Positions 1 through 64,000 of a DNA stretch of 64,000 nucleotides are shown in pieces. Origin of the DNA: Nitrospiraceae bacterium. Its GTDB lineage: Bacteria > Nitrospirota > Thermodesulfovibrionia > UBA6902. The DNA lies in the NCBI GenBank assembly GCA_003599275.1, contig QZJG01000065.1, positions 1,410 through 65,409 on the forward strand. Reading direction: 5' to 3'. The notes under the pieces are model-generated. The model was not told where the DNA came from. It saw nothing but the letters and a program-made list of their open reading frames with translations, and did no database searches. The first letter of the stretch is position 1. The number at the start of each line of letters is the position of its first letter. The translations under genes and the position numbers were made by a program.

Positions 1-1536
1 ATAGCCCCATGCACTTACTACTATAAGGCTTGTCACAATATTGCCCGGAAGCCAGCCGGTCCTTGACAGTGGTTTATACACGCATCCTCCAAGCTCCTGA
101 AGGAGAAACCTTGCGACCCTTGTGCCCGTATCAACGGTCGTAAGGATAAACAGGGCTTCAAACATCAGCGCGAAGTTATACCAATACGGCATAAGCCCTT
201 TCATGCCGGGGAGGCCTGAAAATATTGACGCCATTCCAACTGCAAGCGAGACGGCCCCGCCCGGCCTTCCGGCGACATCGACGCCGACAGTTTTTGAAAG
301 CACGGCAATTTTATCCACAGGGAAACCGAGCGCTGCAATGGCGTCAAATGAAAGCTTTGTATTTATCGCAAAATAATCACCGGGGACCAGTATCGTAGCG
401 GCTATCAACGCCATAATGGACACAAACCCCTCAACAAGCATCGCGCCGTAACCGATGGCGGGGATATGGCTTTCACTCATGATCATCTTCGGTGTTGTTC
501 CCGAGGAAATCAGAGAATGAAATCCGGATATCGCTCCGCATGCAATTGTTATGAACATGAAGGGGAACAATTTTCCCGGAATAACGGGGCCGCCGCCTTC
601 GACAAATTTTGTAACAGCAGGCATTTGTATTGCCGGAGCTATAAAGACTACGCCGAATGCAAGGAGAAGGACGGTGCCGATCTTCATGTAAGTTGAAAGA
701 TAATCCCTGGGACAAAGCAGCATCCATACGGGGAGCACTGATGCAACAAAACCATAGAGCGCAATCGAGAAGACGAGGCTGTTTTGAGAAAGATTGAAAT
801 AGGGCTCAAGAAATGAACCGGGAATATAATGCCCCATAAATACGGCCGCAAAAAGCAGTATGACCCCCAGGACTGTGACCTCTCCGACCTTTCCGGGTCT
901 TATGCGATAGAGATATGTCCCCATGAAAAAAGCGATGGGTATCGTCAGGAATATGGTGAATGTCCCCCATGGACTCTTTGCAAGCGCATTCACGACAGCA
1001 AGGCCAAGCCCCGCCAATGCGACAATGATGATAAACAAAATCGCGAATGCCGCTGCAATGCCCCCAACCGGCCCGATCTCGTCCCTCGCTATACCGGCGA
1101 GGGACCTGCCGTCTTTTCTGACAGAGGCAAACAGGACCACCATATCATGGACGGCGCCGCCGAGCGCCGAGCCTATCAGTATCCAGAGGAACCCCGGCAG
1201 ATATCCGAATTGCGCGGCGAGCATCGGGCCGATCAACGGACCGGCTCCTGCTATTGCGGCAAAGTGATGGCCGAACAGTACCCATCTGTTTGTCGGATGG
1301 AAGTCAATCCTGTCCGCAAGCCTCATTGCCGGCGTGACGCGGTTCTCATCAATGGAAAGCACCTTTGCTGCCAGAAAAGAGGCATAGAACCTGTAAGATA
1401 TCGCATAGAAGCATGCGGCTGCGGCAATCAGCCAGAGGGCGTTGATTTTTTCAGCGGGGTTGATGGCCCCGGCAACTATCGAAAGTGCAATCGCAGCGGT
1501 TATCGATATGATTATCCATACGGCCTTTTTGAGCAT
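1..1536 (-). CDS. cstA: Carbon starvation protein A (CstA), 3'-partial at window edge
   Basis: Reverse-strand translation from ATG at 1534-1536 gives MLKKAVWIIISITAAIALS..., a polytopic membrane protein typical of the CstA family. The ORF runs off the window start with no stop. The listed + strand ORFs 829-1548 and 923-1267 are antisense artefacts. Confidence 0.75.
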   Translation of the reverse strand, partial: MLKKAVWIIISITAAIALSIVAGAINPAEKINALWLIAAAACFYAISYRFYASFLAAKVLSIDENRVTPAMRLADRIDFHPTNRWVLFGHHFAAIAGAGPLIGPMLAAQFGYLPGFLWILIGSALGGAVHDMVVLFASVRKDGRSLAGIARDEIGPVGGIAAAFAILFIIIVALAGLGLAVVNALAKSPWGTFTIFLTIPIAFFMGTYLYRIRPGKVGEVTVLGVILLFAAVFMGHYIPGSFLEPYFNLSQNSLVFSIALYGFVASVLPVWMLLCPRDYLSTYMKIGTVLLLAFGVVFIAPAIQMPAVTKFVEGGGPVIPGKLFPFMFITIACGAISGFHSLISSGTTPKMIMSESHIPAIGYGAMLVEGFVSIMALIAATILVPGDYFAINTKLSFDAIAALGFPVDKIAVLSKTVGVDVAGRPGGAVSLAVGMASIFSGLPGMKGLMPYWYNFALMFEALFILTTVDTGTRVARFLLQELGGCVYKPLSRTGWLPGNIVTSLIVVSAWGY

Positions 1537-1577
1537 TTTTTATTGTAGCCGAATGTGTGGTCCAAATCCAGCGGGAT

Positions 1578-4424
1578 TTATTGAGTTGTAAAGCGTTGCA
1601 CCTGACTCTCTGTTATTCCTCCCTTACCATCATCAACAGTGACTTTCCAGTAGTATGTAGTGCCTGTTTCTAATCCTGATACACTCCGGGTAACTTCATC
1701 ACTTGTCACCCCTCCGCCTCCATTACCGCCACCGCCACCCCCTCCGCCGCCACCGCATGAAACAAAGAGCATGGTGAACATCGTAATTATTACGATCAGG
1801 AGGAACATTTTTTTTCTGGTCCTTGCATCAGCGGCAAACACCATTCCGAACAACAACAGGCCGAGACCGGTCCCTGCATAGTGGACAGTTTTATTTCCGG
1901 CAGAAGCCTGTATGGAGGTAACGCCTATAAAATCCGGATCTTCACTATAGTAAAAGTGATAGGTTATCTGGTCCAGATCGGGGTCTGTGCAATTTTTCCA
2001 TCTGAATGACAGAGTTGTTCCCATATTTATCTGACCATTTGCAGGATAAACAAGCTCAGGCGAGGAAGGCGGATTATTATCGGCTGATGAAAGCCCTGTT
2101 CCACTTACTGCAACCATTACCGGATTTTCATCCGAATCATTTGACGGGATGTCAAAGCTGTCACTGAATGTGCCGGTCGCAGTCGGGGTAAAATTAACTG
2201 TAATGGTGCAGTCCTCTGTCGGCAACAGGACTTTTCCTGAGCAGTTGTCATTCAATATCTCAAATGGCGGTGTGAGCTGGTCATTCAGCGCTATGGCTCC
2301 TATAACAAGATTTGCAGTCCCGTAATTGGCTATCTTGACGGCCCTTGCCATGACGAGGCCTTCCGTTAAATTCTCAAAAGGCATTTGAAGGTCATCGGCA
2401 GGTCCCCTGGCATCGGACACCTTAATGTCCGGCGTCGGCAGAGTTCCTGTCCCACTCACACTTACGGTCACCGTGCTTTCATCGGGATCGTCAGAAGGAA
2501 TATCAAAGCTGTCGGCAGACATTATCAATGCTGACGGGGCGAAGGTCACTTTGAAAGTACACGTTGCCGCCGGGACCAGGACTTTGTTTGAGCAGTTGTC
2601 ATTTGATATTTCAAACGGCGTCGCAACGGGATTTGCACCTGCAATCTGACCGATATTAAAATCCGCATTGCCGCTGTTGGCAACCGTCACTGTCTGACTC
2701 GATAAACTGCCGGCTGATATATTACCGAAGGGCATGTTCCTGTCATCAACGGGTGGGATGGTGTCTGTCACTGAAATGTCAGGCTGAAGTATCTGTGAAG
2801 CAGGCAGATCTAATCTTCCATAGCCATAAACATTATCTTTTCCTGTCGCCCCCATATCTACTGCCTGATCAGTCAGGGCGTCCCATAACTGCGAGACAGA
2901 ATAACCGGGCTTATGGGAAAGGATTAAGGCCGCTGCCCCTGCAACATGCGGACTGGATGCGCTTGTGCCGAAAAAAGAACCATACGAATAACTTGATACA
3001 CCATCAGGGCCGCTGATATCCGGTTTTATTCTGCTGTCATTAGACGGGCCTTGCGAACTGAAACTCTCATAGGGACCGGTGCTCCATTTGTCCTTATTTA
3101 TGGCGGCAACGGCCATTGCATTAACTGCGTCTGCCGGGCCTATAAGACTGCTTGAGGCAACTGCGGGATTCAGGTTGTGATTGAAACTGTAAACCTCAAG
3201 CTTATGGTTTCCGGTTGCGGAACTTTTTTTGATTTTCAGATAATAAGTGCCGGAGGCCGGTACAGGATAATAAATATCTTCTATCGGCAGTTGTGTCCCG
3301 GTCTGAGATGTGTTGCTTGATGCCACCGGTGAAATTGAACTGTAACTATTATAAAGGAGCAAGTCATAGTCCTGATCGGTAGCAGGCCATGCATTCCATG
3401 TCAAAAAGGCCTGAATTGTCGATCCCGCACTTGCATAAATGGTTACAGCCTCATTGCTTCCGGATACGTTATGCCATTTGTCTGCATCAGGGTCTGAAAA
3501 GGCAGCTTCGTAGTGTTGCTGTGCTGAATTCCCTGCGGAATTTACCCACAGAATGCCGCTCGAATAGGCATCGTTAACAGTGCAGACCGGGTTGTCGTAA
3601 TAACATTCGCCGCTATAGAAATTTGTATTTACCCATCCTACTGAGTGGTTTATGATTTTAATCCCGTTATTTTTGCAGTAATCTTTTGCATCCTTTAAAT
3701 CTAAATTGTCGTCGATCTTCATAAGATACAATTGCGCCTCCGGGGCCATGTCGTAGACAATCTCGGCAACAGCGGTCCCGTGGTCTTCCGTCTCATTGGA
3801 GAAAGTTGTCGAAGTACATGAGCTCGTACAGTCGATTTTTGCAACACTGCCCGGCAATTCGCCTGCGGATATAGCTGAAGATAATCCTTTAAATCCGACG
3901 TCTATTATCGCGATTTTTACCCCTGCGCCTTTATATCCTGTGGAATGATAAACGGACGCCCCTGTCAGGCCCACTCCCTCACTTGTATATGATAACGGCA
4001 GGGGCTTATCAGGTAATTTTATAAACGATATCCCTGCCACATTATCTGCTATCTGTTTAATCATATTGACCGGGACCTTTGCTTTCATCACCTTATCGCC
4101 GCTCTTTACGATCTCAACTCCATAAGACTGAAGGGCATTCCTGTCAATTGCGTCAACGGTCCCGTCAGGTTTTGAAATCAGAAACACTGTGACTTTGTCC
4201 CGGTATTCAATTTTTATGTCTCTCTCCCGAGCAAAACTTTGAATATTGATTACGTCTGTTTCATATTTGTCCTGCAATTCCGCAAGGACACTTGCTACTT
4301 TTGGATGTACATTCCCGTTCTTGTAAACACCTTGCGCATTTGACGAAGCAGTGAAGACACAAACAATAAATACGGCTATCGTAAAAAATATTGCTGATTG
4401 CCTCACGTACCATTTCCTGTTCAT
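1578..4424 (-). CDS. Secreted subtilisin-like (S8) serine protease, with prodomain, two ~110-aa tandem beta-domain repeats and a C-terminal FN3-like/poly-Gly region
   Basis: N-terminal signal peptide. Catalytic triad motifs are present: DVGF (Asp), HGTAVAEIV (His), GTSASSPHVAGAAALI (Ser). An internal tandem repeat has the pattern ...FDIPSDDPDESTVTVSVSGTG / ...FDIPSNDSDENPVMVAVSGTG. A G10NG4 run sits near the C-terminus. Confidence 0.85.
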   Translation of the reverse strand: MNRKWYVRQSAIFFTIAVFIVCVFTASSNAQGVYKNGNVHPKVASVLAELQDKYETDVINIQSFARERDIKIEYRDKVTVFLISKPDGTVDAIDRNALQSYGVEIVKSGDKVMKAKVPVNMIKQIADNVAGISFIKLPDKPLPLSYTSEGVGLTGASVYHSTGYKGAGVKIAIIDVGFKGLSSAISAGELPGSVAKIDCTSSCTSTTFSNETEDHGTAVAEIVYDMAPEAQLYLMKIDDNLDLKDAKDYCKNNGIKIINHSVGWVNTNFYSGECYYDNPVCTVNDAYSSGILWVNSAGNSAQQHYEAAFSDPDADKWHNVSGSNEAVTIYASAGSTIQAFLTWNAWPATDQDYDLLLYNSYSSISPVASSNTSQTGTQLPIEDIYYPVPASGTYYLKIKKSSATGNHKLEVYSFNHNLNPAVASSSLIGPADAVNAMAVAAINKDKWSTGPYESFSSQGPSNDSRIKPDISGPDGVSSYSYGSFFGTSASSPHVAGAAALILSHKPGYSVSQLWDALTDQAVDMGATGKDNVYGYGRLDLPASQILQPDISVTDTIPPVDDRNMPFGNISAGSLSSQTVTVANSGNADFNIGQIAGANPVATPFEISNDNCSNKVLVPAATCTFKVTFAPSALIMSADSFDIPSDDPDESTVTVSVSGTGTLPTPDIKVSDARGPADDLQMPFENLTEGLVMARAVKIANYGTANLVIGAIALNDQLTPPFEILNDNCSGKVLLPTEDCTITVNFTPTATGTFSDSFDIPSNDSDENPVMVAVSGTGLSSADNNPPSSPELVYPANGQINMGTTLSFRWKNCTDPDLDQITYHFYYSEDPDFIGVTSIQASAGNKTVHYAGTGLGLLLFGMVFAADARTRKKMFLLIVIITMFTMLFVSCGGGGGGGGGGNGGGGVTSDEVTRSVSGLETGTTYYWKVTVDDGKGGITESQVQRFTTQ

Positions 4425-4433
4425 TTTGTCCCC

Positions 4434-4871
4434 TTACCGTACTACCGGTTTGTCAGGCAATTTTATCGACCGTATAATGGGTTCTTTTGATAGAGAGGTC
4501 AGCGCTTCTACAGGGACCGACGCCCTCAATAAATCTTTTGATTTTTTTTCTTCAACGATGCCGTGACTTTTAATTATCTCTTCTCTCTTTGAATCGTCAG
4601 AGGCCGGATCAAATATTATAAAGACCCTGACTTTCCCATTGGACAAGAAGATGTCATGTTGCTTTGCAAAGTTTTCCCGGTCTGCTGCAAGTGTAAGTTC
4701 ATAAAGTACTGAGCTGAGTTTCGCATATTCTCCGGGTTGCTTGTGTTGTGTCACTTTTTCCGGGAGGGCAGATTGTTGCGCAGATGTGCAGGACGCTATT
4801 AAAAGCAGATGGAGAAATAAAAAAGCGCTTTTGATTGTTCCGGATTTATAAACCCTGCTTGCCCTTTTCAT
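4434..4871 (-). CDS. Stand-alone lipoprotein homologous to the protease's own N-terminal prodomain (I9-inhibitor-like)
   Basis: Lipobox LLIASC. It aligns with residues ~40-140 of the downstream protease (SSVLYEL/ASVLAEL, KVRVFIIFDP/KVTVFLISKP, SIKLPDKP/SFIKLPDKP). Its stop lies 7 bp before the protease start. Confidence 0.7.
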   Translation of the reverse strand: MKRASRVYKSGTIKSAFLFLHLLLIASCTSAQQSALPEKVTQHKQPGEYAKLSSVLYELTLAADRENFAKQHDIFLSNGKVRVFIIFDPASDDSKREEIIKSHGIVEEKKSKDLLRASVPVEALTSLSKEPIIRSIKLPDKPVVR

Positions 4872-4990
4872 TGAGACGGCCCCCGGTTAATTTCAAGAAT
4901 CGACTTAAATTTTATATCAGACTCCCATCCCATTGTCAAACAGCCGGGGCGGGTTAAACGCACAATTCTTTATTTTGTATAATATAAACC

Positions 4991-6406
4991 ATGTCAAACA
5001 TCAAACATGATTTAAACGGACTTTCTATTCTCGTAATTGAAGATGATACGGCTTCAGTGAAAAGTATCGAGGGTGAGCTGAGGGATTACGGCGCAAATGT
5101 CTTTACGGCATCGGGAGCTGAAAGGGCGTCGGAGATTTTATCAAAGGAGCATATCAGCGTGATACTCGTCTCCCTCATGCTTGCAGACGAGAAATGCCTG
5201 AATGCCGTAAAGGATTACAAGGCAAGATATCCGGACACCCTGTTTTATTTATTGGCCGAGCATAATTACTGCCTCGTGGAACCGGTTGAAGAATCCATAA
5301 GGCAGATATTGGATGATTACTTCCGGAAGCCCCTTGATATTGAAAGATTTGCAAGTATAGTTGGGGCGAGTTTCGGAAGGCCCCGTTCTTCGATAACGGC
5401 GTTGTCCGTAATCGAGCCTTTAGCCAACAGGACAAAGCCGTATTTTATCTTCCGGTCCTATACCATGCGCCTGGCGCTCTCCAGCCTTCCACAGATCGCA
5501 GCTTCGGAACAGACCGTCCTTGTTTCGGGAGAAACAGGGACAGGGAAGGAACTGGTCGCCCGCGCCATTCATATGCTGAGTCCACGTTCGAACGGTCCGT
5601 TTGTCCCCATCAACTGCGGCGCCATACCCGAGAGCCTCATTGAGAGCGAGCTCTTCGGCCATGAAAAAGGGGCCTTCACAGGGGCGTTCAAGAGCCGGAA
5701 GGGGAAGTTCGAGGCCGCAGACAACGGGACGTTATTTCTCGATGAGATCGGCGACATGCCGCTTGTTCTGCAGATCCGCCTTCTCAGGGTGCTGGAAGAC
5801 AGGGAGGTCTATCGTATCGGCAGTGATAAGCGCATACCCGTCAGCGTCAGGGTCATAACCGCTACTCATATGGACCTTGAAGGCGCGGTGAGGAACGGCC
5901 TTTTCAGGGAAGACCTCTACTACCGTTTGAATGTACTCCGCATCCACCTGCCGCCGCTCAGAGAGCGTGTTGACGACATTCCGATACTCGCTTTGCATTT
6001 CCTCGAAAGGGCGTTTGATGAGATGCGGCGCGCTCAGCCCTATCCTTCCCTTTCACCTGAGACGGTCTACCTCCTTCAGCGCCATCCCTGGAATGGCAAT
6101 GTCAGGGAACTCAGAAACGTCATGACCCGTGTGGCCACATTATTGCCTCCCGACACAAAACATGTATTCCCGATACATGTCTCGCCTCATCTTGAAGGTA
6201 TAAACAGGGCAAAGAAAAGTCCGGACATCCCGGTAAGTTCGCAGGGGATATTCATCCCGAAAGGAACATCCCTCGAAAAGGCTGAAGACATGCTGATACA
6301 GGAGACATTAAAACAGACCGGCGGCAATCGCACAAAGGCCGCAAAACTTCTCGGCATCAGCATCAGGACCCTCAGAAGAAAGCTCCCCGGCATCCCCTCC
6401 CCATAG
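4991..6406 (+). CDS. Sigma-54-dependent transcriptional activator (NtrC family) with a non-phosphorylatable receiver-like domain
   Basis: AAA+ sigma-54 interaction motifs GETGTGKELVARAIH, GAFTGA and ESELFGHEKGAFTGA. C-terminal Fis-type HTH AAKLLGISIRTLRRKL. In the N-terminal REC-like domain the phospho-Asp position reads VILVSLMLAD (Ser) and the Thr position reads LLAEH (Ala). Confidence 0.85.
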   Translation: MSNIKHDLNGLSILVIEDDTASVKSIEGELRDYGANVFTASGAERASEILSKEHISVILVSLMLADEKCLNAVKDYKARYPDTLFYLLAEHNYCLVEPVEESIRQILDDYFRKPLDIERFASIVGASFGRPRSSITALSVIEPLANRTKPYFIFRSYTMRLALSSLPQIAASEQTVLVSGETGTGKELVARAIHMLSPRSNGPFVPINCGAIPESLIESELFGHEKGAFTGAFKSRKGKFEAADNGTLFLDEIGDMPLVLQIRLLRVLEDREVYRIGSDKRIPVSVRVITATHMDLEGAVRNGLFREDLYYRLNVLRIHLPPLRERVDDIPILALHFLERAFDEMRRAQPYPSLSPETVYLLQRHPWNGNVRELRNVMTRVATLLPPDTKHVFPIHVSPHLEGINRAKKSPDIPVSSQGIFIPKGTSLEKAEDMLIQETLKQTGGNRTKAAKLLGISIRTLRRKLPGIPSP

Positions 6407-6513
6407 GTCATAATGACTTGTGGGACATGTTGGCCTGACGTAATCGGGACATATTGGCCTATACTCAATAAAATGTTTAATCCAACCGGTTGAAGTTTCA
6501 GGAAATATAATCC

Positions 6514-6529
6514 TGGCATCCGTTTTGCT
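6514..6529 (+). promoter_or_regulatory. Sigma-54 (-24/-12) promoter upstream of the hsp20 operon
   Basis: TGGCATCCGTTTTGCT matches TGGCAC-N5-TTGC, with GG at 6515-6516 and GC at 6527-6528. It lies 50 bp upstream of hsp20 (RBS GGAGG at 6565) and directly downstream of the sigma-54 activator gene. Confidence 0.65.
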
Positions 6530-6577
6530 TTTTAAATTATATGAAATTTAATTTAAACCTGAGAAGGAGGTGGGACC

Positions 6578-7009
6578 ATGTTAATCAGAGAACTTGAGAG
6601 ACTGGAAAATTTTTTAGAGCCGTGGAGGGACTTTGAGCGTCTGAACCGGGAGTTGTTTGGGACGTTTTCTCCGGTCAGGACCGAATTCCCTCCAGTGAAT
6701 GTCCGGAAGAATGAAGAGAAGGCCGTTGTAACGGCGGAGCTGCCAGGAGTTGATCCTGAAAGCGTCGATATCAGTGTTGCAGAGAGGAAACTTACGTTGC
6801 GCTTTGAGCGCAAACCCGAGGAGCTTAAGGAAGGAGAATCCTTCACAAGGAAGGAGCGCTGGCACGGTGAGTTCAGCAGGACAATAGAACTGCCCTTCAA
6901 TATCCAGGCAGAAAAAGTTGAGGCGAGGTTTTCAAGAGGTATTCTCGATATCGAGCTGCCTCGCGCAGAGGCCGAGAAACCGAGAAAGATAACCGTGAAA
7001 CCGGAATAA
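6578..7009 (+). CDS. Hsp20/alpha-crystallin family small heat-shock protein
   Basis: Alpha-crystallin domain with AELPGVDPESVDISV ... GILDIELPR; good RBS. Confidence 0.85.
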   Translation: MLIRELERLENFLEPWRDFERLNRELFGTFSPVRTEFPPVNVRKNEEKAVVTAELPGVDPESVDISVAERKLTLRFERKPEELKEGESFTRKERWHGEFSRTIELPFNIQAEKVEARFSRGILDIELPRAEAEKPRKITVKPE

Positions 7010-7021
7010 CCCAATAAGGAG

Positions 7022-7420
7022 GTGTTTGAAATGGCGGAGACAATAAAAGACATAAAGACTTCTGAAGGCGGGCATAGAAAGGAGAGAAGGATCTATGTCC
7101 CCGCAGTGGATGTGATAGAGACGGCAAACAACATTCTTGTGATCGCTGATATGCCGGGTGTGGATGAGAAATCCGTAGACATTACAGTGGAAAAGGATCT
7201 CCTTACAATTTACGGGATGATAGATACGCCGGTTTCTCATGACCTTGGACCGGCGGTTGCCGAATACGGCATCGGAGATTACAGGAGGGCGTTCAGTCTT
7301 TCCGATGAAATCGACAGTGAAAAAATAAAGGCCTCTTTCAAAGACGGCGTGTTGAAGCTCGTTCTGCCTAAATCGGACAAAGTCAGGACAAGAAAGATAC
7401 AGGTGATCAGCGAGGCTTGA
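7022..7420 (+). CDS. Hsp20/alpha-crystallin family small heat-shock protein (second copy)
   Basis: ADMPGVDEKSVDITV ... GVLKLVLPK; RBS AAGGAGG. Confidence 0.85.
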   Translation: MFEMAETIKDIKTSEGGHRKERRIYVPAVDVIETANNILVIADMPGVDEKSVDITVEKDLLTIYGMIDTPVSHDLGPAVAEYGIGDYRRAFSLSDEIDSEKIKASFKDGVLKLVLPKSDKVRTRKIQVISEA

Positions 7421-7446
7421 CCAGTTAACATCTGAACAATAAAGGG

Positions 7447-7487
7447 CCGGTGCGTGAGCAGACAATATTCATGCACCGGCTCTTTTT
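7447..7487 (+). terminator. Rho-independent terminator after the hsp20 operon
   Basis: Stem CCGGTGCGTGA/TCATGCACCGG followed by CTCTTTTTGTTT. Confidence 0.6.
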
Positions 7488-7516
7488 GTTTGTTCTTATG
7501 ACCCGCGCAACCGACT

Positions 7517-7930
7517 TCAGGTTGCTGCAGTTATCATATCGTCCCCGTTCATTTTCATGCCTTTTATCTTCCATCCCTCAAAAAATGTGTCAAAACGGTG
7601 GGGCCTTGAGACATCAAATTTCGGGGGCATCCTGAAGGTCTTCCTTGAAATCGCCGGGCTGTTGTCCGCCTTTCCAAGCAGCACAGTAACTTCTCCTTCC
7701 GCCGCGTTGATACTCACGATCATCTGGAATACGGGCTTATTAATGATTGTACTCATGATGGGGTTGATCTTTGCCATTGCCTGGGGCTCCAGGACTGTTA
7801 TAAATGTCCCGCTGCCGATGTTGTCTTCATCCGGGATAAGGATTTCTGAAAACTCTATGCCGGGCAGTGGTTTGTCTTCACGGCTTCTTATCTCTGCCAA
7901 TTTTACCTCCTGATATCGAAAGGTTTGCAC
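7517..7930 (-). CDS. Hypothetical protein (137 aa)
   Basis: Intact ORF with no recognisable motif. It sits between the hsp20 terminator and lpxB. Confidence 0.35.
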   Translation of the reverse strand: MQTFRYQEVKLAEIRSREDKPLPGIEFSEILIPDEDNIGSGTFITVLEPQAMAKINPIMSTIINKPVFQMIVSINAAEGEVTVLLGKADNSPAISRKTFRMPPKFDVSRPHRFDTFFEGWKIKGMKMNGDDMITAAT

Positions 7931-8086
7931 GTGTTATTCATTAAGGTCACACAGATTTTATCTGTACGGGCAGATTTTTTCAATTCATACTACGGTGTTA
8001 TGAATAATGGGGGACCAGATGATTATCACATCATGCGCATTGAATTACCCTTCTGTTTAATGATATTTTATCGGGTGTCGAAGAAG

Positions 8087-9187
8087 ATGATGATAAGCGC
8101 GGGCGAGGCCTCAGGAGAGTTATACGGCGCGCTGCTGAGCAGGGAGGTCAAAAGGCTCTGGCCCGATACGGAGATCTTCGGCATCGGCGGCCCACGGATG
8201 AAAAATGAAGGCGTCACGCTGATCGCCCCCATTTCGCAGGTAGTCGGAATTGTTGAGGCCGTCAAACATACAGGAGAAGTCAGGGACACCTTCAGAAAGG
8301 CGAAAGAGGCGCTGGTCACTAAAAGACCCGATGTGCTCGTCCTTATTGATTATCCCGATTTCAATATCGCACTTGCCAAAAGGGCAAAGGCCGCAGGTAT
8401 TCCGATTCTTTATTACGTAAGTCCTCAAGTGTGGGCATGGAGGCGCGGACGGGTGAAAACTATTGCTTTGTTGGCGGACAGGATCGCCGTGCTTTTCCCC
8501 TTTGAATGTGAATATTATAAGGAGACCGGGCTGCCCTGCGAGTTTGTAGGACATCCTGTTGCCGAGACAATCAATATTACGCAGACAAAAGAAGAGCTGA
8601 AAAAGGACCTCGGCCTTGCCCCGGACAGGGATGTGGTCACACTGCTTCCGGGGAGCAGGCCTGCAGAGATCAAAAGGCATCAGGCAATCATTAAAGGGAC
8701 CGCTGAAAAATTCCATCACGAATTTCCCGGCGTACAGGTAGTCGTCCCTCTCACTGCCGAATCGAATCTCCCGGAAGGGCTTCCGGATTATGTCAAAGTC
8801 ATCCGCGCCCGCACTACCGAGGCTGTCGCCTGTTCAGAGGCAGCGGCAGTGGCGTCAGGCACTGTAACGTTTGAAACCGCGCTCACCGGCACACCCATGG
8901 TGGTTTTTTACAGGGTCTCCCCGGTAACATATTTTCTTGCAAAACTGCTGGTAAAGGTTGAATTCATTTCTCTCGTCAACATCCTCTCCGGCAAAAGGGT
9001 CGTCCTGGAGCTGCTGCAGGAAAAAGCAAGTCCCGACAGAATTTTTGCCGAGATGAAAAGAATCCTGCATGACATGCCGTACCGGAATGACATGATATCG
9101 GACCTGGGCAAGATTAAAGCCCTTATGTCCGGGAAGAAACCGTCTCAGCGTATCGCCCGGATGGCCGGTGAGATGGCTGGATGGTAG
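8087..9187 (+). CDS. lpxB: Lipid-A-disaccharide synthase LpxB
   Basis: N-terminus MMISAGEASGELYGALL...FGIGGPRM and the GT19 fold pattern. The start was chosen at ATG 8087; the ORF is open from 7925. Confidence 0.8.
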   Translation: MMISAGEASGELYGALLSREVKRLWPDTEIFGIGGPRMKNEGVTLIAPISQVVGIVEAVKHTGEVRDTFRKAKEALVTKRPDVLVLIDYPDFNIALAKRAKAAGIPILYYVSPQVWAWRRGRVKTIALLADRIAVLFPFECEYYKETGLPCEFVGHPVAETINITQTKEELKKDLGLAPDRDVVTLLPGSRPAEIKRHQAIIKGTAEKFHHEFPGVQVVVPLTAESNLPEGLPDYVKVIRARTTEAVACSEAAAVASGTVTFETALTGTPMVVFYRVSPVTYFLAKLLVKVEFISLVNILSGKRVVLELLQEKASPDRIFAEMKRILHDMPYRNDMISDLGKIKALMSGKKPSQRIARMAGEMAGW

Positions 9188-9190
9188 AGA

Positions 9191-10441
9191 ATGCTGCTAT
9201 ATAATCTTCTTTCAGCCATAGGGGTTGTTTTTTACCTCCCGAAACTTATCTTTAAAAAAGGCCCTGAAAACAGGCGCTCCTTCATCAGTGAACGCCTCGG
9301 CATGTCTTCTTATGCAAGGACAGACATATGGGTGCATGCCGTTTCCGTCGGGGAAGTGATTGCGTGCGTGCCTTTTTTGAAGATGCTGAAGAAGGAATTT
9401 CCCGGCGAAAGAATTCTACTCTCCACAACAACTTATACCGGACAAAAGGTCGCGCGGGAGAAATTCCCCGAGGCCGACAGGACAATGTACTCGCCTCTGG
9501 ATACGGCATTCTGCGTCAGACGCGCAGTCAACTCATTGAAACCCAAAATATTCATCACGATAGAGACCGAGCTCTGGCCGGCCCTCTTTCATAGACTGAA
9601 ACGGTCAGGTTCTTCAGTAATCGTTCTGAACGGCAGGATATCGGACAAATCATTCAAAGGCTACAGGCGGCTTGGTTTTCTTATGAAGAGGGTCCTGTCG
9701 CACATTGATTTTTTTTATATGCAGACCGGGGCGGACGCTGAAAGGATAATGACCATCGGCGCACCTGGACATAAAGTGGGCGTGATGGGGAATTTTAAAT
9801 TCGATATCACGTTTGACACATCGAAACACTTAGACTGGCTGGATGAAGTCAAGGGCAGGACACTGCTTGCCGCAAGCACTCACAAAGGTGAAGAAGAAAT
9901 AATCATTGACGCTTATGCGTCTGTAAAACGGGACCATCCTGATTTAAAACTCATCATCGCCCCGAGACACCCTGAGAGGTTTGACGAAGTTGGGGAAATT
10001 ATAAGCAGGAGAAACCTGAAATTCATCAGGCGAACGGAAATGAATGAGGGACAAGGGGCAAGAGACAAGGAGCAAGACATCATCCTTCTTGATACCATAG
10101 GCGAATTGCCGCGAGTTTTTTCCGGAGTCGCCATGGCCTTTATCGGCGGAAGCCTTGTGCCGAAAGGGGGGCACAATATCCTTGAGCCTGCTTACTGGTC
10201 AAGGCCGGTAATCTTCGGGCCGCACATGAACAACTTTCCTTTTGCGAAGGAATTCATAGACCGGGGCGCGGCCCTTCAGGTCAATAACGCAGACGATGTC
10301 GCGAAAACGGTCCAATATCTTTTGGATAATGAGGCAAAAGCGGTCAACATGGGACAAAATGCAAAAAAAATTTTAGACAACAACATCGGCGCGGTAAACA
10401 GGGCAATCGAGCTCGTCAGAGGTTACCTTGGGACTGCTTAG
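9191..10441 (+). CDS. waaA: 3-deoxy-D-manno-octulosonic acid (Kdo) transferase WaaA/KdtA
   Basis: HAVSVGEVIACVPFLKMLKKEFP...LSTTTYTG, typical of KdtA, within the lpxB-kdtA-lpxK synteny. Confidence 0.8.
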   Translation: MLLYNLLSAIGVVFYLPKLIFKKGPENRRSFISERLGMSSYARTDIWVHAVSVGEVIACVPFLKMLKKEFPGERILLSTTTYTGQKVAREKFPEADRTMYSPLDTAFCVRRAVNSLKPKIFITIETELWPALFHRLKRSGSSVIVLNGRISDKSFKGYRRLGFLMKRVLSHIDFFYMQTGADAERIMTIGAPGHKVGVMGNFKFDITFDTSKHLDWLDEVKGRTLLAASTHKGEEEIIIDAYASVKRDHPDLKLIIAPRHPERFDEVGEIISRRNLKFIRRTEMNEGQGARDKEQDIILLDTIGELPRVFSGVAMAFIGGSLVPKGGHNILEPAYWSRPVIFGPHMNNFPFAKEFIDRGAALQVNNADDVAKTVQYLLDNEAKAVNMGQNAKKILDNNIGAVNRAIELVRGYLGTA

Positions 10442-11444
10442 CGGACTATACGGACTCGGACTAAAATGCAAGAGGTCACTTGTTAAGCCGTGCAGATTGC
10501 CTGCGAAGGTCATCAGCGCAGGCAATCTGACCCTCGGCGGAACGGGCAAGACGCCTGCCGCGATTGCAATTGCAGAGGAGGCAAAAAAGCGGGGCCTCAA
10601 ACCTTGCATTTTAACACGAGGATATAAAGGCAAAGTGAAAGGGCCGTGCTTTGTCGAGGGCAAAGGGCAAAGGACAAAGGGCAAAGACATTGTTTGCTTC
10701 GGTGTTGACGCCGGGGACGAGCCCGCGTTAATGGCTGAGAGATTAAAAGATGTGCCAATCGTGAAATGCGCGGACAGATACAAAGGCGGCATGTTTGCTC
10801 TTAACTCTCAACTCTTAACTCTCAACTCTCAACTCGTTTTCATCCTCGATGACGGCTTTCAGCACTGGGCGCTTCACAGGGATGTTGACATAGTCCTCGT
10901 TGACGCGGGCAATCCTTTCGGGAATGAAAAACTCTTTCCCGAAGGCAGTCTGAGAGAACCTCTTGAATCTCTAAGGCGGGCGGGTATCATTGTCATCACA
11001 AAAGCTGATATGGTCAGCGGGGAGTCTCTCTCAAAGCTTGTTCAAAAAATTAAACGATATAATCAGGAAGCGCCGGTATACACAGCGTCACATAAAGCCG
11101 CCGCCATTGTTAACGTGTCAGGGGAGCCTATGGGCCTCGAAATCCTGAAGAGTAAAAACGTCCATGCGTTTGCCGGCATTGCCAATCCTGAATATTTCAA
11201 AGACACATTAATTTCAAACGGCGCAAGTATCGCAGAGTTCAAATCCTTCAGGGACCATTATATTTACAAACAGCGTGACATTGATAAAATAAAATCCGCT
11301 GCGGCGGGGCTGGACATCATTACAACCGAGAAAGATTTGGTGAAGCTCAAAGGTTTGCGATTGCCGGACAACATATTCGCCCTCAGGGTCGATTTTTCCA
11401 TTGAGGAAGGTTTTTATAATTTAATTTTTGGAGGGGTAAGGTGA
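10428..11444 (+). CDS. lpxK: Tetraacyldisaccharide 4'-kinase LpxK (contains an in-frame heptanucleotide tandem repeat)
   Basis: Walker-A-like GNLTLGGTGKTP and the ILDDGFQH motif. Overlaps kdtA by 14 nt. Confidence 0.8.
   Translation: MGLLSGLYGLGLKCKRSLVKPCRLPAKVISAGNLTLGGTGKTPAAIAIAEEAKKRGLKPCILTRGYKGKVKGPCFVEGKGQRTKGKDIVCFGVDAGDEPALMAERLKDVPIVKCADRYKGGMFALNSQLLTLNSQLVFILDDGFQHWALHRDVDIVLVDAGNPFGNEKLFPEGSLREPLESLRRAGIIVITKADMVSGESLSKLVQKIKRYNQEAPVYTASHKAAAIVNVSGEPMGLEILKSKNVHAFAGIANPEYFKDTLISNGASIAEFKSFRDHYIYKQRDIDKIKSAAAGLDIITTEKDLVKLKGLRLPDNIFALRVDFSIEEGFYNLIFGGVR
10801..10835 (+). repeat. Five tandem copies of heptamer YYAACTC inside lpxK
   Basis: ttaactc tcaactc ttaactc tcaactc tcaactc, encoding LNSQLLTLNSQL. 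Three related copies lie at 49068-49088. Confidence 0.8.
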
Positions 11445-11839
11445 TAAAAAACATCAACATCAGGACAAAATCACGGAACGAGTTCGTTGACATTACCTCT
11501 GAATTGCAAACGCTCATAGATGAAGCCGGGATAAAAGGCGGTATATGCCTTGTCTACGTCCCTCACACGACGGCAGGAGTGACAATAAACGAAGGGGCGG
11601 ACCCTTCTGTTGTAAAAGATATTCAGAATACCCTCAGTAAGCTGGTCCCCCGGGAAGGGCATTATCTGCATTCGGAAGGGAATTCAGACGCTCACGTCAA
11701 AGCGACCCTTGCCGGCTCTTCACAGAGCATCATCATCGACGGCGGCAAGCTCCTCCTCGGCACCTGGCAGTCCGTGTTCTTCTGCGAATTCGACGGCCCG
11801 CGTCACAGAAGGGTGACGGTGAAGATCGTGAGTGATTAA
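11441..11839 (+). CDS. YjbQ/UPF0047 family protein (secondary thiamine-phosphate synthase-like)
   Basis: VYVPHTTAGVTINE...DAHVKATLAGSS matches the YjbQ family. Confidence 0.7.
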   Translation: MIKNINIRTKSRNEFVDITSELQTLIDEAGIKGGICLVYVPHTTAGVTINEGADPSVVKDIQNTLSKLVPREGHYLHSEGNSDAHVKATLAGSSQSIIIDGGKLLLGTWQSVFFCEFDGPRHRRVTVKIVSD

Positions 11840-11862
11840 TAATGCGTGGTTACCGCAGCCTC

Positions 11863-11961
11863 TTAAGAGTTTTCATCCCCCTCCACAATGGCAATCTCTT
11901 CCGGCGTGAGGCCGTAGAGGGTGTAAACCAGTTGGTTTATCTCTGCTTCGAGACGCGGGAC
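11863..11961 (-). pseudogene. C-terminal remnant of an R-M N6-adenine methyltransferase / type IIG enzyme
   Basis: The only conserved part of the 112-aa ORF is its C-terminus, EAEINQLVYTLYGLTPEEIAIVEG. This is the characteristic C-terminal helix of many R-M methyltransferases and PglX-like proteins. The upstream part has no similarity and no RBS. Confidence 0.5.
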
Positions 11962-12074
11962 TGGCTTTGGATTACTCTTTATACGAATTGAGTATGCTAT
12001 AATGAACCAATTAAAAATTATCAAATCTATGTGTTCTGATGTTTGCAGAATCGAATGATTATTGAGGAGACGCG

Positions 12075-13208
12075 ATGCCGGGAAAAATCCCAGGTTATGG
12101 TGGGAAAAGGCCTCAGTTGAAAATAGAGGTTGACCGACTTCATCTCGACGCAGAAAACCCTCGTCTTCCTGAATCAATACAAGGACAGAAGGAAGCCACA
12201 ATTCTTCAGGAACTATTTGAAGAGTTCAATCTGGAAGAAATTTCAGACTCGATTTCTCAAAATGGCTACTTTGATGAAGAGCCGCTTGTCGCAATACCTC
12301 TTGGCCTTACCGCGAAACTTCTCCGCAAGTCTGAAAGCGAAAATTATGACGCATTCATTCATAAAAAAACGACTCAGTTTACTGTCGTCGAGGGGAATAG
12401 ACGATTAGCAACAATCAAAATACTCCTCGATAAGGGCACTCAGAACTCTTTAGGTATTCGCTCTTGGCCTGAAATCAGCAAAGAGGTTCGCGAAGATATT
12501 TCTAAATTGCCGGTTATTGTCTATCCAGAACGCAAAGAGGTAATTCCATATCTCGGTGTGCGACATATAACTGGTATAAAGAAGTGGGATGCTTATGCAA
12601 AAGCACGATATATAATTCATATGATAGAAAGTGGGCTATCAATAGAAAACATAGAACTGCGAATTGGTGATAAACAGGGATCGGGCAGGAAAAATGTTAT
12701 CTGCTATAAAATGATCAAGCAAGCCCACGAGGAATTTGATTACGATGTCAGTTTAGCGACGCAATACTTTTCGTATCTGATGTTATCAATTGGACAACTC
12801 CCTATAAGAAATTACCTGGGGATGGGAAAGCTTAAGGAAATATCATTAGATGAGCCTATACCAAATACTAAGATAGAGGAATTGAAAAACCTCTTGTCTT
12901 GGCTTTTTGGTGAAGATAAAAATAGGAAACCTGTAATAGATGATTCAAGAGAGATTACGCAATATTTAACGCATGTTGTTAAAAGCCCTGAAGCAGTGGA
13001 GTACCTGAATAAGACCCGACGATTGCAGGATGCGTATGAATTAACCGATGGTGAGGAGACAATGCTGAAGAAAACCCTATCATCTGCCGGGTTCAAGCTT
13101 GAAAAAGCTTTAGGAATTATACATAGACATAAAACTCTTGAAATAAAAGCGGAAGTCGAGAAATGCTTTGAGACGGCTAACCGGCTTCGTAAAACAATTA
13201 ATGAGTAG
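12075..13208 (+). CDS. ParB/Srx-fold (ParB-like nuclease domain) protein
   Basis: LHLDAENPR and VVEGNRRLATIKIL match the ParB N-terminal domain motifs (DPxNPR / GxRR). AT-rich context. Confidence 0.6.
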   Translation: MPGKIPGYGGKRPQLKIEVDRLHLDAENPRLPESIQGQKEATILQELFEEFNLEEISDSISQNGYFDEEPLVAIPLGLTAKLLRKSESENYDAFIHKKTTQFTVVEGNRRLATIKILLDKGTQNSLGIRSWPEISKEVREDISKLPVIVYPERKEVIPYLGVRHITGIKKWDAYAKARYIIHMIESGLSIENIELRIGDKQGSGRKNVICYKMIKQAHEEFDYDVSLATQYFSYLMLSIGQLPIRNYLGMGKLKEISLDEPIPNTKIEELKNLLSWLFGEDKNRKPVIDDSREITQYLTHVVKSPEAVEYLNKTRRLQDAYELTDGEETMLKKTLSSAGFKLEKALGIIHRHKTLEIKAEVEKCFETANRLRKTINE

Positions 13209-13210
13209 CT

Positions 13211-14068
13211 ATGATAGAGATTCCTGACGCACAATCTCACCGCGCTGTTGCCGATTGGCTTGAAATTCACCTATCAATTTTTGCTGCATCGATATCTAAG
13301 GCTGAGCTTTCTTCATATTTAGAAGGGCTGTCTGGAGACGAAAGCACCGAGGCATTCTTAAGTAGCGTTTGGAACGAATTGCTATCAAGGCAGAGTCAAT
13401 ATATGCGACCGCCTTTTATCGTATCTGAGAGGCGCATAATCAAGAATACTGCTGTAACGTATGGTGTTGAATATCTTACATGTTTGATTCTTTCTCTATA
13501 TGGTGTGAATGATCATGATATTTCCGGAAGGAGAATGCGCTCAGCTAAATTATTTGAAAGACTCTCCGGATTTGCTCTCCAAGAATATTTAGGTGGGAGA
13601 TTTTTTTTATTTGGCTGGCCTGCGTTAGATGGCACAGAGCCCGCAATTCAAGCTCGTATTCAGCAAGTTTCTACTGAATTGAACGAACGATTTGTCGAAG
13701 CACCTGCAGCGACCTATAAAGATAGGGGCGTAGATATAATTGCATGGAAGCCTTTCGCTGAAGGCAGAAGCTGCCAATGCGTCATTTTAGCGCAATGCGC
13801 TGCTGGTAAGGATTGGCGAAATAAGACGACTACTCTGCCAATGGATGCCTGGACTAAATACATACATTGGGCATCTAATCCAATCAAAGCATTTTTTGTT
13901 CCTTGTGTGATTCCTGATAATTTGTGGCTTGAAGCTTCGTGGGAAGCCGGAATCTTATTTGATCGAATCAGGATAATGAATTTATTAAATGGTGGAATTC
14001 CTGACGAACAACTCAATCAAGATCTTTTGACATGGACAACCGAGCAGCTTAGTGAGCATGAGGTATGA
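13211..14068 (+). CDS. Hypothetical protein, candidate type II restriction endonuclease partner of Dcm
   Basis: No conserved family was recognised. Its stop overlaps the Dcm start (ATGA), which implies translational coupling. There is a possible PD-(D/E)xK-like segment, KDRGVDIIAWK. Confidence 0.35.
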   Translation: MIEIPDAQSHRAVADWLEIHLSIFAASISKAELSSYLEGLSGDESTEAFLSSVWNELLSRQSQYMRPPFIVSERRIIKNTAVTYGVEYLTCLILSLYGVNDHDISGRRMRSAKLFERLSGFALQEYLGGRFFLFGWPALDGTEPAIQARIQQVSTELNERFVEAPAATYKDRGVDIIAWKPFAEGRSCQCVILAQCAAGKDWRNKTTTLPMDAWTKYIHWASNPIKAFFVPCVIPDNLWLEASWEAGILFDRIRIMNLLNGGIPDEQLNQDLLTWTTEQLSEHEV

Positions 14069-15402
14069 AATTTATTGACTTATTTGCAGGACTCGGTGGA
14101 TTTCACATTGCACTCAGGCAACTTGGGCATAGTTGTGTCTTCGCGAGTGAGTTAGACCCGCTGCTGCGTGATTTATACAACGAGAATTTCAGCATATTGC
14201 CTGCTGGTGATATTCGTACCATAAAGGTATCCGACATCCCATCACATGACATTTTGTGTGCAGGCTTCCCTTGTCAACCATACTCAAAAGCCGGAGAGCA
14301 GCAAGGCACATCATGCCCACGCTGGGGGGATCTGTTTGAGCATCACGTTATCAGAATAGTAAAAGCTCATGAGCCAAAATATGTTTTACTGGAGAATGTG
14401 CCTAACCTAGTCAGACACAATAATGGACGCACATGGGATCAGATGCAGCAAAGGCTTGCTAAGTGCGGTTATGAGGTTGCGTCCGAAATTCTATCACCCC
14501 ATCATTTTGGTATCCCACAGATTCGTGAGCGCATGTTTGTTGTTGGCAGTCGCACGGGGCTTGATAAATTTAAATGGCCCCAAAAAACAAGCGTTCAGTG
14601 CTCAATAGGCTCTATTCTTGATCTGAAGCCTCCGGATGCAAAGCCATTGTCAGCGCAGGTAACAAAATGTATGGAGGTATGGCAAGACTTTTTAGATCGC
14701 TCACCGCATGATGAGGGGCTGCCGTCTTTTCCAATCTGGACAATGGAATTTGGGGCAGACTATCCTTTCGAAGACACAACGCCATACGCCATCGGCACAA
14801 AGAGACTGCGACAATATAAAGGATCTCATGGGTTTAAACTTTCAAAGGCTGGACCAAAGCAGAGATTTGATTGCCTACCCTCTTATGCAAGGACAAAAGA
14901 GAAGCTATTCCCTGACTGGAAGATTCAGTTTATTCGACAGAACCGTGACTATTACAACAAGAATAAACGGTGGATAAAGCCGTGGCTTCCCAAAATCCTT
15001 GAATTTCCTCCGAGCTTGCAGAAGTTTGAATGGAATTGCAAAGGCGAAGAGAGGGACATATGGCAATTTATAATACAGTTTCGCGCTTCAGGAGTCAGAG
15101 TTAAACGGCCGACCACTGCTCCTTCTTTAGTAGCAATGACATCAACCCAAGTGCCAATCATTGCATGGGAGAAACGTTATATGACGCCTCGGGAATGCAG
15201 CCGCCTTCAAAACATGGAGTCTTTGCGCGACCTTCCGGGGTCACAAACAAAAGCATATAAAGCTCTTGGCAATGCCGTTAATGCTGAAGTTGTAAGGAAG
15301 ATTGTTGAATCCCTTTGTGTATCAGGACACCGATACACAGACATGATTGCTGTATCTCGACTGCAACAGATATCGCCTGTAGTTTTGATAGATAGCTTAT
15401 AA
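14065..15402 (+). CDS. dcm: DNA (cytosine-5)-methyltransferase (Dcm family)
   Basis: Motif I FAGLGGF, motif IV GFPCQPYS, motif VI ENVPNL, motif X ALGNAVN. Confidence 0.9.
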   Translation: MKFIDLFAGLGGFHIALRQLGHSCVFASELDPLLRDLYNENFSILPAGDIRTIKVSDIPSHDILCAGFPCQPYSKAGEQQGTSCPRWGDLFEHHVIRIVKAHEPKYVLLENVPNLVRHNNGRTWDQMQQRLAKCGYEVASEILSPHHFGIPQIRERMFVVGSRTGLDKFKWPQKTSVQCSIGSILDLKPPDAKPLSAQVTKCMEVWQDFLDRSPHDEGLPSFPIWTMEFGADYPFEDTTPYAIGTKRLRQYKGSHGFKLSKAGPKQRFDCLPSYARTKEKLFPDWKIQFIRQNRDYYNKNKRWIKPWLPKILEFPPSLQKFEWNCKGEERDIWQFIIQFRASGVRVKRPTTAPSLVAMTSTQVPIIAWEKRYMTPRECSRLQNMESLRDLPGSQTKAYKALGNAVNAEVVRKIVESLCVSGHRYTDMIAVSRLQQISPVVLIDSL

Positions 15403-15420
15403 CTTATAAAGGGGGCTGAC

Positions 15421-16980
15421 ATGACCGGTGGGAAACCAGTACATCGAGTTAACATTAGACCGGGTGTCAGTGTTCTTTCGGTTCTCCGACATCTAAATTA
15501 CAAGCCATGGTTCGCATTAGCAGAATTTATTGATAATGCCTTGCAAAGTTATTTTGAATCCAAAGAAAATCTTTTGAAAATTGAAGGCAACGACTTTAAG
15601 CTGCGTATAAATATTGACATTGATTCTACTGATGCCGGAAGGATTTCTGTTCGTGACAATGCGGGAGGGATAGATAAAAAAGACTTCCCACGCGCTTTTA
15701 GGCCTGCAGAGCTACCTCCTAACCGTAGCGGTTTAGGAGAATTCGGCATGGGGATGAAAAGCGCTGCTTGTTGGTTTTCTCCAATGTGGTCAGTGAGGAC
15801 GTCTGCCCTCGGTGAAAGCGACGAGAAAACTGTTGCCTTTGATATCTCAAGAATAGTGCAAGATGAGATTGAAGAGCTTGACGTGGATGCTCGACCTGCT
15901 GACAAAACAGCACATTTCACAGAAATTGTCTTATCCAGCCTTTATCATGTGCCTGCTGGCCGTACCCTTGGGAAAATCAAAGATCATCTTAGGGATATAT
16001 ATCGTGTTTTTACGCAGCAAGGGCTAATGGTTTTGAAATTTAACGGTGAGGAATTGATACACCAAGAGCCCGATATATTGATGGCGCCTTCATATCGCAA
16101 TGAGAACGGGCCAGCCATTCTCTGGCGAAAAGGCGTTGAGTTTAATTTTGGCAATGGATTGCGTGCCCACGGTTTTGCAGCAATCAGGAAAACGGCCAGC
16201 ACTTCTTTTGCAGGATTTTCCTTATTTCGTAGAAATCGTCTAATACAGGGAAGCGGTGATGAAGGTTATAGGCCTGAGACTATTTTTGGAAAACCCAACA
16301 GCTTTGTTTATCAGCGTTTATTTGGCGAGCTACATCTTGAAGGGTTTGAGGTAAGCCATACAAAAGATGGCTTACAGTGGGATGAGAATGAGGAGCCATT
16401 TTTAGAGCTTTTAAAGGAAGAGTTGTCGAAGCCCGAAATTCCCCTTTTGCAGCAAGCACGAGAATACCGCGTGCAGCCCAGACAACTCGATCTTAGGCGG
16501 GGAGCGGAAGGAGCTTTGTCGCATACTTCTGATGCTATAAAGAACTATGTGCCTCCTGTGTTTTTAGCTCTAAGCACAGAGCCCCCAGTACAAACGCCTT
16601 CTGATGATCTTTCACAGTCAAGCATAGCATCTCGAAGAATAATTGACGTTGAGCTACAGGGCAAGCCATGGCGAATCGTAATAGAGTTGTCAGATGATCC
16701 TGCCATTGGAGATTGGCTTGAGATAAACGATCAGATCGCGAAAGAGCGAGCACAGACAGGCAATACTTCGCGCCGAACTATAGGCCTTCGTCTTTCCCTG
16801 AGGCATCCTTTTATGGAGCGATTTAGTGGCGTTGACCCAGACCAGATCGAGCCACTTTTGCGCGTTGCAGCAGCACTGGGACTTGCAGAAGTGGCAGCCC
16901 GTGAAAGCGGCGTTAGATATGCTGGGACAGTGAGGCGTAATGTGAACGAGCTATTGCGAAATGCCTTATGGCGAACTTAG
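15421..16980 (+). CDS. GHKL-superfamily ATPase (HATPase_c_3 / MORC-MutL-like), Dcm-associated
   Basis: Bergerat-fold motifs EFIDNALQ (N-box), VRDNAGGI (G1), GEFGMGMKSAA (G2). Confidence 0.75.
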   Translation: MTGGKPVHRVNIRPGVSVLSVLRHLNYKPWFALAEFIDNALQSYFESKENLLKIEGNDFKLRINIDIDSTDAGRISVRDNAGGIDKKDFPRAFRPAELPPNRSGLGEFGMGMKSAACWFSPMWSVRTSALGESDEKTVAFDISRIVQDEIEELDVDARPADKTAHFTEIVLSSLYHVPAGRTLGKIKDHLRDIYRVFTQQGLMVLKFNGEELIHQEPDILMAPSYRNENGPAILWRKGVEFNFGNGLRAHGFAAIRKTASTSFAGFSLFRRNRLIQGSGDEGYRPETIFGKPNSFVYQRLFGELHLEGFEVSHTKDGLQWDENEEPFLELLKEELSKPEIPLLQQAREYRVQPRQLDLRRGAEGALSHTSDAIKNYVPPVFLALSTEPPVQTPSDDLSQSSIASRRIIDVELQGKPWRIVIELSDDPAIGDWLEINDQIAKERAQTGNTSRRTIGLRLSLRHPFMERFSGVDPDQIEPLLRVAAALGLAEVAARESGVRYAGTVRRNVNELLRNALWRT

Positions 16981-19237
16981 TTTTATAGAGCTATTTATGC
17001 CGGGGAAAAATATCCCTAACGAAGAAATAATTCAGATAGTAGGTAATGCTGATAAGGGCTTGCAGCCATGGCAGCCTGCTGTTGGTCCAGAAACAATTGA
17101 GCTCCTGCAGAGATCTCGCTTGTCCTATGAGAGCCAGCGAAGTATGCGTGACGAGGCAGTTGCTATCCTGCGGAAATGTGTTACGCCAGATGGAAGAGGA
17201 GGAGATGAGACTGGACTTGTCGTTGGATATGTCCAGAGTGGAAAGACAATGTCTTTTACGACGCTGGCGGCTCTTGCGCGAGATAATGGCTATCCTTTAG
17301 TTATTGTTATAGCAGGAACAAGCACTCCACTGACAAATCAATCGAGGGAACGGCTTAGACGGGATCTCCGATTGACTGAGCGAGATGACCGTAAGTGGCT
17401 TCACATCCACAATCCGAGAGGGCAGGAGAACGCGCGGACTCTAACAGATACGCTTACGGATTGGCGTGATCCAACAGTTCCAAATAATGAAAAAAGGACC
17501 GTGCTTATAACGGTCATGAAACATCACAGGCGTTTGGATCACCTCATCAATGCGCTACGAAATATTGATTTAAGTAATGTGCCTGTCTTGCTCATTGATG
17601 ACGAGGCGGATCAGGCTGGACTTAATAATCTAATTCGACAAGGAGATGAAAGCACAACCTATCAGCGGCTATGTACCCTGAAAGGAGGCTTACCGATTCA
17701 TAGTTTCCTGCAATACACAGCTACTCCTCAAGGCCCCTTGCTGATAAACATTATTGATGTGCTATCACCGGGCTTTGCTGCTGTTTTGACACCAGGGGCA
17801 GATTACGCTGGCGGGAGCGATTTTTTCATGGGAAATGACAGTCCCGTGAGGGATATCCCATCAAGTGAAATTCCAACGCAGATAAATCCTCTGCATGAGC
17901 CTCCTTCGAGCTTGCTTCATGCGCTTAGACTTTTCTTCCTCGGAGTAGCGGCAGGCTTGATGAGAGACGGAGGCCGGGGCAATCGATCAATGATGGTTCA
18001 TCCATCTCAACGGACTCTTGGCCATAGACGTTATCATGATTGGATTGTTGCCATACGCGATAACTGGATGGGTATTCTTCATAATTCTGATGACCCCGAC
18101 CGTATAGAGCTCATAGAGGATTTTCGCCAGGCATATAATGATCTACAAGAGACTATTCGGGGTTTGGAGCCATTTGATCAGCTTGTGTCTCGCCTATTAC
18201 ACGCCATTCGACGGACGGAATTGCATCTTGTTAACACAGCGCAAGGTAGAACTCCGCAGATCGATTGGTCAAGCGCATACTCTCACATACTTGTGGGCGG
18301 ACAGGCTATGGATCGGGGCTATACAGTCGAGGGCTTGACAGTCACTTATATGCCGAGGGGGGTTGGAGCTGGAAATGCCGATACAGTACAGCAGCGCGCC
18401 CGCTTTTTCGGGTATAAGCGTCCATATCTGGGCTTCTGCCGAGTCTTTCTTGAGCCTGCGGTATCGCAGGCATTTCACCGCTATGTTGAGCATGAGGAAG
18501 ATGTACGCCATCAACTGCTGACTCATTCCTCAACAGGCCGTCCCCTTAATGAGCTGCGGCGTGCTTTTCTTTTGACGCGATCTCTCCGCCCAACCCGGGA
18601 CAGTATTATTGATATTGATTACGTTCGAGCAAGCTTTAGCGAAGGCTGGTTTTCCCCTAAAGCCCCCCATGATTCAGCACAAGCTATTGATGCTAACAAT
18701 CTTGCCATAGAACGTTTTTTCCAGGGGATGACATTATCATCCGATGATGGGCATCCAGACAGAACAGAAACACAAAAGCATTTGGTAGCGCAAAATCAAT
18801 CACTTGACCATGTCTATGAGAAGCTGCTGACAGAGTTGAGATTCTCTCGCTTGAATGATGCACAGAATTTCTTGGGGGCATTAGTTATTCTCCGCAGATA
18901 CCTTAATGATCATCCGGCGGCAGAGTGCACTATTTACTTGATGAGCCAAGGTGATACGCGTTTTAGAACATTAAATCAGCAAGATGAGATTCCAACTCTT
19001 TTCCAGGGCGCGGCTCCCGTAAATCCTCCTGAGCGACGTGGAGAAGTTTATCCTGGTGACGGGCAAATTCGCGCAGAAGACGGAGTCTCCATCCAAGTTC
19101 ATAGACTGGATCTAAGCGAGCAGGGTAGTAAAGAAATCCAGTATCGTAATGTCCCGAATATAGCAATATATATACCGCGAGAAATGGGGGGAGATGTAAT
19201 CATACAAAACCAGGGCAGCTTAACGGAGCTGCACTAA
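16961..19237 (+). CDS. Z1-domain P-loop NTPase (Dcm-associated)
   Basis: Walker A VVGYVQSGKTMSFT and Walker-B-like VLLIDDEADQAG. The size and architecture match Z1-domain proteins that co-occur with cytosine methylases. Confidence 0.65.
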   Translation: MPYGELSFIELFMPGKNIPNEEIIQIVGNADKGLQPWQPAVGPETIELLQRSRLSYESQRSMRDEAVAILRKCVTPDGRGGDETGLVVGYVQSGKTMSFTTLAALARDNGYPLVIVIAGTSTPLTNQSRERLRRDLRLTERDDRKWLHIHNPRGQENARTLTDTLTDWRDPTVPNNEKRTVLITVMKHHRRLDHLINALRNIDLSNVPVLLIDDEADQAGLNNLIRQGDESTTYQRLCTLKGGLPIHSFLQYTATPQGPLLINIIDVLSPGFAAVLTPGADYAGGSDFFMGNDSPVRDIPSSEIPTQINPLHEPPSSLLHALRLFFLGVAAGLMRDGGRGNRSMMVHPSQRTLGHRRYHDWIVAIRDNWMGILHNSDDPDRIELIEDFRQAYNDLQETIRGLEPFDQLVSRLLHAIRRTELHLVNTAQGRTPQIDWSSAYSHILVGGQAMDRGYTVEGLTVTYMPRGVGAGNADTVQQRARFFGYKRPYLGFCRVFLEPAVSQAFHRYVEHEEDVRHQLLTHSSTGRPLNELRRAFLLTRSLRPTRDSIIDIDYVRASFSEGWFSPKAPHDSAQAIDANNLAIERFFQGMTLSSDDGHPDRTETQKHLVAQNQSLDHVYEKLLTELRFSRLNDAQNFLGALVILRRYLNDHPAAECTIYLMSQGDTRFRTLNQQDEIPTLFQGAAPVNPPERRGEVYPGDGQIRAEDGVSIQVHRLDLSEQGSKEIQYRNVPNIAIYIPREMGGDVIIQNQGSLTELH

Positions 19238-20247
19238 TGAATGAACTCGTTCTCCTGTTTAATGGCCTCCAAACACCCTCAAGTGGCTCTGATTTTCCTG
19301 AGACATTCAGTGGCATACAAATCCCCAGTCGCCCTTCATGGCATCTATGTAAAGACCGATACGGGCGTCCCGCGCTGCTGGTATCTATTCCAACTGAAGG
19401 ATCGAGAATTAATACCCCGCCAAGTATTGCTCTGGAAAATCTAAGGGTTGAGCACAATATTCAGTGTCGAATAGCTCAAGCCAAGAAACAAGGAGATATT
19501 ATTATAAGGCACTTCTCCATTCTCCAGTGCTTATCAGATGAGAGAGCGCTACATGAATATTTTCTTTTAACAATGAGTGCGATTATAAAATCGCTTCCAG
19601 AAGCATTATCTGTTGATCAATTATCTGACACAGTTGATGTATTGGCTGATTTATTTCATACGCTTCAGCAAGCTCCAAAACAGTCAGTTCAGGGTCTTTG
19701 GGCCGAGTTGTTTGTGATAGCATTCGCCCAACTCCCAGAGGTAATGCTTCAGGCGTGGCATGATAACACCGATGAGCGGTATGATTTCAGCTTGGGGGCA
19801 CAGCGCGTTGAAGTCAAAAGCTCTGGAGATAGGACACGCCGCCATCATTTTGCACTTGAGCAGGCTTATCCACCGACAGGCACTGATGTTTTGGTAGCAT
19901 CAATTCTTGTTGAGCAAGCAGCAAACGGCATGGCACTCGGTGAATTATGGGACAAGGTAAGAGAGATTGCTGGCGCAGATTCAGATTTACTGCTGAAGGT
20001 GGAAAGTATCTGCATAAATGCTCTTGGAGCATCATGGTCAACAGCAAGGTCAAAACGGTATGATCGTTATTTGGCAGAGCAATCATTGCTTTGCTTCGAT
20101 ATCCGCTCTATGCCTCGCGTCTCTGAAGATCAGCCACATGGAATAACAGATGTTCGATTTCGAGCAGACCTTTCTTTTTCAAGACCTATTGATAAGTATT
20201 CCTATCGCGGCTTGGGACCACTTTTTAATGCATGTCTTACAGGATAG
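19237..20247 (+). CDS. PD-(D/E)xK family nuclease (AIPR-like position in the Dcm/Z1 cassette)
   Basis: GLWAELFVI ... ERYDFSL ... RVEVKSS gives the E / D / ExK triad. Confidence 0.55.
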   Translation: MNELVLLFNGLQTPSSGSDFPETFSGIQIPSRPSWHLCKDRYGRPALLVSIPTEGSRINTPPSIALENLRVEHNIQCRIAQAKKQGDIIIRHFSILQCLSDERALHEYFLLTMSAIIKSLPEALSVDQLSDTVDVLADLFHTLQQAPKQSVQGLWAELFVIAFAQLPEVMLQAWHDNTDERYDFSLGAQRVEVKSSGDRTRRHHFALEQAYPPTGTDVLVASILVEQAANGMALGELWDKVREIAGADSDLLLKVESICINALGASWSTARSKRYDRYLAEQSLLCFDIRSMPRVSEDQPHGITDVRFRADLSFSRPIDKYSYRGLGPLFNACLTG

Positions 20248-20314
20248 ACTTGCTTTTGTTTTTTTTGAAAACTGATGAGCTTTTAATTATGCGTAATATG
20301 TTGGAGCATGAGAA

Positions 20315-20764
20315 ATGAGACGTAAAGCTCCAGCATACGATTTATTTAAACCGTCTTCTGAGCTGTCATCATTAATTAAGAAGCGCACCAAAAGTAAAAA
20401 TACATCCGCTGAATTAATCCTACGGCGTTACGTTTGGAAGCTTGGACTTCGATACCGAATACATGTCAAGAATCTTCCGGGCAAGCCGGATTTGGTATTA
20501 CCATCTGCGAAGGTGGTAGTATTTTGTGATGGGGATTTTTGGCATGGAAGAAATTGGGATAAGCTGAAGAAGCAATTAAGGAACAGAAAGAATTATAAGT
20601 ATTGGATTTCTAAAATTAAGTACAATATCGAAAGGGACATTTTACAGGAGAAAGAGCTTAAAGGTATGGGGTGGCGTGTTCTGCGCTTTTGGGAAACAGA
20701 TGTTTTGAAAAATCCTGAGTTTTTTGCATTGAAAATTTATGAGATCGTAAGATCAACAAAATAA
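20315..20764 (+). CDS. vsr: Very-short-patch repair endonuclease Vsr
   Basis: TSAELILRRYVWKLGLRYR...PGKPDLVLPSAKVVVFCDGDFWHG is the classic Vsr signature. Vsr is a usual companion of Dcm. Confidence 0.9.
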   Translation: MRRKAPAYDLFKPSSELSSLIKKRTKSKNTSAELILRRYVWKLGLRYRIHVKNLPGKPDLVLPSAKVVVFCDGDFWHGRNWDKLKKQLRNRKNYKYWISKIKYNIERDILQEKELKGMGWRVLRFWETDVLKNPEFFALKIYEIVRSTK

Positions 20765-20957
20765 TGAAGACTCAAGGAAGCTTACATGAATAGGAAGAGA
20801 CTATAATTTGCAAACATATTGGCAATTGTCAGATAATGTCGGGATATCAAATTCCCTCTTTCATGCCGGAAGGAAGAAACGATTCTTTGCTTGCAATGAT
20901 AATTTCTTGTCGTCGGATTCGGTATTTGTTTGTCTCGCAAGAGTGTCTTCCATCTTC

Positions 20958-23561
20958 TTACCCCTCAAGTACTTGCCGAAGGGTTTTCAGGAGGACATCC
21001 GGAGAAACCGGTTTTGAGAGGAAGGTGGGGCTGTCATCGAATAAGATACCACCGGTATTAATGATATCCGGGGCATAACCACTCATGAAGACTGCCTTCA
21101 CATCGGGGGAAATCTTTTTTATTTCTTGATAAGCCTCCCTCCCGTTTTTCCCCGGCATGACCATATCTAATAAAAGGACATGTATCCTGTCCCTGTTCTC
21201 CATGAATTTTTCCACGGCATCCTGCCCGTTTGCGGCCTCTATGACCGCATAACCGTATTCCTGTAGTATCCCTCTCATGGCTTCCCTCACTTCCGCCTCG
21301 TCTTCTGCCAAAAGTACGGTCTCGGCGCCCATGGGAAGAGGGGCCGTCTCCCCATGCTCCAGGTCTTCAGCCTTTTTGTTAATGAGCGGCAAGTATATCT
21401 TGAATACCGTTCCTTTTCCGGGTCCACTATGGACTTTAATATAGCCATTATGCTGTTTGACTATTCCGTAGCTTATCGCAAGTCCGAGGCCGGTGCCTTT
21501 CCCCGTTTCCTTGGTCGTGAAAAAAGGTTCAAATATCTTTTTGACAGTTTCTTCATCCATGCCCGCGCCGTTATCGGCCACCGAGATCATGGCATATCTG
21601 CCCGGCAAACCAAAGCCATGTTTCCTTATGAACTCCCTTTCTATCTCCATGTTCCCTGTTTTGACAACAAGTATTCCGCCTTCGGGCATGGCATCGCGCG
21701 CATTTGTGGCAAGATTAAACAACACCTGTTCTATCTGGTTCGGATCTGCCAGCACTGTAAGGTTTTCGCCCGCACATTTGATTCTCAGTTCGATGGTTTC
21801 GCCGATAAGTCTCCGCAGGAATTTTGCCGCATTTTCGATGGTCCTGTTAATGTCCGTCTCTCTTAAGGTCATTACCTGTTTCCTGCTGAATGCAAGGAGG
21901 CTTTGCGTGATATTCGCCCCCCGCTGTGTTATTGAAAGTATCTGATCAACGTAGTGCAGCAGCGGATCATCCATCTTTGTTTTTATTTTTAACAGATTTG
22001 CATAGTTTATGATTGCAGTGAGTATATTGTTGAAATCATGCGCGATCCCCCCTGTCAGTGTCCCGACAGCCTCCATCTTCTGGGCATGTCTGAGCTGTTC
22101 CTCAAGCTTGCGGTGCTCCGTGATGTTCCTGACGACTTTAATGACGTTAATTACTTCCCCTTCGTCGTTTTTTACCGGGACTGTCCTCATTTCCCACGTC
22201 CTGCCGTCAGGTGTTTTTATCTCCGCGCTTTCCGGATTTTCCGTAAGGAACGTCTTTTCTACCGGACAATTTTCACACGGACTTGTTCGTTCATGCCGCA
22301 ATGTATAACAGTAATGGCCGTCAGGAGATGACGTATCCATTTTTAAATCCATAACGGCTGAATGGTTTGCCCAGATTACGCTGAAGTCCTTCGCCTGTAA
22401 AATGATATTGTCGGGGATGGCGTCCAGGAGCGCCTTAAATTCCTGCGAGAGTTTTCTGAATTTTGTTTCGTTTTCGGCAAGGGCGTCCTCCATCCGGCTG
22501 CGTTCGAGTATCTCCGCCTTTAATTGCCTGTTCGCCTGGTTCAGGTCCGTGGTCCTTTCCGTCACACGATTTTCAAGCTCCTCATACGCCGCTGACAGCT
22601 TGTCTTCTGCAAGCCTGCGGGCGATTATGTCGCCGTTTGCCTTTCTATAAAGGAAAAAAACCGACAGGCCGATAACCACGCAAAGCGCCATAATGATGTA
22701 ACCGGCGGTCCTTAACAGCGGATTGATAAGTTTCTCGGAAATTGCCCTGATGTCCCAAAGATAGATAAAATTCCAGCCCGGACTATTTGTAATTTCCATC
22801 TGATGGACCATGTACGTCACGCCCGATTTGTCAACGGCATGATCGGCATCTTTCCTCGTTATACCTGTCCATCCCCAGGGCCCTTCGCCGAATTGTTGTG
22901 TCTTTGCAATCTCTGACGCTTCTTCGGGCGGGATCTTCCATAAGACGTGGTAAAGCCACTCATTGCGGTTGGATGCGAAAATTATGCCGTGAGGGTCGGT
23001 CATAAGGAATATCCCATCGGATATTCTGCTGAATACCTTTTCAATGGGCCCGATAGATGCCTTGATGACAAAAACCCCTGACGGACCGTCAGCCCCGGCG
23101 CTGTAAACCGGATGGCTGGTGTAAATTCCACGCTTTTGGGACGTAACTCCGAGCGCCATATAAACTGCGGCAGAGCCTGCCATTGCCTGCCGGAAATAAG
23201 GGCGGAATGAATAATTCCTGTCTACAAAACTGTCCGGGGCGTCCCGGTTGGATGAGGCGATGGTATTGCCGTCCCGGTCCATCAAATAGCACACATCCAC
23301 GTCAAGTGAGCTCCGGAAGTTATCAAGGACAGTGTTTACTTCTGCGAGGCTGTTTTTATTTTTGCCCGTGAGAGATGTTTGCAGTATCTTCAGGCCCGCT
23401 GCCGCCCTGGCAGCCTTCTGATATTCGGTCAGTTTCGATGATATTCGGTCTACGGCGATTTTTGTGCGACCTTCCGCCGCTTGATAGGTATCACTGAAGG
23501 CATATTCTTTTAAGGAAGAATAGTAGAAATATCCACCTATGGCAGTTGACAATAACGACAA
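20958..23561 (-). CDS. Hybrid sensor histidine kinase (periplasmic sensor-TM-PAS-HisKA-HATPase-REC)
   Basis: TM helix [18 protein letters not shown]-box [21 protein letters not shown]. HATPase G-boxes DNGAGMD / GTGLGL. C-terminal receiver LLAEDE...[12 protein letters not shown]. Confidence 0.85.
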
Positions 23562-23749
23562 CAGCGCCAGGATCAGTATGATTATTCGAAGTCTGATTTT
23601 CTGCCCTCCGGATTAAGTATCTGTCCGCCCTGCAAAATCAGAATTATGACTTGTTACCGATTATGATACCTATAGTATGCCCGCATTTCAATCAGCCCGG
23701 AGGGATCATACTTTTACACGGCTACGCAGAGGCGGTTCGCGAACCGCCT

Positions 23750-25054
23750 CTACTTCTTCTGCGACAGGTACTTTGCTTCCTCTTTCCCTTTTTCTTCATT
23801 CACGAGAGATAATAATATCCCTCCGGCTATAAACAGAAGAGAGACGGATGTGATGCCCACCCGTGAGGCTATTTCGTTGCTGTGACCCATCGACCTTACT
23901 ATCAGGCCGGTCCCGCCCATCAGCACCGGTCCTATTACCGCGGCGAATTTGCCGATCATGTTGTAGAAACCGAAATACTCCGCTGATTTTTCAACGGGGA
24001 TTATCCGCGCGAAAAATGAACGGCTCAAGGCCTGGATGCCGCCCTGGACGAACCCTACGGTTATCGCAAGGATGTAGAATTCATTCCTGCTCTGCATGAA
24101 AGCCCCCCATATGGAAACGAACAGGTATACGGCAATTGCGATGAAGATGGACTTTTTTGCCCCGATCTTCCCGCCAAGATAACCGAACCCTATGGCACAC
24201 GGGAAACCCACAAACTGGGTGATAAGCAGGGCCACTATCAGATCATTTGACTGCAAGCCTATCGACATTCCGTAATCGACCGCCATTACTACGATTGTAT
24301 CGACGCCGTCAATGTAGAGCCAGTAAGCAAACAGGAAAAGAAAGATGGTCTTGAGATGGCGGATCTCGTGAAAGGTTTCCTTCAGTTGGGCAAGGCCGGC
24401 CCTGATCGCGCTGATGCCCGCGGCCTTTGAGCTCACCGGCTCTTTTACAAATACGAGCAGCGGGATTGAGAATACTGCCCACCAGACGCCGACTGAGATA
24501 AAAGAGACCCTCACTGCCTCCTGAACGTCCGCAAATCCGAAGGTCTCAGGCCTAAGGGTCATCCATACATTCATCGCAAAGAGGATGCCGCCGCCAAGAT
24601 ATCCGAGGGAGAAACCGAGCGCCGAGACGGAATGCAGCCTTTTCTCTGACGCTACAGCGGTTATCAGGGAGTCATAGAAGATGTTCCCTCCCGAAAATCC
24701 AATGACCGCGAAGATATACAAAACAATGGCGGCCGGCCAGTTTCCTCCTGAGACCAGATAAAGGGACAAAGTCATCACGACACCCATATAGGCAAAGAAC
24801 ATGAGAAATTTTTTCCGTGAAGTCCCTTTGTCGGCTATGGCCCCGAGTACAGGCGCGAGAAGGGCGACCGTGACGCCCGCGATGGAATTTGCCAGCCCTA
24901 ATCTGGCGGTGCTTACCGAAGTGTCGGAGCCGACGCTCCAGAACTGTTTGAAAAAAATGGGGAAGAAACCCGCCATGACCGTCGTTGCAAAGGCCGAGTT
25001 GGCCCAGTCATAAAGCGCCCATCCGATTGTCGCCTTCCTGTTGTCAGTCTGCAT
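23750..25054 (-). CDS. MFS transporter (UMF1-like)
   Basis: 12 predicted TM segments. N-terminus GWALYDWANSAFATTV is characteristic of the UMF1/Atg22-like MFS group. Confidence 0.7.
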   Translation of the reverse strand: MQTDNRKATIGWALYDWANSAFATTVMAGFFPIFFKQFWSVGSDTSVSTARLGLANSIAGVTVALLAPVLGAIADKGTSRKKFLMFFAYMGVVMTLSLYLVSGGNWPAAIVLYIFAVIGFSGGNIFYDSLITAVASEKRLHSVSALGFSLGYLGGGILFAMNVWMTLRPETFGFADVQEAVRVSFISVGVWWAVFSIPLLVFVKEPVSSKAAGISAIRAGLAQLKETFHEIRHLKTIFLFLFAYWLYIDGVDTIVVMAVDYGMSIGLQSNDLIVALLITQFVGFPCAIGFGYLGGKIGAKKSIFIAIAVYLFVSIWGAFMQSRNEFYILAITVGFVQGGIQALSRSFFARIIPVEKSAEYFGFYNMIGKFAAVIGPVLMGGTGLIVRSMGHSNEIASRVGITSVSLLFIAGGILLSLVNEEKGKEEAKYLSQKK

Positions 25055-25163
25055 TGTTTACCGGACCGCATGATTATTAAATTTACGGGACGCCTCAATT
25101 ATACTATTTGATATAATCTCAGTAAAGCAGGACAGCACTGCGGTTTTGTTAACCGGATGAATT

Positions 25164-25694
25164 ATGGTATTCTCAGACATGCTGAAAAAGATGAGATTTC
25201 TGGGGGGCCTGTACATATATAAATTACAGGGCGCACTCGGCATGAAGCGGGCGGACATTATGCCGGTGATCAATGAATATTACAGGGACGACTTCAGGAA
25301 ACTCGATAAAAGAGACATTGCCGTAATCCTTCCCCATTGCCTCATAAGCAGCAAGTGCCCCGCGAGGTTTTCAAAAGCGGACGGGATACTCTGCAGCAAA
25401 TGTACCCTTTGCGGGTGCGGGGAAATTTACAAAATCGCCTCACAAAAAGGCTATCAGTTCTACATCACCCCGAGTGTGGGTTTTACCAAGAGGCTTGTCG
25501 GCAGGAAAAAACTGAGGGGCGTCATCGGTGTCGCCTGTGACTACGAAATCGACAAAGGGATTGCCTCCGAGAAAATTACCAACAACGGTGTAGTGATAGA
25601 GAGCCGAAGGATCAAGACCCAGGGGATACGGCTTGACGTGTACGATTGCATTCAGAACAATGTCGACTGGGGAAAGATCAAAGAACTCCTTTAG
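25164..25694 (+). CDS. DUF116-family protein
   Basis: ILPHCLISSKCPARF...C..C..C Cys pattern typical of DUF116. The true start may be 25189 or 25243. Confidence 0.5.
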   Translation: MVFSDMLKKMRFLGGLYIYKLQGALGMKRADIMPVINEYYRDDFRKLDKRDIAVILPHCLISSKCPARFSKADGILCSKCTLCGCGEIYKIASQKGYQFYITPSVGFTKRLVGRKKLRGVIGVACDYEIDKGIASEKITNNGVVIESRRIKTQGIRLDVYDCIQNNVDWGKIKELL

Positions 25695-25697
25695 CGT

Positions 25698-26517
25698 CAT
25701 GCCCGATGAAATCAGGCTCCTGAAGGCGGAGATAAAACGCCTCCGCAAAAAAATGGCGGATATTGCCCCTTCGCTTGAGGCCATGCTTAAGCTGCGGGGT
25801 TTCAGGATTTATAAAAGGGAACCCTCAGAGGACCTGCTCCTGCCTCAAAAAAGATATTTGAGTCCCTATCTTGAAAAGCTCAGGAGGTACTCATTCAGGC
25901 TGTTCCTTCGTGATGTCATAAAGCGCCAGGACTTTTTCACTATAGCAGAGGTCACGAGATACGCAACGGAGGAAGTAACGTCGCAGTATGTCGATTTCCT
26001 TTTAAAGGCCGGCGTTGTCGAGCGAAGCGCCGGAGGTTATCGCGTAAGAAAACGCCCGGTAAAAAGTTTCGGGGAAACGCTTGAGTGGTTCGTCGCAAGA
26101 CTTATTCAAAGAGAATTCGAGACTGAAGCCGTGTGGGGAGTGAAATTCAAAAGGCCGAAGGTAGGCGGCGATTACGACCTCATAGCGAAGGTCGAGTCTT
26201 CGGTCCTCTACATGGAGATCAAGTCCTCCCCGCCGAAACAGATATATGACCGGGAGATAACCTCTTTTTTAAACAGGGTGGAAGACCTCAATCCCGATAT
26301 AACCATATTCTTTGTTGACACCGAGCTCCGGATGAAGGACAAGATCGTGCCGATGTTCGAGGCCGAGCTGCAGAGGCGTTACGAAAGGCCCGCGCCGGTA
26401 GAGCGGATCGTTAAGGAGCTATTTCATATAAACGGGAAAATCTTTATAATAAACTCGAAAGACAGCATCGAGTCCAACATCGCGACGGTGCTGTCATTTT
26501 ACTGGAACAAAAAGTGA
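25698..26517 (+). CDS. Hypothetical protein with winged-helix-like and PD-(D/E)xK-like segments
   Basis: DYDLIAKVESSVLYMEIKSS gives D...ExK. Putative wHTH FTIAEVTRYATEEV...GGYRV. The start was set at ATG 25698; the ORF is open from 25633. Confidence 0.4.
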
Positions 26518-26710
26518 GTCTGAAGAGCTCAAAAGGAGTTTGACATCAGTGGGAAAGACTATCTGTGTAATCTGTGCATGGAGGGAGACCTGCCAGAAGA
26601 AATTTTCGGTAAGCGGTAATGATACAAGGTGTGTGGATTTTGTAAAAGACCTCTCCATTAAAGAGGACCCTGAATAGCAGGCAACCATCTCTCATCACAG
26701 GATATTTGCA

Positions 26711-28504
26711 ATGAAAGGCATCATAAAGGCGCTGGGGCTTGTATTCGGCGACATCGGCACAAGCCCGATTTATACTTTAACTGTCGTATTTATTCTTCTT
26801 GAACCGACCCCTGACAATATTATTGGTGTTCTCTCCCTCATTGTCTGGACAATGATGGTCCTGGTTTCGCTGCAATATACATGGCTGGCGATGAGCCTTA
26901 GTATAAGGGGCGAAGGCGGTACGATAGTGCTCAGGAGCGCCCTTACATCGCTGCTTACACCCGGCAAAAAGTCCGTTCTTGTTTCAGTCCTTGCATTTGT
27001 GGGGGTTTCTCTTCTCATGGGAGACGGTGTGATCACGCCTGCAATCAGTATCCTAAGCGCGGTTGAAGGCGCTGTGCTGATACCGGGGTTTGAAAACCTC
27101 TCGGAGTCGACAATCATACTCGTATCCATGCTTATAGCTGTTGTCCTTTTCAGTTTTCAGAGCAAAGGGACGGAAAAGGTCGCCGTTGCCTTCGGCCCGA
27201 TCATGTGTGTGTGGTTTTTGTCGCTCGGATTATCAGGGATAATATCGATCTCCGAATCCCCGGAAGTGCTTTACGCGATTAATCCCTATTATGGAATAAA
27301 TTTTCTCTTGGAAAACGGCTGGAAAGGATACATTGTGCTCGGTGAAGTAATCCTTTGTGCAACAGGGGGTGAGGCGCTTTTTGCTGACATGGGGCATCTC
27401 GGGGGCAAACCGATCAGGAACGCATGGTTCGGGGTTTATGTTTTTCTTGTTCTGAATTATCTCGGTCAGGGATCTTTTCTACTTAGGCATCCGGAGGCAA
27501 AGAACATCCTCTTTGAGATGATATTCCATTATGCCGGGCTTCTGTATGTTCCATTCCTCCTGCTGAGCATAATGGCAACGGTCATAGCCTCCCAGGCAAT
27601 GATCAGCGGAATGTTTTCAATCATCTACCAGGCCATGACTACAAGGATCATGCCCCTTTTTAAAGTGGCATACACTTCTGTAGAAAGGAAATCACAGATT
27701 TATATCAGTTCGGTAAACTGGCTGCTGCTCATAGCTGTGTTAACGGTAATGCTGGTGTTCGGCAAGTCGTCAAGACTCGCGGCCGCATACGGTCTGGCAG
27801 TCACGGGAGACATGACCATTACAGGTATTATGATGACGTATATTTTTTATCTCAAGAAAAAACCGTATCTCTCCCTTTTGTCACTCTTCATTGCCGCTGT
27901 TGATCTGCTTTACTTTTCCGCCAACTTCCACAAAATACCCCACGGCGGGTACTGGTCTATAATTCTGGCTTCGGTCCCTCTTTCCATGATATTCCTTTAT
28001 ACACAGGGACAGAAGAGACTTTACAGGGCCATGAATTTTATGTCCTTTCAGGAATTCATTCCGAAATTCAAGGAAGCCTACGCAACATCTCCCAAAATAA
28101 AAGGCACCGCTCTTTTTCTCATACGCGACGTCAAAAATATCCCTTCTTATATTACGCAGACAATGTTTTCTCACGGCATCATTTATGAAGACAATGTCTT
28201 TGTTTCCATATCCGGCAGAAACGATCCATTCGGGATTACAGGATTTTACAGGGACGATATGGCCTTCGGTCTCAGGTCCTTCGAGATACAGGCCGGGTAC
28301 ATGGAGGTCATAGCCGCAGATGATATTCTCAGGGAAGCGGGGATAGACGAGAGGGCGGTTTATTACGGCCTTGAGGACATATCAGCCAAAAACCCTGCAT
28401 GGAAGGGGTTCTCTCTGATCAAAAGGGTCATGCCTACATTCATAAAGTTCTATGAATTCCCGCCGGAGAAACTGCATGGCGTTATAACAAAGGTGAATAT
28501 GTAA
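26711..28504 (+). CDS. kup: Potassium uptake protein Kup (KUP/HAK/KT family)
   Basis: ALGLVFGDIGTSPIYTL is the N-terminal signature; 12 TM segments plus a cytoplasmic C-domain. Confidence 0.85.
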   Translation: MKGIIKALGLVFGDIGTSPIYTLTVVFILLEPTPDNIIGVLSLIVWTMMVLVSLQYTWLAMSLSIRGEGGTIVLRSALTSLLTPGKKSVLVSVLAFVGVSLLMGDGVITPAISILSAVEGAVLIPGFENLSESTIILVSMLIAVVLFSFQSKGTEKVAVAFGPIMCVWFLSLGLSGIISISESPEVLYAINPYYGINFLLENGWKGYIVLGEVILCATGGEALFADMGHLGGKPIRNAWFGVYVFLVLNYLGQGSFLLRHPEAKNILFEMIFHYAGLLYVPFLLLSIMATVIASQAMISGMFSIIYQAMTTRIMPLFKVAYTSVERKSQIYISSVNWLLLIAVLTVMLVFGKSSRLAAAYGLAVTGDMTITGIMMTYIFYLKKKPYLSLLSLFIAAVDLLYFSANFHKIPHGGYWSIILASVPLSMIFLYTQGQKRLYRAMNFMSFQEFIPKFKEAYATSPKIKGTALFLIRDVKNIPSYITQTMFSHGIIYEDNVFVSISGRNDPFGITGFYRDDMAFGLRSFEIQAGYMEVIAADDILREAGIDERAVYYGLEDISAKNPAWKGFSLIKRVMPTFIKFYEFPPEKLHGVITKVNM

Positions 28505-28507
28505 CGC

Positions 28508-29860
28508 TTATTCCTCAAGCTTCCGGTGCTTTTTATTCTCATACATTAATTCATCGGCGCGGGACATAAGCTCATCAATGGAGGAAGGCCGTTCGGGATC
28601 AAAATGTGCAAAACCCGAGCTGACCGACAGCTTGTATTCCCGCTTCTCCTGTTCGTTGAAGGTCTTCAGGTTGTCATGAAGGTGCCGCATGACGGCCCTT
28701 TCGAGGCCCGCGCCGTTATGGTCGGTTATGAATACGGTGAACTCGTCGCCTCCCATCCGGGCGATTATATCGGCGGCGCGGAAGGTCTCTTTGAGGATTT
28801 TTGCCATGTCCATCAGCGCCTGGTCCCCTGCCTTGTGTCCAAACCTGTCGTTTATCGTCTTTAAATTATTCAGGTCCATGAAGAGAATGGAGAACACGCC
28901 TCTGTTCCGTTTGGCGATTTCGTACTGCTTTTCGGCGAGGGTAAAGAACCCCCAGCGGTTTAGAAGGCCGGTGAGCTGGTCTGTCACGGATGCCTTGAGC
29001 AGTTTCTCCTCCATCTTTTTGCGGCCGGTGATGTCCCGGATTGTGCCCGCGGAATGCCACTCTCCGTTTAACACGAAGGCCGATATCGAGAGTTCTATCG
29101 GGAAATTTGTGCCGTCTTTCTTTGTGGCGTTCAATTCAATGGTCTTGCCGATGACAATGCATTGCCCGGTTTCCTCAAACCCGGGCAGCCGCCGGTAATA
29201 TTCATCCCTGGCCTTCCTGGAGACAAGGAAGGAGTGCAGCTCCCTGCCCATGACCTCTTCCTTTCTGTACCCGAACATCTTTTCAGCGGCATGATTGAAA
29301 TAAGTGATAACGCCCTTGCCGTCTATCACGATGATGGCGTCCATGGAGCTGTCGGAGATGGCCCTCGCCCTTGCTTCACTTGCCTTAAGCACGTCCTCTG
29401 CGGTCTTTTGTTCTGTAATGTCCCGTGCGATTTCAACAACGCCGGTGTAATCGCCTTTATTGTCTTTCAACGGCGTTGCGCTGAAAAGGTAGTGGCCGTT
29501 CAGATTTTTCTCAAAGACTTCCGCGAAATGTTCCCTGTCGTCAGACAGTGCATTAAAATGAGGACAGTAGTCCGGCGGCTTCACGGTACCGTGTATGACG
29601 CTGTGGCACTGCTTACCGATAAGGTCCTCCCTTTTCATCCCCAGCTTTTCAGCCAAAGCTTTATTGGCTTTGGTGATTATGAAATGTTTGTCGATTACAG
29701 CTACGATGTCCGGGATCGCGTCGAAAGTCTGCTCCCACTCTTTTTTGGCATGAAAAAGTTTTTCCTGTACACGCTCCTGGACGTAAATGTCCTGTTTCAG
29801 TTCGCGGGTTTCCCTTATCAGGCCTTCAATGAGCCGGTTCTCATGGTCTTTATTTTTCAC
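28508..29860 (-). CDS. PAS/PAC-domain diguanylate cyclase (GGDEF)
   Basis: Two PAS domains followed by GGDEF with an intact active site RMGGDEFTVF and the RxxD I-site region. Confidence 0.85.
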   Translation of the reverse strand: MKNKDHENRLIEGLIRETRELKQDIYVQERVQEKLFHAKKEWEQTFDAIPDIVAVIDKHFIITKANKALAEKLGMKREDLIGKQCHSVIHGTVKPPDYCPHFNALSDDREHFAEVFEKNLNGHYLFSATPLKDNKGDYTGVVEIARDITEQKTAEDVLKASEARARAISDSSMDAIIVIDGKGVITYFNHAAEKMFGYRKEEVMGRELHSFLVSRKARDEYYRRLPGFEETGQCIVIGKTIELNATKKDGTNFPIELSISAFVLNGEWHSAGTIRDITGRKKMEEKLLKASVTDQLTGLLNRWGFFTLAEKQYEIAKRNRGVFSILFMDLNNLKTINDRFGHKAGDQALMDMAKILKETFRAADIIARMGGDEFTVFITDHNGAGLERAVMRHLHDNLKTFNEQEKREYKLSVSSGFAHFDPERPSSIDELMSRADELMYENKKHRKLEE

Positions 29861-29948
29861 GCAAGTCTTTCCTATGTGAAGTATTCAAAATTGTTGCACA
29901 GTTTGGATTAAATAGCAATTGCCCGTGATATGGCGGGATGTCCCCGGA

Positions 29949-31715
29949 TCAGGCGCAGGCGTCGTCCGCGTGGACTTTTTTGCCGGCCGCTTTGTCTCTT
30001 TTTTTCCATTCGTGCATGAAATGCGGATATGGTATCTTGGATATCACTTCCTCGACGGTCGTTGTGCCTTCCATTACTTTCTGCCAGCCGTCATCGAAAA
30101 GCGATTTTGTGCCTGATTCCCTCGCGCAATCCCACATGTCATCTATTGTGGAGCTCTTCGAGATCAGCCTCTTGAGCTTCGTATTTATCATCAATAACTC
30201 GTACACGCCAATCCTGCCTTTATACCCTGTATTGTTGCATTTGTCGCAGCCTGCCCCTTTATAGTAGGTCTTTGCCGGCGTAACATTGAATCTCGTCAAT
30301 TCCACGGGGGGGAGGGTCTCGACCTTGCAGTTATTGCAGATCTTCCTGATCAGCCTCTGGGCGATGACGCCTGTGACAGCGGCGGTCACCAGGAACGGCT
30401 CCAGGCCGATATCTATCAGCCGGGAGATAGTGGAAACGGTATCATTGGTATGCACCGTGCTCAGGACAAGGTGCCCTGTCAGGGCGGCCCTCGCGGCTAT
30501 CTCCGCAGTATCGAGGTCCCTGACCTCGCCGACCATTACGATATCGGGGTCCTGTCTCAGCACCGAGCGCAGGGCATTGGGAAATGTGAAGCCGATGCCG
30601 TCGTTTATCCCGACCTGTGTTATTTCGGCAAGCTTGTATTCCACAGGGTCTTCAAGCGTGACAATGTTTTTTGTCTCGGTCCTGAGCTGTTGAAGCACCG
30701 AATAAAGTGTTGTCGTCTTTCCGCTTCCGGTCGGGCCTGTGACCAGGAGCATTCCCTGCGGCTGACTGATGATATCGAGGAGGGGAGTCAGCAGGTAATC
30801 GGATATGCCTAATTGAGCGAGAGGGATCAGCCCCGTCGTAGGATCGAGGAGCCTGATGACGATCTTTTCCCCGTAAATAGAAGGCAAGGTCGATATCCTG
30901 AGATCGACATTTTTGTCCTGGAGGCGTAAAGCGCTCCTGCCGTCCTGGGGATATCTCCTGTTCGTTATATCGAGATTGGAAATGATCTTTATCCTCGAAA
31001 TTACGGCATCCTGTATCTGCTTTGGATAGCTTTGTATGTTCTTCAGTATCCCGTCAATCCTGTAGCGCACCTGCACGCTGCCTTCGCGCGGCTCGATATG
31101 GATATCGCTTGCGTCGTATTTTACGGCATCGGCTATGAGCATGGTCACAAGCTTCACTATCGGCGGGGCCTCGCTGTCTTTGAATATGGACTGAAAGCTG
31201 ACCGTCTGTGTATCGCTGACTTCTTCCTTGACAAATTCGACGTTGTCGTATGCAGGCAGCTCCTTGAGTACGTCCCATGTATCAGCGGAGGAGCCGTAAA
31301 GATGCTCTATAGCGTTGAGGATGCTGTATTCTGATGAGACTGCCACCATTACCTTGAGTCCGGTCTCAAATGAGATGTCCTCTATTGTCTCCCAGTCAAG
31401 GGGGTTGGCCATCGCTAACATCAGGCTCTTTCCCTTCATCTCAAGCGGCAGGACCAGCTTTTTCTCCGCGACCTCTTTCGGGACCAAAGAAAGCACCTCC
31501 GCGGAAGGTGAGTAGTCACTACAATCGACTAATTGAAGGGAAAGCTGTTTTGTGATGGCCTCGGCGACCTGCACGTCGTTAACATAACCCAGCTCGATAA
31601 GGACCTTGCCGAGCTTCTTGTTCCTGCCCTTCTGGGCAAGAAGGGCGCTGTCAAGCTGTTCCTGAGTTATCAGCTCAGCTTCAAGAAGTATTTCACCCAG
31701 TTTCTTCTTTCTCAT
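29949..31715 (-). CDS. GspE/PilB-family secretion ATPase with N-terminal MshEN-type (c-di-GMP-binding) domain
   Basis: Walker A GPTGSGKTTTLY and tetracysteine CNNCK...CDKCNNTG. The N-terminus has two 24-residue KLGEILLEAELITQEQLDSALLAQ / KLGKVLIELGYVNDVQVAEAITKQ repeats that match the MshEN motif. Confidence 0.8.
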   Translation of the reverse strand: MRKKKLGEILLEAELITQEQLDSALLAQKGRNKKLGKVLIELGYVNDVQVAEAITKQLSLQLVDCSDYSPSAEVLSLVPKEVAEKKLVLPLEMKGKSLMLAMANPLDWETIEDISFETGLKVMVAVSSEYSILNAIEHLYGSSADTWDVLKELPAYDNVEFVKEEVSDTQTVSFQSIFKDSEAPPIVKLVTMLIADAVKYDASDIHIEPREGSVQVRYRIDGILKNIQSYPKQIQDAVISRIKIISNLDITNRRYPQDGRSALRLQDKNVDLRISTLPSIYGEKIVIRLLDPTTGLIPLAQLGISDYLLTPLLDIISQPQGMLLVTGPTGSGKTTTLYSVLQQLRTETKNIVTLEDPVEYKLAEITQVGINDGIGFTFPNALRSVLRQDPDIVMVGEVRDLDTAEIAARAALTGHLVLSTVHTNDTVSTISRLIDIGLEPFLVTAAVTGVIAQRLIRKICNNCKVETLPPVELTRFNVTPAKTYYKGAGCDKCNNTGYKGRIGVYELLMINTKLKRLISKSSTIDDMWDCARESGTKSLFDDGWQKVMEGTTTVEEVISKIPYPHFMHEWKKRDKAAGKKVHADDACA

Positions 31716-31828
31716 ACGGATTGCCTGCTATTAATATCGGTCAATCCGGGCGTAAGCTTGAGCCCTGGTTATTTATGAAATCGTGCCTGCTCTGCAGAAA
31801 AATCTATGAATAATAATGCGGGCAAAGG

Positions 31829-33079
31829 TCACAGGGGACTAACTACGGAGGATTTGGCGATGAATTGCTTTAGGGAGGCGCTCGTACTCTCGTTCTCGTC
31901 CATTTCGACGAATTTCAGGCCCGATTCATAATCGGGCTGCCCGATTATTGTCCCCATTAAATAAGACCAGACCGTCTCGCCTCTTAGTGAAATCTTGTCT
32001 GACTCTGACGGCAGACTGAGCTCATGACGGCCTCCGGTCGCCATGAGTTTCCGGGTCTTCAGACATATGCCGTCCGCGCTTATGTCTATGACCCTGACTT
32101 TTTCCGAGTCGTCAAGCGTGACCCAGCAATTATCGCAGGCTGAGCGGACATGTTTACGTCTTTCCGTGCCGGCGGCCTCAGGCGGCTTTATCACTTCCCT
32201 CCGGGGGACGTGAGTTTTTATCTCTTCACGGATTAATTCGGCTGCATGGGAGAGGAGCTCATCCAGAGAGGACGGATACTCCGGGTCGTATCGGGCAATC
32301 CCCATGCTGGTCAGAAGTTTATAACTCCGGCCGCCCTGTTCGTTGTAGATCTGCAGGTTTTCCTGAAGATGCCCGGTTATTATGTTTTTAATGTCCGGCT
32401 CGGTCGGTCCCTCAAGGAGGACAACGAATTTGTCGCTTTCGATACGGCCTATTATGTCGGCTTCACGGAAAGTCCTTTTGAGGATATTGGCCATATCGAC
32501 CAGGGCCTGATCACCGGCCTCGCGTCCAAGCCTCTCGTTAATATCTTTCATGCCGTAAAGGTCCAGACAGAGCAGATACTGTCTTTTCTTGGTCCGGCTC
32601 GCCTGTTTGAACTGCTGTTCCGAGAGGGTGAAGAACCCGCGCCGGTCCGGAAGTCCGGTCAGGCTGTCGGTTATCGCCGTCTCCCTCAGCGTCTCCTCAT
32701 TGCGCCTGAGATCAGTAATGTCCCTGACAGCCTCGACTATTGCCACAATGTCCCCTTTGGTATCTTTTAAGGGTGCAGCGGTAAATTCAAATACCGATAA
32801 CCCTTTCCCGGTCTGAATGCTCTTTTCAGCCTTTTGGACAGAGCCGTTTTTAATGGTCAGGGCCGACGAACAATCCTCGCATGCGCCATCCTTTCCCTCA
32901 TATGCCTTCCGGCAATATTCTCCTGCCATCTCCCCGAAGAAATTTCTGTGGACATTGTTCTGATAAATAATCCGGAGGTCTGAGCCATGAACGCTGATGC
33001 CCTGTCCCGTCGCCTCATAAATATCGGAAAGAGTGAGGCTGTTTATGAACTGATTAATAACCCTGGTCCCTTTCTTCAT
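31829..33079 (-). CDS. PAS - degenerate GGDEF - PilZ c-di-GMP receptor protein
   Basis: The GGDEF-fold has active site RIESDKFVV in place of GG[DE]EF. C-terminal PilZ has RRKHVR ... DISADG. The start was set at ATG 33077-33079 (RBS GAGG); the ORF is open to 33220. Confidence 0.7.
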   Translation of the reverse strand: MKKGTRVINQFINSLTLSDIYEATGQGISVHGSDLRIIYQNNVHRNFFGEMAGEYCRKAYEGKDGACEDCSSALTIKNGSVQKAEKSIQTGKGLSVFEFTAAPLKDTKGDIVAIVEAVRDITDLRRNEETLRETAITDSLTGLPDRRGFFTLSEQQFKQASRTKKRQYLLCLDLYGMKDINERLGREAGDQALVDMANILKRTFREADIIGRIESDKFVVLLEGPTEPDIKNIITGHLQENLQIYNEQGGRSYKLLTSMGIARYDPEYPSSLDELLSHAAELIREEIKTHVPRREVIKPPEAAGTERRKHVRSACDNCWVTLDDSEKVRVIDISADGICLKTRKLMATGGRHELSLPSESDKISLRGETVWSYLMGTIIGQPDYESGLKFVEMDENESTSASLKQFIAKSSVVSPL

Positions 33080-33279
33080 TTTATGCCTCTGATTCCAAGT
33101 ATAGCAGGGCCCCGGTAAAAAGCAAGCGGGCAGGGGCAGACGCCGCATGGGCCGTGGTAAGGCCCGATCGGACTCAATCCGTAACACTGTCCGCCCGACC
33201 TCAATTAGGTATTTGCGCAACCGCGCAAATTTAAATTATTTATACCCGCTATAAGAAAATGAAAAAAATGAAAAAAGAG

Positions 33280-33308
33280 TTGACATTGTGACGTTGTCCC
33301 ATTATTGT
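33280..33308 (+). promoter_or_regulatory. Sigma-70-like promoter (TTGACA-N17-TATTGT)
   Basis: -35 TTGACA at 33280-33285, a 17-bp spacer, then -10 TATTGT at 33303-33308. It lies upstream of the secreted-protein gene cluster. Confidence 0.45.
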
Positions 33309-33487
33309 TTTATATCAGCTTTTCTTTTAATTCCTTTGAACTGAAATGAGGGACCGTCGTCTTGCGGTATTTTATGCTTCGTGGCAGTTCAAAGAGAAAG
33401 GGGGTAAGGATACAAGCGGACATAAAAACTTCCTTTACGGAAATATGTTTCGCTCGGAACAGAATTAAAAATCAGGGAGGTTTATTT

Positions 33488-33841
33488 ATGAGGGAGATTA
33501 TACAGAGGAACGTTTTTACCAAACAATTTTTCATTGGACTGATGTTTGGCCTGACGACGTTGATATCGATGCTTCCAGTAAGCGCCAATGCAATTGTTGG
33601 TTGCTCTCCGGGGTCTGCTGAAATCTGCACCGGGAACAGCGGGTCTGAGATCATTGCCCCCGATGTCTCCGGCTGTGTCGAGCTTCAGGGCTCTCCTTTG
33701 GCCGGCAGCACGGTCATTCTTAAACAGGCCGGCGAATTAAACCAGACTACGACAACAGACGCCAACGGGTGTTATGAATTTCCAACTGCCGTATCGGGTA
33801 AAAAATTCAAGGTGCTGATCAAGGGCCCTGTGGCGCCTTAA
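33488..33841 (+). CDS. Small secreted protein with carboxypeptidase-regulatory-like (CarbopepD_reg/Cna-B-like) beta domain
   Basis: Signal peptide. The C-terminal 55 aa (CVELQGSPLAGSTVILKQAGELNQTTTTDANGCYEFP...KFKVLIKGPVAP) is about 60% identical to the C-terminus of the 34152 protein. Confidence 0.6.
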   Translation: MREIIQRNVFTKQFFIGLMFGLTTLISMLPVSANAIVGCSPGSAEICTGNSGSEIIAPDVSGCVELQGSPLAGSTVILKQAGELNQTTTTDANGCYEFPTAVSGKKFKVLIKGPVAP

Positions 33842-33874
33842 CAAACTGACTTAAGCTGAATATTCTTCTGAAAG

Positions 33875-34132
33875 ATGAAGCGTTATATTTTTGTTGTGTT
33901 GCTAATAAGCGGAATAATTATTAGCGCATGTGACCACACCGGGTTGAAAGGGGAGCAAGAGCCGGGGATGAAAGAAGATGGAAGCGGTCGAATATGCATC
34001 CGCGATGCGGACTGTGAAAAAGATCACTCGTGCTGGTATAAAATTCCCCGAGGGCCGTTGCCCGGAATTCCGGGCTCTGAAGAAAACCCCGGAACGTGCT
34101 GGAGTAATGACATAATAAATCGCACTGAATGA
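33875..34132 (+). CDS. Small Cys-rich lipoprotein
   Basis: Lipobox IISAC; six Cys; RBS present. Confidence 0.45.
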   Translation: MKRYIFVVLLISGIIISACDHTGLKGEQEPGMKEDGSGRICIRDADCEKDHSCWYKIPRGPLPGIPGSEENPGTCWSNDIINRTE

Positions 34133-34151
34133 AAAAGGAGGAGGTCATCTT

Positions 34152-35876
34152 ATGAAAAAGTTGTTTCTGACAATTATTGCAGTCGCGGCTTTAACTGCCT
34201 TTATGCCGTGGCAGGAAGCATATGCTGAAAAGCCTGACGGGTGCAGCCTGCTCAACAATCCGGAGATCAGGGCAGGTATGAGTAATGCACTTGAAATGAA
34301 ACTGATGGTGCAGTGCGGCGAGATATCGCAGGAGGAGCTGGACCAGCGCCGCAGCGAAGTGACGGGAGACTCATCAATAAAACCTCTCGGCGCAGACATC
34401 CCGGTCAGTAATCCGGCCATGGATACAGGCGGGACTACTCAGAGTGAATCCTCTATTGTAGTTGTCGGCAATGTTGTTTGCGCTGCCTGGAACGACAGCG
34501 GTGAGGGTTATGGGGCCAACGGCTTCAGCGGTTTTGCATCCTCAGGTAACGGAGGTCTTACCTTCACCGATCACGGACCCTTTCCCACCGGGACCGGCTC
34601 TGATAAAAACTGGGGCGATCCCAGTCTGGCTTACAGCGTAAGAGACAGCGCCTTTTATTATGCTGCACTGAGTGATCAAGGCCTTTCTTTGTGGAAATCC
34701 ACAAACAGTTGCCAATCTTTCAGTTATGTAGGCCCCATACATGTCGGAAGCGGAGACGACAAGGAGTTGATGGCTGTTGATAATAACCCTTCCAGCCCTT
34801 ATTACGGCCGCATATATGTCGGCTGGACCAATTTTTCACTCGGCGCCAATAGAAACCAGACAACGTATTCTAATAATGGCGGGGCTTCATGGTCTGCAGC
34901 CGTATCTTTACCCAGTTCAGGGGTAAACGGGCAGGGCATGTGGCCTGCGGTCGCACCGAATGGTGATGTATATTTCGCCGTGTTGAACCGGGCATCTTCC
35001 ATTGGAGGTCTGCAGGACCAGTGGGTTTACAAATCCACTAACGGCGGCGTGTCCTGGACCAAAATGACCAATATCGGCACCGGCCAGTTGCGGCCCGAGA
35101 ATGCTGCGAGCTCATCGGCTTGCGGGCGACAGGCGCTGAATGCGGACATTCGTAACCTGTCATCGCCGCAGATAGCCATCCACGCTGACGCTGCGGCCCC
35201 GGCCGGTTACGTGGTCCATGCCATTTATCCCTATGACTCGGACGGCGCCGGCGCGGATCAGTCAAATGTCTTCTACCGCAGATCGACCGACGGCGCTGTA
35301 AGCTGGTCAGCCGAAGTCAAGCTCAACGATGATGGGACCAGCAGGGACCAGTGGTTCCCTGCCATTGCGGTCAATTCAAATGGCGCGGTAGCGGCCTCCT
35401 GGTATGACAGGCGTCTCGATACGGGTAACGTGAATTTTGACCGTTATGCCGCAATATCAATGGATGGCGGCCTGACATGGAGCTCAAATGTCAGGATCAG
35501 CGACGTCTCCTCGCCCGTGTCTACAAACAGACCGCACTTCGACGGTCTGGCCACATGCTATCACGGCGATTACGATCAGGTGGTTGTCGATGCCAATAAG
35601 GTACATATATTATGGTCCGATGACAGACGCATCACGGCAACCGGCCCTAACCCGGACATGTACTATGACCAATTGACTCTCGGCGTTATCGTTCCTGATG
35701 TTTGGGGAAACATTAATCTGCAGGGTTCGCCTGTTGCCGGCAGCAAGGTCATACTTAAGCAGACAGGGGAGCTTAACCAGACTATAAAGACCGATTCGGG
35801 CGGGGAATATAAGTTCAATTCAGTTGTCCCCGGCAAGAAGTTCAAGATAATTATCAACGGCCCGGTTGTCCCTTGA
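34152..35876 (+). CDS. Secreted BNR/Asp-box repeat (sialidase-fold) protein with C-terminal CarbopepD_reg-like domain
   Basis: Signal peptide. Five SxDGGxSW-type Asp-boxes: SNNGGASW, STNGGVSW, STDGAVSW, SMDGGLTW, and others. Confidence 0.75.
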   Translation: MKKLFLTIIAVAALTAFMPWQEAYAEKPDGCSLLNNPEIRAGMSNALEMKLMVQCGEISQEELDQRRSEVTGDSSIKPLGADIPVSNPAMDTGGTTQSESSIVVVGNVVCAAWNDSGEGYGANGFSGFASSGNGGLTFTDHGPFPTGTGSDKNWGDPSLAYSVRDSAFYYAALSDQGLSLWKSTNSCQSFSYVGPIHVGSGDDKELMAVDNNPSSPYYGRIYVGWTNFSLGANRNQTTYSNNGGASWSAAVSLPSSGVNGQGMWPAVAPNGDVYFAVLNRASSIGGLQDQWVYKSTNGGVSWTKMTNIGTGQLRPENAASSSACGRQALNADIRNLSSPQIAIHADAAAPAGYVVHAIYPYDSDGAGADQSNVFYRRSTDGAVSWSAEVKLNDDGTSRDQWFPAIAVNSNGAVAASWYDRRLDTGNVNFDRYAAISMDGGLTWSSNVRISDVSSPVSTNRPHFDGLATCYHGDYDQVVVDANKVHILWSDDRRITATGPNPDMYYDQLTLGVIVPDVWGNINLQGSPVAGSKVILKQTGELNQTIKTDSGGEYKFNSVVPGKKFKIIINGPVVP

Positions 35877-35885
35877 TTCTGTAAT

Positions 35886-35931
35886 GTCCACCTCCCCGCT
35901 GTTCGAGATCAGGGGAGGTGGACATTTGTTT
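35886..35931 (+). terminator. Rho-independent terminator
   Basis: TGTCCACCTCCCC ... GGGGAGGTGGACA followed by TTTGTTT. Confidence 0.7.
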
Positions 35932-36014
35932 ATCTTCCGATACCGGAACCATAAATATCTTTGCCAAAAAACTTTCGGCTAATTATACTATTCATCATTT
36001 AAGCTGGTCCCGGA

Positions 36015-36884
36015 ATGCAAATCATCACTGCCATAGAAGACATGCAGGCATTGAGCAGCAGGCTCTTGTCGGAGAAAAAAAACATCGGCCTGGTCCCTAC
36101 GATGGGGGCATTGCATGAAGGTCATCTGGGTCTTGTAAGGCGCTCAAAAGATGAAAACGATTTTACGGTTGTCAGCATATTTGTAAATCCGTCACAGTTC
36201 GGGCCGAATGAGGATTTCAACGAGTATCCTCGCGACACGGAAGGAGATTTGGACAAACTCTCTCCTTGCAAGGTTGACGCTGTTTTTATTCCCGGTGCTG
36301 ATGAGATGTATCCGGAAGGTTTTTCCACTTCGATCAACATCGGCAATATCGGAACAATACTTTGCGGAGCGTCAAGGCCGGGGCACTTCAACGGCGTGGC
36401 AACGGTGGTCGCAAAGCTTTTCAACATTGTCATGCCCGGCAGGGCGTATTTCGGTCAGAAGGACTTTCAGCAGACGGTTGTTATCGGGAAGTTGGTCCGT
36501 GAACTGGATTTCGGCGTTGATATTGTTGTATGCCCCACAGTCAGGGGACCCGACGGGCTTGCGATGAGTTCGAGAAACGGTTATTTGAGCGATGAAGAAA
36601 GAAAGGCGGCCCCGATTTTGTATAAAGCGCTAAAGTTCGGGGAGGAGCTTATTGTATCCAATGGTATTGTTAATGCGGTATTAATCAAAGAGGAAATGCG
36701 AAAGCTCATTCACACCGAACCGCTTGCAGCCGCCGACTACGTCGAGATCGTCACCTTGGGCCGGCTTGAGGGAGTGGAGAAAATTGAGCTGCCCGTGGCA
36801 ATATGTATTGCCGTGAAAATAGGGAAGACAAGACTGATCGATAATATTGTCGTGGAGAAAAAGCAGGTGGAGGACGTCCGTTGA
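36015..36884 (+). CDS. panC: Pantoate--beta-alanine ligase PanC
   Basis: VPTMGALHEGHLGLV (HIGH-like motif) and VSIFVNPSQFGPNEDF. Confidence 0.85.
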   Translation: MQIITAIEDMQALSSRLLSEKKNIGLVPTMGALHEGHLGLVRRSKDENDFTVVSIFVNPSQFGPNEDFNEYPRDTEGDLDKLSPCKVDAVFIPGADEMYPEGFSTSINIGNIGTILCGASRPGHFNGVATVVAKLFNIVMPGRAYFGQKDFQQTVVIGKLVRELDFGVDIVVCPTVRGPDGLAMSSRNGYLSDEERKAAPILYKALKFGEELIVSNGIVNAVLIKEEMRKLIHTEPLAAADYVEIVTLGRLEGVEKIELPVAICIAVKIGKTRLIDNIVVEKKQVEDVR

Positions 36885-37354
36885 CAGAGCGCAAAAATGA
36901 GATACTGGAGCTTGCTTCCGGATTTGTCAGTCTGGCTGAACAACAGCTTGACACCGGGCATAAGACAATTTCAAAGGAGGCGGAAGATTTCCTCCTTAAT
37001 AACGATTGGCCCGGCGGGGATAAAGAACTTGAGACCGCTGTAAAAAGGGCATGTATTATGTCGGACGGCCCGGTCCTTCAGATTGAGGATTTCGATCTGA
37101 AACAGGGGAAGGTAAAGTCCATCGGAAAATTCGTTGAAACCAGGCTGACGGGCTTTATGCGGAACATTAACCGGTTCGAAAAATTCAACCTTTACGATAT
37201 GGTCATCCCCGAGGTCGAAAAGTCTCTCATATTGATGGTATTGAAAGAGACAAAGGGAAACCAGATAAAGGCCTCAAGGCTGCTCGGCATAAACCGCAAT
37301 ACATTGCGAAGCAAGATAAGGATCCTGAAGATAAAATTAAAAGATTTGAAGTAG
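36881..37354 (+). CDS. Truncated sigma-54-activator-like protein: C-terminal end of the AAA+ domain plus Fis-type HTH only
   Basis: WPGGDKELETAVKRACIMS resembles the WPGNVRELEN tail of the sigma-54 interaction domain. HTH NQIKASRLLGINRNTLRSKIR. No Walker motifs. Confidence 0.5.
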   Translation: MTERKNEILELASGFVSLAEQQLDTGHKTISKEAEDFLLNNDWPGGDKELETAVKRACIMSDGPVLQIEDFDLKQGKVKSIGKFVETRLTGFMRNINRFEKFNLYDMVIPEVEKSLILMVLKETKGNQIKASRLLGINRNTLRSKIRILKIKLKDLK

Positions 37355-37392
37355 GGGCGGTTTTGAAACCCGCCCCTGCAAGACCATAATTA

Positions 37393-37830
37393 TTAAATCT
37401 TCAGCAGCACCATCCCTGAAACAGGGTCAATCTCCCTCTCGGCGGTAATTCCTTCCATCTCTATAATGACAGCTTCAAGCACGAGGAAGGTCTCTGATTT
37501 TTCCCTGAGGCATCCGACCTTGACCATGTCCTTCTTGCCAAAGGCGCCGTGGAAGTGGAGCTTCGGTCCATCCTTCAGCCAGAAGATGGTCCCAAGTCCG
37601 ACGACCTCATGAATTTCCCCGAGCTGTTTCCACACAGGGACCGGTGGAAACTCATCTTTGTCCGGGCCGACGACGATTTTCCCTTCGCGCATCCCGCCGA
37701 TGAGATAGAAAACTGCGGCCCTGATATTTTCTTTTTTTGCGATGTCCTCCAGGTTCCCGATCACATCTTCCCTGTCTTCGAATCTTGCGACAACTACCCG
37801 TCCTGTCCTGCCGATCTGGTATTTCATCAT
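37393..37830 (-). CDS. PPC/DUF296 domain protein
   Basis: Size and pattern (GRVVVARFEDREDVIGNLEDIAKKENIRAAVFYLIGGM...LKDGPKLHFHGAFG) match the DUF296/PCC family. Confidence 0.5.
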   Translation of the reverse strand: MMKYQIGRTGRVVVARFEDREDVIGNLEDIAKKENIRAAVFYLIGGMREGKIVVGPDKDEFPPVPVWKQLGEIHEVVGLGTIFWLKDGPKLHFHGAFGKKDMVKVGCLREKSETFLVLEAVIIEMEGITAEREIDPVSGMVLLKI

Positions 37831-38112
37831 GCCTCCTTCGATATTTCAATAGCCTTCATTTATACCATAAGTAATTTTATTTTTTAAACTCATTAACTCC
37901 GCAAAAATCAAAGAAATTGATATTCCTGTAGCAAGCTACAGGGAATCTAATGTAAGGAATATATTTCATTTCATTCGCTCGCTTGCCTCCCCAGCAAGCT
38001 GAGGGGAATACACTCGCTATCCATTTGTTGACAACTGCCGTGATTTATGATAAAAACGTAGGTAACTAAATATCCCCGGGCTGCATATTTTTTAACAAAA
38101 GGAGGTGGCTGA

Positions 38113-39219
38113 ATGAAATTTTTATCTGACGATTCACTTGATGAAGGACCGGAATCAATGGTTGCAATCGGCGATAAAAAAGTATCGCGCAGGGACTTTA
38201 TGAAGTTTTGCACTGCGATGGCTGCCGTTCTCGCCTTGCCGGAGACATTTGCGGGCACAATAGCCGAGGCCATTGAGAAGAAGCAGAGGCCGTATGTCGT
38301 GTGGCTGGAGTTCCAGGATTGCGCAGGTGATTCCGAATCAATGCTGAGGGCCAGCAAACCGACGATTTCCCAGATAGTGTTAGATGTGATTTCCCTCGAT
38401 TATCATGAGACGATTATGGCGCCCTCCGGGAAGCAGGCCGAGAAATCGCTCATGGACGTTGTAAAAAATCAGAAGGGCAAATATATTGCGATAGTCGAGG
38501 GCGCGATACCCTTGAAGGACGGAGGAGTCTACTGTTGCATCGGCGGCAGGACGGCCCTCGATATAGCAAAGGAAGTGTGCGGCAACGCCGCCTTTACAAT
38601 CAATGTAGGTTCCTGCTCCTGCTGGGGAGGCATAGCCAGCGCGAACCCCAATCCCACGGGCGCGGTAGGCGTCGGAGAGGCAGTCCCCGGAATTACTTAT
38701 GTAAATCTTCCAGGCTGCCCGATGAATGTCGAGAACGTAACGGCCACGATAGTCCATTATCTTACTTTCGGGAACCTGCCCGTACTTGACTCCCGTCATC
38801 GTCCTTACTTCGCGCATGGAAAGACAGTGCACGAGAACTGCGAACGCAGGGCGCATTATGACGCGGGGCAGTTTGTTCGCCAATGGGGAGATGAGGGACA
38901 CAGGCAGGGGTGGTGTCTCTATGAGATGGGCTGCAAGGGGCCTGTTGCTCACTTTAACTGTCCCTCTGTCAGGTGGAACGGCGCAACGAGCTGGCCTGTC
39001 CAGGGAGGACACGGCTGCATAGCCTGCGCCTCCGACCACAACTGGGACGTGGCGTATCCGTTTTACGGCAGGCTTCCCAAGGTGCCGGGATTCGGCATTG
39101 AAAGCACAGCAGACAAGATCGGCGCGGGACTTGCCGCCGCAACAGCCGCAGGTCTTTTGGTACATGGAATCGGCAGGGCAATATCGCCCAAAAAAGATAA
39201 GGAAGAGGGAGGTGAATGA
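38113..39219 (+). CDS. hyaA: [NiFe] hydrogenase small subunit (Tat-exported)
   Basis: Twin-arginine motif SRRDFMKF. Medial and distal cluster cysteines present ([45 protein letters not shown]). The proximal motif reads DCAGDSES instead of ECTGCSES. Confidence 0.85.
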
Positions 39220-40931
39220 CATTGGCAAAAATAGTTATTGACCCAATTACAAGGATCGAAGGTCATCTCAGGATTGAGGCAAAGGTGGAAAACGGGAAGG
39301 TCGTTGACGCCTGGAGCTCGAGCACGATGTTCAGGGGAATAGAGATTATCCTGAAAGGGAGGGACCCGAGAGACGCCTGGCTTTTTACGCAGCGAATATG
39401 AGGCGTCTGAACAACGGTTCACGCAACCGCCTCGGTGAGAGCGGTCGAAGACGCATTAGGCATCACAATTCCCGATAACGCAAGGATCATCAGGAACCTT
39501 ATTTCCGGCATCCAGTACGTGCAGGACCACGTTATCCATTTTTATCATCTGCACGCCCTTGACTGGGTGGACATTATAAGCGCTTTAAAGGCTGACCCTG
39601 CAAAGACGTCGGCGCTTGCGCAATCAATTTCCGACTGGCATAACTCAAGCACATCTTACTTTAAAGGCGTTCAGGACAAGTTGAAGGCATTCGTGGAAGG
39701 CGGCCAGCTTGGACTTTTTGCCAATGGCTACTGGGGACATGCTGCATACAAATTGCCTGCAGAGGCCAATCTGATGGCAGTCGCGCACTATCTCGAGGCG
39801 CTGGACTGGCAGAGAGAAGTCATAAAGATGCAGGCGCTGCTTGGCGCGAAAAACCCTCACGCTCAGACATACCTTGCCGGAGGGATGTCCATACCGATTG
39901 ATCCCAACAGTCAGAATGCGCTGAACGCAGGAAGCATCGCCTTTATGAAGAAGGTCGCGGGGGAGGCCCATGCCTTTGTCGAGAAGGTCTACATTCCCGA
40001 CCTTCTGGCGGTTGCGTCTTTCTATAAGGATTGGGCCGGTCATGGAAGCGGCGTCGGCAATTATCTCTCGTACGGACAATTCCCGAACGACAATGAGAGC
40101 AATACCGCCAACACATGGTTGCCGCGTGGCATAATCCTGAACAGGGACCTCTCAAGGGTGCATCCCGTGGACCATAGCAAGGTCACGGAATATGTCACTC
40201 ATTCATGGTATGAATATTCCGACGGCGATGAAAAGGCAAGGCATCCGTGGGAAGGCGAGACAAAGTACAAATACACAGGTCCCAAACCGCCTTATGAGTA
40301 TCTGAATACGGATGAAAAGTATTCATGGCTGAAGGCGCCGCGTTACGACGATAAAGCGATGGAGGTCGGCCCGCTTTCGAGGATGCTCGTGGCCTACGCA
40401 TCCGGACACAAGAGGGTGCAGGAGGTAGTAAACCACGTCCTTAAGACATTGGGGGTCGGTCCTGCTGCTTTATTCTCTACACTTGGAAGAGTCGGCGCGA
40501 GAGGGATCGAAACACTGGTCACGGCGGAGATGCTCCCGGTGTGGATTGACCAGCTTGCCGAAAACATGAAAAAGGGCGACCTCAAAATCCACAACGGTGA
40601 AAAGTGGGACCCGTCAACATGGCCTAAGGAAGCGCAGGGTTACGGTTTCTATGAGGCCCCGCGAGGCTCGTTAGGCCACTGGGTGAAGATCAAAGACGGC
40701 AAGATAGAAAACTACCAGTGCGTTGTTCCGGGTACATGGAACGGTTCGCCAAGAGACGCCAAAAACCAGAGGGGCCCATATGAAGAGGCCTTGATCGGGA
40801 CGCCTGTAGCAAATGCCGAACAGCCGGTCGAAATCCTCAGGACCGTCCACTCGTTTGATCCCTGCATGGCGTGCGCGGTGCACGTGCTCGATCCCGAGGG
40901 CAACGAGGTGACGAGAATAAGGGTGAAATAG
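39216..40931 (+). CDS. hyaB: [NiFe(Se)] hydrogenase large subunit with two in-frame TGA codons at the N-terminal RxCGxC motif (putative Sec-Sec)
   Basis: [49 protein letters not shown]-[TGA]-GV-[TGA][18 protein letters not shown]... continues in the same frame. C-terminal DPCMACAVH motif plus a cleavable extension. The start overlaps hyaA by 4 nt. Confidence 0.75.
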
Positions 40932-40946
40932 GAAAGGGGGTTGGAT

Positions 40947-41609
40947 ATGAAATACGAGAGGGGAAGAGTCTATACATGGGAGTTCCCGGTGAGATTTACC
41001 CACTGGATCAATTTTCTCTGCGTCCTGGCCCTTTCGGTTACCGGTTATTATGTGGGTAGACCGTTTATTCATGCCTATTCCTCAACACAGTACATAATGG
41101 GCTGGATGCGTTTCATTCACTTTGTCGCAGCTTACGCGTTCCTCATGAGCATTATCATAAGGCTGTACTGGTCGCTTGTCGGGAACAAACATGCGTGCAT
41201 CTGCGAGTGGCTGCCGTTTACGGGAGAAAAGCTCAAAAGGGTGGCGGACGACATCAAATGTTATCTGTTCCTCAGTAAATCAAGCTGCCATGTCGGGCAT
41301 ACGGCCCTTGGAGGCTTGACATATCTCCTGCTTTTTCTGGTTTTCCTCTTTGAAGTATTTTCCGGTTTCGCCCTGTATTCGGTAAATCATTCCGGGGTCA
41401 TCTGGGCGCTTTTGGGAGGATGGCTGAAAAGCATCATGGAGCTTTCGACCATAAGACTGTACCATCACCTCTTCATGTACGTGATTCTCGTATTTGCTAT
41501 GGTGCATGTTTACATCGCGTGGTTTTCCGACAGCAGGGACAAGACCGGTTTGATGGGCTCCATCTTCACCGGTTACAAGTTTATTGCTGAGAAGGACATG
41601 AAGCAGTAA
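40947..41609 (+). CDS. hyaC: Ni/Fe-hydrogenase b-type cytochrome subunit
   Basis: RFTHWINFLCVLALSVTGYYV plus four TM helices with conserved His. It immediately follows the large subunit. Confidence 0.8.
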   Translation: MKYERGRVYTWEFPVRFTHWINFLCVLALSVTGYYVGRPFIHAYSSTQYIMGWMRFIHFVAAYAFLMSIIIRLYWSLVGNKHACICEWLPFTGEKLKRVADDIKCYLFLSKSSCHVGHTALGGLTYLLLFLVFLFEVFSGFALYSVNHSGVIWALLGGWLKSIMELSTIRLYHHLFMYVILVFAMVHVYIAWFSDSRDKTGLMGSIFTGYKFIAEKDMKQ

Positions 41610-41627
41610 CGGACTTGCGAATAAGTT

Positions 41628-41668
41628 AAACGCCCCGGCAAATCGGATTCGATTTCCCGGGGCGTTTT
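41628..41668. terminator. Bidirectional rho-independent terminator between hyaC and clpB
   Basis: AAACGCCCCGG ... CCGGGGCGTTTT, with a T-run on the + strand and an A-run upstream for the - strand. Confidence 0.65.
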
Positions 41669-41678
41669 GGTTTGTTGT

Positions 41679-44288
41679 TTAAACTTCTATCGTCTGTTCT
41701 GCCCCGACCCTCCTGAAAACAACTTTGCCCTCTTCCATGCCGACCTCAACGGCATCGCCTTCACGGAAGGTCCCGTCAAGAAGTTTTGTGGCCAGAGGGG
41801 TGAGTATCTCTTTCTGGACCGCCCTCTTGAGCGGACGCGCGCCGTAGATCTGGTCGTATCCGATCTCTGCGAGGAAAGCCTTTGCTTTTTCGGTCAGGAC
41901 GATGTTTACATTCTTGTCTTTCAGATAGCGCTTCATCCGTCCTATCTGTATATCTACGATGCTCATGAGCAGTTCTTTCGTAAGTGCGTGGAATATGATT
42001 GTCTCATCCACCCTGTTGAGGAATTCGGGCCTGAAGAATTTCTTCAGCTCCTCCATTACGCCCTTGCGGATTTGAACCTCTTCCGTCCATTCGGTGAGCA
42101 TCTCCTGGATATGCTGGCTTCCAAGGTTGGATGTCATGATGACGACGGTATTTCTGAAATCGACCGTTCTGCCGTGTCCGTCGGTGAGTCTCCCGTCATC
42201 AAGCAGTTGCAGCAGGACGTTGAACACCTCTGGATTGGCCTTTTCCACTTCATCAAAGAGGACGACCGCATAGGGTCTTCTCCGTATCGCCTCTGTCAAC
42301 TGACCGCCCTCTTCATATCCTACATAACCCGGAGGCGCTCCGATGAGCCTTGAGACCGTATGCCTCTCCTGATACTCCGACATGTCGATCCTTACCATCG
42401 CCTCTTCGTCGTCAAAGAGAAATTCGGCAAGCGCCCTCGCAAGCTCTGTTTTCCCTACCCCCGTAGGGCCAAGGAATATGAAAGAGCCGATGGGCCTGTT
42501 TGGGTCCTGTATCCCGGCGCGCGCCCTCCTCACAGCATCCGAGACCGCCTTTATCGCTTCGTCCTGCCCGACCACGCGGAGCTTCAGTCTCTCCTCCATC
42601 TTCAAAAGCTTTTCGACCTCTCCTTCCAGCATCCTGCTTACGGGAATGCCTGTCCATTTCGAGACAATCCGGGCAACGTCCTCTTCATCAACCTCTTCCT
42701 TGAGCAGTCTGCCTTTGTCCTGCTGCAGAAGCTTCCGGTTTTCCTCCGCAAGCCTTTTTTGAAGCTCAGGGAGCCTGCCGTACTTCAATTCGGAAGCCTT
42801 GTTGAGATTGCCTTCCCTTTCCGCTTTTTCGGTCTCGATCTTCGCCCGCTCGATTTCTTCTCTGATGGAGCCTATTTTCCCTATGGCCTCTTTTTCTCTC
42901 ATCCATTGGGCCTTAAGGACGTCGCGTCTTTCCGAAAGTCCGGCAATTTCTTCATTTATCCCGTTGAGCCTCTCCTTTGACGCCTCGTCCTTCTCTTTCA
43001 TGACCGCCTGCTTCTCGATTTCAAGCTGTCTTAATTTTCTTTCAAGCTCGTCAAGCTCTGTGGGCATGCTGTCTATCTCCATCTTCAGCCTCGATGCCGC
43101 TTCATCGATGAGATCGATGGCCTTGTCAGGAAGAAACCTGTCGGATATGTACCTGTTGCTCAAAACCGCAGCGGCCACAAGCGACGAGTCTTTTATCTTC
43201 ACCCCGTGATGTACTTCATAACGCTCTTTGAGGCCCCGGAGTATCGATATCGTATCTTCCACATTCGGCTCCTGTATGTAGATGGGCTGGAACCTTCTTT
43301 CGAGCGCCGGGTCTTTCTCGATGTACTTCCTGTATTCCGAAAGGGTTGTCGCTCCCACGCATTTGAGCTCTCCCCTCGCAAGCGCGGGCTTGAGCATGTT
43401 TGATGCGTCGATTGCGCCTTCGGCAGCGCCTGCGCCCACTACTGTATGAAGCTCGTCGATAAAGAGGATGACGTTGCCCTGGGCCTCTTCAATTTCCTTT
43501 AACACCGCCTTAAGTCTTTCCTCAAACTCTCCCCTGAATTTAGCCCCGGCGACAAGCGCTCCCATATCGAGGGCGACAACCCTTTTGTCTTTGAGGCCCT
43601 GAGGGACGTCGCCCGATGTTATCCTCTGGGCAAGCCCTTCGGCTATAGCGGTTTTACCGACGCCCGGCTCTCCAATGACGACGGGGTTGTTTTTTGTCCT
43701 GCGCGACAGGACCTGTATGACCCTTCTTATCTCTTCGTCTCTTCCAATAACGGGATCGAGCCTGCCCCGCTTGGCAAGGTCCGTCAAATCCCGCGCGTAT
43801 CTCTTGAGCGCCTGGTACTTGTCTTCGGGCGTAGGGTCGGTCACGCGCTGCGCTCCCCTTATTTCGCGCATCGCGGCGAGGATTTTATCATCCGTAACGC
43901 CGTGGCGCTTCAACAACTTTTCCGATCTGTTCTTTGTCTTGATGGTCCCAAGGAGCAAATGCTCAACGCTGACGTAATCGTCTTTTAAATGTTCCGCCTC
44001 CCGGAATGCGCCTTCAAAAACGTTTTTTAATTCCTGCGTGATGTACAATTGACCGACGGGAGAAGGACCGAGGACTTTCGTAAATTTCTCTATCTCGGCC
44101 TCTATCTCTTTCCTGAGCTCGGCGGCATTTATTCCGAGCGACTTTATGATTTCAAGCGCGATGCCTTCCTCAAGCAGCACATACATCAGATGCTCTGCGT
44201 CAACCTGCTGGTTGCCTTTTTGCTGCGCAAGGTCCTGTGCCTTTTGTATGGCCTCCTGGCTCTTCGTTGTAAATTTGTCTGTTCTCAT
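41679..44288 (-). CDS. clpB: Chaperone ClpB (Hsp100 disaggregase)
   Basis: N-domain [18 protein letters not shown]. Two AAA+ modules: [15 protein letters not shown] and [15 protein letters not shown]. Coiled-coil M-domain. Confidence 0.95.
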
Positions 44289-44356
44289 TTTCCCTCCGGC
44301 ATATATGACAGTTTGAACGGCTTAAACAGCGCAGGCCGTCTGGGGCCGCTTTCGTA

Positions 44357-44698
44357 TCAGTCCTCATCAAAGGCGTCATTTATTTTTTTTTGAAATCTGC
44401 TTCTTATGTCCCTTTCGAGGTAGTCCATCATTTCCTCCATCTCCCTGTGAAGGGTTTCCATCCTGTGTTTCATCCTGAGAATGATGTCAACCCCGGCCCT
44501 GTTGACCCCGAGGTCCTTGGTCAGATTCAGTATAGTCCTGATACGTTCGAGGTCTTCCTGCGAGTACAACCGCGCCCCGCCGACCCTTCTCGGACGAAGG
44601 AACCCCTCTTTCTCATATAACCTCAAGGTCTGTGGATGGATATGAAACATTTCACAGACCACGCCGATCATAAATAAGGGACGTTTTTTATCTTCCAT
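44357..44698 (-). CDS. hspR: MerR-family heat-shock repressor HspR
   Basis: MerR HTH MIGVVCEMFHIHPQTLRLYEKEGFLRPRR. Position between dnaJ and clpB. Confidence 0.75.
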   Translation of the reverse strand: MEDKKRPLFMIGVVCEMFHIHPQTLRLYEKEGFLRPRRVGGARLYSQEDLERIRTILNLTKDLGVNRAGVDIILRMKHRMETLHREMEEMMDYLERDIRSRFQKKINDAFDED

Positions 44699-44719
44699 AT
44701 TCCCCGGTCCAGGATTGAA

Positions 44720-45775
44720 CTAAGTGCTTTTGTATGCCTTCTCCAATTCCTGGAGCGCCTCCTTCATTCCGGCGTTGACCGTCTTCGGAACTACTATTTT
44801 TATGACCGCAAATTCATCTCCCTTTATTCCTGTTTTCCTGTCCGGGATACCCTTGCCTTTCAGCCTGAATTTCTTTCCGCTGTCCGTCCCCGGAGGAAGG
44901 GTCATGGCGACAGTGCCGTCAAGCGTCGGGACCTTGATCTTCCCTCCAAGCACCGCCTCAACAACGGTAACAGGGATCTCTATGTAAATATCGTCTCCGT
45001 CTCTTTTAAAAAGGGGATGAGGTCTCACCGTCAATTCGATATACAGGTCCCCGGCCGGCGCCCCTTTAACGCCCGCCCCTCCCATACCTTTCAGTTTGAT
45101 CCTGCTGCCTGTGTCGGCGCCCGGGGGAATCTTGACCTTTATGCCCTCAGTTGACACTGTTGTGCCGTTGCCCCTGCATGCCTTACAGACCCTTGTTATA
45201 ATTTTGCCGCTTCCGTTGCAGGCAGGACAGGGCTGGCTCAATCTGAAAATCCCCCTGCTTTGCTTTACTGCTCCGGCGCCTTTGCACTGGGAGCACGTTT
45301 GAAAAGCCTCCGCTCCGCTTCCGCCGCAGGTCTTGCAGGAGGCCTCCTTTGTGAGGCTGATGGTTTTTGTCACGCCCCTGTAAGCCTCTTCAAGGGTAAT
45401 ATCGAGCGATGCGGACAGGTCGGCGCCCTTCAGAGGGATGTCCTCGTGTCTGAACCCGCTAAAAATATTTGAAAAGATATCTTCGGTCCCCCCGAAACCG
45501 AAATCAAAGCCGTGTGCCCTGGACCCCTCAAAACCAGGTCCTGCCTCGAACCCTGTCTTTCCATACTGGTCATATTCCGCCCTCTTTTTGGCGTCGCTGA
45601 GGACTTCGTAAGCCTCGTTGATTTCCTTGAATTTTTTTTCGGAGTTTTTGTCGCCCGGATTTAAGTCCGGGTGGTACTTGCGCGCAAGGCGGCGGTATGT
45701 CTTTTTTATTTCCTCTACTGAAGCGTCTCTCGGAACTCCGAGTGTCTCGTAATAGTCTTGAGTTGCAGCGGCCAT
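44720..45775 (-). CDS. dnaJ: Chaperone DnaJ (type I, with CxxCxGxG zinc-finger repeats)
   Basis: J-domain YYETLGV...HPDLNP with HPD. Four CxxCxG repeats. C-terminal beta domains. Confidence 0.85.
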
Positions 45776-45828
45776 TCTATGATCCCTTCTTTTCGTATTT
45801 TTGCTTCTATGAAATTTATCATATCAAT

Positions 45829-45849
45829 TGATATGAATCATGTCAAGTT
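45829..45849. promoter_or_regulatory. HAIR-like HspR operator (TTGA-N11-TCAAG) overlapping an 18-bp perfect palindrome
   Basis: aTTGAtatgaatcatgTCAAg compared with the HAIR consensus CTTGAGT-N7-ACTCAAG. It lies upstream of dnaJ-hspR-clpB on the - strand. The perfect palindrome TCATATCAATTGATATGA is at 45821-45838. Confidence 0.45.
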
Positions 45850-46011
45850 CATTGTGCCGCGTCGTTCATATGATGTTCTTACATTTTACAACTCATATAA
45901 CACACATGATGGAACAAAGCAAGTTGGCATTAACCTGGTGCAAGTATAGTGAGAAGACGCTTGCTCCAAATAAAATTCATGAATAATCCGGGTAAAGGGA
46001 AAGACAAAAGA

Positions 46012-46656
46012 TCAGAAGCCTGAAAGGGGAAGTTTTCTGTTCAGATATCTGAGGTGTCTTTTCAGGAACCTCAGCTCTGCAATCGTATCAACATCATACC
46101 AGAAGGGCAGCAGGAATAATTTCATCTCAAGCGGTTCTATATTGTCGAGGGTCTTATTCAGAACATTGGATGTATCCCAGGGAATATCCTGAAATATCCC
46201 GGGGATTATTTTATTTTTCGCCCCTATGAGATACAACCCTCCGTCACAACAGGGACCGAGTACGAAATCGTTCTTTTCGAGGGCTGTAAATGCTTTTTTT
46301 ATGTAGCCTAAGGGAATGGTAGGACTGTCGCTGCCGATCAGGACTATTTCAGTGTAGCCCTTCCTGAAATGGTCTTTGAATGCATTAATGATCTTATCTC
46401 CGAGGGTTGCGCCCCGCTGGTTAAAACTTTTCAGTTTGTATTTCTTTGCAGTCTCCCTGAGAAAATCATGATTTTTCGCAGGGGCGCAGCCCAGTAACCT
46501 GTCCACATCCTTCAGCCGCGCGCACTGAGAAATTATTTCGGTCACAAAGGCCTTGTAGATTTCAGCAACCATTTCCGGTTCCAGGTCCGCCTGCAGTCTT
46601 GTTTTTACAGTTCCGGGGACCGGGGCCTTAACAAAAGTAATGAGGGCTTTTTTCAC
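46012..46656 (-). CDS. DUF2064 / TIGR04282-type nucleotidyltransferase-fold protein
   Basis: ALITFVKAPVPGTVKTRL ... IGSDSP ... CDGGLYLIG pattern of the DUF2064 family. Confidence 0.5.
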   Translation of the reverse strand: MKKALITFVKAPVPGTVKTRLQADLEPEMVAEIYKAFVTEIISQCARLKDVDRLLGCAPAKNHDFLRETAKKYKLKSFNQRGATLGDKIINAFKDHFRKGYTEIVLIGSDSPTIPLGYIKKAFTALEKNDFVLGPCCDGGLYLIGAKNKIIPGIFQDIPWDTSNVLNKTLDNIEPLEMKLFLLPFWYDVDTIAELRFLKRHLRYLNRKLPLSGF

Positions 46657-46664
46657 AATATGGA

Positions 46665-47123
46665 TTAATTGATATCGAGTCCGGGGTTCCTGTTTAATTC
46701 ATCGAGGAGCTTGTCAGGGTCTTTTGAGTTGTAGACCAGCAGGTTTTTGAATTGCCGGTATCCGTTCATATCGACGCTGATGAATCTTATGCCCGCTCCC
46801 GACTTATCGGTACGGACCACCCTGCACTGAAAACTGATTATGTTCGGGTTCGGTCCGGATTGCAGAATAAGTTTTAAAGTACACGGGTCGTTCACTACGG
46901 GAATAGCAGACGACTTGAGACACTCAAGATAAACACCGCTGAAACTTATATTTTTTGTCTTCCCACGATAAACAGCGTCGCCCGGCAAGTGCAGCTCGGC
47001 TTCAAGCTGAATGGAGAGTCTTGTATTTTTTCTTCTGTCCTCAGGTCTTTCCATTAACGTAATCTTTCCAGGGCCATCAATGAATCCCAAACAATATAGA
47101 CGTAATAATAACAGCACATCCAC
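46665..47123 (-). CDS. PilZ domain protein
   Basis: RRKNTRLSI ... NISFSGVYLE (RxxxR ... [DN]xSxxG). Confidence 0.6.
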   Translation of the reverse strand: MDVLLLLRLYCLGFIDGPGKITLMERPEDRRKNTRLSIQLEAELHLPGDAVYRGKTKNISFSGVYLECLKSSAIPVVNDPCTLKLILQSGPNPNIISFQCRVVRTDKSGAGIRFISVDMNGYRQFKNLLVYNSKDPDKLLDELNRNPGLDIN

Positions 47124-47239
47124 ATTTTTTCAATGAAAATGTTTGAAATGCCGCTGAGCGCCGGGCGGCTTGACCTGGAAATACATTATTCATTAGGAAG
47201 GATGAAGTGGAAAAGTGTGCTATATTATGAATTGAGACG

Positions 47240-47983
47240 ATGAACCCCCTCGAAGTTTATAAGAAACTGCCGGGAAAAAACTGCGGCAGATGCCCTGCAA
47301 AGACCTGCATGTCTTTTGCGGTGCAATTTTCAGGAAAGATGGTCCCCGCTTCCGATTGCCCGGAACTTGACAGCCAGGCACGAAGCGAAATCGGGGCCAT
47401 GCTCTTCGCCCCCGGTGACTGGAAGGAGAGGCGGCTGCAGGAATTGTTTGACGAGATTTCCGGATTAAATTTCGCCTTGATCGCGGAGGGCATCGGCGCA
47501 ACAATTAAAGATGACGGGCTGAAAATTCATTACATGGGGAAAGACATTGCCGTGACCCGCTCCGGTTTCAGCGCTGACCTGAATATTTGGGACAAGCTCC
47601 TTGTCCTCATGTATGTAAAAACTGCGGGTAGCAAACCCCTCACAGGCAAGTGGGTCGCATTCAGAGAATTAAAAGACGGCTTTATCAGATCAGAAAGTTT
47701 TCATGAAGCGTGTGAACTCTCGCTTGCAAGGATGTTCGAAGAAAATCCGGCGGGCTTTATTCAGAGGCTGTCGGGATTAGGCGCAAAGGAGTCGCCGGGT
47801 TTTTCAGCAAAATACAGCCACGTAGTTTGTCCCCTGCCTAAAATCCCCTTTCTCGTGCTTCTCTGGCCGGGAGATGAAGAGTTCGGGCCGGATTGCAAGG
47901 TCCTCTTTGACTCGACAGTTACGGAATATATTGATGTCGAGGCCCTGCTATATCTCGGGATTGCGTTTGTGAGGGCCTTATAA
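47240..47983 (+). CDS. DUF3786-family protein with N-terminal CFeSP-like Cys motif
   Basis: LPGKNCGRCPAKTCMSFA resembles the 4Fe-4S-binding N-terminus of corrinoid iron-sulfur proteins and DUF3786. Confidence 0.5.
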   Translation: MNPLEVYKKLPGKNCGRCPAKTCMSFAVQFSGKMVPASDCPELDSQARSEIGAMLFAPGDWKERRLQELFDEISGLNFALIAEGIGATIKDDGLKIHYMGKDIAVTRSGFSADLNIWDKLLVLMYVKTAGSKPLTGKWVAFRELKDGFIRSESFHEACELSLARMFEENPAGFIQRLSGLGAKESPGFSAKYSHVVCPLPKIPFLVLLWPGDEEFGPDCKVLFDSTVTEYIDVEALLYLGIAFVRAL

Positions 47984-48598
47984 CTCTTTCCTGCCTTCTA
48001 TGGATTTTGAAAGCGTTACCTCATCGGCAAATTCGATATCTCCACCGATCGGCAGCCCGTAAGCGATACGGGATATTTTTATTCCAGCCGGTTTCAGCGC
48101 CTGTGATAAATATTGTGCGGTGGTTTCACCCTTTGTATTGGGATTTGTGGCGATAATGACCTCGGAAATGCCGCCCTGTTTCACTCTTTCCACAAGTTCA
48201 TTGATTTTAAGTCGTTCGGGAGTGATGCCGTCAATCGGGGAAAGCGCTCCGAGGAGGACATGATAAAGTCCGTTATAGATTTTTGTGTTCTCGATGACAA
48301 TGAGGTTGCTCGGCTCTTCGACCACGCAGATGGTGTCCCTGTTCCTGCGGGGGTCCCGGCAGATGGAACAAACCTCCTCTTCGGTAATGTTGAAGCAGAT
48401 CCTGCAGAAGCGGGCCTTTTTCTTTATCTCGATTATGGCATTTGCTATCGACATGGCCTCTTCCTCAGGCATCCCCATAATGAAAAAGGAAAGCCTCTGG
48501 GCGGTCTTCCTGCCGATGCCCGGAAGTTTGGAAAGTTCGTTTATAAGGTTTCCAACAACACCGTTATTCATAGAATAAAAACAATCCGCAGATTCCAC
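47978..48598 (-). CDS. recR: Recombination protein RecR
   Basis: HhH LPGIGRKTAQRL. C4 zinc finger CRICFNITEEEVCSIC. Toprim domain. Confidence 0.9.
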   Translation of the reverse strand: MESADCFYSMNNGVVGNLINELSKLPGIGRKTAQRLSFFIMGMPEEEAMSIANAIIEIKKKARFCRICFNITEEEVCSICRDPRRNRDTICVVEEPSNLIVIENTKIYNGLYHVLLGALSPIDGITPERLKINELVERVKQGGISEVIIATNPNTKGETTAQYLSQALKPAGIKISRIAYGLPIGGDIEFADEVTLSKSIEGRKEL

Positions 48599-48668
48599 AG
48601 ATTAATAAAAAGACTTCTAAAAAAATCTGTGTTGATCTGTGTAATCTGTGGATAATAAATTCTGCTCA

Positions 48669-48998
48669 TTATCCGAACATATTCCCCAATCCCGGTATAT
48701 TCATCCCGCCGGTAAGCTTGCTCATGTCCTCTGAAACCATCTGCTGCGCGCGCCGGAGGGCTTCATTTACCGCCGCAACGATCAGGTCCTGAAGCATTTC
48801 CATATCATCGGGATTGACAACGTCACGCTCGATCTTTACCGATATGATCTCCATTGCCCCGTTTGCAGTTACAACGACCATGCCGCCTCCGGATGATGCC
48901 TCAACGGTCTTCTTTTTTGATTCTTCCTGTATCTTCCCCATTTCCTGTTGCATTTTCTGCGCCTGTTTCATAAGGTCGCCAAGCATTTTCTTCGACAT
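48669..48998 (-). CDS. ybaB: Nucleoid-associated protein YbaB/EbfC
   Basis: MSKKMLGDLMKQAQKMQQEM...; RBS GGAGG before ATG 48996-48998. Confidence 0.85.
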   Translation of the reverse strand: MSKKMLGDLMKQAQKMQQEMGKIQEESKKKTVEASSGGGMVVVTANGAMEIISVKIERDVVNPDDMEMLQDLIVAAVNEALRRAQQMVSEDMSKLTGGMNIPGLGNMFG

Positions 48999-49101
48999 AT
49001 ATCCTCCGTTCAAGATTAGGGTCAAGAGTAAAGAGTTACGTCAGGAACATCCGTAAAATTTTTATGCCTAACTCTTAACTCACAACTCTTTACTTTTCTA
49101 T

Positions 49102-50811
49102 TCATTCTGTCTCTCCGAGCGGTTTTACATTTATCAGAGAACCATTGAAAATCCTTATCGCGTCCTGCACTAAAGGCTCGGAGAAGACCTTTTCCTTTAC
49201 TTCGCTAATGTTTTTTTTTGTTTCTTTTTTGGGAAGCGAAAGTATTTTCAGTTTAATGCCGTGCCCGCTCAGCTTCCTGAGTATCCGTTCAATGACAGGG
49301 GCGCCTTTCTTTATCAAATCTGCAAACACGGCCATGCCGCCGTTTAAACCTATGGACATCTCCGTCGTTGTCAGCCCTAACAAGGACGCCTCCGCGAGTT
49401 TGCCTGAAAGGAGATGGTCTTCGGAATCGAGGTGTTCGAGCAGCTTCCGCCACAGTTCTTCCTTGTTCGCGACAACCGATTTTATGTCGGTGTCAAGCTG
49501 TGCTATCAGTTCCGTTTTTTTTTCTGCAGGTGGGACAGCAGATTTTTCAGAAAGCGTTTCACGTCCCTGTATGTCATCCTCCGGCTTCACCGTGGGACCC
49601 GGCGCTTTTTCCCGGACCACTGCCGGGGTCTGCCTTCGAATGTCGTAATCGGGGGCGGGGATGACGTTTTTACTCAGCCCCTGCTCCCCGTTGAACATTT
49701 TCATGACCTCTGTAATTGAAGTCATGCCTTTTACAAAGGATGTTCTCAGCAGGCCGAGTTCAAGCGTATATCTCGGATTTATCGCGTTCCTGACCTCTCC
49801 CTCAAGCCTGAGAAGCTCGGTAAGGAGCAATGTTAATTCTTCAATGCTGACAGTCGATGCGGTGTTCAGCAGTCTTTGCACTTCCTCCCGCGAAAACTCC
49901 AGGAGGTCTTCCGCGTCCCCGGTCACCTTTACGACGGCTATGTTCCTGAAATGCTCGACAAGCTCTTTTGTCAGTTGCCGCAGGTCATTGCCCCGGTCGG
50001 TAAGCTCCTTTATTATGGAAAGCGTACCGGATATGTCGCCCTTCAGAATGGTTTCTGAAAGGTTTGCGATGATTTCCGCGTCAGGCAGACCGAGAAGGGA
50101 CTGAAGCTCCTTTTCCGTTATTTCATCACTGTAAGAGCATGCCTGGTCCAGAAGAGTAAGCGCGTCCCTCATGCTGCCGTCAGCGGCCCTCGCTATCATG
50201 TCCAGCGCCGCATCTTTGATATTGATTTTTTCAGCGACCGTAATCTTTCCGAGCTGCTCCCTTATCCTGTTCCTTGTGACCCTGCGGAACGAGTGGTGCT
50301 GGCATCTCGAAAGGATAGTGGCCGGTATCTTTTTGGGTTCGGTCGTGGCAAAGATGAAGACCACGTGAGGCGGGGGTTCTTCAAGCGTCTTCAGTAAGGC
50401 ATTGAATGCCGAAGCGCTCAGCATATGCACTTCGTCAATTATATATATTTTATACTTGCCGCCTGACGGCGCATATTTAACGGTCTCTCTCAGCTCTCTC
50501 ACGGCTTCAACACTGTTGTTGGAAGCGCCGTCAATTTCGAATACGTCTACAGAGGCCCCATCCGTTATTGCCTTGCAGCTTGGGCATTCCCCGCAGGGTC
50601 CGCTGTCCGTACTCTGCTGACAGTTCAGCGCTTTGGCAAGTATTCGCGCGGAAGAGGTCTTGCCGACCCCTCTCGGTCCGGAGAACAGATAGGCATGCGC
50701 AACTTTCCCGCCGGACAGGGCGTTCTTGAAGGTCTTAACTACCGTCTCCTGTCCTACGAGGTCGTCAAAGCCCTGCGGCCGCCATTTTCTTGCAAGTACG
50801 ATATAGCTCAT
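49102..50811 (-). CDS. dnaX: DNA polymerase III subunit gamma/tau DnaX
   Basis: MSYIVLARKWRPQGFDDLVGQE...AYLFSGPRGVGKTSSARILAKALNC. Confidence 0.9.
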   Translation of the reverse strand: MSYIVLARKWRPQGFDDLVGQETVVKTFKNALSGGKVAHAYLFSGPRGVGKTSSARILAKALNCQQSTDSGPCGECPSCKAITDGASVDVFEIDGASNNSVEAVRELRETVKYAPSGGKYKIYIIDEVHMLSASAFNALLKTLEEPPPHVVFIFATTEPKKIPATILSRCQHHSFRRVTRNRIREQLGKITVAEKINIKDAALDMIARAADGSMRDALTLLDQACSYSDEITEKELQSLLGLPDAEIIANLSETILKGDISGTLSIIKELTDRGNDLRQLTKELVEHFRNIAVVKVTGDAEDLLEFSREEVQRLLNTASTVSIEELTLLLTELLRLEGEVRNAINPRYTLELGLLRTSFVKGMTSITEVMKMFNGEQGLSKNVIPAPDYDIRRQTPAVVREKAPGPTVKPEDDIQGRETLSEKSAVPPAEKKTELIAQLDTDIKSVVANKEELWRKLLEHLDSEDHLLSGKLAEASLLGLTTTEMSIGLNGGMAVFADLIKKGAPVIERILRKLSGHGIKLKILSLPKKETKKNISEVKEKVFSEPLVQDAIRIFNGSLINVKPLGETE

Positions 50812-50889
50812 AATTTAGGAATTAGGGATCAGGGAGTAGGGGGTAGCGAACACGTCTTCACTACTCCCTATACCCTACCCCCTGTTTTA

Positions 50890-50998
50890 AAGGCCGGGCC
50901 TTCAGGTGATCCTGCGGCACCCAGGATAACCGCTTACCGTTGCTTCCTTCCGGACCTGGCGGGGTTTGCAGCATACTGTTGCACAGGGCCCGAAGACC
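50890..50998 (-). ncRNA. ffs: Signal recognition particle RNA (4.5S/ffs)
   Basis: The reverse complement contains the domain IV motif CCAGGUCCGGAAGGAAGCAACGG, flanked by complementary 5' and 3' ends. It sits upstream of dnaX, as in many bacteria. Confidence 0.75.
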
Positions 50999-51135
50999 CG
51001 ACCCAAAATACAGTTGTTAGGGAATAGGGGGCAGGAATTAGAAAAAAGATTAAAAACTCCTTCACTTCTCCTGTCGTTTCACTAACAACTGACCTCTAAT
51101 AACTAACAACTGTTCAATCTGAACAGCAGATTGAA

Positions 51136-51223
51136 CGGAGAGGGAGGGAGTCGAACCCTCGAGACGGTATTAGCGTCTACACGATTTCCAGTCGTGCTCC
51201 TTCGGCCACTCGGACACCTCTCC
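51136..51223 (-). tRNA. tRNA-Ser (anticodon GGA), type II with long variable arm
   Basis: Reverse complement GGAGAGGTGTCCGAGTGGCCGAAGGAGCACGACTGGAAATCGTGTAGACGCTAATACCGTCTCGAGGGTTCGACTCCCTCCCTCTCCG. Acceptor stem GGAGAGG/CCTCTCC, anticodon loop CTGGAAA, T-loop GGTTCGACT. Confidence 0.85.
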
Positions 51224-51420
51224 AGTAAAGACAGCGATCACTAAACCCTGACTACTGTCGAATTTGTGCTGCGAAGATAAAGACCGTTTGCAGACGCAAA
51301 TAATTTTGCAGTAGTTTAACATTTTTAAAACCGCTTTTGTATCCTCCGGACTTCAGTCTTTCGCACCCGGCTTACGCGCATTATTATTCATAAATTCGGC
51401 CATTGGGGTATAATTAACAC

Positions 51421-54069
51421 GTGCCAACCCTTTATCTCATAGACGGCAACTCGTATATGTACCGCGCATTTTTTGCGATAAGAAACCTGTCCGCTTCGGA
51501 CGGTTTTCCCACAAATGCCATATACGGCTTCACCAGCATGATATTGAAGATACTGCGGGAGAAAAAGCCGGAGTACTTTGCCATAGTCTTTGACACGCCC
51601 GCGCCGACCAAGAGGCACGAGGTCTATGAGGCGTACAAGGCGCACAGGCCAGGCATGCCTGATGATCTCAGGCGGCAGGTCCCTTTTATCAAGGAAATAA
51701 TCCAGGCCTTCAATATCGAATCAATTGAAAAACCCGGGTACGAGGCCGATGACATCCTGGGCGTCCTCGCAAAAGAAGGCGAAGCAGAAGGGCTTGATGT
51801 TTATATCGTTACGGCAGACAAAGACATGTGCCAGGTCGTGAGTCCGAAGATCAGACTCTATGACACCATGAAAGAGAAGTTCACGGAGGAGAAGGACGTC
51901 ATAGAGAGGTTCGGAGTCGGACCATCGCGCTTCCCTGAAATTATAGCCCTTATGGGCGATGTATCGGACAATATCCCCGGCGTGCCCGGTATCGGAGAGA
52001 AGACCGCGGTCAGGCTTTTGAAGGAGTTCGGCAGTCTTGAGAATCTGGTCGAGAATTATTCGAGGGTAAAAAACCCTAAACTCAAAGAGGCGATATCCCA
52101 AAACATGGAGAACATCAAACTCAGCAGGGAACTCGCCACATTTCATCCCGACGTGCCGCTGGACAAATCGGTCAAAGACCTGAGACCGGGGGAGCCGGAC
52201 TGGGGGAAACTGCTAAGTTCTTTCCGCAGGTTCGGGTTCGGCAGTCTGCTCAAGCTCATACCTGAGACATCAGGCCCGGACAAAACCGAGTACATCGCAG
52301 TCCTCGATGCGGACGCTCTCGAAGAGGCCCTTTCGCCGGTCCGGGACGAGGTGACCGTTGATACGGAAACCACTTCGCAGTCCCCGATGACCGCGGAGCT
52401 TGTGGGCATATCGCTTTCACGGGAAGAGGGGAAGGCCTATTATGTCCCGGTCGCGCACTCATACCCCGGAGCTCCGGAGCAGCTTTCAAAGCGGCAAGTC
52501 CTCGACCGTATGAAAGGGATGCTCGAAAACCCTGAGATAAAAAAGACCGGGCACAACATAAAATACGACCTCATCGTATTAAAAAATGAAGGCATTGATT
52601 TGCAGGGTATAGCCTTTGATACCATGTTGGCCTCATATCTGCTGAATCCCAACAAGACCAATCACAATCTGGCTGATGTGTCATTAGAATACCTCGGGAT
52701 CAAGAAGCTTTCATTCAATGATGTGATCGGCAAAGGAAGAAATTTCAGCGAGGTTTCCGTTTCCGACGCCGCGCGGTATTCAGGCGAAGACGCTGCAGTA
52801 ACATTGAAATTGAAAGAGCATTTTGGCCCCAGGCTTGAAGATGAAGGCCTCTCAAAATTATTCCATGAGATGGAATTGCCCCTGATTGAAGTCCTCGCGG
52901 ACATGGAAATGGCGGGCGTGAAGATCGACATTCCACTGATGGACACACTTTCCCGGAGACTCGCCAGTGAACTTGTGAGCATTGAGAAGAGGATATACTT
53001 TATCGCGGGAGAGGAGTTCAATATCAATTCGCCGAAACAGCTCCAGGAAATCCTGTTTGAAAAGCTCGGGCTCAGGACCTTGAGAAAGACGAAAACGGGA
53101 TTTTCAACGGACGCTGATGTGCTTGAACAATTGGCCCTTGAACATGAGCTTCCCAGAGAGATCATTGAATACAGGATGCTGGCCAAGCTCCGGAACACGT
53201 ATGTCGATGCGCTGCCGAGGACCATTAACCCAAAGACCGGAAGGCTGCACACTTCCTTCAACCAGACAATTACGGCCACGGGAAGGCTGAGCAGTTCGGA
53301 GCCTAACCTGCAAAATATACCGGTCAGGGGGGAATGGGGCACGAGGATCAGGGAGGCATTTATCGCAGATGAGGGGAACCTGCTTATTTCTTCGGACTAC
53401 TCGCAGATAGAACTGCGCGTGCTCGCCCATCTGAGTCAGGACAAGGGGTTTATGGAAGTTTTCAGGCATGACGGAGATATCCATACAAGGACCGCAACAG
53501 AGCTGTTCGGCGTTTCCGCGGCGGAGGTCACCCCCGAAATGAGAAGGCGTGCCAAGACAGTGAATTTCGGCATCGTCTACGGCATCAGCCCGTATGGATT
53601 GAGCAGGCAGTTGGGGATCCCGCCGGACGAGTCGAGAGATTACATTGACACCTATTTTGCAAGGCACTGCGGGGTAAAAGAATACATGGAAAAGATGATT
53701 GAAGTGGCGACCGAAACCGGATTTATCTCGACTATTTTCAACAGAAAAAGGCCGATACCGGAACTCAGGAGCACGAACAAAAATACGAGACAGCTTGGGG
53801 AGAGGCTTGCGATAAACACCCCGGTGCAGGGCTCCGCCGCCGATATAATAAAAGTCTCGATGCTCAATATCCGGAAGAGGCTGAAAAAGGAAAGACTCAG
53901 GACAAGGATGCTCCTGCAGGTCCACGATGAATTGCTGTTTGAAGCGCCGGAGGAAGAGAAGGACATGATCAGGGCGTTAGTGAAGGAAGAAATGGAAAAC
54001 GCGGTGACGCTCGATGTCCCGCTTAAAGTAGATATCGGCATCGGGAAAAACTGGGCCGGGGCGCATTGA
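51421..54069 (+). CDS. polA: DNA polymerase I
   Basis: 5'-nuclease N-terminus LYLIDGNSYMYRAFFA. 3'-5' exonuclease domain. Polymerase motifs DYSQIELR and QVHDELLFE. Probable GTG start. Confidence 0.95.
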   Translation: MPTLYLIDGNSYMYRAFFAIRNLSASDGFPTNAIYGFTSMILKILREKKPEYFAIVFDTPAPTKRHEVYEAYKAHRPGMPDDLRRQVPFIKEIIQAFNIESIEKPGYEADDILGVLAKEGEAEGLDVYIVTADKDMCQVVSPKIRLYDTMKEKFTEEKDVIERFGVGPSRFPEIIALMGDVSDNIPGVPGIGEKTAVRLLKEFGSLENLVENYSRVKNPKLKEAISQNMENIKLSRELATFHPDVPLDKSVKDLRPGEPDWGKLLSSFRRFGFGSLLKLIPETSGPDKTEYIAVLDADALEEALSPVRDEVTVDTETTSQSPMTAELVGISLSREEGKAYYVPVAHSYPGAPEQLSKRQVLDRMKGMLENPEIKKTGHNIKYDLIVLKNEGIDLQGIAFDTMLASYLLNPNKTNHNLADVSLEYLGIKKLSFNDVIGKGRNFSEVSVSDAARYSGEDAAVTLKLKEHFGPRLEDEGLSKLFHEMELPLIEVLADMEMAGVKIDIPLMDTLSRRLASELVSIEKRIYFIAGEEFNINSPKQLQEILFEKLGLRTLRKTKTGFSTDADVLEQLALEHELPREIIEYRMLAKLRNTYVDALPRTINPKTGRLHTSFNQTITATGRLSSSEPNLQNIPVRGEWGTRIREAFIADEGNLLISSDYSQIELRVLAHLSQDKGFMEVFRHDGDIHTRTATELFGVSAAEVTPEMRRRAKTVNFGIVYGISPYGLSRQLGIPPDESRDYIDTYFARHCGVKEYMEKMIEVATETGFISTIFNRKRPIPELRSTNKNTRQLGERLAINTPVQGSAADIIKVSMLNIRKRLKKERLRTRMLLQVHDELLFEAPEEEKDMIRALVKEEMENAVTLDVPLKVDIGIGKNWAGAH

Positions 54070-54074
54070 TCCTC

Positions 54075-54731
54075 TTACATCAATTCCCTGAAATCATGGA
54101 TGGTCAGGAACTTCTCAGTCTTCTTCGGCTCCGCCTTTGAGCTTGCGCGCGCCTTGAACAGCAGGTACCTGATGCCGTACTCCTTCGCGGTCTTCAGGAC
54201 GTCTTCGGTATCGTCGATGAAGAGGGAATGCTCCTTCTCGAATTTCAGCTTCTTCTCTGCCTTTTGCCAGAATTCGATGAACTCCTTCGGATGGCCTACG
54301 TCAAAGGAGCAGAGCACGTCATCAAAATATTTCCCTATCTGTGTCTTGTTGAACTTTATCTTCACCGTCTTGAAATGTGCGTTTGTCAGGAGGAATATCT
54401 TTTTCCTGTGCCGTCTCATCATCTTCAGGAAATCAATGACGTGGGGATGGACTTCTATAAGATGCCTTATCTGTTCCTTGAGGGCCGGGATGTCGAGGTG
54501 CAGCTCCTTCGACCAGAAATCTATGTCGCACCAGTTCAGCGTCTTTTCATGTGATTTGTAGGTCGTGAATAAATGCTCCTTTGCTGCGCCGAAGGTCATG
54601 TCATGCTTTTCCGCGTACTTCTCCGGCACGAGATGCCCCCAGAAATAGTCGTCGAAATAGAGGTCCAGCAATGTGCCGTCCATGTCGAGGAGGACATATT
54701 TGATTTCATCAAGCGGTATCTGTCTGAGCAT
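54075..54731 (-). CDS. HAD-superfamily hydrolase (nucleotidase-like)
   Basis: Motif I VLLDMDGTLLD. Convergent with polA. Confidence 0.7.
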   Translation of the reverse strand: MLRQIPLDEIKYVLLDMDGTLLDLYFDDYFWGHLVPEKYAEKHDMTFGAAKEHLFTTYKSHEKTLNWCDIDFWSKELHLDIPALKEQIRHLIEVHPHVIDFLKMMRRHRKKIFLLTNAHFKTVKIKFNKTQIGKYFDDVLCSFDVGHPKEFIEFWQKAEKKLKFEKEHSLFIDDTEDVLKTAKEYGIRYLLFKARASSKAEPKKTEKFLTIHDFRELM

Positions 54732-54920
54732 TGTTTTCCTTTGGGAGATTGGTTATGATGGAAATTATTGTAACATTTTCAGAATGAAAGGAGACCAGAG
54801 AGATAAATTTTTACATCCACAGATTACTCGGATTTACACGGATTTTTTATACGGGTTACTTAATCAGTGCAATCTGCGGACGATGTTATTTTTCTCTGTG
54901 TCCTCTGTGGTTAAACAATT

Positions 54921-55808
54921 ATGAAAAAACTCCTCGTGACAGGCGCAAGCGGTTTTTTAGGCTGGAACATCTGCAACCTTGCGGGAAAAGAATGGGACGT
55001 TTGCGGAACGGTCTTTTCTCATCCGGTTGAAATCGCCGGCGCTAATATTTTAAAAGTAGATTTGACGGATTATGGGGAGATGAAGAAGGTCTTCAACGAG
55101 ATACGCCCCGATGCGGTCATTCACACGGCTGCGGCTGCGGACCCCAATTACTGCCAGTCAAACAGGGCGGAGACACGAAGGACCAATGTTGACGCCTCCG
55201 TCAATATTGCGGGACTTTGCTCGGATGCAGGAACTCCCTTTGTCTTCACCTCGACCGACCTTGTCTTTGACGGTCTGAACGCGCCCTACCGCGAAGATGA
55301 CCCGGTCAGTCCGATAAATATTTACGGTGAGCAAAAGGTGACGGCTGAACGGGAGATTTTAAAGAGGTACCCAGATGCAGCCGTTTGCCGCATGGCCCTG
55401 ATGTTCGGCTTGTCCGGCCCTTCGTCGGAAAGTTTCATTCAGCCCATGCTGCGTGCGATGAGGGAAGGGCGTGAGTTGCGGCTGTTCGTTGACGAGATCA
55501 GGACGCCAATCAGCGCGGCAACCGCGGTCTGGGGTCTTTTAATTGCTCTGCAAAAAGCAAAGGGCCTGCTTCATCTTGGCGGCTCCGAGCGTATTTCCCG
55601 CTATGACTTCGGCAGGCTTATGGCCAATGTCTTCGGAGTTCCGGACGCAAAGCTCGTACAGTGCCGGCAGAAAGACATGACTATGGCCGCGCCGAGAGCG
55701 CCTGACGTCTCGTTCGACAATTCAAAGGCATCGGCACTGGGCTTCAGTCCTTTGCCTCTGAGGGACGAGCTGACGGCGATAATACACAGATTGTCGTATC
55801 GGGGCTGA
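54921..55808 (+). CDS. NAD(P)-dependent epimerase/reductase (RmlD-like SDR)
   Basis: Rossmann motif LVTGASGFLGWNI and catalytic YGEQK. Confidence 0.75.
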   Translation: MKKLLVTGASGFLGWNICNLAGKEWDVCGTVFSHPVEIAGANILKVDLTDYGEMKKVFNEIRPDAVIHTAAAADPNYCQSNRAETRRTNVDASVNIAGLCSDAGTPFVFTSTDLVFDGLNAPYREDDPVSPINIYGEQKVTAEREILKRYPDAAVCRMALMFGLSGPSSESFIQPMLRAMREGRELRLFVDEIRTPISAATAVWGLLIALQKAKGLLHLGGSERISRYDFGRLMANVFGVPDAKLVQCRQKDMTMAAPRAPDVSFDNSKASALGFSPLPLRDELTAIIHRLSYRG

Positions 55809-56049
55809 CGCCCTATCGGTTTATCACTTCTCTCAGGGTATGGGGAGGGCGACTTTTCAGGACTCGACACTTGTCGCTGATCACTTAGCACTACTCCCTT
55901 TAATTAAATCCAAATATTTCTCTTGAAATTGCACGCTGATCGCTGATTGCTTAAGGCTGCTTTTTGCCTTTCACGCTTTCGCACTTACGCGCTTGGAATA
56001 TTCTTGCTGTTTCTCAGGGAGTTGATTAAAATTAAGCGGTGATTTTTAG

Positions 56050-56220
56050 AAGGGGGAAAGGGAAGAAAGATCCGAAGACAACGCCCGCGAAATAATTGAT
56101 GAGATACTTATTGCCAATCTCAAACGCGCTGAACGACTGCGGCAGTCGATATTGAAGAAGGCGTTTTCGGGGAGGCTTGTAGAGCAGGAGAAGAACTATA
56201 ACACTATGGGAAATACCTAA
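56050..56220 (+). pseudogene. hsdS: 3' remnant of type I R-M specificity subunit hsdS
   Basis: A 57-codon open frame with no start. It ends ...EDNAREIIDEILIANLKRAERLRQSILKKAFSGRLVEQEK, the conserved C-terminal coiled-coil of HsdS (LRQSILKxAFxGxL). Confidence 0.65.
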
Positions 56221-56244
56221 CGCAATAAAGTTGTAGGAGATAGC

Positions 56245-58209
56245 ATGAGTAATCTAAGAGCCTTTGTAGGTCATAGCTTTACAGATAATGATAAAGATGT
56301 AGTTCGTGAGTTCCTTGATTTTTTTGATCGAGTTCAAAGGATGGGGCTCGGATTCACATGGGATCATGCTGAGCCTGCTGCTCCAAAGATTCTTTCTGAG
56401 AAAGTATTAAGATTAATGGAAGATAAAAATCTGTTTATTGCAATATGTACGGCAAAGGAACAGGTCATAGATCCAAAGAATCTAAAAGAATCATGGCTAA
56501 ATAAGACAATTTTGAAAGCAAAAAAAGATGCTTTTAATTGGAAAACATCTGACTGGATTATTCAAGAAATAGGAGTTGCTGTTGGGAAGAAAATGGAGAA
56601 AATTATTTTACTTGAAGAGGGGTTAAGAAAACCTGGAGGACTCCAAGGAGATTTAGAATATATTCTTTTTAAACGTAACGAGCCATCAAAATCCTTTAAT
56701 AAAATAATTGAGATGTTAACAGCACTTTCACCAAAGGAGACATTGATCAAAGCTTCTCAATCGGAATCATCTGAAAAAACAGAAGTTGAGGCAATGCAAC
56801 AAGAGAAAGAAGAAAAGGTGGAGCCATCTACCTCTTGGGGAAAAAATGATTATGAATTTGCACTGTTTCGAGCCATTATCAAAGATGATAAAGAACAAGA
56901 ACAGAAAATAATTAAGGCATATAACGATTCAGAAGAAGGACAAAAAGACTCTAATAAAGCATCTTTTGAGGCCTTGAAATACTATTTCCGAAGATTGCAA
57001 GGTAAGGGAGTATACATAGAAGAACTAAAAGCATTGGCCAGCAAACATCCTGATAAGAGTGAAATTTCTTATTATTTAGGAAAAGCATACGAGGAATATA
57101 AAGACAATGATAAAGCTACCGTTCAATATGAAAAATCTGCTGAGTATACGCAAAGCCCTGAAGACAAGCTTGATCGTTATTGTTATGCTGCATTGGCAAA
57201 ATGTAAAAATGGTTCTAAGGACAGTGAAGACTGGCTGTTAAATAAGGTACGAATTTTGATTCCTGAGGTTGACGGTGGGGAATTTAGACTTTTAACGGCA
57301 CTAAGAGATATTGCTTTAATCGACGATAATAATGACAATTATTTAGCATTTGCAGAAAGGATGCTCGATATTAAGCCCGATGATAAAGATTTAAGATTTT
57401 CATTGGCATATAAGTATTCGGAGCTAAATAATAACGAATTAGCATTATTTCATTATTTGCTAATCCCGAATAGGGATCGTAACTCTGCAACTTGGAATAA
57501 TATAGGTGTTGCATGTGCAGAGCTTGGAATGCATGGAAAGGCAGTAGATGCATATCGTGAATCTGAAAAACTGGGGGGAACACTTGCTATGAGTAACCTA
57601 TCACATAAATTTATAACAGCCGGCTTCTTAAAGGAAGCAGAAGAAATTTGTGATAACGCTGTGAAAATAGAAAACTATAACAAACAAGTAGGAACTGCTA
57701 TCACGAGCATTAAAGAAACCAAAGACAATGACGATCAAAAACAAAAAAAGATATTAGATGATTATGAAAAAAGACGTAAGTTCTATATTGATTATGGGAA
57801 AGCAAGTATAAACCATCCGCCTGAAAATCATGAGGGTGTATGGGCTGGACCTGAATGTGAGCTCAATATCGAAGTTAAAGGAAGGACCTTTATTGCAAAA
57901 GGAAGTTATGAGAAAAAGGAGCGATTAAGGGTTGGGCTTGCTCCTCTTGCTTTTAGTTATGCATATAGTCAGGCAGAAAAGTCAGTGAAAATAAATGTCC
58001 GCTATGAAGGCGTCATAATAGGACGGGGAATAGAATATAAACTATTCATAGATAGAGAAGGTGGACAATCTACCGGGATAACAGCCTTTATTGATGGCGG
58101 ACCATCTAATGAGGGATTAATGATTATTGATGAAAATATGAAAACAATTAAGGTATATCAAAAAGGATCAAAAGAGACGGAGAAATTTTATGAGCTACGG
58201 AGAAAATAA
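56245..58209 (+). CDS. TIR-like domain / TPR-repeat protein (candidate antiphage effector)
   Basis: N-terminus RAFVGHSFTDNDKDVV ... LFIAICTAKEQ ... SDWIIQEIGVAVG resembles bacterial TIR (SxW..E motif). Then multiple TPR-like repeats and a beta-rich C-domain. Very AT-rich gene. Confidence 0.5.
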   Translation: MSNLRAFVGHSFTDNDKDVVREFLDFFDRVQRMGLGFTWDHAEPAAPKILSEKVLRLMEDKNLFIAICTAKEQVIDPKNLKESWLNKTILKAKKDAFNWKTSDWIIQEIGVAVGKKMEKIILLEEGLRKPGGLQGDLEYILFKRNEPSKSFNKIIEMLTALSPKETLIKASQSESSEKTEVEAMQQEKEEKVEPSTSWGKNDYEFALFRAIIKDDKEQEQKIIKAYNDSEEGQKDSNKASFEALKYYFRRLQGKGVYIEELKALASKHPDKSEISYYLGKAYEEYKDNDKATVQYEKSAEYTQSPEDKLDRYCYAALAKCKNGSKDSEDWLLNKVRILIPEVDGGEFRLLTALRDIALIDDNNDNYLAFAERMLDIKPDDKDLRFSLAYKYSELNNNELALFHYLLIPNRDRNSATWNNIGVACAELGMHGKAVDAYRESEKLGGTLAMSNLSHKFITAGFLKEAEEICDNAVKIENYNKQVGTAITSIKETKDNDDQKQKKILDDYEKRRKFYIDYGKASINHPPENHEGVWAGPECELNIEVKGRTFIAKGSYEKKERLRVGLAPLAFSYAYSQAEKSVKINVRYEGVIIGRGIEYKLFIDREGGQSTGITAFIDGGPSNEGLMIIDENMKTIKVYQKGSKETEKFYELRRK

Positions 58210-58212
58210 ATT

Positions 58213-58284
58213 ATGAGCACAGCACAAATAGTTCAAAAACTTTAGAATTACTGCAACGTCCTCCGTGACGATGGGATGAGTTAA
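58213..58284 (+). pseudogene. hsdM: 5' fragment of type I R-M methyltransferase hsdM (copy 1, internal stop)
   Basis: MSTAQIVQKL*NYCNVLRDDGMS* is the highly conserved HsdM N-terminus (IVQKLWNYCNVLRDDG), with TAG in place of Trp. Confidence 0.6.
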
Positions 58285-58286
58285 AT

Positions 58287-58940
58287 ATGAAAAAATCAGG
58301 CAGGTATAATACAGCGCATTTAATTGAAGATCAATTCGAGCCGGGGTCGCGTGGCAGGGTGCTCAGAAATCTTTTGCATATCACTCGCAAGCGCGAGATG
58401 GATGTTATTGAGGCTGAACGATACGCGCTTGTGCAAACGAAACTCATGGGTATGTTCACGAAAGAGCATCGCTTTTCCGCATCCGATACCTGCACGATAC
58501 ATAGAGAATGGCTTAGCGATGTGTATGAGTGGGCCGGACAATACCGACAGGTGAACATATCAAAGAACGGCTTTAGCTTTGCTATGGCACCTTATGTCCC
58601 AAAGCTGATGCAAGACTTTGAAGCCGGAGCGTTGAAAAAATATACCCCTTGTCTCTTTAAAAGCGATGATGAAATTGTTGCCGCGCTCGCAGTAGTCCAT
58701 ACCGAACTTATGCTGATTCATCCCTTCCGTGAAGGAAACGGACGGGCAGGGAGACTGCTCGCAGTTTTAATGGCATTACAGGCAGGGCTACGGGGTCTTG
58801 ATTTTACTGATATACAAGGTAAAAAGCGGAAAGAATATTTTACTGCTGTGCAGGCAGGTATGGGGCAGGATTATGAACCGATGAAAAAAATTTTCAGGTC
58901 CGTGGTTTCCCGGACGAAACAGAAACATGTGCAGTGCTGA
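58287..58940 (+). CDS. fic: Fic-family protein (AMPylator/toxin), no intrinsic inhibitory helix
   Basis: Fic motif HPFREGNGRAGR. No [ST]xxxE[GN] motif anywhere in the protein. Confidence 0.85.
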   Translation: MKKSGRYNTAHLIEDQFEPGSRGRVLRNLLHITRKREMDVIEAERYALVQTKLMGMFTKEHRFSASDTCTIHREWLSDVYEWAGQYRQVNISKNGFSFAMAPYVPKLMQDFEAGALKKYTPCLFKSDDEIVAALAVVHTELMLIHPFREGNGRAGRLLAVLMALQAGLRGLDFTDIQGKKRKEYFTAVQAGMGQDYEPMKKIFRSVVSRTKQKHVQC

Positions 58941-59100
58941 AGACGGTTTTCGCCTTGGCTATATTTTTCATGGCTTTCCTCGCAGGCGCATGGACCCCCT
59001 CGATAGCCGAGGAAGAAATGGTAACAGTTTCGATGATCTGCCTGCGTACCTCAGGGTCTTTAAGGAAGGGGTTGGTTTCAAGTAATGACTTCTTTGACAT
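58894..59100 (-). CDS. Small protein carrying the Fic-inhibitory (S/T)xxxE(G/N) motif; candidate antitoxin or Fic N-terminal remnant
   Basis: MSKKSLLETNPFLKDPEVRRQIIETVTISSSAIEGVHAP... contains SSAIEG. It is convergent with fic and overlaps its 3' end by 47 nt. Weak RBS. Confidence 0.35.
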   Translation of the reverse strand: MSKKSLLETNPFLKDPEVRRQIIETVTISSSAIEGVHAPARKAMKNIAKAKTVFSTAHVSVSSGKPRT

Positions 59101-59145
59101 GCTATATCATACCATTTGATGACAGGATATCGAAAGGCATAATAA

Positions 59146-59217
59146 ATGACTAACGGCTCAGCCACTATAGTCCAAAAACTCTGGAACTATTGCAACGTCC
59201 TTCGTGACGACGGATGA
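59146..59217 (+). pseudogene. hsdM: 5' fragment of hsdM (copy 2)
   Basis: MTNGSATIVQKLWNYCNVLRDDG* is about 85% nt-identical to copy 1 and is truncated by TGA. Confidence 0.6.
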
Positions 59218-59361
59218 ACCGCGACGACATTACCGACTTCAACTGATCTTTCAATGTCAGGCGAAGTCTGACGCCCCCAAAAAATCTCTTGACAGGTCGG
59301 CTTTGGTCTCATATGATTTTATCAGGGAGTATTACAGGATTTTTATAGCAGTGCAAAGGAG

Positions 59362-59766
59362 GTGAATGAGGTGAGGTTTTCGCTTATTAAACATATTTCG
59401 TGGTATCTTGTTTTTGTCATGTTCCTGACCGGCATTGTGCCCCGCGTCGAAGCAGGGATTTCCCCTTCGGAGGCGATTGCCGCCGTGGGATTTGACAGGG
59501 GTTCCGATATCCAAACGATCCGGAAATTCATCGAAATGAAAATGGTGAGGGAAAGACTCGCGAAACTTGGATTCACTGCGGATGAGGTCCAGTCGAGACT
59601 CGGTCAATTAAGTGATGAGCGGATCCATCAGCTCGCACAGAGGCTCGATGACCTTAAGGTCGGCGCCGACGACGGGCTGGGGATCATAATCGCCTTACTT
59701 GTTATCGCGATTTTGATAGTCATTCTGATACAGCTTACGGGTCGCAAGATTATTATCACCAAATGA
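59362..59766 (+). CDS. PA2779-family small protein (signal peptide plus C-terminal TM)
   Basis: N-terminal signal and C-terminal hydrophobic LGIIIALLVIAILIVILIQL. Paired with a downstream C39-like peptidase, as in PA2779/PA2778 pairs. Confidence 0.45.
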   Translation: MNEVRFSLIKHISWYLVFVMFLTGIVPRVEAGISPSEAIAAVGFDRGSDIQTIRKFIEMKMVRERLAKLGFTADEVQSRLGQLSDERIHQLAQRLDDLKVGADDGLGIIIALLVIAILIVILIQLTGRKIIITK

Positions 59767-59781
59767 TTTTCAGGGACCTCT

Positions 59782-60348
59782 ATGTCAGGCAACGTCAGTT
59801 CTTATAGGACAAAAAAGGATGCAGCGCTGCATCCTTTTTTGTTTCTCGTGGTATTTTCTTTTGTCATTTCATGCTCCGGTGCGGCTGAGATAAGGGGGGG
59901 CGGCGTCGAAATTATCAGGGACGTCCCTTTCTATCCGCAGGAGGCCTACCAGTGCGGCCCTTCATCACTTGCCGGAGTAATGAATTATCTCGGAGCGGAT
60001 GCCACGCCTGAGGAGATCGCGGAGGAGATTTACAGTAAATCGGCAGGAGGGACGCTGGATATGGACATGGTCCTATACGCGGAGAAAAAGGGGTTGAGGG
60101 CGAGCCTGTATGAAGGCAGCTTTGAGGACATCAGGGACAAAGTCATGTCGCAGCAGCCGCTGATAGTCATGGTGGATTACGGTTTCTGGGTTTATCAGCA
60201 AAACCATTTTATGGTTGTTACAGGATTCGACAAAAACGGTGTTATAGTCAATTCCGGCAGAGAGCAACACAAGTTTCTGCCCATAAATAATTTTTTGAGG
60301 TCGTGGGAGAGGACAAAATTCCGGACACTCCTTATATTGCCCCAATGA
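59782..60348 (+). CDS. C39-like (PA2778-family) cysteine peptidase
   Basis: FYPQEAYQCGPSSLAGVMNYLG (Cys) and HFMVVTGFD (His) dyad. Signal peptide. Confidence 0.6.
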   Translation: MSGNVSSYRTKKDAALHPFLFLVVFSFVISCSGAAEIRGGGVEIIRDVPFYPQEAYQCGPSSLAGVMNYLGADATPEEIAEEIYSKSAGGTLDMDMVLYAEKKGLRASLYEGSFEDIRDKVMSQQPLIVMVDYGFWVYQQNHFMVVTGFDKNGVIVNSGREQHKFLPINNFLRSWERTKFRTLLILPQ

Positions 60349-60848
60349 TAAGATCTGCGAAATGCATAATATGCCTTAAACCCAGGACCCTGTTTTTACT
60401 TCTTCTCTTATCGCTGCTGATTTTTTCCGCATGCAGGCTTCCAAGGATAATCGTTCTGGACGACCCGCTTGCCCCGGAGGAACATTTAAACCTGGGGGTC
60501 GCATATGAAAAAAACGGCGAGTTTGATTCAGCATTAAAAGAATATGGTCTTGCCGCTAAAAGGCTTCCCCTTGCCTTTCTTTATCTCGGCAATGTTTATT
60601 TTCAGAAGAACGAATTTGATAAGGCTGAGGAATATTACGGGAAGGCCATCACGGCGGACCCTGCAAATGCCGACGCATATAATAATCTTGCATGGCTTTA
60701 CTACACACAAAAGGACAATCTCCCGGAAGCGGAAGGTCTTGTGCTGAAGGCAATTGAACTGGCCCCCTCGAAGGATGCTGTTTACAGGGACACCCTTGAA
60801 AAGATCAGGTCTTTAAGAAAGTCCTCACCACCTGATCTTTTTCTATAA
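60345..60848 (+). CDS. TPR-repeat lipoprotein
   Basis: Lipobox LLIFSAC followed by TPR repeats (LNLGVAYEKNGEFDSALKEY..., YLGNVYFQKNEFDKAEEYY..., YNNLAWLYY). The ORF is open from 60303. Confidence 0.6.
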   Translation: MIRSAKCIICLKPRTLFLLLLLSLLIFSACRLPRIIVLDDPLAPEEHLNLGVAYEKNGEFDSALKEYGLAAKRLPLAFLYLGNVYFQKNEFDKAEEYYGKAITADPANADAYNNLAWLYYTQKDNLPEAEGLVLKAIELAPSKDAVYRDTLEKIRSLRKSSPPDLFL

Positions 60849-61412
60849 CAACCTGTAAGGATAGGCCCTTTTTGTCCACTGGCTCTCCGGGTGCTTTGCC
60901 TGAAGCTCCTCATATGCCTTTTTGAGCGCTTTGGCGTCGTGGGTATTCTTGTATAAGTTAACGCCTTTCAAATATATCGCCTCAGGGACAAAATCGCTTT
61001 TGGGGTATTCCGTCATCAGGTTGTCAAGATATACGAGCGCTTTTTCGAACTGGCCGGTGTCGAAGCCGGATTTCGCCATTCCTAAATACAACGAGGGTAT
61101 CAGCTCTTCCGGCCCCAGGAAGCCCAGCGTCCTGTGGTGCTCCGTGCCTTCGGCGTCGAGCGTAATGAGCGTAGGGGTCCACTTTATATTGAAATCATCG
61201 GCAAGCGGTTTTGCATCAAACTGGACGCGGAGCGGCACGAAGTGCTGATTGACGAACCTTATGACTTTGCTGTCGGGATGCGTAACTGCATCCATCTGCT
61301 GACAGCCGATTCAGCCCGGGTTATAAAAATCGAGCAGCACATGTTTTTTTTCTGAACGCGCCCGTGACAGCGCCCTGCTCATATCGGTTTCCCATTGGGT
61401 CCTGTTTTCCAT
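60843..61412 (-). CDS. Thioredoxin-like (Thioredoxin_7/TlpA-like) selenoprotein with UxxC redox motif
   Basis: A single frame from ATG 61410-61412 (RBS GGAGG) reads MENRTQWETDMSRALSRARSEKKHVLLDFYNPG-[TGA]-IGCQQMDAVTHPD..., so TGA (61311-61313) sits at the first Cys of the CxxC motif. A SECIS-like stem-loop follows the UGA. Confidence 0.65.
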
Positions 61413-61447
61413 CGCCGACCTCCGGTTGTTTTTTTAATCTTCAGGCA

Positions 61448-61843
61448 CTACCTGGCCACGCTCGTCAGGGAACGGACATGTTCACATGCCTGCAAAACCT
61501 CTTTTTTGAATTTCTCGAAATCGATCTGCATGCCGTTGACATAGGTGCTCCATCCGGCGGTCGATTTGGCAAAATGGACCGCGTCCTCTATCTCTGCGTC
61601 GGTCGCTCCGTTTAATTTTGCCAGCTCCGTATGGTAAAACGAACAGTAGCGGCACTTGGTTGCGGCAGATATTGCGACACCGATGAGTTCCCTGTATTTA
61701 TTCGGTATCGGCCCCTCATCAAACTGTACGCGCTTAAAAAGCTGCCACTCCATCTCTAATGACGAATCCGGAAGCGGCTTGAACATGCTTGGGACCACCC
61801 CGAACATGTCTTCGATTTCCTTATAAACAGTTTCTCTTCTCAT
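61448..61843 (-). CDS. AhpD-like / carboxymuconolactone decarboxylase family protein
   Basis: TKCRYCSFYHTELAK (CxxC...H signature of AhpD/CMD). Start ATG 61841-61843 with RBS GGAGG. Co-directional with, and 36 bp upstream of, the selenoprotein gene. Confidence 0.65.
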   Translation of the reverse strand: MRRETVYKEIEDMFGVVPSMFKPLPDSSLEMEWQLFKRVQFDEGPIPNKYRELIGVAISAATKCRYCSFYHTELAKLNGATDAEIEDAVHFAKSTAGWSTYVNGMQIDFEKFKKEVLQACEHVRSLTSVAR

Positions 61844-62040
61844 AATTCCTCCTTCCTTGCATCCGGCAAATATGCCGGGAACATCCGCTGCTGCAGGCCT
61901 GTTCCCGCACAATAGTTTATTTTCTAACAATATCACCTGAAGGGAACTTTGATATGATTTAAATCATAGGATGCCCGGTCAGTCATGCAGGAGATTTTGG
62001 CAATCTGTGAAATCCTGCGATTGTAAGTTAAAATATCCGA

Positions 62041-64000
62041 ATGTCCATGCGTGAACTTATAATAGAAGGCGCGAAACAGAACAACCTGAGAAATATAAGC
62101 CTCCGGTTGCCTCACAATAAATTTATCACAATAACGGGCGTGTCAGGCTCCGGCAAGTCTTCACTTGCATTCGACACCATATTCGCCGAAGGACAGTGGA
62201 GATTTATAGAGTCCCTCTCGACCTACGCGAGGCTCTTCCTTGAAAAGCTTGACCGCCCCGACGTCGATGCGATCCGCAATATAAGGCCTGCGATCGCCCT
62301 TGAACAGCGCAATCCCGTTAAGACCTCGCGCTCGACGGTCGGCACATCCACTGAGATTTATGACTACCTCAGGCTTCTTTACGCAAAGATATCCCGGCCG
62401 CACTGTGCGAAATGCAGCCGGGTGCTGAAAGCATGGACCACATCAGCGGTGGTAAAAGAGCTTGTTGAGAAATATGCAGGAAGAAAGGCCGTAATAGTTT
62501 TTGATTCCGAAGGACCGCCGGAGAATCTCAGGCAAAGAGGGTTCAACAGGATATGGGTGAATGGTGAGATCAGGGACATTGCCTCATTCATTCCGGAACA
62601 CAGTAAGGACGTATCCGTTACTGTGCTCCTCGACAGGCTTGTTATTAAGGATGGGCCGCGTCTCTCTGATTCGATAGAGACCGCCTGGGAGAACGGTGGG
62701 AAAAGCGTGAAGGTGGAGCTGATCGGCGATTTGCCGGAAAATAATGAGCTGCTCCGGTTCAGCTCTGAATTGAGATGCCCTGATTGCGGTATTGAAATCC
62801 TGAGGCCCCAGCCTCTACTTTTCTCCTTCAACCATCCGCTCGGGGCGTGCCCTGAATGCAAAGGGTTCGGCAACACACTTGAATACTCTGAAGACTGCGT
62901 AGTCCCTGATAAAGACCTTACACTCGCAAAAGGGGCGATAGAACCCTGGAGCAAACCCGCTTACAGATGGTGGTACAGGCAGTTTGCAAAAGCCGCCAAA
63001 GCACACGGCATCAGGCTTGACGTCCCATATAACAGTCTTTCCCGCAAGGAAATAGAGCTCCTGACAAAAGGCTCGCCTGATTTTTACGGGATAGACGATT
63101 TTTTCGAAGAACTCGAAGGCAAACGGTATAAACTCCATGTCAGGGTATTCCTGAGCAGGTACAGGAAGGCCGTTACATGCGGGCATTGCGGCGGCAGCAG
63201 GCTGAGACCGGACGCACTCGCATTTACGATAGGCGGGCTTAACATTTCGCAGATGACGGAGATGTCCGTTATGCAATTGAATGATTACTTTTTGGCCCTT
63301 CCACTTACGGAATACGAACGCGAAATATCTTCCGAGATACTCAGACAGATCAATCTTAAATTGAGTTTTCTGATGCGGGTGGGTATAGGCTACCTTACCC
63401 TTAAGAGGGAAGCAAAGACGCTTTCGGGCGGCGAATCCCAGAGGATAAACCTCTCGAACCAGCTTGCGTCCCGGCTCACCGGAACGTTATATGTTCTGGA
63501 TGAGCCGACAGTCGGCCTTCATTCAAGGGACGTAAGCAGGATAGCCGACATACTCAAAGAGCTTGCGGCTGCAGGCAATACCGTTGTTGCGGTAGAGCAT
63601 GACAGGACCATAATCAATGCCTCGGACTGGATCGTCGAGCTCGGTCCCGGCGGAGGGGGCCTCGGTGGCAGGCTGCTGTTCTCCGGATGGAAAGAGGATT
63701 TCCTCAAGGCAGGTACGCTGACGGCGGATTATCTGAAAGGCGCCAGGTCAATTCCCGTGCCTAAAATCAGGAAAAAGGGAAGCGGGAAAAAATTGTCCGT
63801 GAAGGGCGCAAGGGGAAACAATCTGAAGAACGTAGACATAACTATCCCGCTTCAGACCCTCACCTGCGTAACGGGCGTCTCCGGCTCGGGGAAAAGTACT
63901 ATTGTGGAAGATACGGTTTACAAGGCGCTTGCCCGGCATTTCAAGACGGAATTTGAAGTCTCTCAGCCCTACGAAAAAATGGAGGGCGCCGAATACCTCA
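62041..64000 (+). CDS. uvrA: Excinuclease ABC subunit A (UvrA family), 3'-partial
   Basis: LRNISLRLPHNKFITITGVSGSGKSSLAFDTIFAEGQ, zinc-finger CPDCG...CPECKG, ABC signature LSGGESQR. The ORF is open to the window end. Confidence 0.85.
   Translation, partial: MSMRELIIEGAKQNNLRNISLRLPHNKFITITGVSGSGKSSLAFDTIFAEGQWRFIESLSTYARLFLEKLDRPDVDAIRNIRPAIALEQRNPVKTSRSTVGTSTEIYDYLRLLYAKISRPHCAKCSRVLKAWTTSAVVKELVEKYAGRKAVIVFDSEGPPENLRQRGFNRIWVNGEIRDIASFIPEHSKDVSVTVLLDRLVIKDGPRLSDSIETAWENGGKSVKVELIGDLPENNELLRFSSELRCPDCGIEILRPQPLLFSFNHPLGACPECKGFGNTLEYSEDCVVPDKDLTLAKGAIEPWSKPAYRWWYRQFAKAAKAHGIRLDVPYNSLSRKEIELLTKGSPDFYGIDDFFEELEGKRYKLHVRVFLSRYRKAVTCGHCGGSRLRPDALAFTIGGLNISQMTEMSVMQLNDYFLALPLTEYEREISSEILRQINLKLSFLMRVGIGYLTLKREAKTLSGGESQRINLSNQLASRLTGTLYVLDEPTVGLHSRDVSRIADILKELAAAGNTVVAVEHDRTIINASDWIVELGPGGGGLGGRLLFSGWKEDFLKAGTLTADYLKGARSIPVPKIRKKGSGKKLSVKGARGNNLKNVDITIPLQTLTCVTGVSGSGKSTIVEDTVYKALARHFKTEFEVSQPYEKMEGAEYL

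Follow-up and report, generated by a model that had tools for sequence, protein, structure and literature searches.

Described class I Fic toxins are paired with a small protein that inhibits them through a glutamate of its inhibitory helix (alpha-inh); for Fic-1 this antitoxin is encoded by antF, upstream of fic-1, and the complex of the two acts as a deAMPylase (PMC13327609). The ficA genes are likewise located upstream of ficT, within one operon (PMC5033356). Class I Fic toxins have been thought recognisable by such a small upstream antitoxin gene, and Fic genes that lack one have been catalogued as single-gene systems (PADLOC PDC-S04) or assumed to be unregulated.

The window analyzed here is a stretch of 64,000 nucleotides from a Nitrospiraceae bacterium. 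An initial annotation, made from the letters alone, had described within it a class I fic gene overlapped at its 3' end by a small open reading frame (ORF) on the opposite strand. These two genes probably constitute a two-gene class I FicTA-like toxin-antitoxin (TA) module with a non-canonical gene layout. A literature search, incomplete in coverage and not proof of absence, returned no prior description of a convergent or antisense Fic antitoxin.

The fic gene and its type I restriction-modification surroundings

The fic gene is intact (58287-58940, forward strand) and encodes a predicted class I FIC-domain AMP-transferase toxin of 217 aa (Pfam Fic PF02661, E=9e-18). Its catalytic motif HPFREGNGRAGR (aa 145-156; nt 58719-58754, forward strand), located by a regular expression on the translation, fits HxFx(D/E)GNGRxxR and is kept in 119 of 120 Fic homologs. 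The inhibitory motif [ST]xxxE[GN] was found nowhere in the translated window Fic, and just five of the 120 homologs contain chance matches to it, at non-homologous positions. Sequence neighbours in the PDB were Fic-1 (8WT0, Fic-1/AntF), EcFicT (5JFF, EcFicT/EcFicA), and VbhT (3SHG, VbhT/VbhA), which are the nearest solved relatives of the protein; EcFicT, VbhT, and Fic-1 were also the best structural matches (target TM 0.77-0.78) to its AF2 model (pLDDT 85, pTM 0.85). The canonical motif, the missing inhibitory motif, and the nearest sequences and folds together support assignment to class I (FicT-type), as the initial annotation had proposed.

None of the named equivalogs in NCBIfam (E. coli Fic PRK10347, VbhT, NmFic) reached its cut-off, the best match being PRK10347 with 82 bits against a cut-off of 181, so the window Fic represents a distinct subfamily rather than an ortholog. 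Its full-length identity to P0070 is 89%, and it was matched by the PADLOC PDC-S04 model PDLC04839 with E=5e-72 (protein 6-208, model 3-203 of 205). By analogy with Fic-1, EcFicT, and VbhT, this FicT-clade AMP-transferase would AMPylate GyrB/ParE and arrest growth.

The surrounding locus is a relic type I restriction-modification (R-M) operon from which the R-M genes have been lost, leaving stubs, in the order hsdS tail, cargo gene, hsdM' leader, fic, small ORF, and hsdM' stub. The hsdS 3'-end remnant ('...LKRAERLRQSILKKAFSGRLVEQ...'; 56050-56220, forward strand), corresponding to roughly the last 35-55 codons, was detected by tblastn with HsdS of loci L020 and L028 (matches at 56089-56196, E up to 3e-8). 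It is followed by a 654-aa cargo gene (56245-58209, forward strand; low G+C, 0.33-0.38) with TPR repeats and an unassigned N-terminal domain, for which Pfam returned TPR matches only and PADLOC returned none. In L017, fic is preceded by the same neighbour. A TIR-like N-terminus was considered for the cargo protein and discarded, as it had no Pfam support and BLASTP against the TIR_2-TPR protein of L031 showed no similarity. The fic leader immediately follows the cargo gene, and a single transcript probably covers this gene and fic.

The first hsdM' copy, the leader (58213-58284, forward strand), reads MSTAQIVQKL, a stop, NYCNVLRDDGMS, and a second stop; it comprises the first ~24 codons of hsdM (tblastn with HsdM of L012, alignment A4) and ends 2 nt before the fic ATG. 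Because of the premature TAG at 58243-58245 in the window, Fic may be poorly translated here. The second copy is a stub (MTNGSATIVQKLWNYCNVLRDDG followed by a stop; 59146-59217, forward strand) that was identified by the same two approaches and matches residues 1-23 of an intact HsdM at 96% identity; the reading frame shifts after codon 23, and nothing further of hsdM remains. Together the two copies form a direct repeat. No intact R-M gene survives in the window, where hsdS and hsdM stubs flank the cassette, whereas in related loci the cassette is located directly upstream of intact hsdM or hsdR. The association of Fic/Doc genes with type I R-M operons, noted in the initial annotation, holds in related loci and is visible in the window as stubs only.

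The hsdM' leader-fic junction is shared by L029 and L027 (aligned in A4 with intact hsdM genes) and is conserved between Fic proteins that are 53% identical. Intact leaders elsewhere are open ORFs that end at or overlap the fic ATG, some of them as an ATGA overlap. Defence cargo neighbouring the Fic cassette includes KAP NTPase, GmrSD-HNH, OLD, TIR, reverse transcriptase, and HEPN/MNT genes. A transposon-like element with a simple target-site duplication was rejected as the origin of the repeats, because their lengths vary (22-420 bp, each copying a neighbouring gene end), the cassette has no recombinase, and the hsdM'-fic junction is ancient.

A broader reading, which we regard as unlikely and offer tentatively, is that fic and the small ORF are one unit of an undescribed type I R-M cassette system in which the 5' copies double as recombination site and coupling leader ORF and the antitoxin is a hybrid. 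The 5' copy that precedes each cargo unit (~25 codons for hsdM or ~140 for hsdR) would then serve for the gain, loss, and exchange of cassettes, and would also couple translation of the cargo to the initiation signals of the R-M gene. The antitoxin would combine a leaderless protein inhibitor with convergent transcription that also damps the promoterless toxin and read-through into hsdM. No report of R-M 5'-end leader copies (hsdM-leader cassettes) before cargo units was found in the literature searched.

The small gene on the opposite strand

The small ORF (59100-58894, reverse strand) encodes 68 aa and is a predicted Fic inhibitor or antitoxin, based on its homologs, dN/dS, and an AF2 model. 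It carries the motif S30-S-A-I-E34-G35 (SSAIEG, residues 30-35; 59013-58996, reverse strand), which matches [ST]xxxE[GN] and is conserved family-wide. Its 3' end overlaps that of fic by 47 nt (58894-58940), including both stop codons, and the overlap is coding on both strands. The length, strand, motif, overlap, and all coordinates given in the initial annotation were confirmed in the sequence. The annotation had also called this the sole nearby ORF with the motif, and the only other match in six frames between 57600 and 59700 lies out of frame within the upstream gene, in a segment of 38 aa. Judged from how densely the motif occurs in the six frames of the window, it would be present by chance in ~4% of random 68-aa ORFs, so the motif by itself is weak evidence; the finding rises above chance because the small ORF and its convergent overlap with fic are conserved.

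Absence of homologs, together with absence of expression, had been named beforehand as a result that would speak against a functional small ORF. Homologs were plentiful: 69 close ones, nearly all exactly 68 aa long, were found, and an exhaustive HMM search yielded 689 clusters (50% identity). Family members are typically 55-75 aa and almost all 47-138 aa in length, with conserved stops. The conserved core spans residues 1-36 (MSKKSLLETNPFLKDP...SSSAIEG), includes the invariant N-terminal segment KKSLLETNPYLKDP, and is followed by a variable basic tail. In alignment A2, N10, S30, and E34 are invariant and G35 is present in at least 90% of sequences. SxxxE was retained by 218 of 219 members and the full inhibitory motif by 197 of 219; in ~10% of members the residue after the motif Glu is T, S, or E, not G/N. 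The dN/dS ratio is 0.09 for residues 1-37, 0.23 for residues 38-53, and 0.50 in the fic overlap, where dS is halved (0.47 vs ~0.9-1.0).

Searches of Pfam, NCBIfam, PADLOC, and PHROGs gave no match for the small ORF or its relatives, weak Dodecin-type matches being noise. Nothing was found in a profile search of the PDB with the family or by Foldseek with the AF2 model of the small protein, and tblastn of the conserved core against plasmids and phages gave no match. Gene callers had missed the small ORF in 5 of 12 loci sampled from fic. Judged by its homologs and substitution rates, the small ORF is a real gene of a new, previously unannotated family without a Pfam or NCBIfam model, and it encodes a protein under strong purifying selection.

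In the AF2 model of the small protein (pLDDT 81), a helix of 19 residues (16-34) ends at E34, breaks at G35, and is followed by a second helix (37-59). S30xxxE34G35 closes the first helix. As with the alpha-inh helix of VbhA, EcFicA, and AntF, its Glu is predicted to enter the ATP gamma-phosphate site and to pair there with the Fic motif's second Arg. The 68-aa protein would thereby be the cognate inhibitor of Fic, and the complex of the two may also act as a deAMPylase, like Fic-1-AntF.

In one of the three readings originally offered, a further class II fic gene in inverted orientation has decayed to its N-terminal part (the Fic_N region and the auto-inhibitory helix), and the small ORF is what remains of it. 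SSAIEG does resemble the Fic_N motif, and the likeness is confined to the motif. When the small ORF and 24 relatives were scanned against Pfam with a threshold of E<=10, Fic-related families were absent from the results. Fic_N, to which an alignment had been suggested as a check, therefore does not match this family. The narrow length range and conserved stops of the 689 clusters are those of free-standing proteins. Fusion to a Fic domain was not seen in any member, including the longer ones, which arise from upstream extension or read-through. Beyond the ORF, its own strand shows nothing resembling fic, the DNA there being the antisense of the partner fic. The remnant reading was rejected, and we give it practically no probability.

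Expression, linkage, and decay of the pair

The promoter scan placed a promoter for the small ORF, TCGATA-16-TGg-TATGAT, at 59106-59133 (reverse strand), with the -10 element ending 5 nt before the ATG (59100) and no Shine-Dalgarno sequence. Across 86 unique upstream regions, an extended -10 consensus (TGnTAtAAT) was found at a fixed distance from the small-ORF ATG: TG at -14/-13 reached 84/83%, and TAtAAT at -11..-6 reached 80-87% except for its third base (T, 55%). A pyrimidine occupies -1, the start codon is always ATG, and a Shine-Dalgarno-like sequence occurs in 3 of the 86 regions. Because the -10 element ends so close to the ATG and no Shine-Dalgarno sequence is present, the mRNA of the small ORF is predicted to be leaderless, and probably is. 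In the window, the small ORF and the second hsdM' copy are divergent across a 45-nt spacer.

The fic gene appears to lack a promoter of its own and would be transcribed from the upstream operon, with the hsdM' leader ORF, given its end 2 nt before the fic ATG, allowing translational coupling. With the small ORF under its own promoter, toxin and antitoxin would on this reading be expressed independently. The scan of the locus revealed no terminator-like site between or after the convergent genes on either strand. The antitoxin transcript would necessarily run antisense into fic and may damp it at the RNA level or by collision; because no terminator separates the two genes, an added antisense-RNA layer on top of the protein antitoxin is possible.

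A further original suggestion was that the small gene works mainly as RNA, as a cis-antisense regulator of fic (type I-like or by transcriptional interference) with the peptide secondary. The convergent 47-nt overlap without a terminator-like site would suit such a regulator, as would the universality of the overlap in the family wherever the fic 3' end is present and the strong conserved promoter directed into fic. Yet the core with a dN/dS of 0.09 falls outside the overlap with fic, the Fic-inhibitory motif is invariant, the start is always an ATG placed correctly for leaderless translation, the ORF and its motif are retained where fic has been deleted, and no Rfam family matches at the locus. 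RNA as the sole function is contradicted by this coding constraint, and we consider a mainly RNA-level role very unlikely; what stands of the suggestion is the possible additional layer.

The same convergent overlap with fic was found in ~65 independent loci. In every locus that retains the fic 3' end, its length falls within 20-68 nt (mode 47) and equals 2 mod 3; this single conserved phase points to a single origin of the pair. All 23 genome loci of the small ORF had a convergent fic or fic remnant. Among 101 unique small-ORF sites, ~40 had an intact fic, ~27 a decayed fic, and 14 no fic; a fic or remnant was present at ~85% of informative sites. When sampling started from fic (five different Fic proteins, 12 loci), an intact small ORF was found in all. 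In many loci (e.g., L002-7, L016, L023) the small ORF is intact while the neighbouring fic is truncated, frameshifted, or almost wholly deleted. All sampled intact fic genes come with an intact small ORF, while decayed fic is often beside an intact one, which is the asymmetry of a toxin and its antitoxin.

The 14 sites without fic suggest that the protein may have a role beyond its neighbour, and raise the alternative that its function lies in the type I R-M operons themselves and is independent of Fic (e.g., as regulator or anti-addiction factor), with fic a cassette companion. At these sites the ORF lies antisense between hsdS and hsdM, has a distinct conserved tail (VKYPKFTKELKKKMRE...), and adjoins HEPN/MNT, PIN, DUF3800, or helicase cargo; in many loci it is also divergent from hsdM across a conserved ~45-nt spacer. 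We nevertheless judge this alternative improbable. Fic or its remnants are prevalent, and, N10 apart, invariance is limited to the S and E of the motif that inhibits Fic. Cassettes are also located away from R-M loci (e.g., in L118, and in L036 between larC and cdsA), and at one site without fic (L085) a RhuM-Fic protein is encoded head-to-head with the ORF. TA decay commonly leaves orphan antitoxins behind.

The pair might also form an obligate two-subunit enzyme or defence effector, with the small protein permanently part of the complex and making Fic a deAMPylase or a phage-triggered switch. Membership of the Fic family in the PADLOC phage-defence candidate PDC-S04 and residence in R-M and defence islands are consistent with this idea, although a gene that is often lost while the small ORF is kept is more like a toxin than like an indispensable enzyme. 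We think it, too, has a low probability, and it overlaps the toxin-antitoxin explanation rather than excluding it. An antisense-arranged protein antitoxin, also among the readings first offered, remains the best supported, given the dN/dS of the core, the invariant S and E, the linkage to fic, and the dedicated promoter.

Comparison with described Fic and toxin-antitoxin systems

Convergent pairs with 3' overlap and complementary transcripts are known from type I systems such as txpA/RatA and bsrG/SR4 of Bacillus subtilis, where a non-coding RNA serves as antitoxin against a small membrane peptide. The antisense gene in the window differs in that it encodes a protein that is under strong purifying selection and has an enzyme-inhibitory motif; constraint in the non-overlapping core and the absence of an Rfam match set it apart from a non-coding RNA antitoxin.

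In class II and class III Fic proteins (SoFic, FICD, EfFic; NmFic) the same inhibitory motif is used, presumably with the same Glu-based obstruction of ATP binding. There the motif resides within the Fic polypeptide, whereas it is absent from the window Fic, and no member of the small-ORF family is fused to Fic. The window Fic matches PDC-S04 over its full length and lies in a defence and R-M context, but PDC-S04 is catalogued as a single-gene system and the convergent small ORF has no PADLOC model.

The Fic cassette is also comparable to PrrC and to the embedded genes of the V. cholerae VPI-2 type I operon (PMC11411939): it is likewise embedded as cargo, with hsdS on one side and hsdM or hsdR on the other. 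Unlike in those operons, each cargo unit here is preceded by a 5'-end copy of the downstream R-M gene that forms a short leader ORF.

The closest likeness is to class I FicTA systems (VbhT/VbhA of Bartonella, EcFicT/EcFicA (YhfG), Fic-1/AntF of Pseudomonas bijieensis, and Bep/BiaA). Shared with them are a single-domain Fic of ~200 aa, the canonical HxFx(D/E)GNGRxxR motif without an internal inhibitory motif, and a separate partner of fewer than 100 aa that carries [ST]xxxE[GN] at a helix end ~25-35 residues from its N-terminus (~30 in the small protein; S24/E28 in AntF and EcFicA). The sequence of the partner is not shared: the alignment to VbhA/FicA that had been proposed as a check found no detectable homology beyond the motif (hhalign probability 0.2% vs VbhA and 1.1% vs YhfG, the latter over the motif stretch only; references verified against the PDB), and the KKSLLETNPYLKDP segment has no counterpart in VbhA or FicA. 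Fic inhibitors would therefore now include a sequence family unrelated to VbhA/FicA, whose SxxxEG helix reflects either independent recruitment or extreme divergence.

The layout differs as well, as the initial annotation had remarked. In all described class I FicTA systems, the antitoxin gene directly precedes fic in the same orientation and operon (PMC5033356, PMC13327609), whereas in the window it is downstream of fic and convergent, with a 3' overlap and its own promoter (predicted to be leaderless), and this layout is kept in related loci. A large Fic clade would thus have had its partner overlooked, the inhibitor being encoded on the opposite strand by a family of ~690 clusters that gene callers often skip; convergent overlapping small ORFs beside 'orphan' toxins merit a systematic search. 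A type II-style pair with separate, colliding promoters and a leaderless antitoxin mRNA, as predicted here, would offer a clean test of how the toxin:antitoxin ratio is set without operon autoregulation.

The convergent gene pair and the class of its Fic protein

The fic gene (58287-58940, + strand; 217 aa) matched Pfam PF02661 (E=9e-18), and its catalytic motif HPFREGNGRAGR occupies residues 145-156. The inhibitory motif [ST]xxxE[GN] was absent from the whole translation, as the initial annotation had stated, and the 68-aa ORF that it reported with SSAIEG was likewise recovered on the opposite strand (59100-58894, - strand; sequence MSKKSLLETNPFLKDPEVRRQIIETVTISSSAIEGVHAPARKAMKNIAKAKTVFSTAHVSVSSGKPRT; S30-S-A-I-E34-G35), sharing 47 nt with the 3' end of fic on both strands (58894-58940). 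Across the six frames of 57600-59700, the sole further match fell in a 38-aa out-of-frame segment. Based upon the window's own six-frame motif density, the chance of the motif in any 68-aa ORF is ~4%, so the small-ORF observation was correct, yet not significant by itself.

The closest solved sequences to the window Fic were P. bijieensis Fic-1 (8WT0, E=4e-18), EcFicT (5JFF), and VbhT (3SHG), each crystallised with its own small antitoxin, and the same three were the top folds for its AF2 model (pLDDT 85, pTM 0.85; target TM 0.77-0.78). The catalytic motif was kept in 119 of 120 Fic homologs, with a chance [ST]xxxE[GN] in only five. Given the canonical motif, the lack of [ST]xxxE[GN], and these nearest folds, the protein is a class I Fic, as first proposed. 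It scored under the NCBIfam equivalog cut-offs and thus represents a separate subfamily. A full-length match to PADLOC PDC-S04 was also obtained (E=5e-72); PDC-S04 is a single-gene defence candidate, whereas the matching Fic here has a convergent small-ORF partner.

Conservation and linkage of the small ORF

A database search returned 69 relatives of the small ORF, nearly all with a length of exactly 68 aa; they came from metagenomes of Thermodesulfovibrionia and Nitrospirota, and every one was named "hypothetical protein". By exhaustive profile search (E<=1e-3), the family comprised 689 clusters at 50% identity, with lengths of 47-138 aa in almost all clusters (55-75 typical). Conservation is concentrated in residues 1 to ~36 (M.KKSL.ETNPYLKDP..R.......V.SS.AIEG), and the basic tail beyond them varies; N10, S30, and E34 show no variation, conservation of G35 is 90% or higher, and SxxxE was present in 218 of 219 members (full [ST]xxxE[GN] in 197). 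Among 24 distinct 68-codon alleles, dN/dS was 0.09 for codons 1-37, 0.23 for codons 38-53, and 0.50 in the overlap, where dS fell to 0.47 compared to ~0.9-1.0 elsewhere, as expected where DNA codes on both strands. The small ORF is genuinely protein-coding and conserved; it and its relatives had zero matching models in Pfam, NCBIfam, PADLOC, and PHROG. The suggestion that it is the N-terminal remnant of an inverted class II fic gene was rejected because longer database entries of the family are upstream extensions or read-throughs and never Fic fusions.

A convergent fic homolog or remnant followed the small ORF, in fixed geometry, in all 23 species-representative genome loci. Across 101 unique sites (the genome loci, 80 metagenome loci, and others), an intact fic convergent with the small ORF was found at ~40, with 53-100% identity to the queries; at ~27, fic was truncated, frameshifted, or nearly deleted while the small ORF was intact; at 14, fic was absent though the contig had room; and at the remainder the contig end was too near to judge. 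Overlaps at every site retaining the fic 3' end were 20-68 nt (mode 47) and all 2 mod 3, which implies that the antisense phase has been unchanged since the family's origin. When sampling started from fic (12 loci, five different Fic proteins), every locus had an intact small ORF, though gene callers had missed it in five (L117, L118, L119, L122, and L124; L numbers denote related loci with their own coordinates), and catalogues such as PADLOC PDC-S04 list this Fic as a single-gene system. Intact fic was therefore always accompanied by an intact small ORF, which often outlives fic, an imbalance that a toxin and its antitoxin would be expected to show. We consider a two-gene, class I FicTA-like toxin-antitoxin module with a non-canonical layout to be the main explanation, and a likely one.

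Small ORFs lacking fic (L073, L075, L078-80, L084-86, L090, L095, L096, L102, L104, and L105) were placed antisense within type I R-M operons and retained the motif with other conserved tails (VKYPKFTKELKKKMRE... or YITEEDLDRFE...). One lay between two copies of the hsdM 5' end (hsdM'), as though fic had been cleanly removed (L078), and another was head-to-head with a RhuM-Fic fusion protein (L085). In L002-7, fic was reduced to its last 30 codons, and the deleted part has given way to an extended, imperfect palindrome (L006 ~6310-6470; attaatacaaacgcattaag...cttaatgcgtttgtattaat) that may be a MITE-like insertion.

Operon context and repeated gene ends

The window locus represents the decayed remains of a type I R-M operon, reading hsdS 3' stub (56089-56196), 654-aa TPR cargo gene (56245-58209), hsdM' leader (58213-58284), fic, small ORF, and hsdM stub (59146-59217; 23 codons with 96% identity to intact HsdM). 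The cargo gene, which also precedes fic in L017, has a G+C of 0.33-0.38, far below its surroundings, and encodes a ~200-aa N-terminal domain plus TPR repeats; it had no PADLOC match, and Pfam assigned TPR only. Related loci run hsdS, cargo (KAP NTPase, DUF6880, GmrSD-HNH, or reverse transcriptase), fic, antisense small ORF, intact hsdM, and another Fic subfamily runs hsdM, hsdS, OLD, TIR, hsdR' fragment, fic, small ORF, intact hsdR. The annotated association with type I R-M thus stands for related loci with intact hsdM or hsdR, while the window itself holds only hsdS and hsdM stubs. The cassette also occurs outside R-M, in L036 (between larC and cdsA), L118, and L001.

The usual type I R-M order is hsdM-hsdS. 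In several Nitrospirota loci (L085, L012, L020, L028, L117, L122), hsdS preceded hsdM in the same orientation, the cargo lying between them; in L117 (829-1800) a reverse-transcriptase gene (RVT_1) and then a 356-aa gene lay between hsdS and fic, and in L085 a helicase-like ORF before hsdS was taken as a putative hsdR C-terminus. The small ORF recurrently neighbours a gene for an IS200-like Y1 transposase (MTYNPEIHHRRSIRL...; L020 3393-3980, L073 2401-2994, L102 2576-2971, L105 1744-2139, L122-125 3835-4422, L027 2716-3285). In most of these loci the transposase gene lies between the small-ORF promoter and hsdM and is divergent from the small ORF; the L020 copy matched Pfam Y1_Tnp, and the shorter L102 copy had no Pfam match. 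Further along the window, a DUF6627 gene with a near-consensus promoter (59289-59317) is followed downstream by a peptidase C39-like gene (59782-60348), at whose start a perfect 34-nt palindrome (59809-59842) was found.

Codons ~6-25 of hsdM, a conserved 5' segment (IVQKLWNYCNVLRDDG), were present two to three times per locus in the window (58213-58284, 59146-59217), L020, L027, L029, L040, L062, L069, L078/79 (3 copies), L095 (3 copies), L097/98, L102/105, and L122-125. Each extra copy forms a 20-31-codon mini-ORF closing at or just before the next cargo start codon (fic, MNT-HEPN, or a HEPN-like 115-aa gene), so the operon reads hsdS, cargo, [hsdM' leader]-cargo, ... hsdM and looks like a cassette array in which the hsdM 5' end serves as repeat, leader, or both. 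Other gene ends were also repeated. In L031/L032 a 140-codon hsdR 5' fragment (4577-4999) preceded fic, with full hsdR after the cassette (5908/6155 onward), and in L025 a duplicated fic 5' end (928-990, 2072-2133) flanked an MNT-HEPN pair. In the non-R-M cassettes (L001, L021), direct repeats of a neighbour gene's 3' end (110-412 bp, 93-97% identity) formed the flanks: three copies from a flavin reductase in L001 (4465-4876, 5688-5940, 6628-7049), of which copies 1 and 2 enclose a second small-gene pair, one Gp49-family (HigB-like), and three from an upstream 140-aa ORF (3502-3924) in L021 (3830-3939, 4834-4943, 5530-5630).

Predicted expression, inhibition, and comparison with FicTA modules

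A promoter scan placed TCGATA-16-TGg-TATGAT upstream of the small ORF (- strand; hexamer end 59106, 5 nt before the ATG at 59100), a predicted promoter independent of fic. Over 86 unique related upstream regions, T at -14 (84%), G at -13 (83%), and TAtAAT at -11 to -6 (80-87% except the third base, T, 55%) were conserved, with a pyrimidine at -1, ATG as start codon in all 86, and an SD-like sequence in just three. A fixed extended -10 near the ATG and near-absence of SD are the signature of leaderless mRNA, and from this promoter geometry the small-ORF transcript is predicted to be leaderless. No terminator-like site was found between or beyond the convergent genes, so each transcript probably runs into the other gene; no Rfam family matched, and no promoter-like site was found upstream of fic. 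The hsdM' leader (+ strand; 24 codons, copied from the hsdM 5' end, with a premature TAG at 58243-58245) ends 2 nt before the fic ATG, a junction (..ATGAGTTA|AATATGAAA) also present in L029, where Fic is only 53% identical; at other loci, leader stop and fic start overlap as ATGA. Such endings suggest translational coupling of fic to the leader.

The AF2 model of the small protein (67 sequences, pLDDT 81) has a short N-terminal turn, then a helix (16-34) whose last residue is E34, a break at G35, and another helix (37-59) in which confidence drops to ~60 past residue 50. Its S30/E34 placement is near that of VbhA (S20/E24), EcFicA (S24/E28), and AntF (S24/E28). A PDB profile search and Foldseek with the model gave no match, and alignment to VbhA/FicA, a check proposed initially, detected no homology (hhalign probability 0.2% for VbhA and 1.1% for YhfG, the latter aligning only 26-40 to 20-34, i.e., the motif). 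Given FicA-like placement but undetectable homology, the protein would work like a FicA-type inhibitor and was not assigned to the FicA family.

By analogy with VbhA, EcFicA, and AntF, the small protein would bind Fic and put E34 into the ATP site; free Fic would AMPylate GyrB/ParE, and the complex may deAMPylate, as the Fic-1-AntF complex does (PMC13327609). Convergent transcription could add a second, RNA-level brake on fic, next to a leaderless antitoxin mRNA and leader-coupled fic translation.

A literature search found no earlier description of this arrangement. In all described FicTA modules, the antitoxin lies directly upstream in one operon (PMC5033356, PMC13327609), whereas the window pair is convergent and overlapping, with a predicted separate antitoxin promoter. 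The biochemical logic would be the one already known; what is new is the family to which the inhibitor belongs, the layout of convergent genes that overlap, and an antitoxin predicted to be leaderless and separately promoted.
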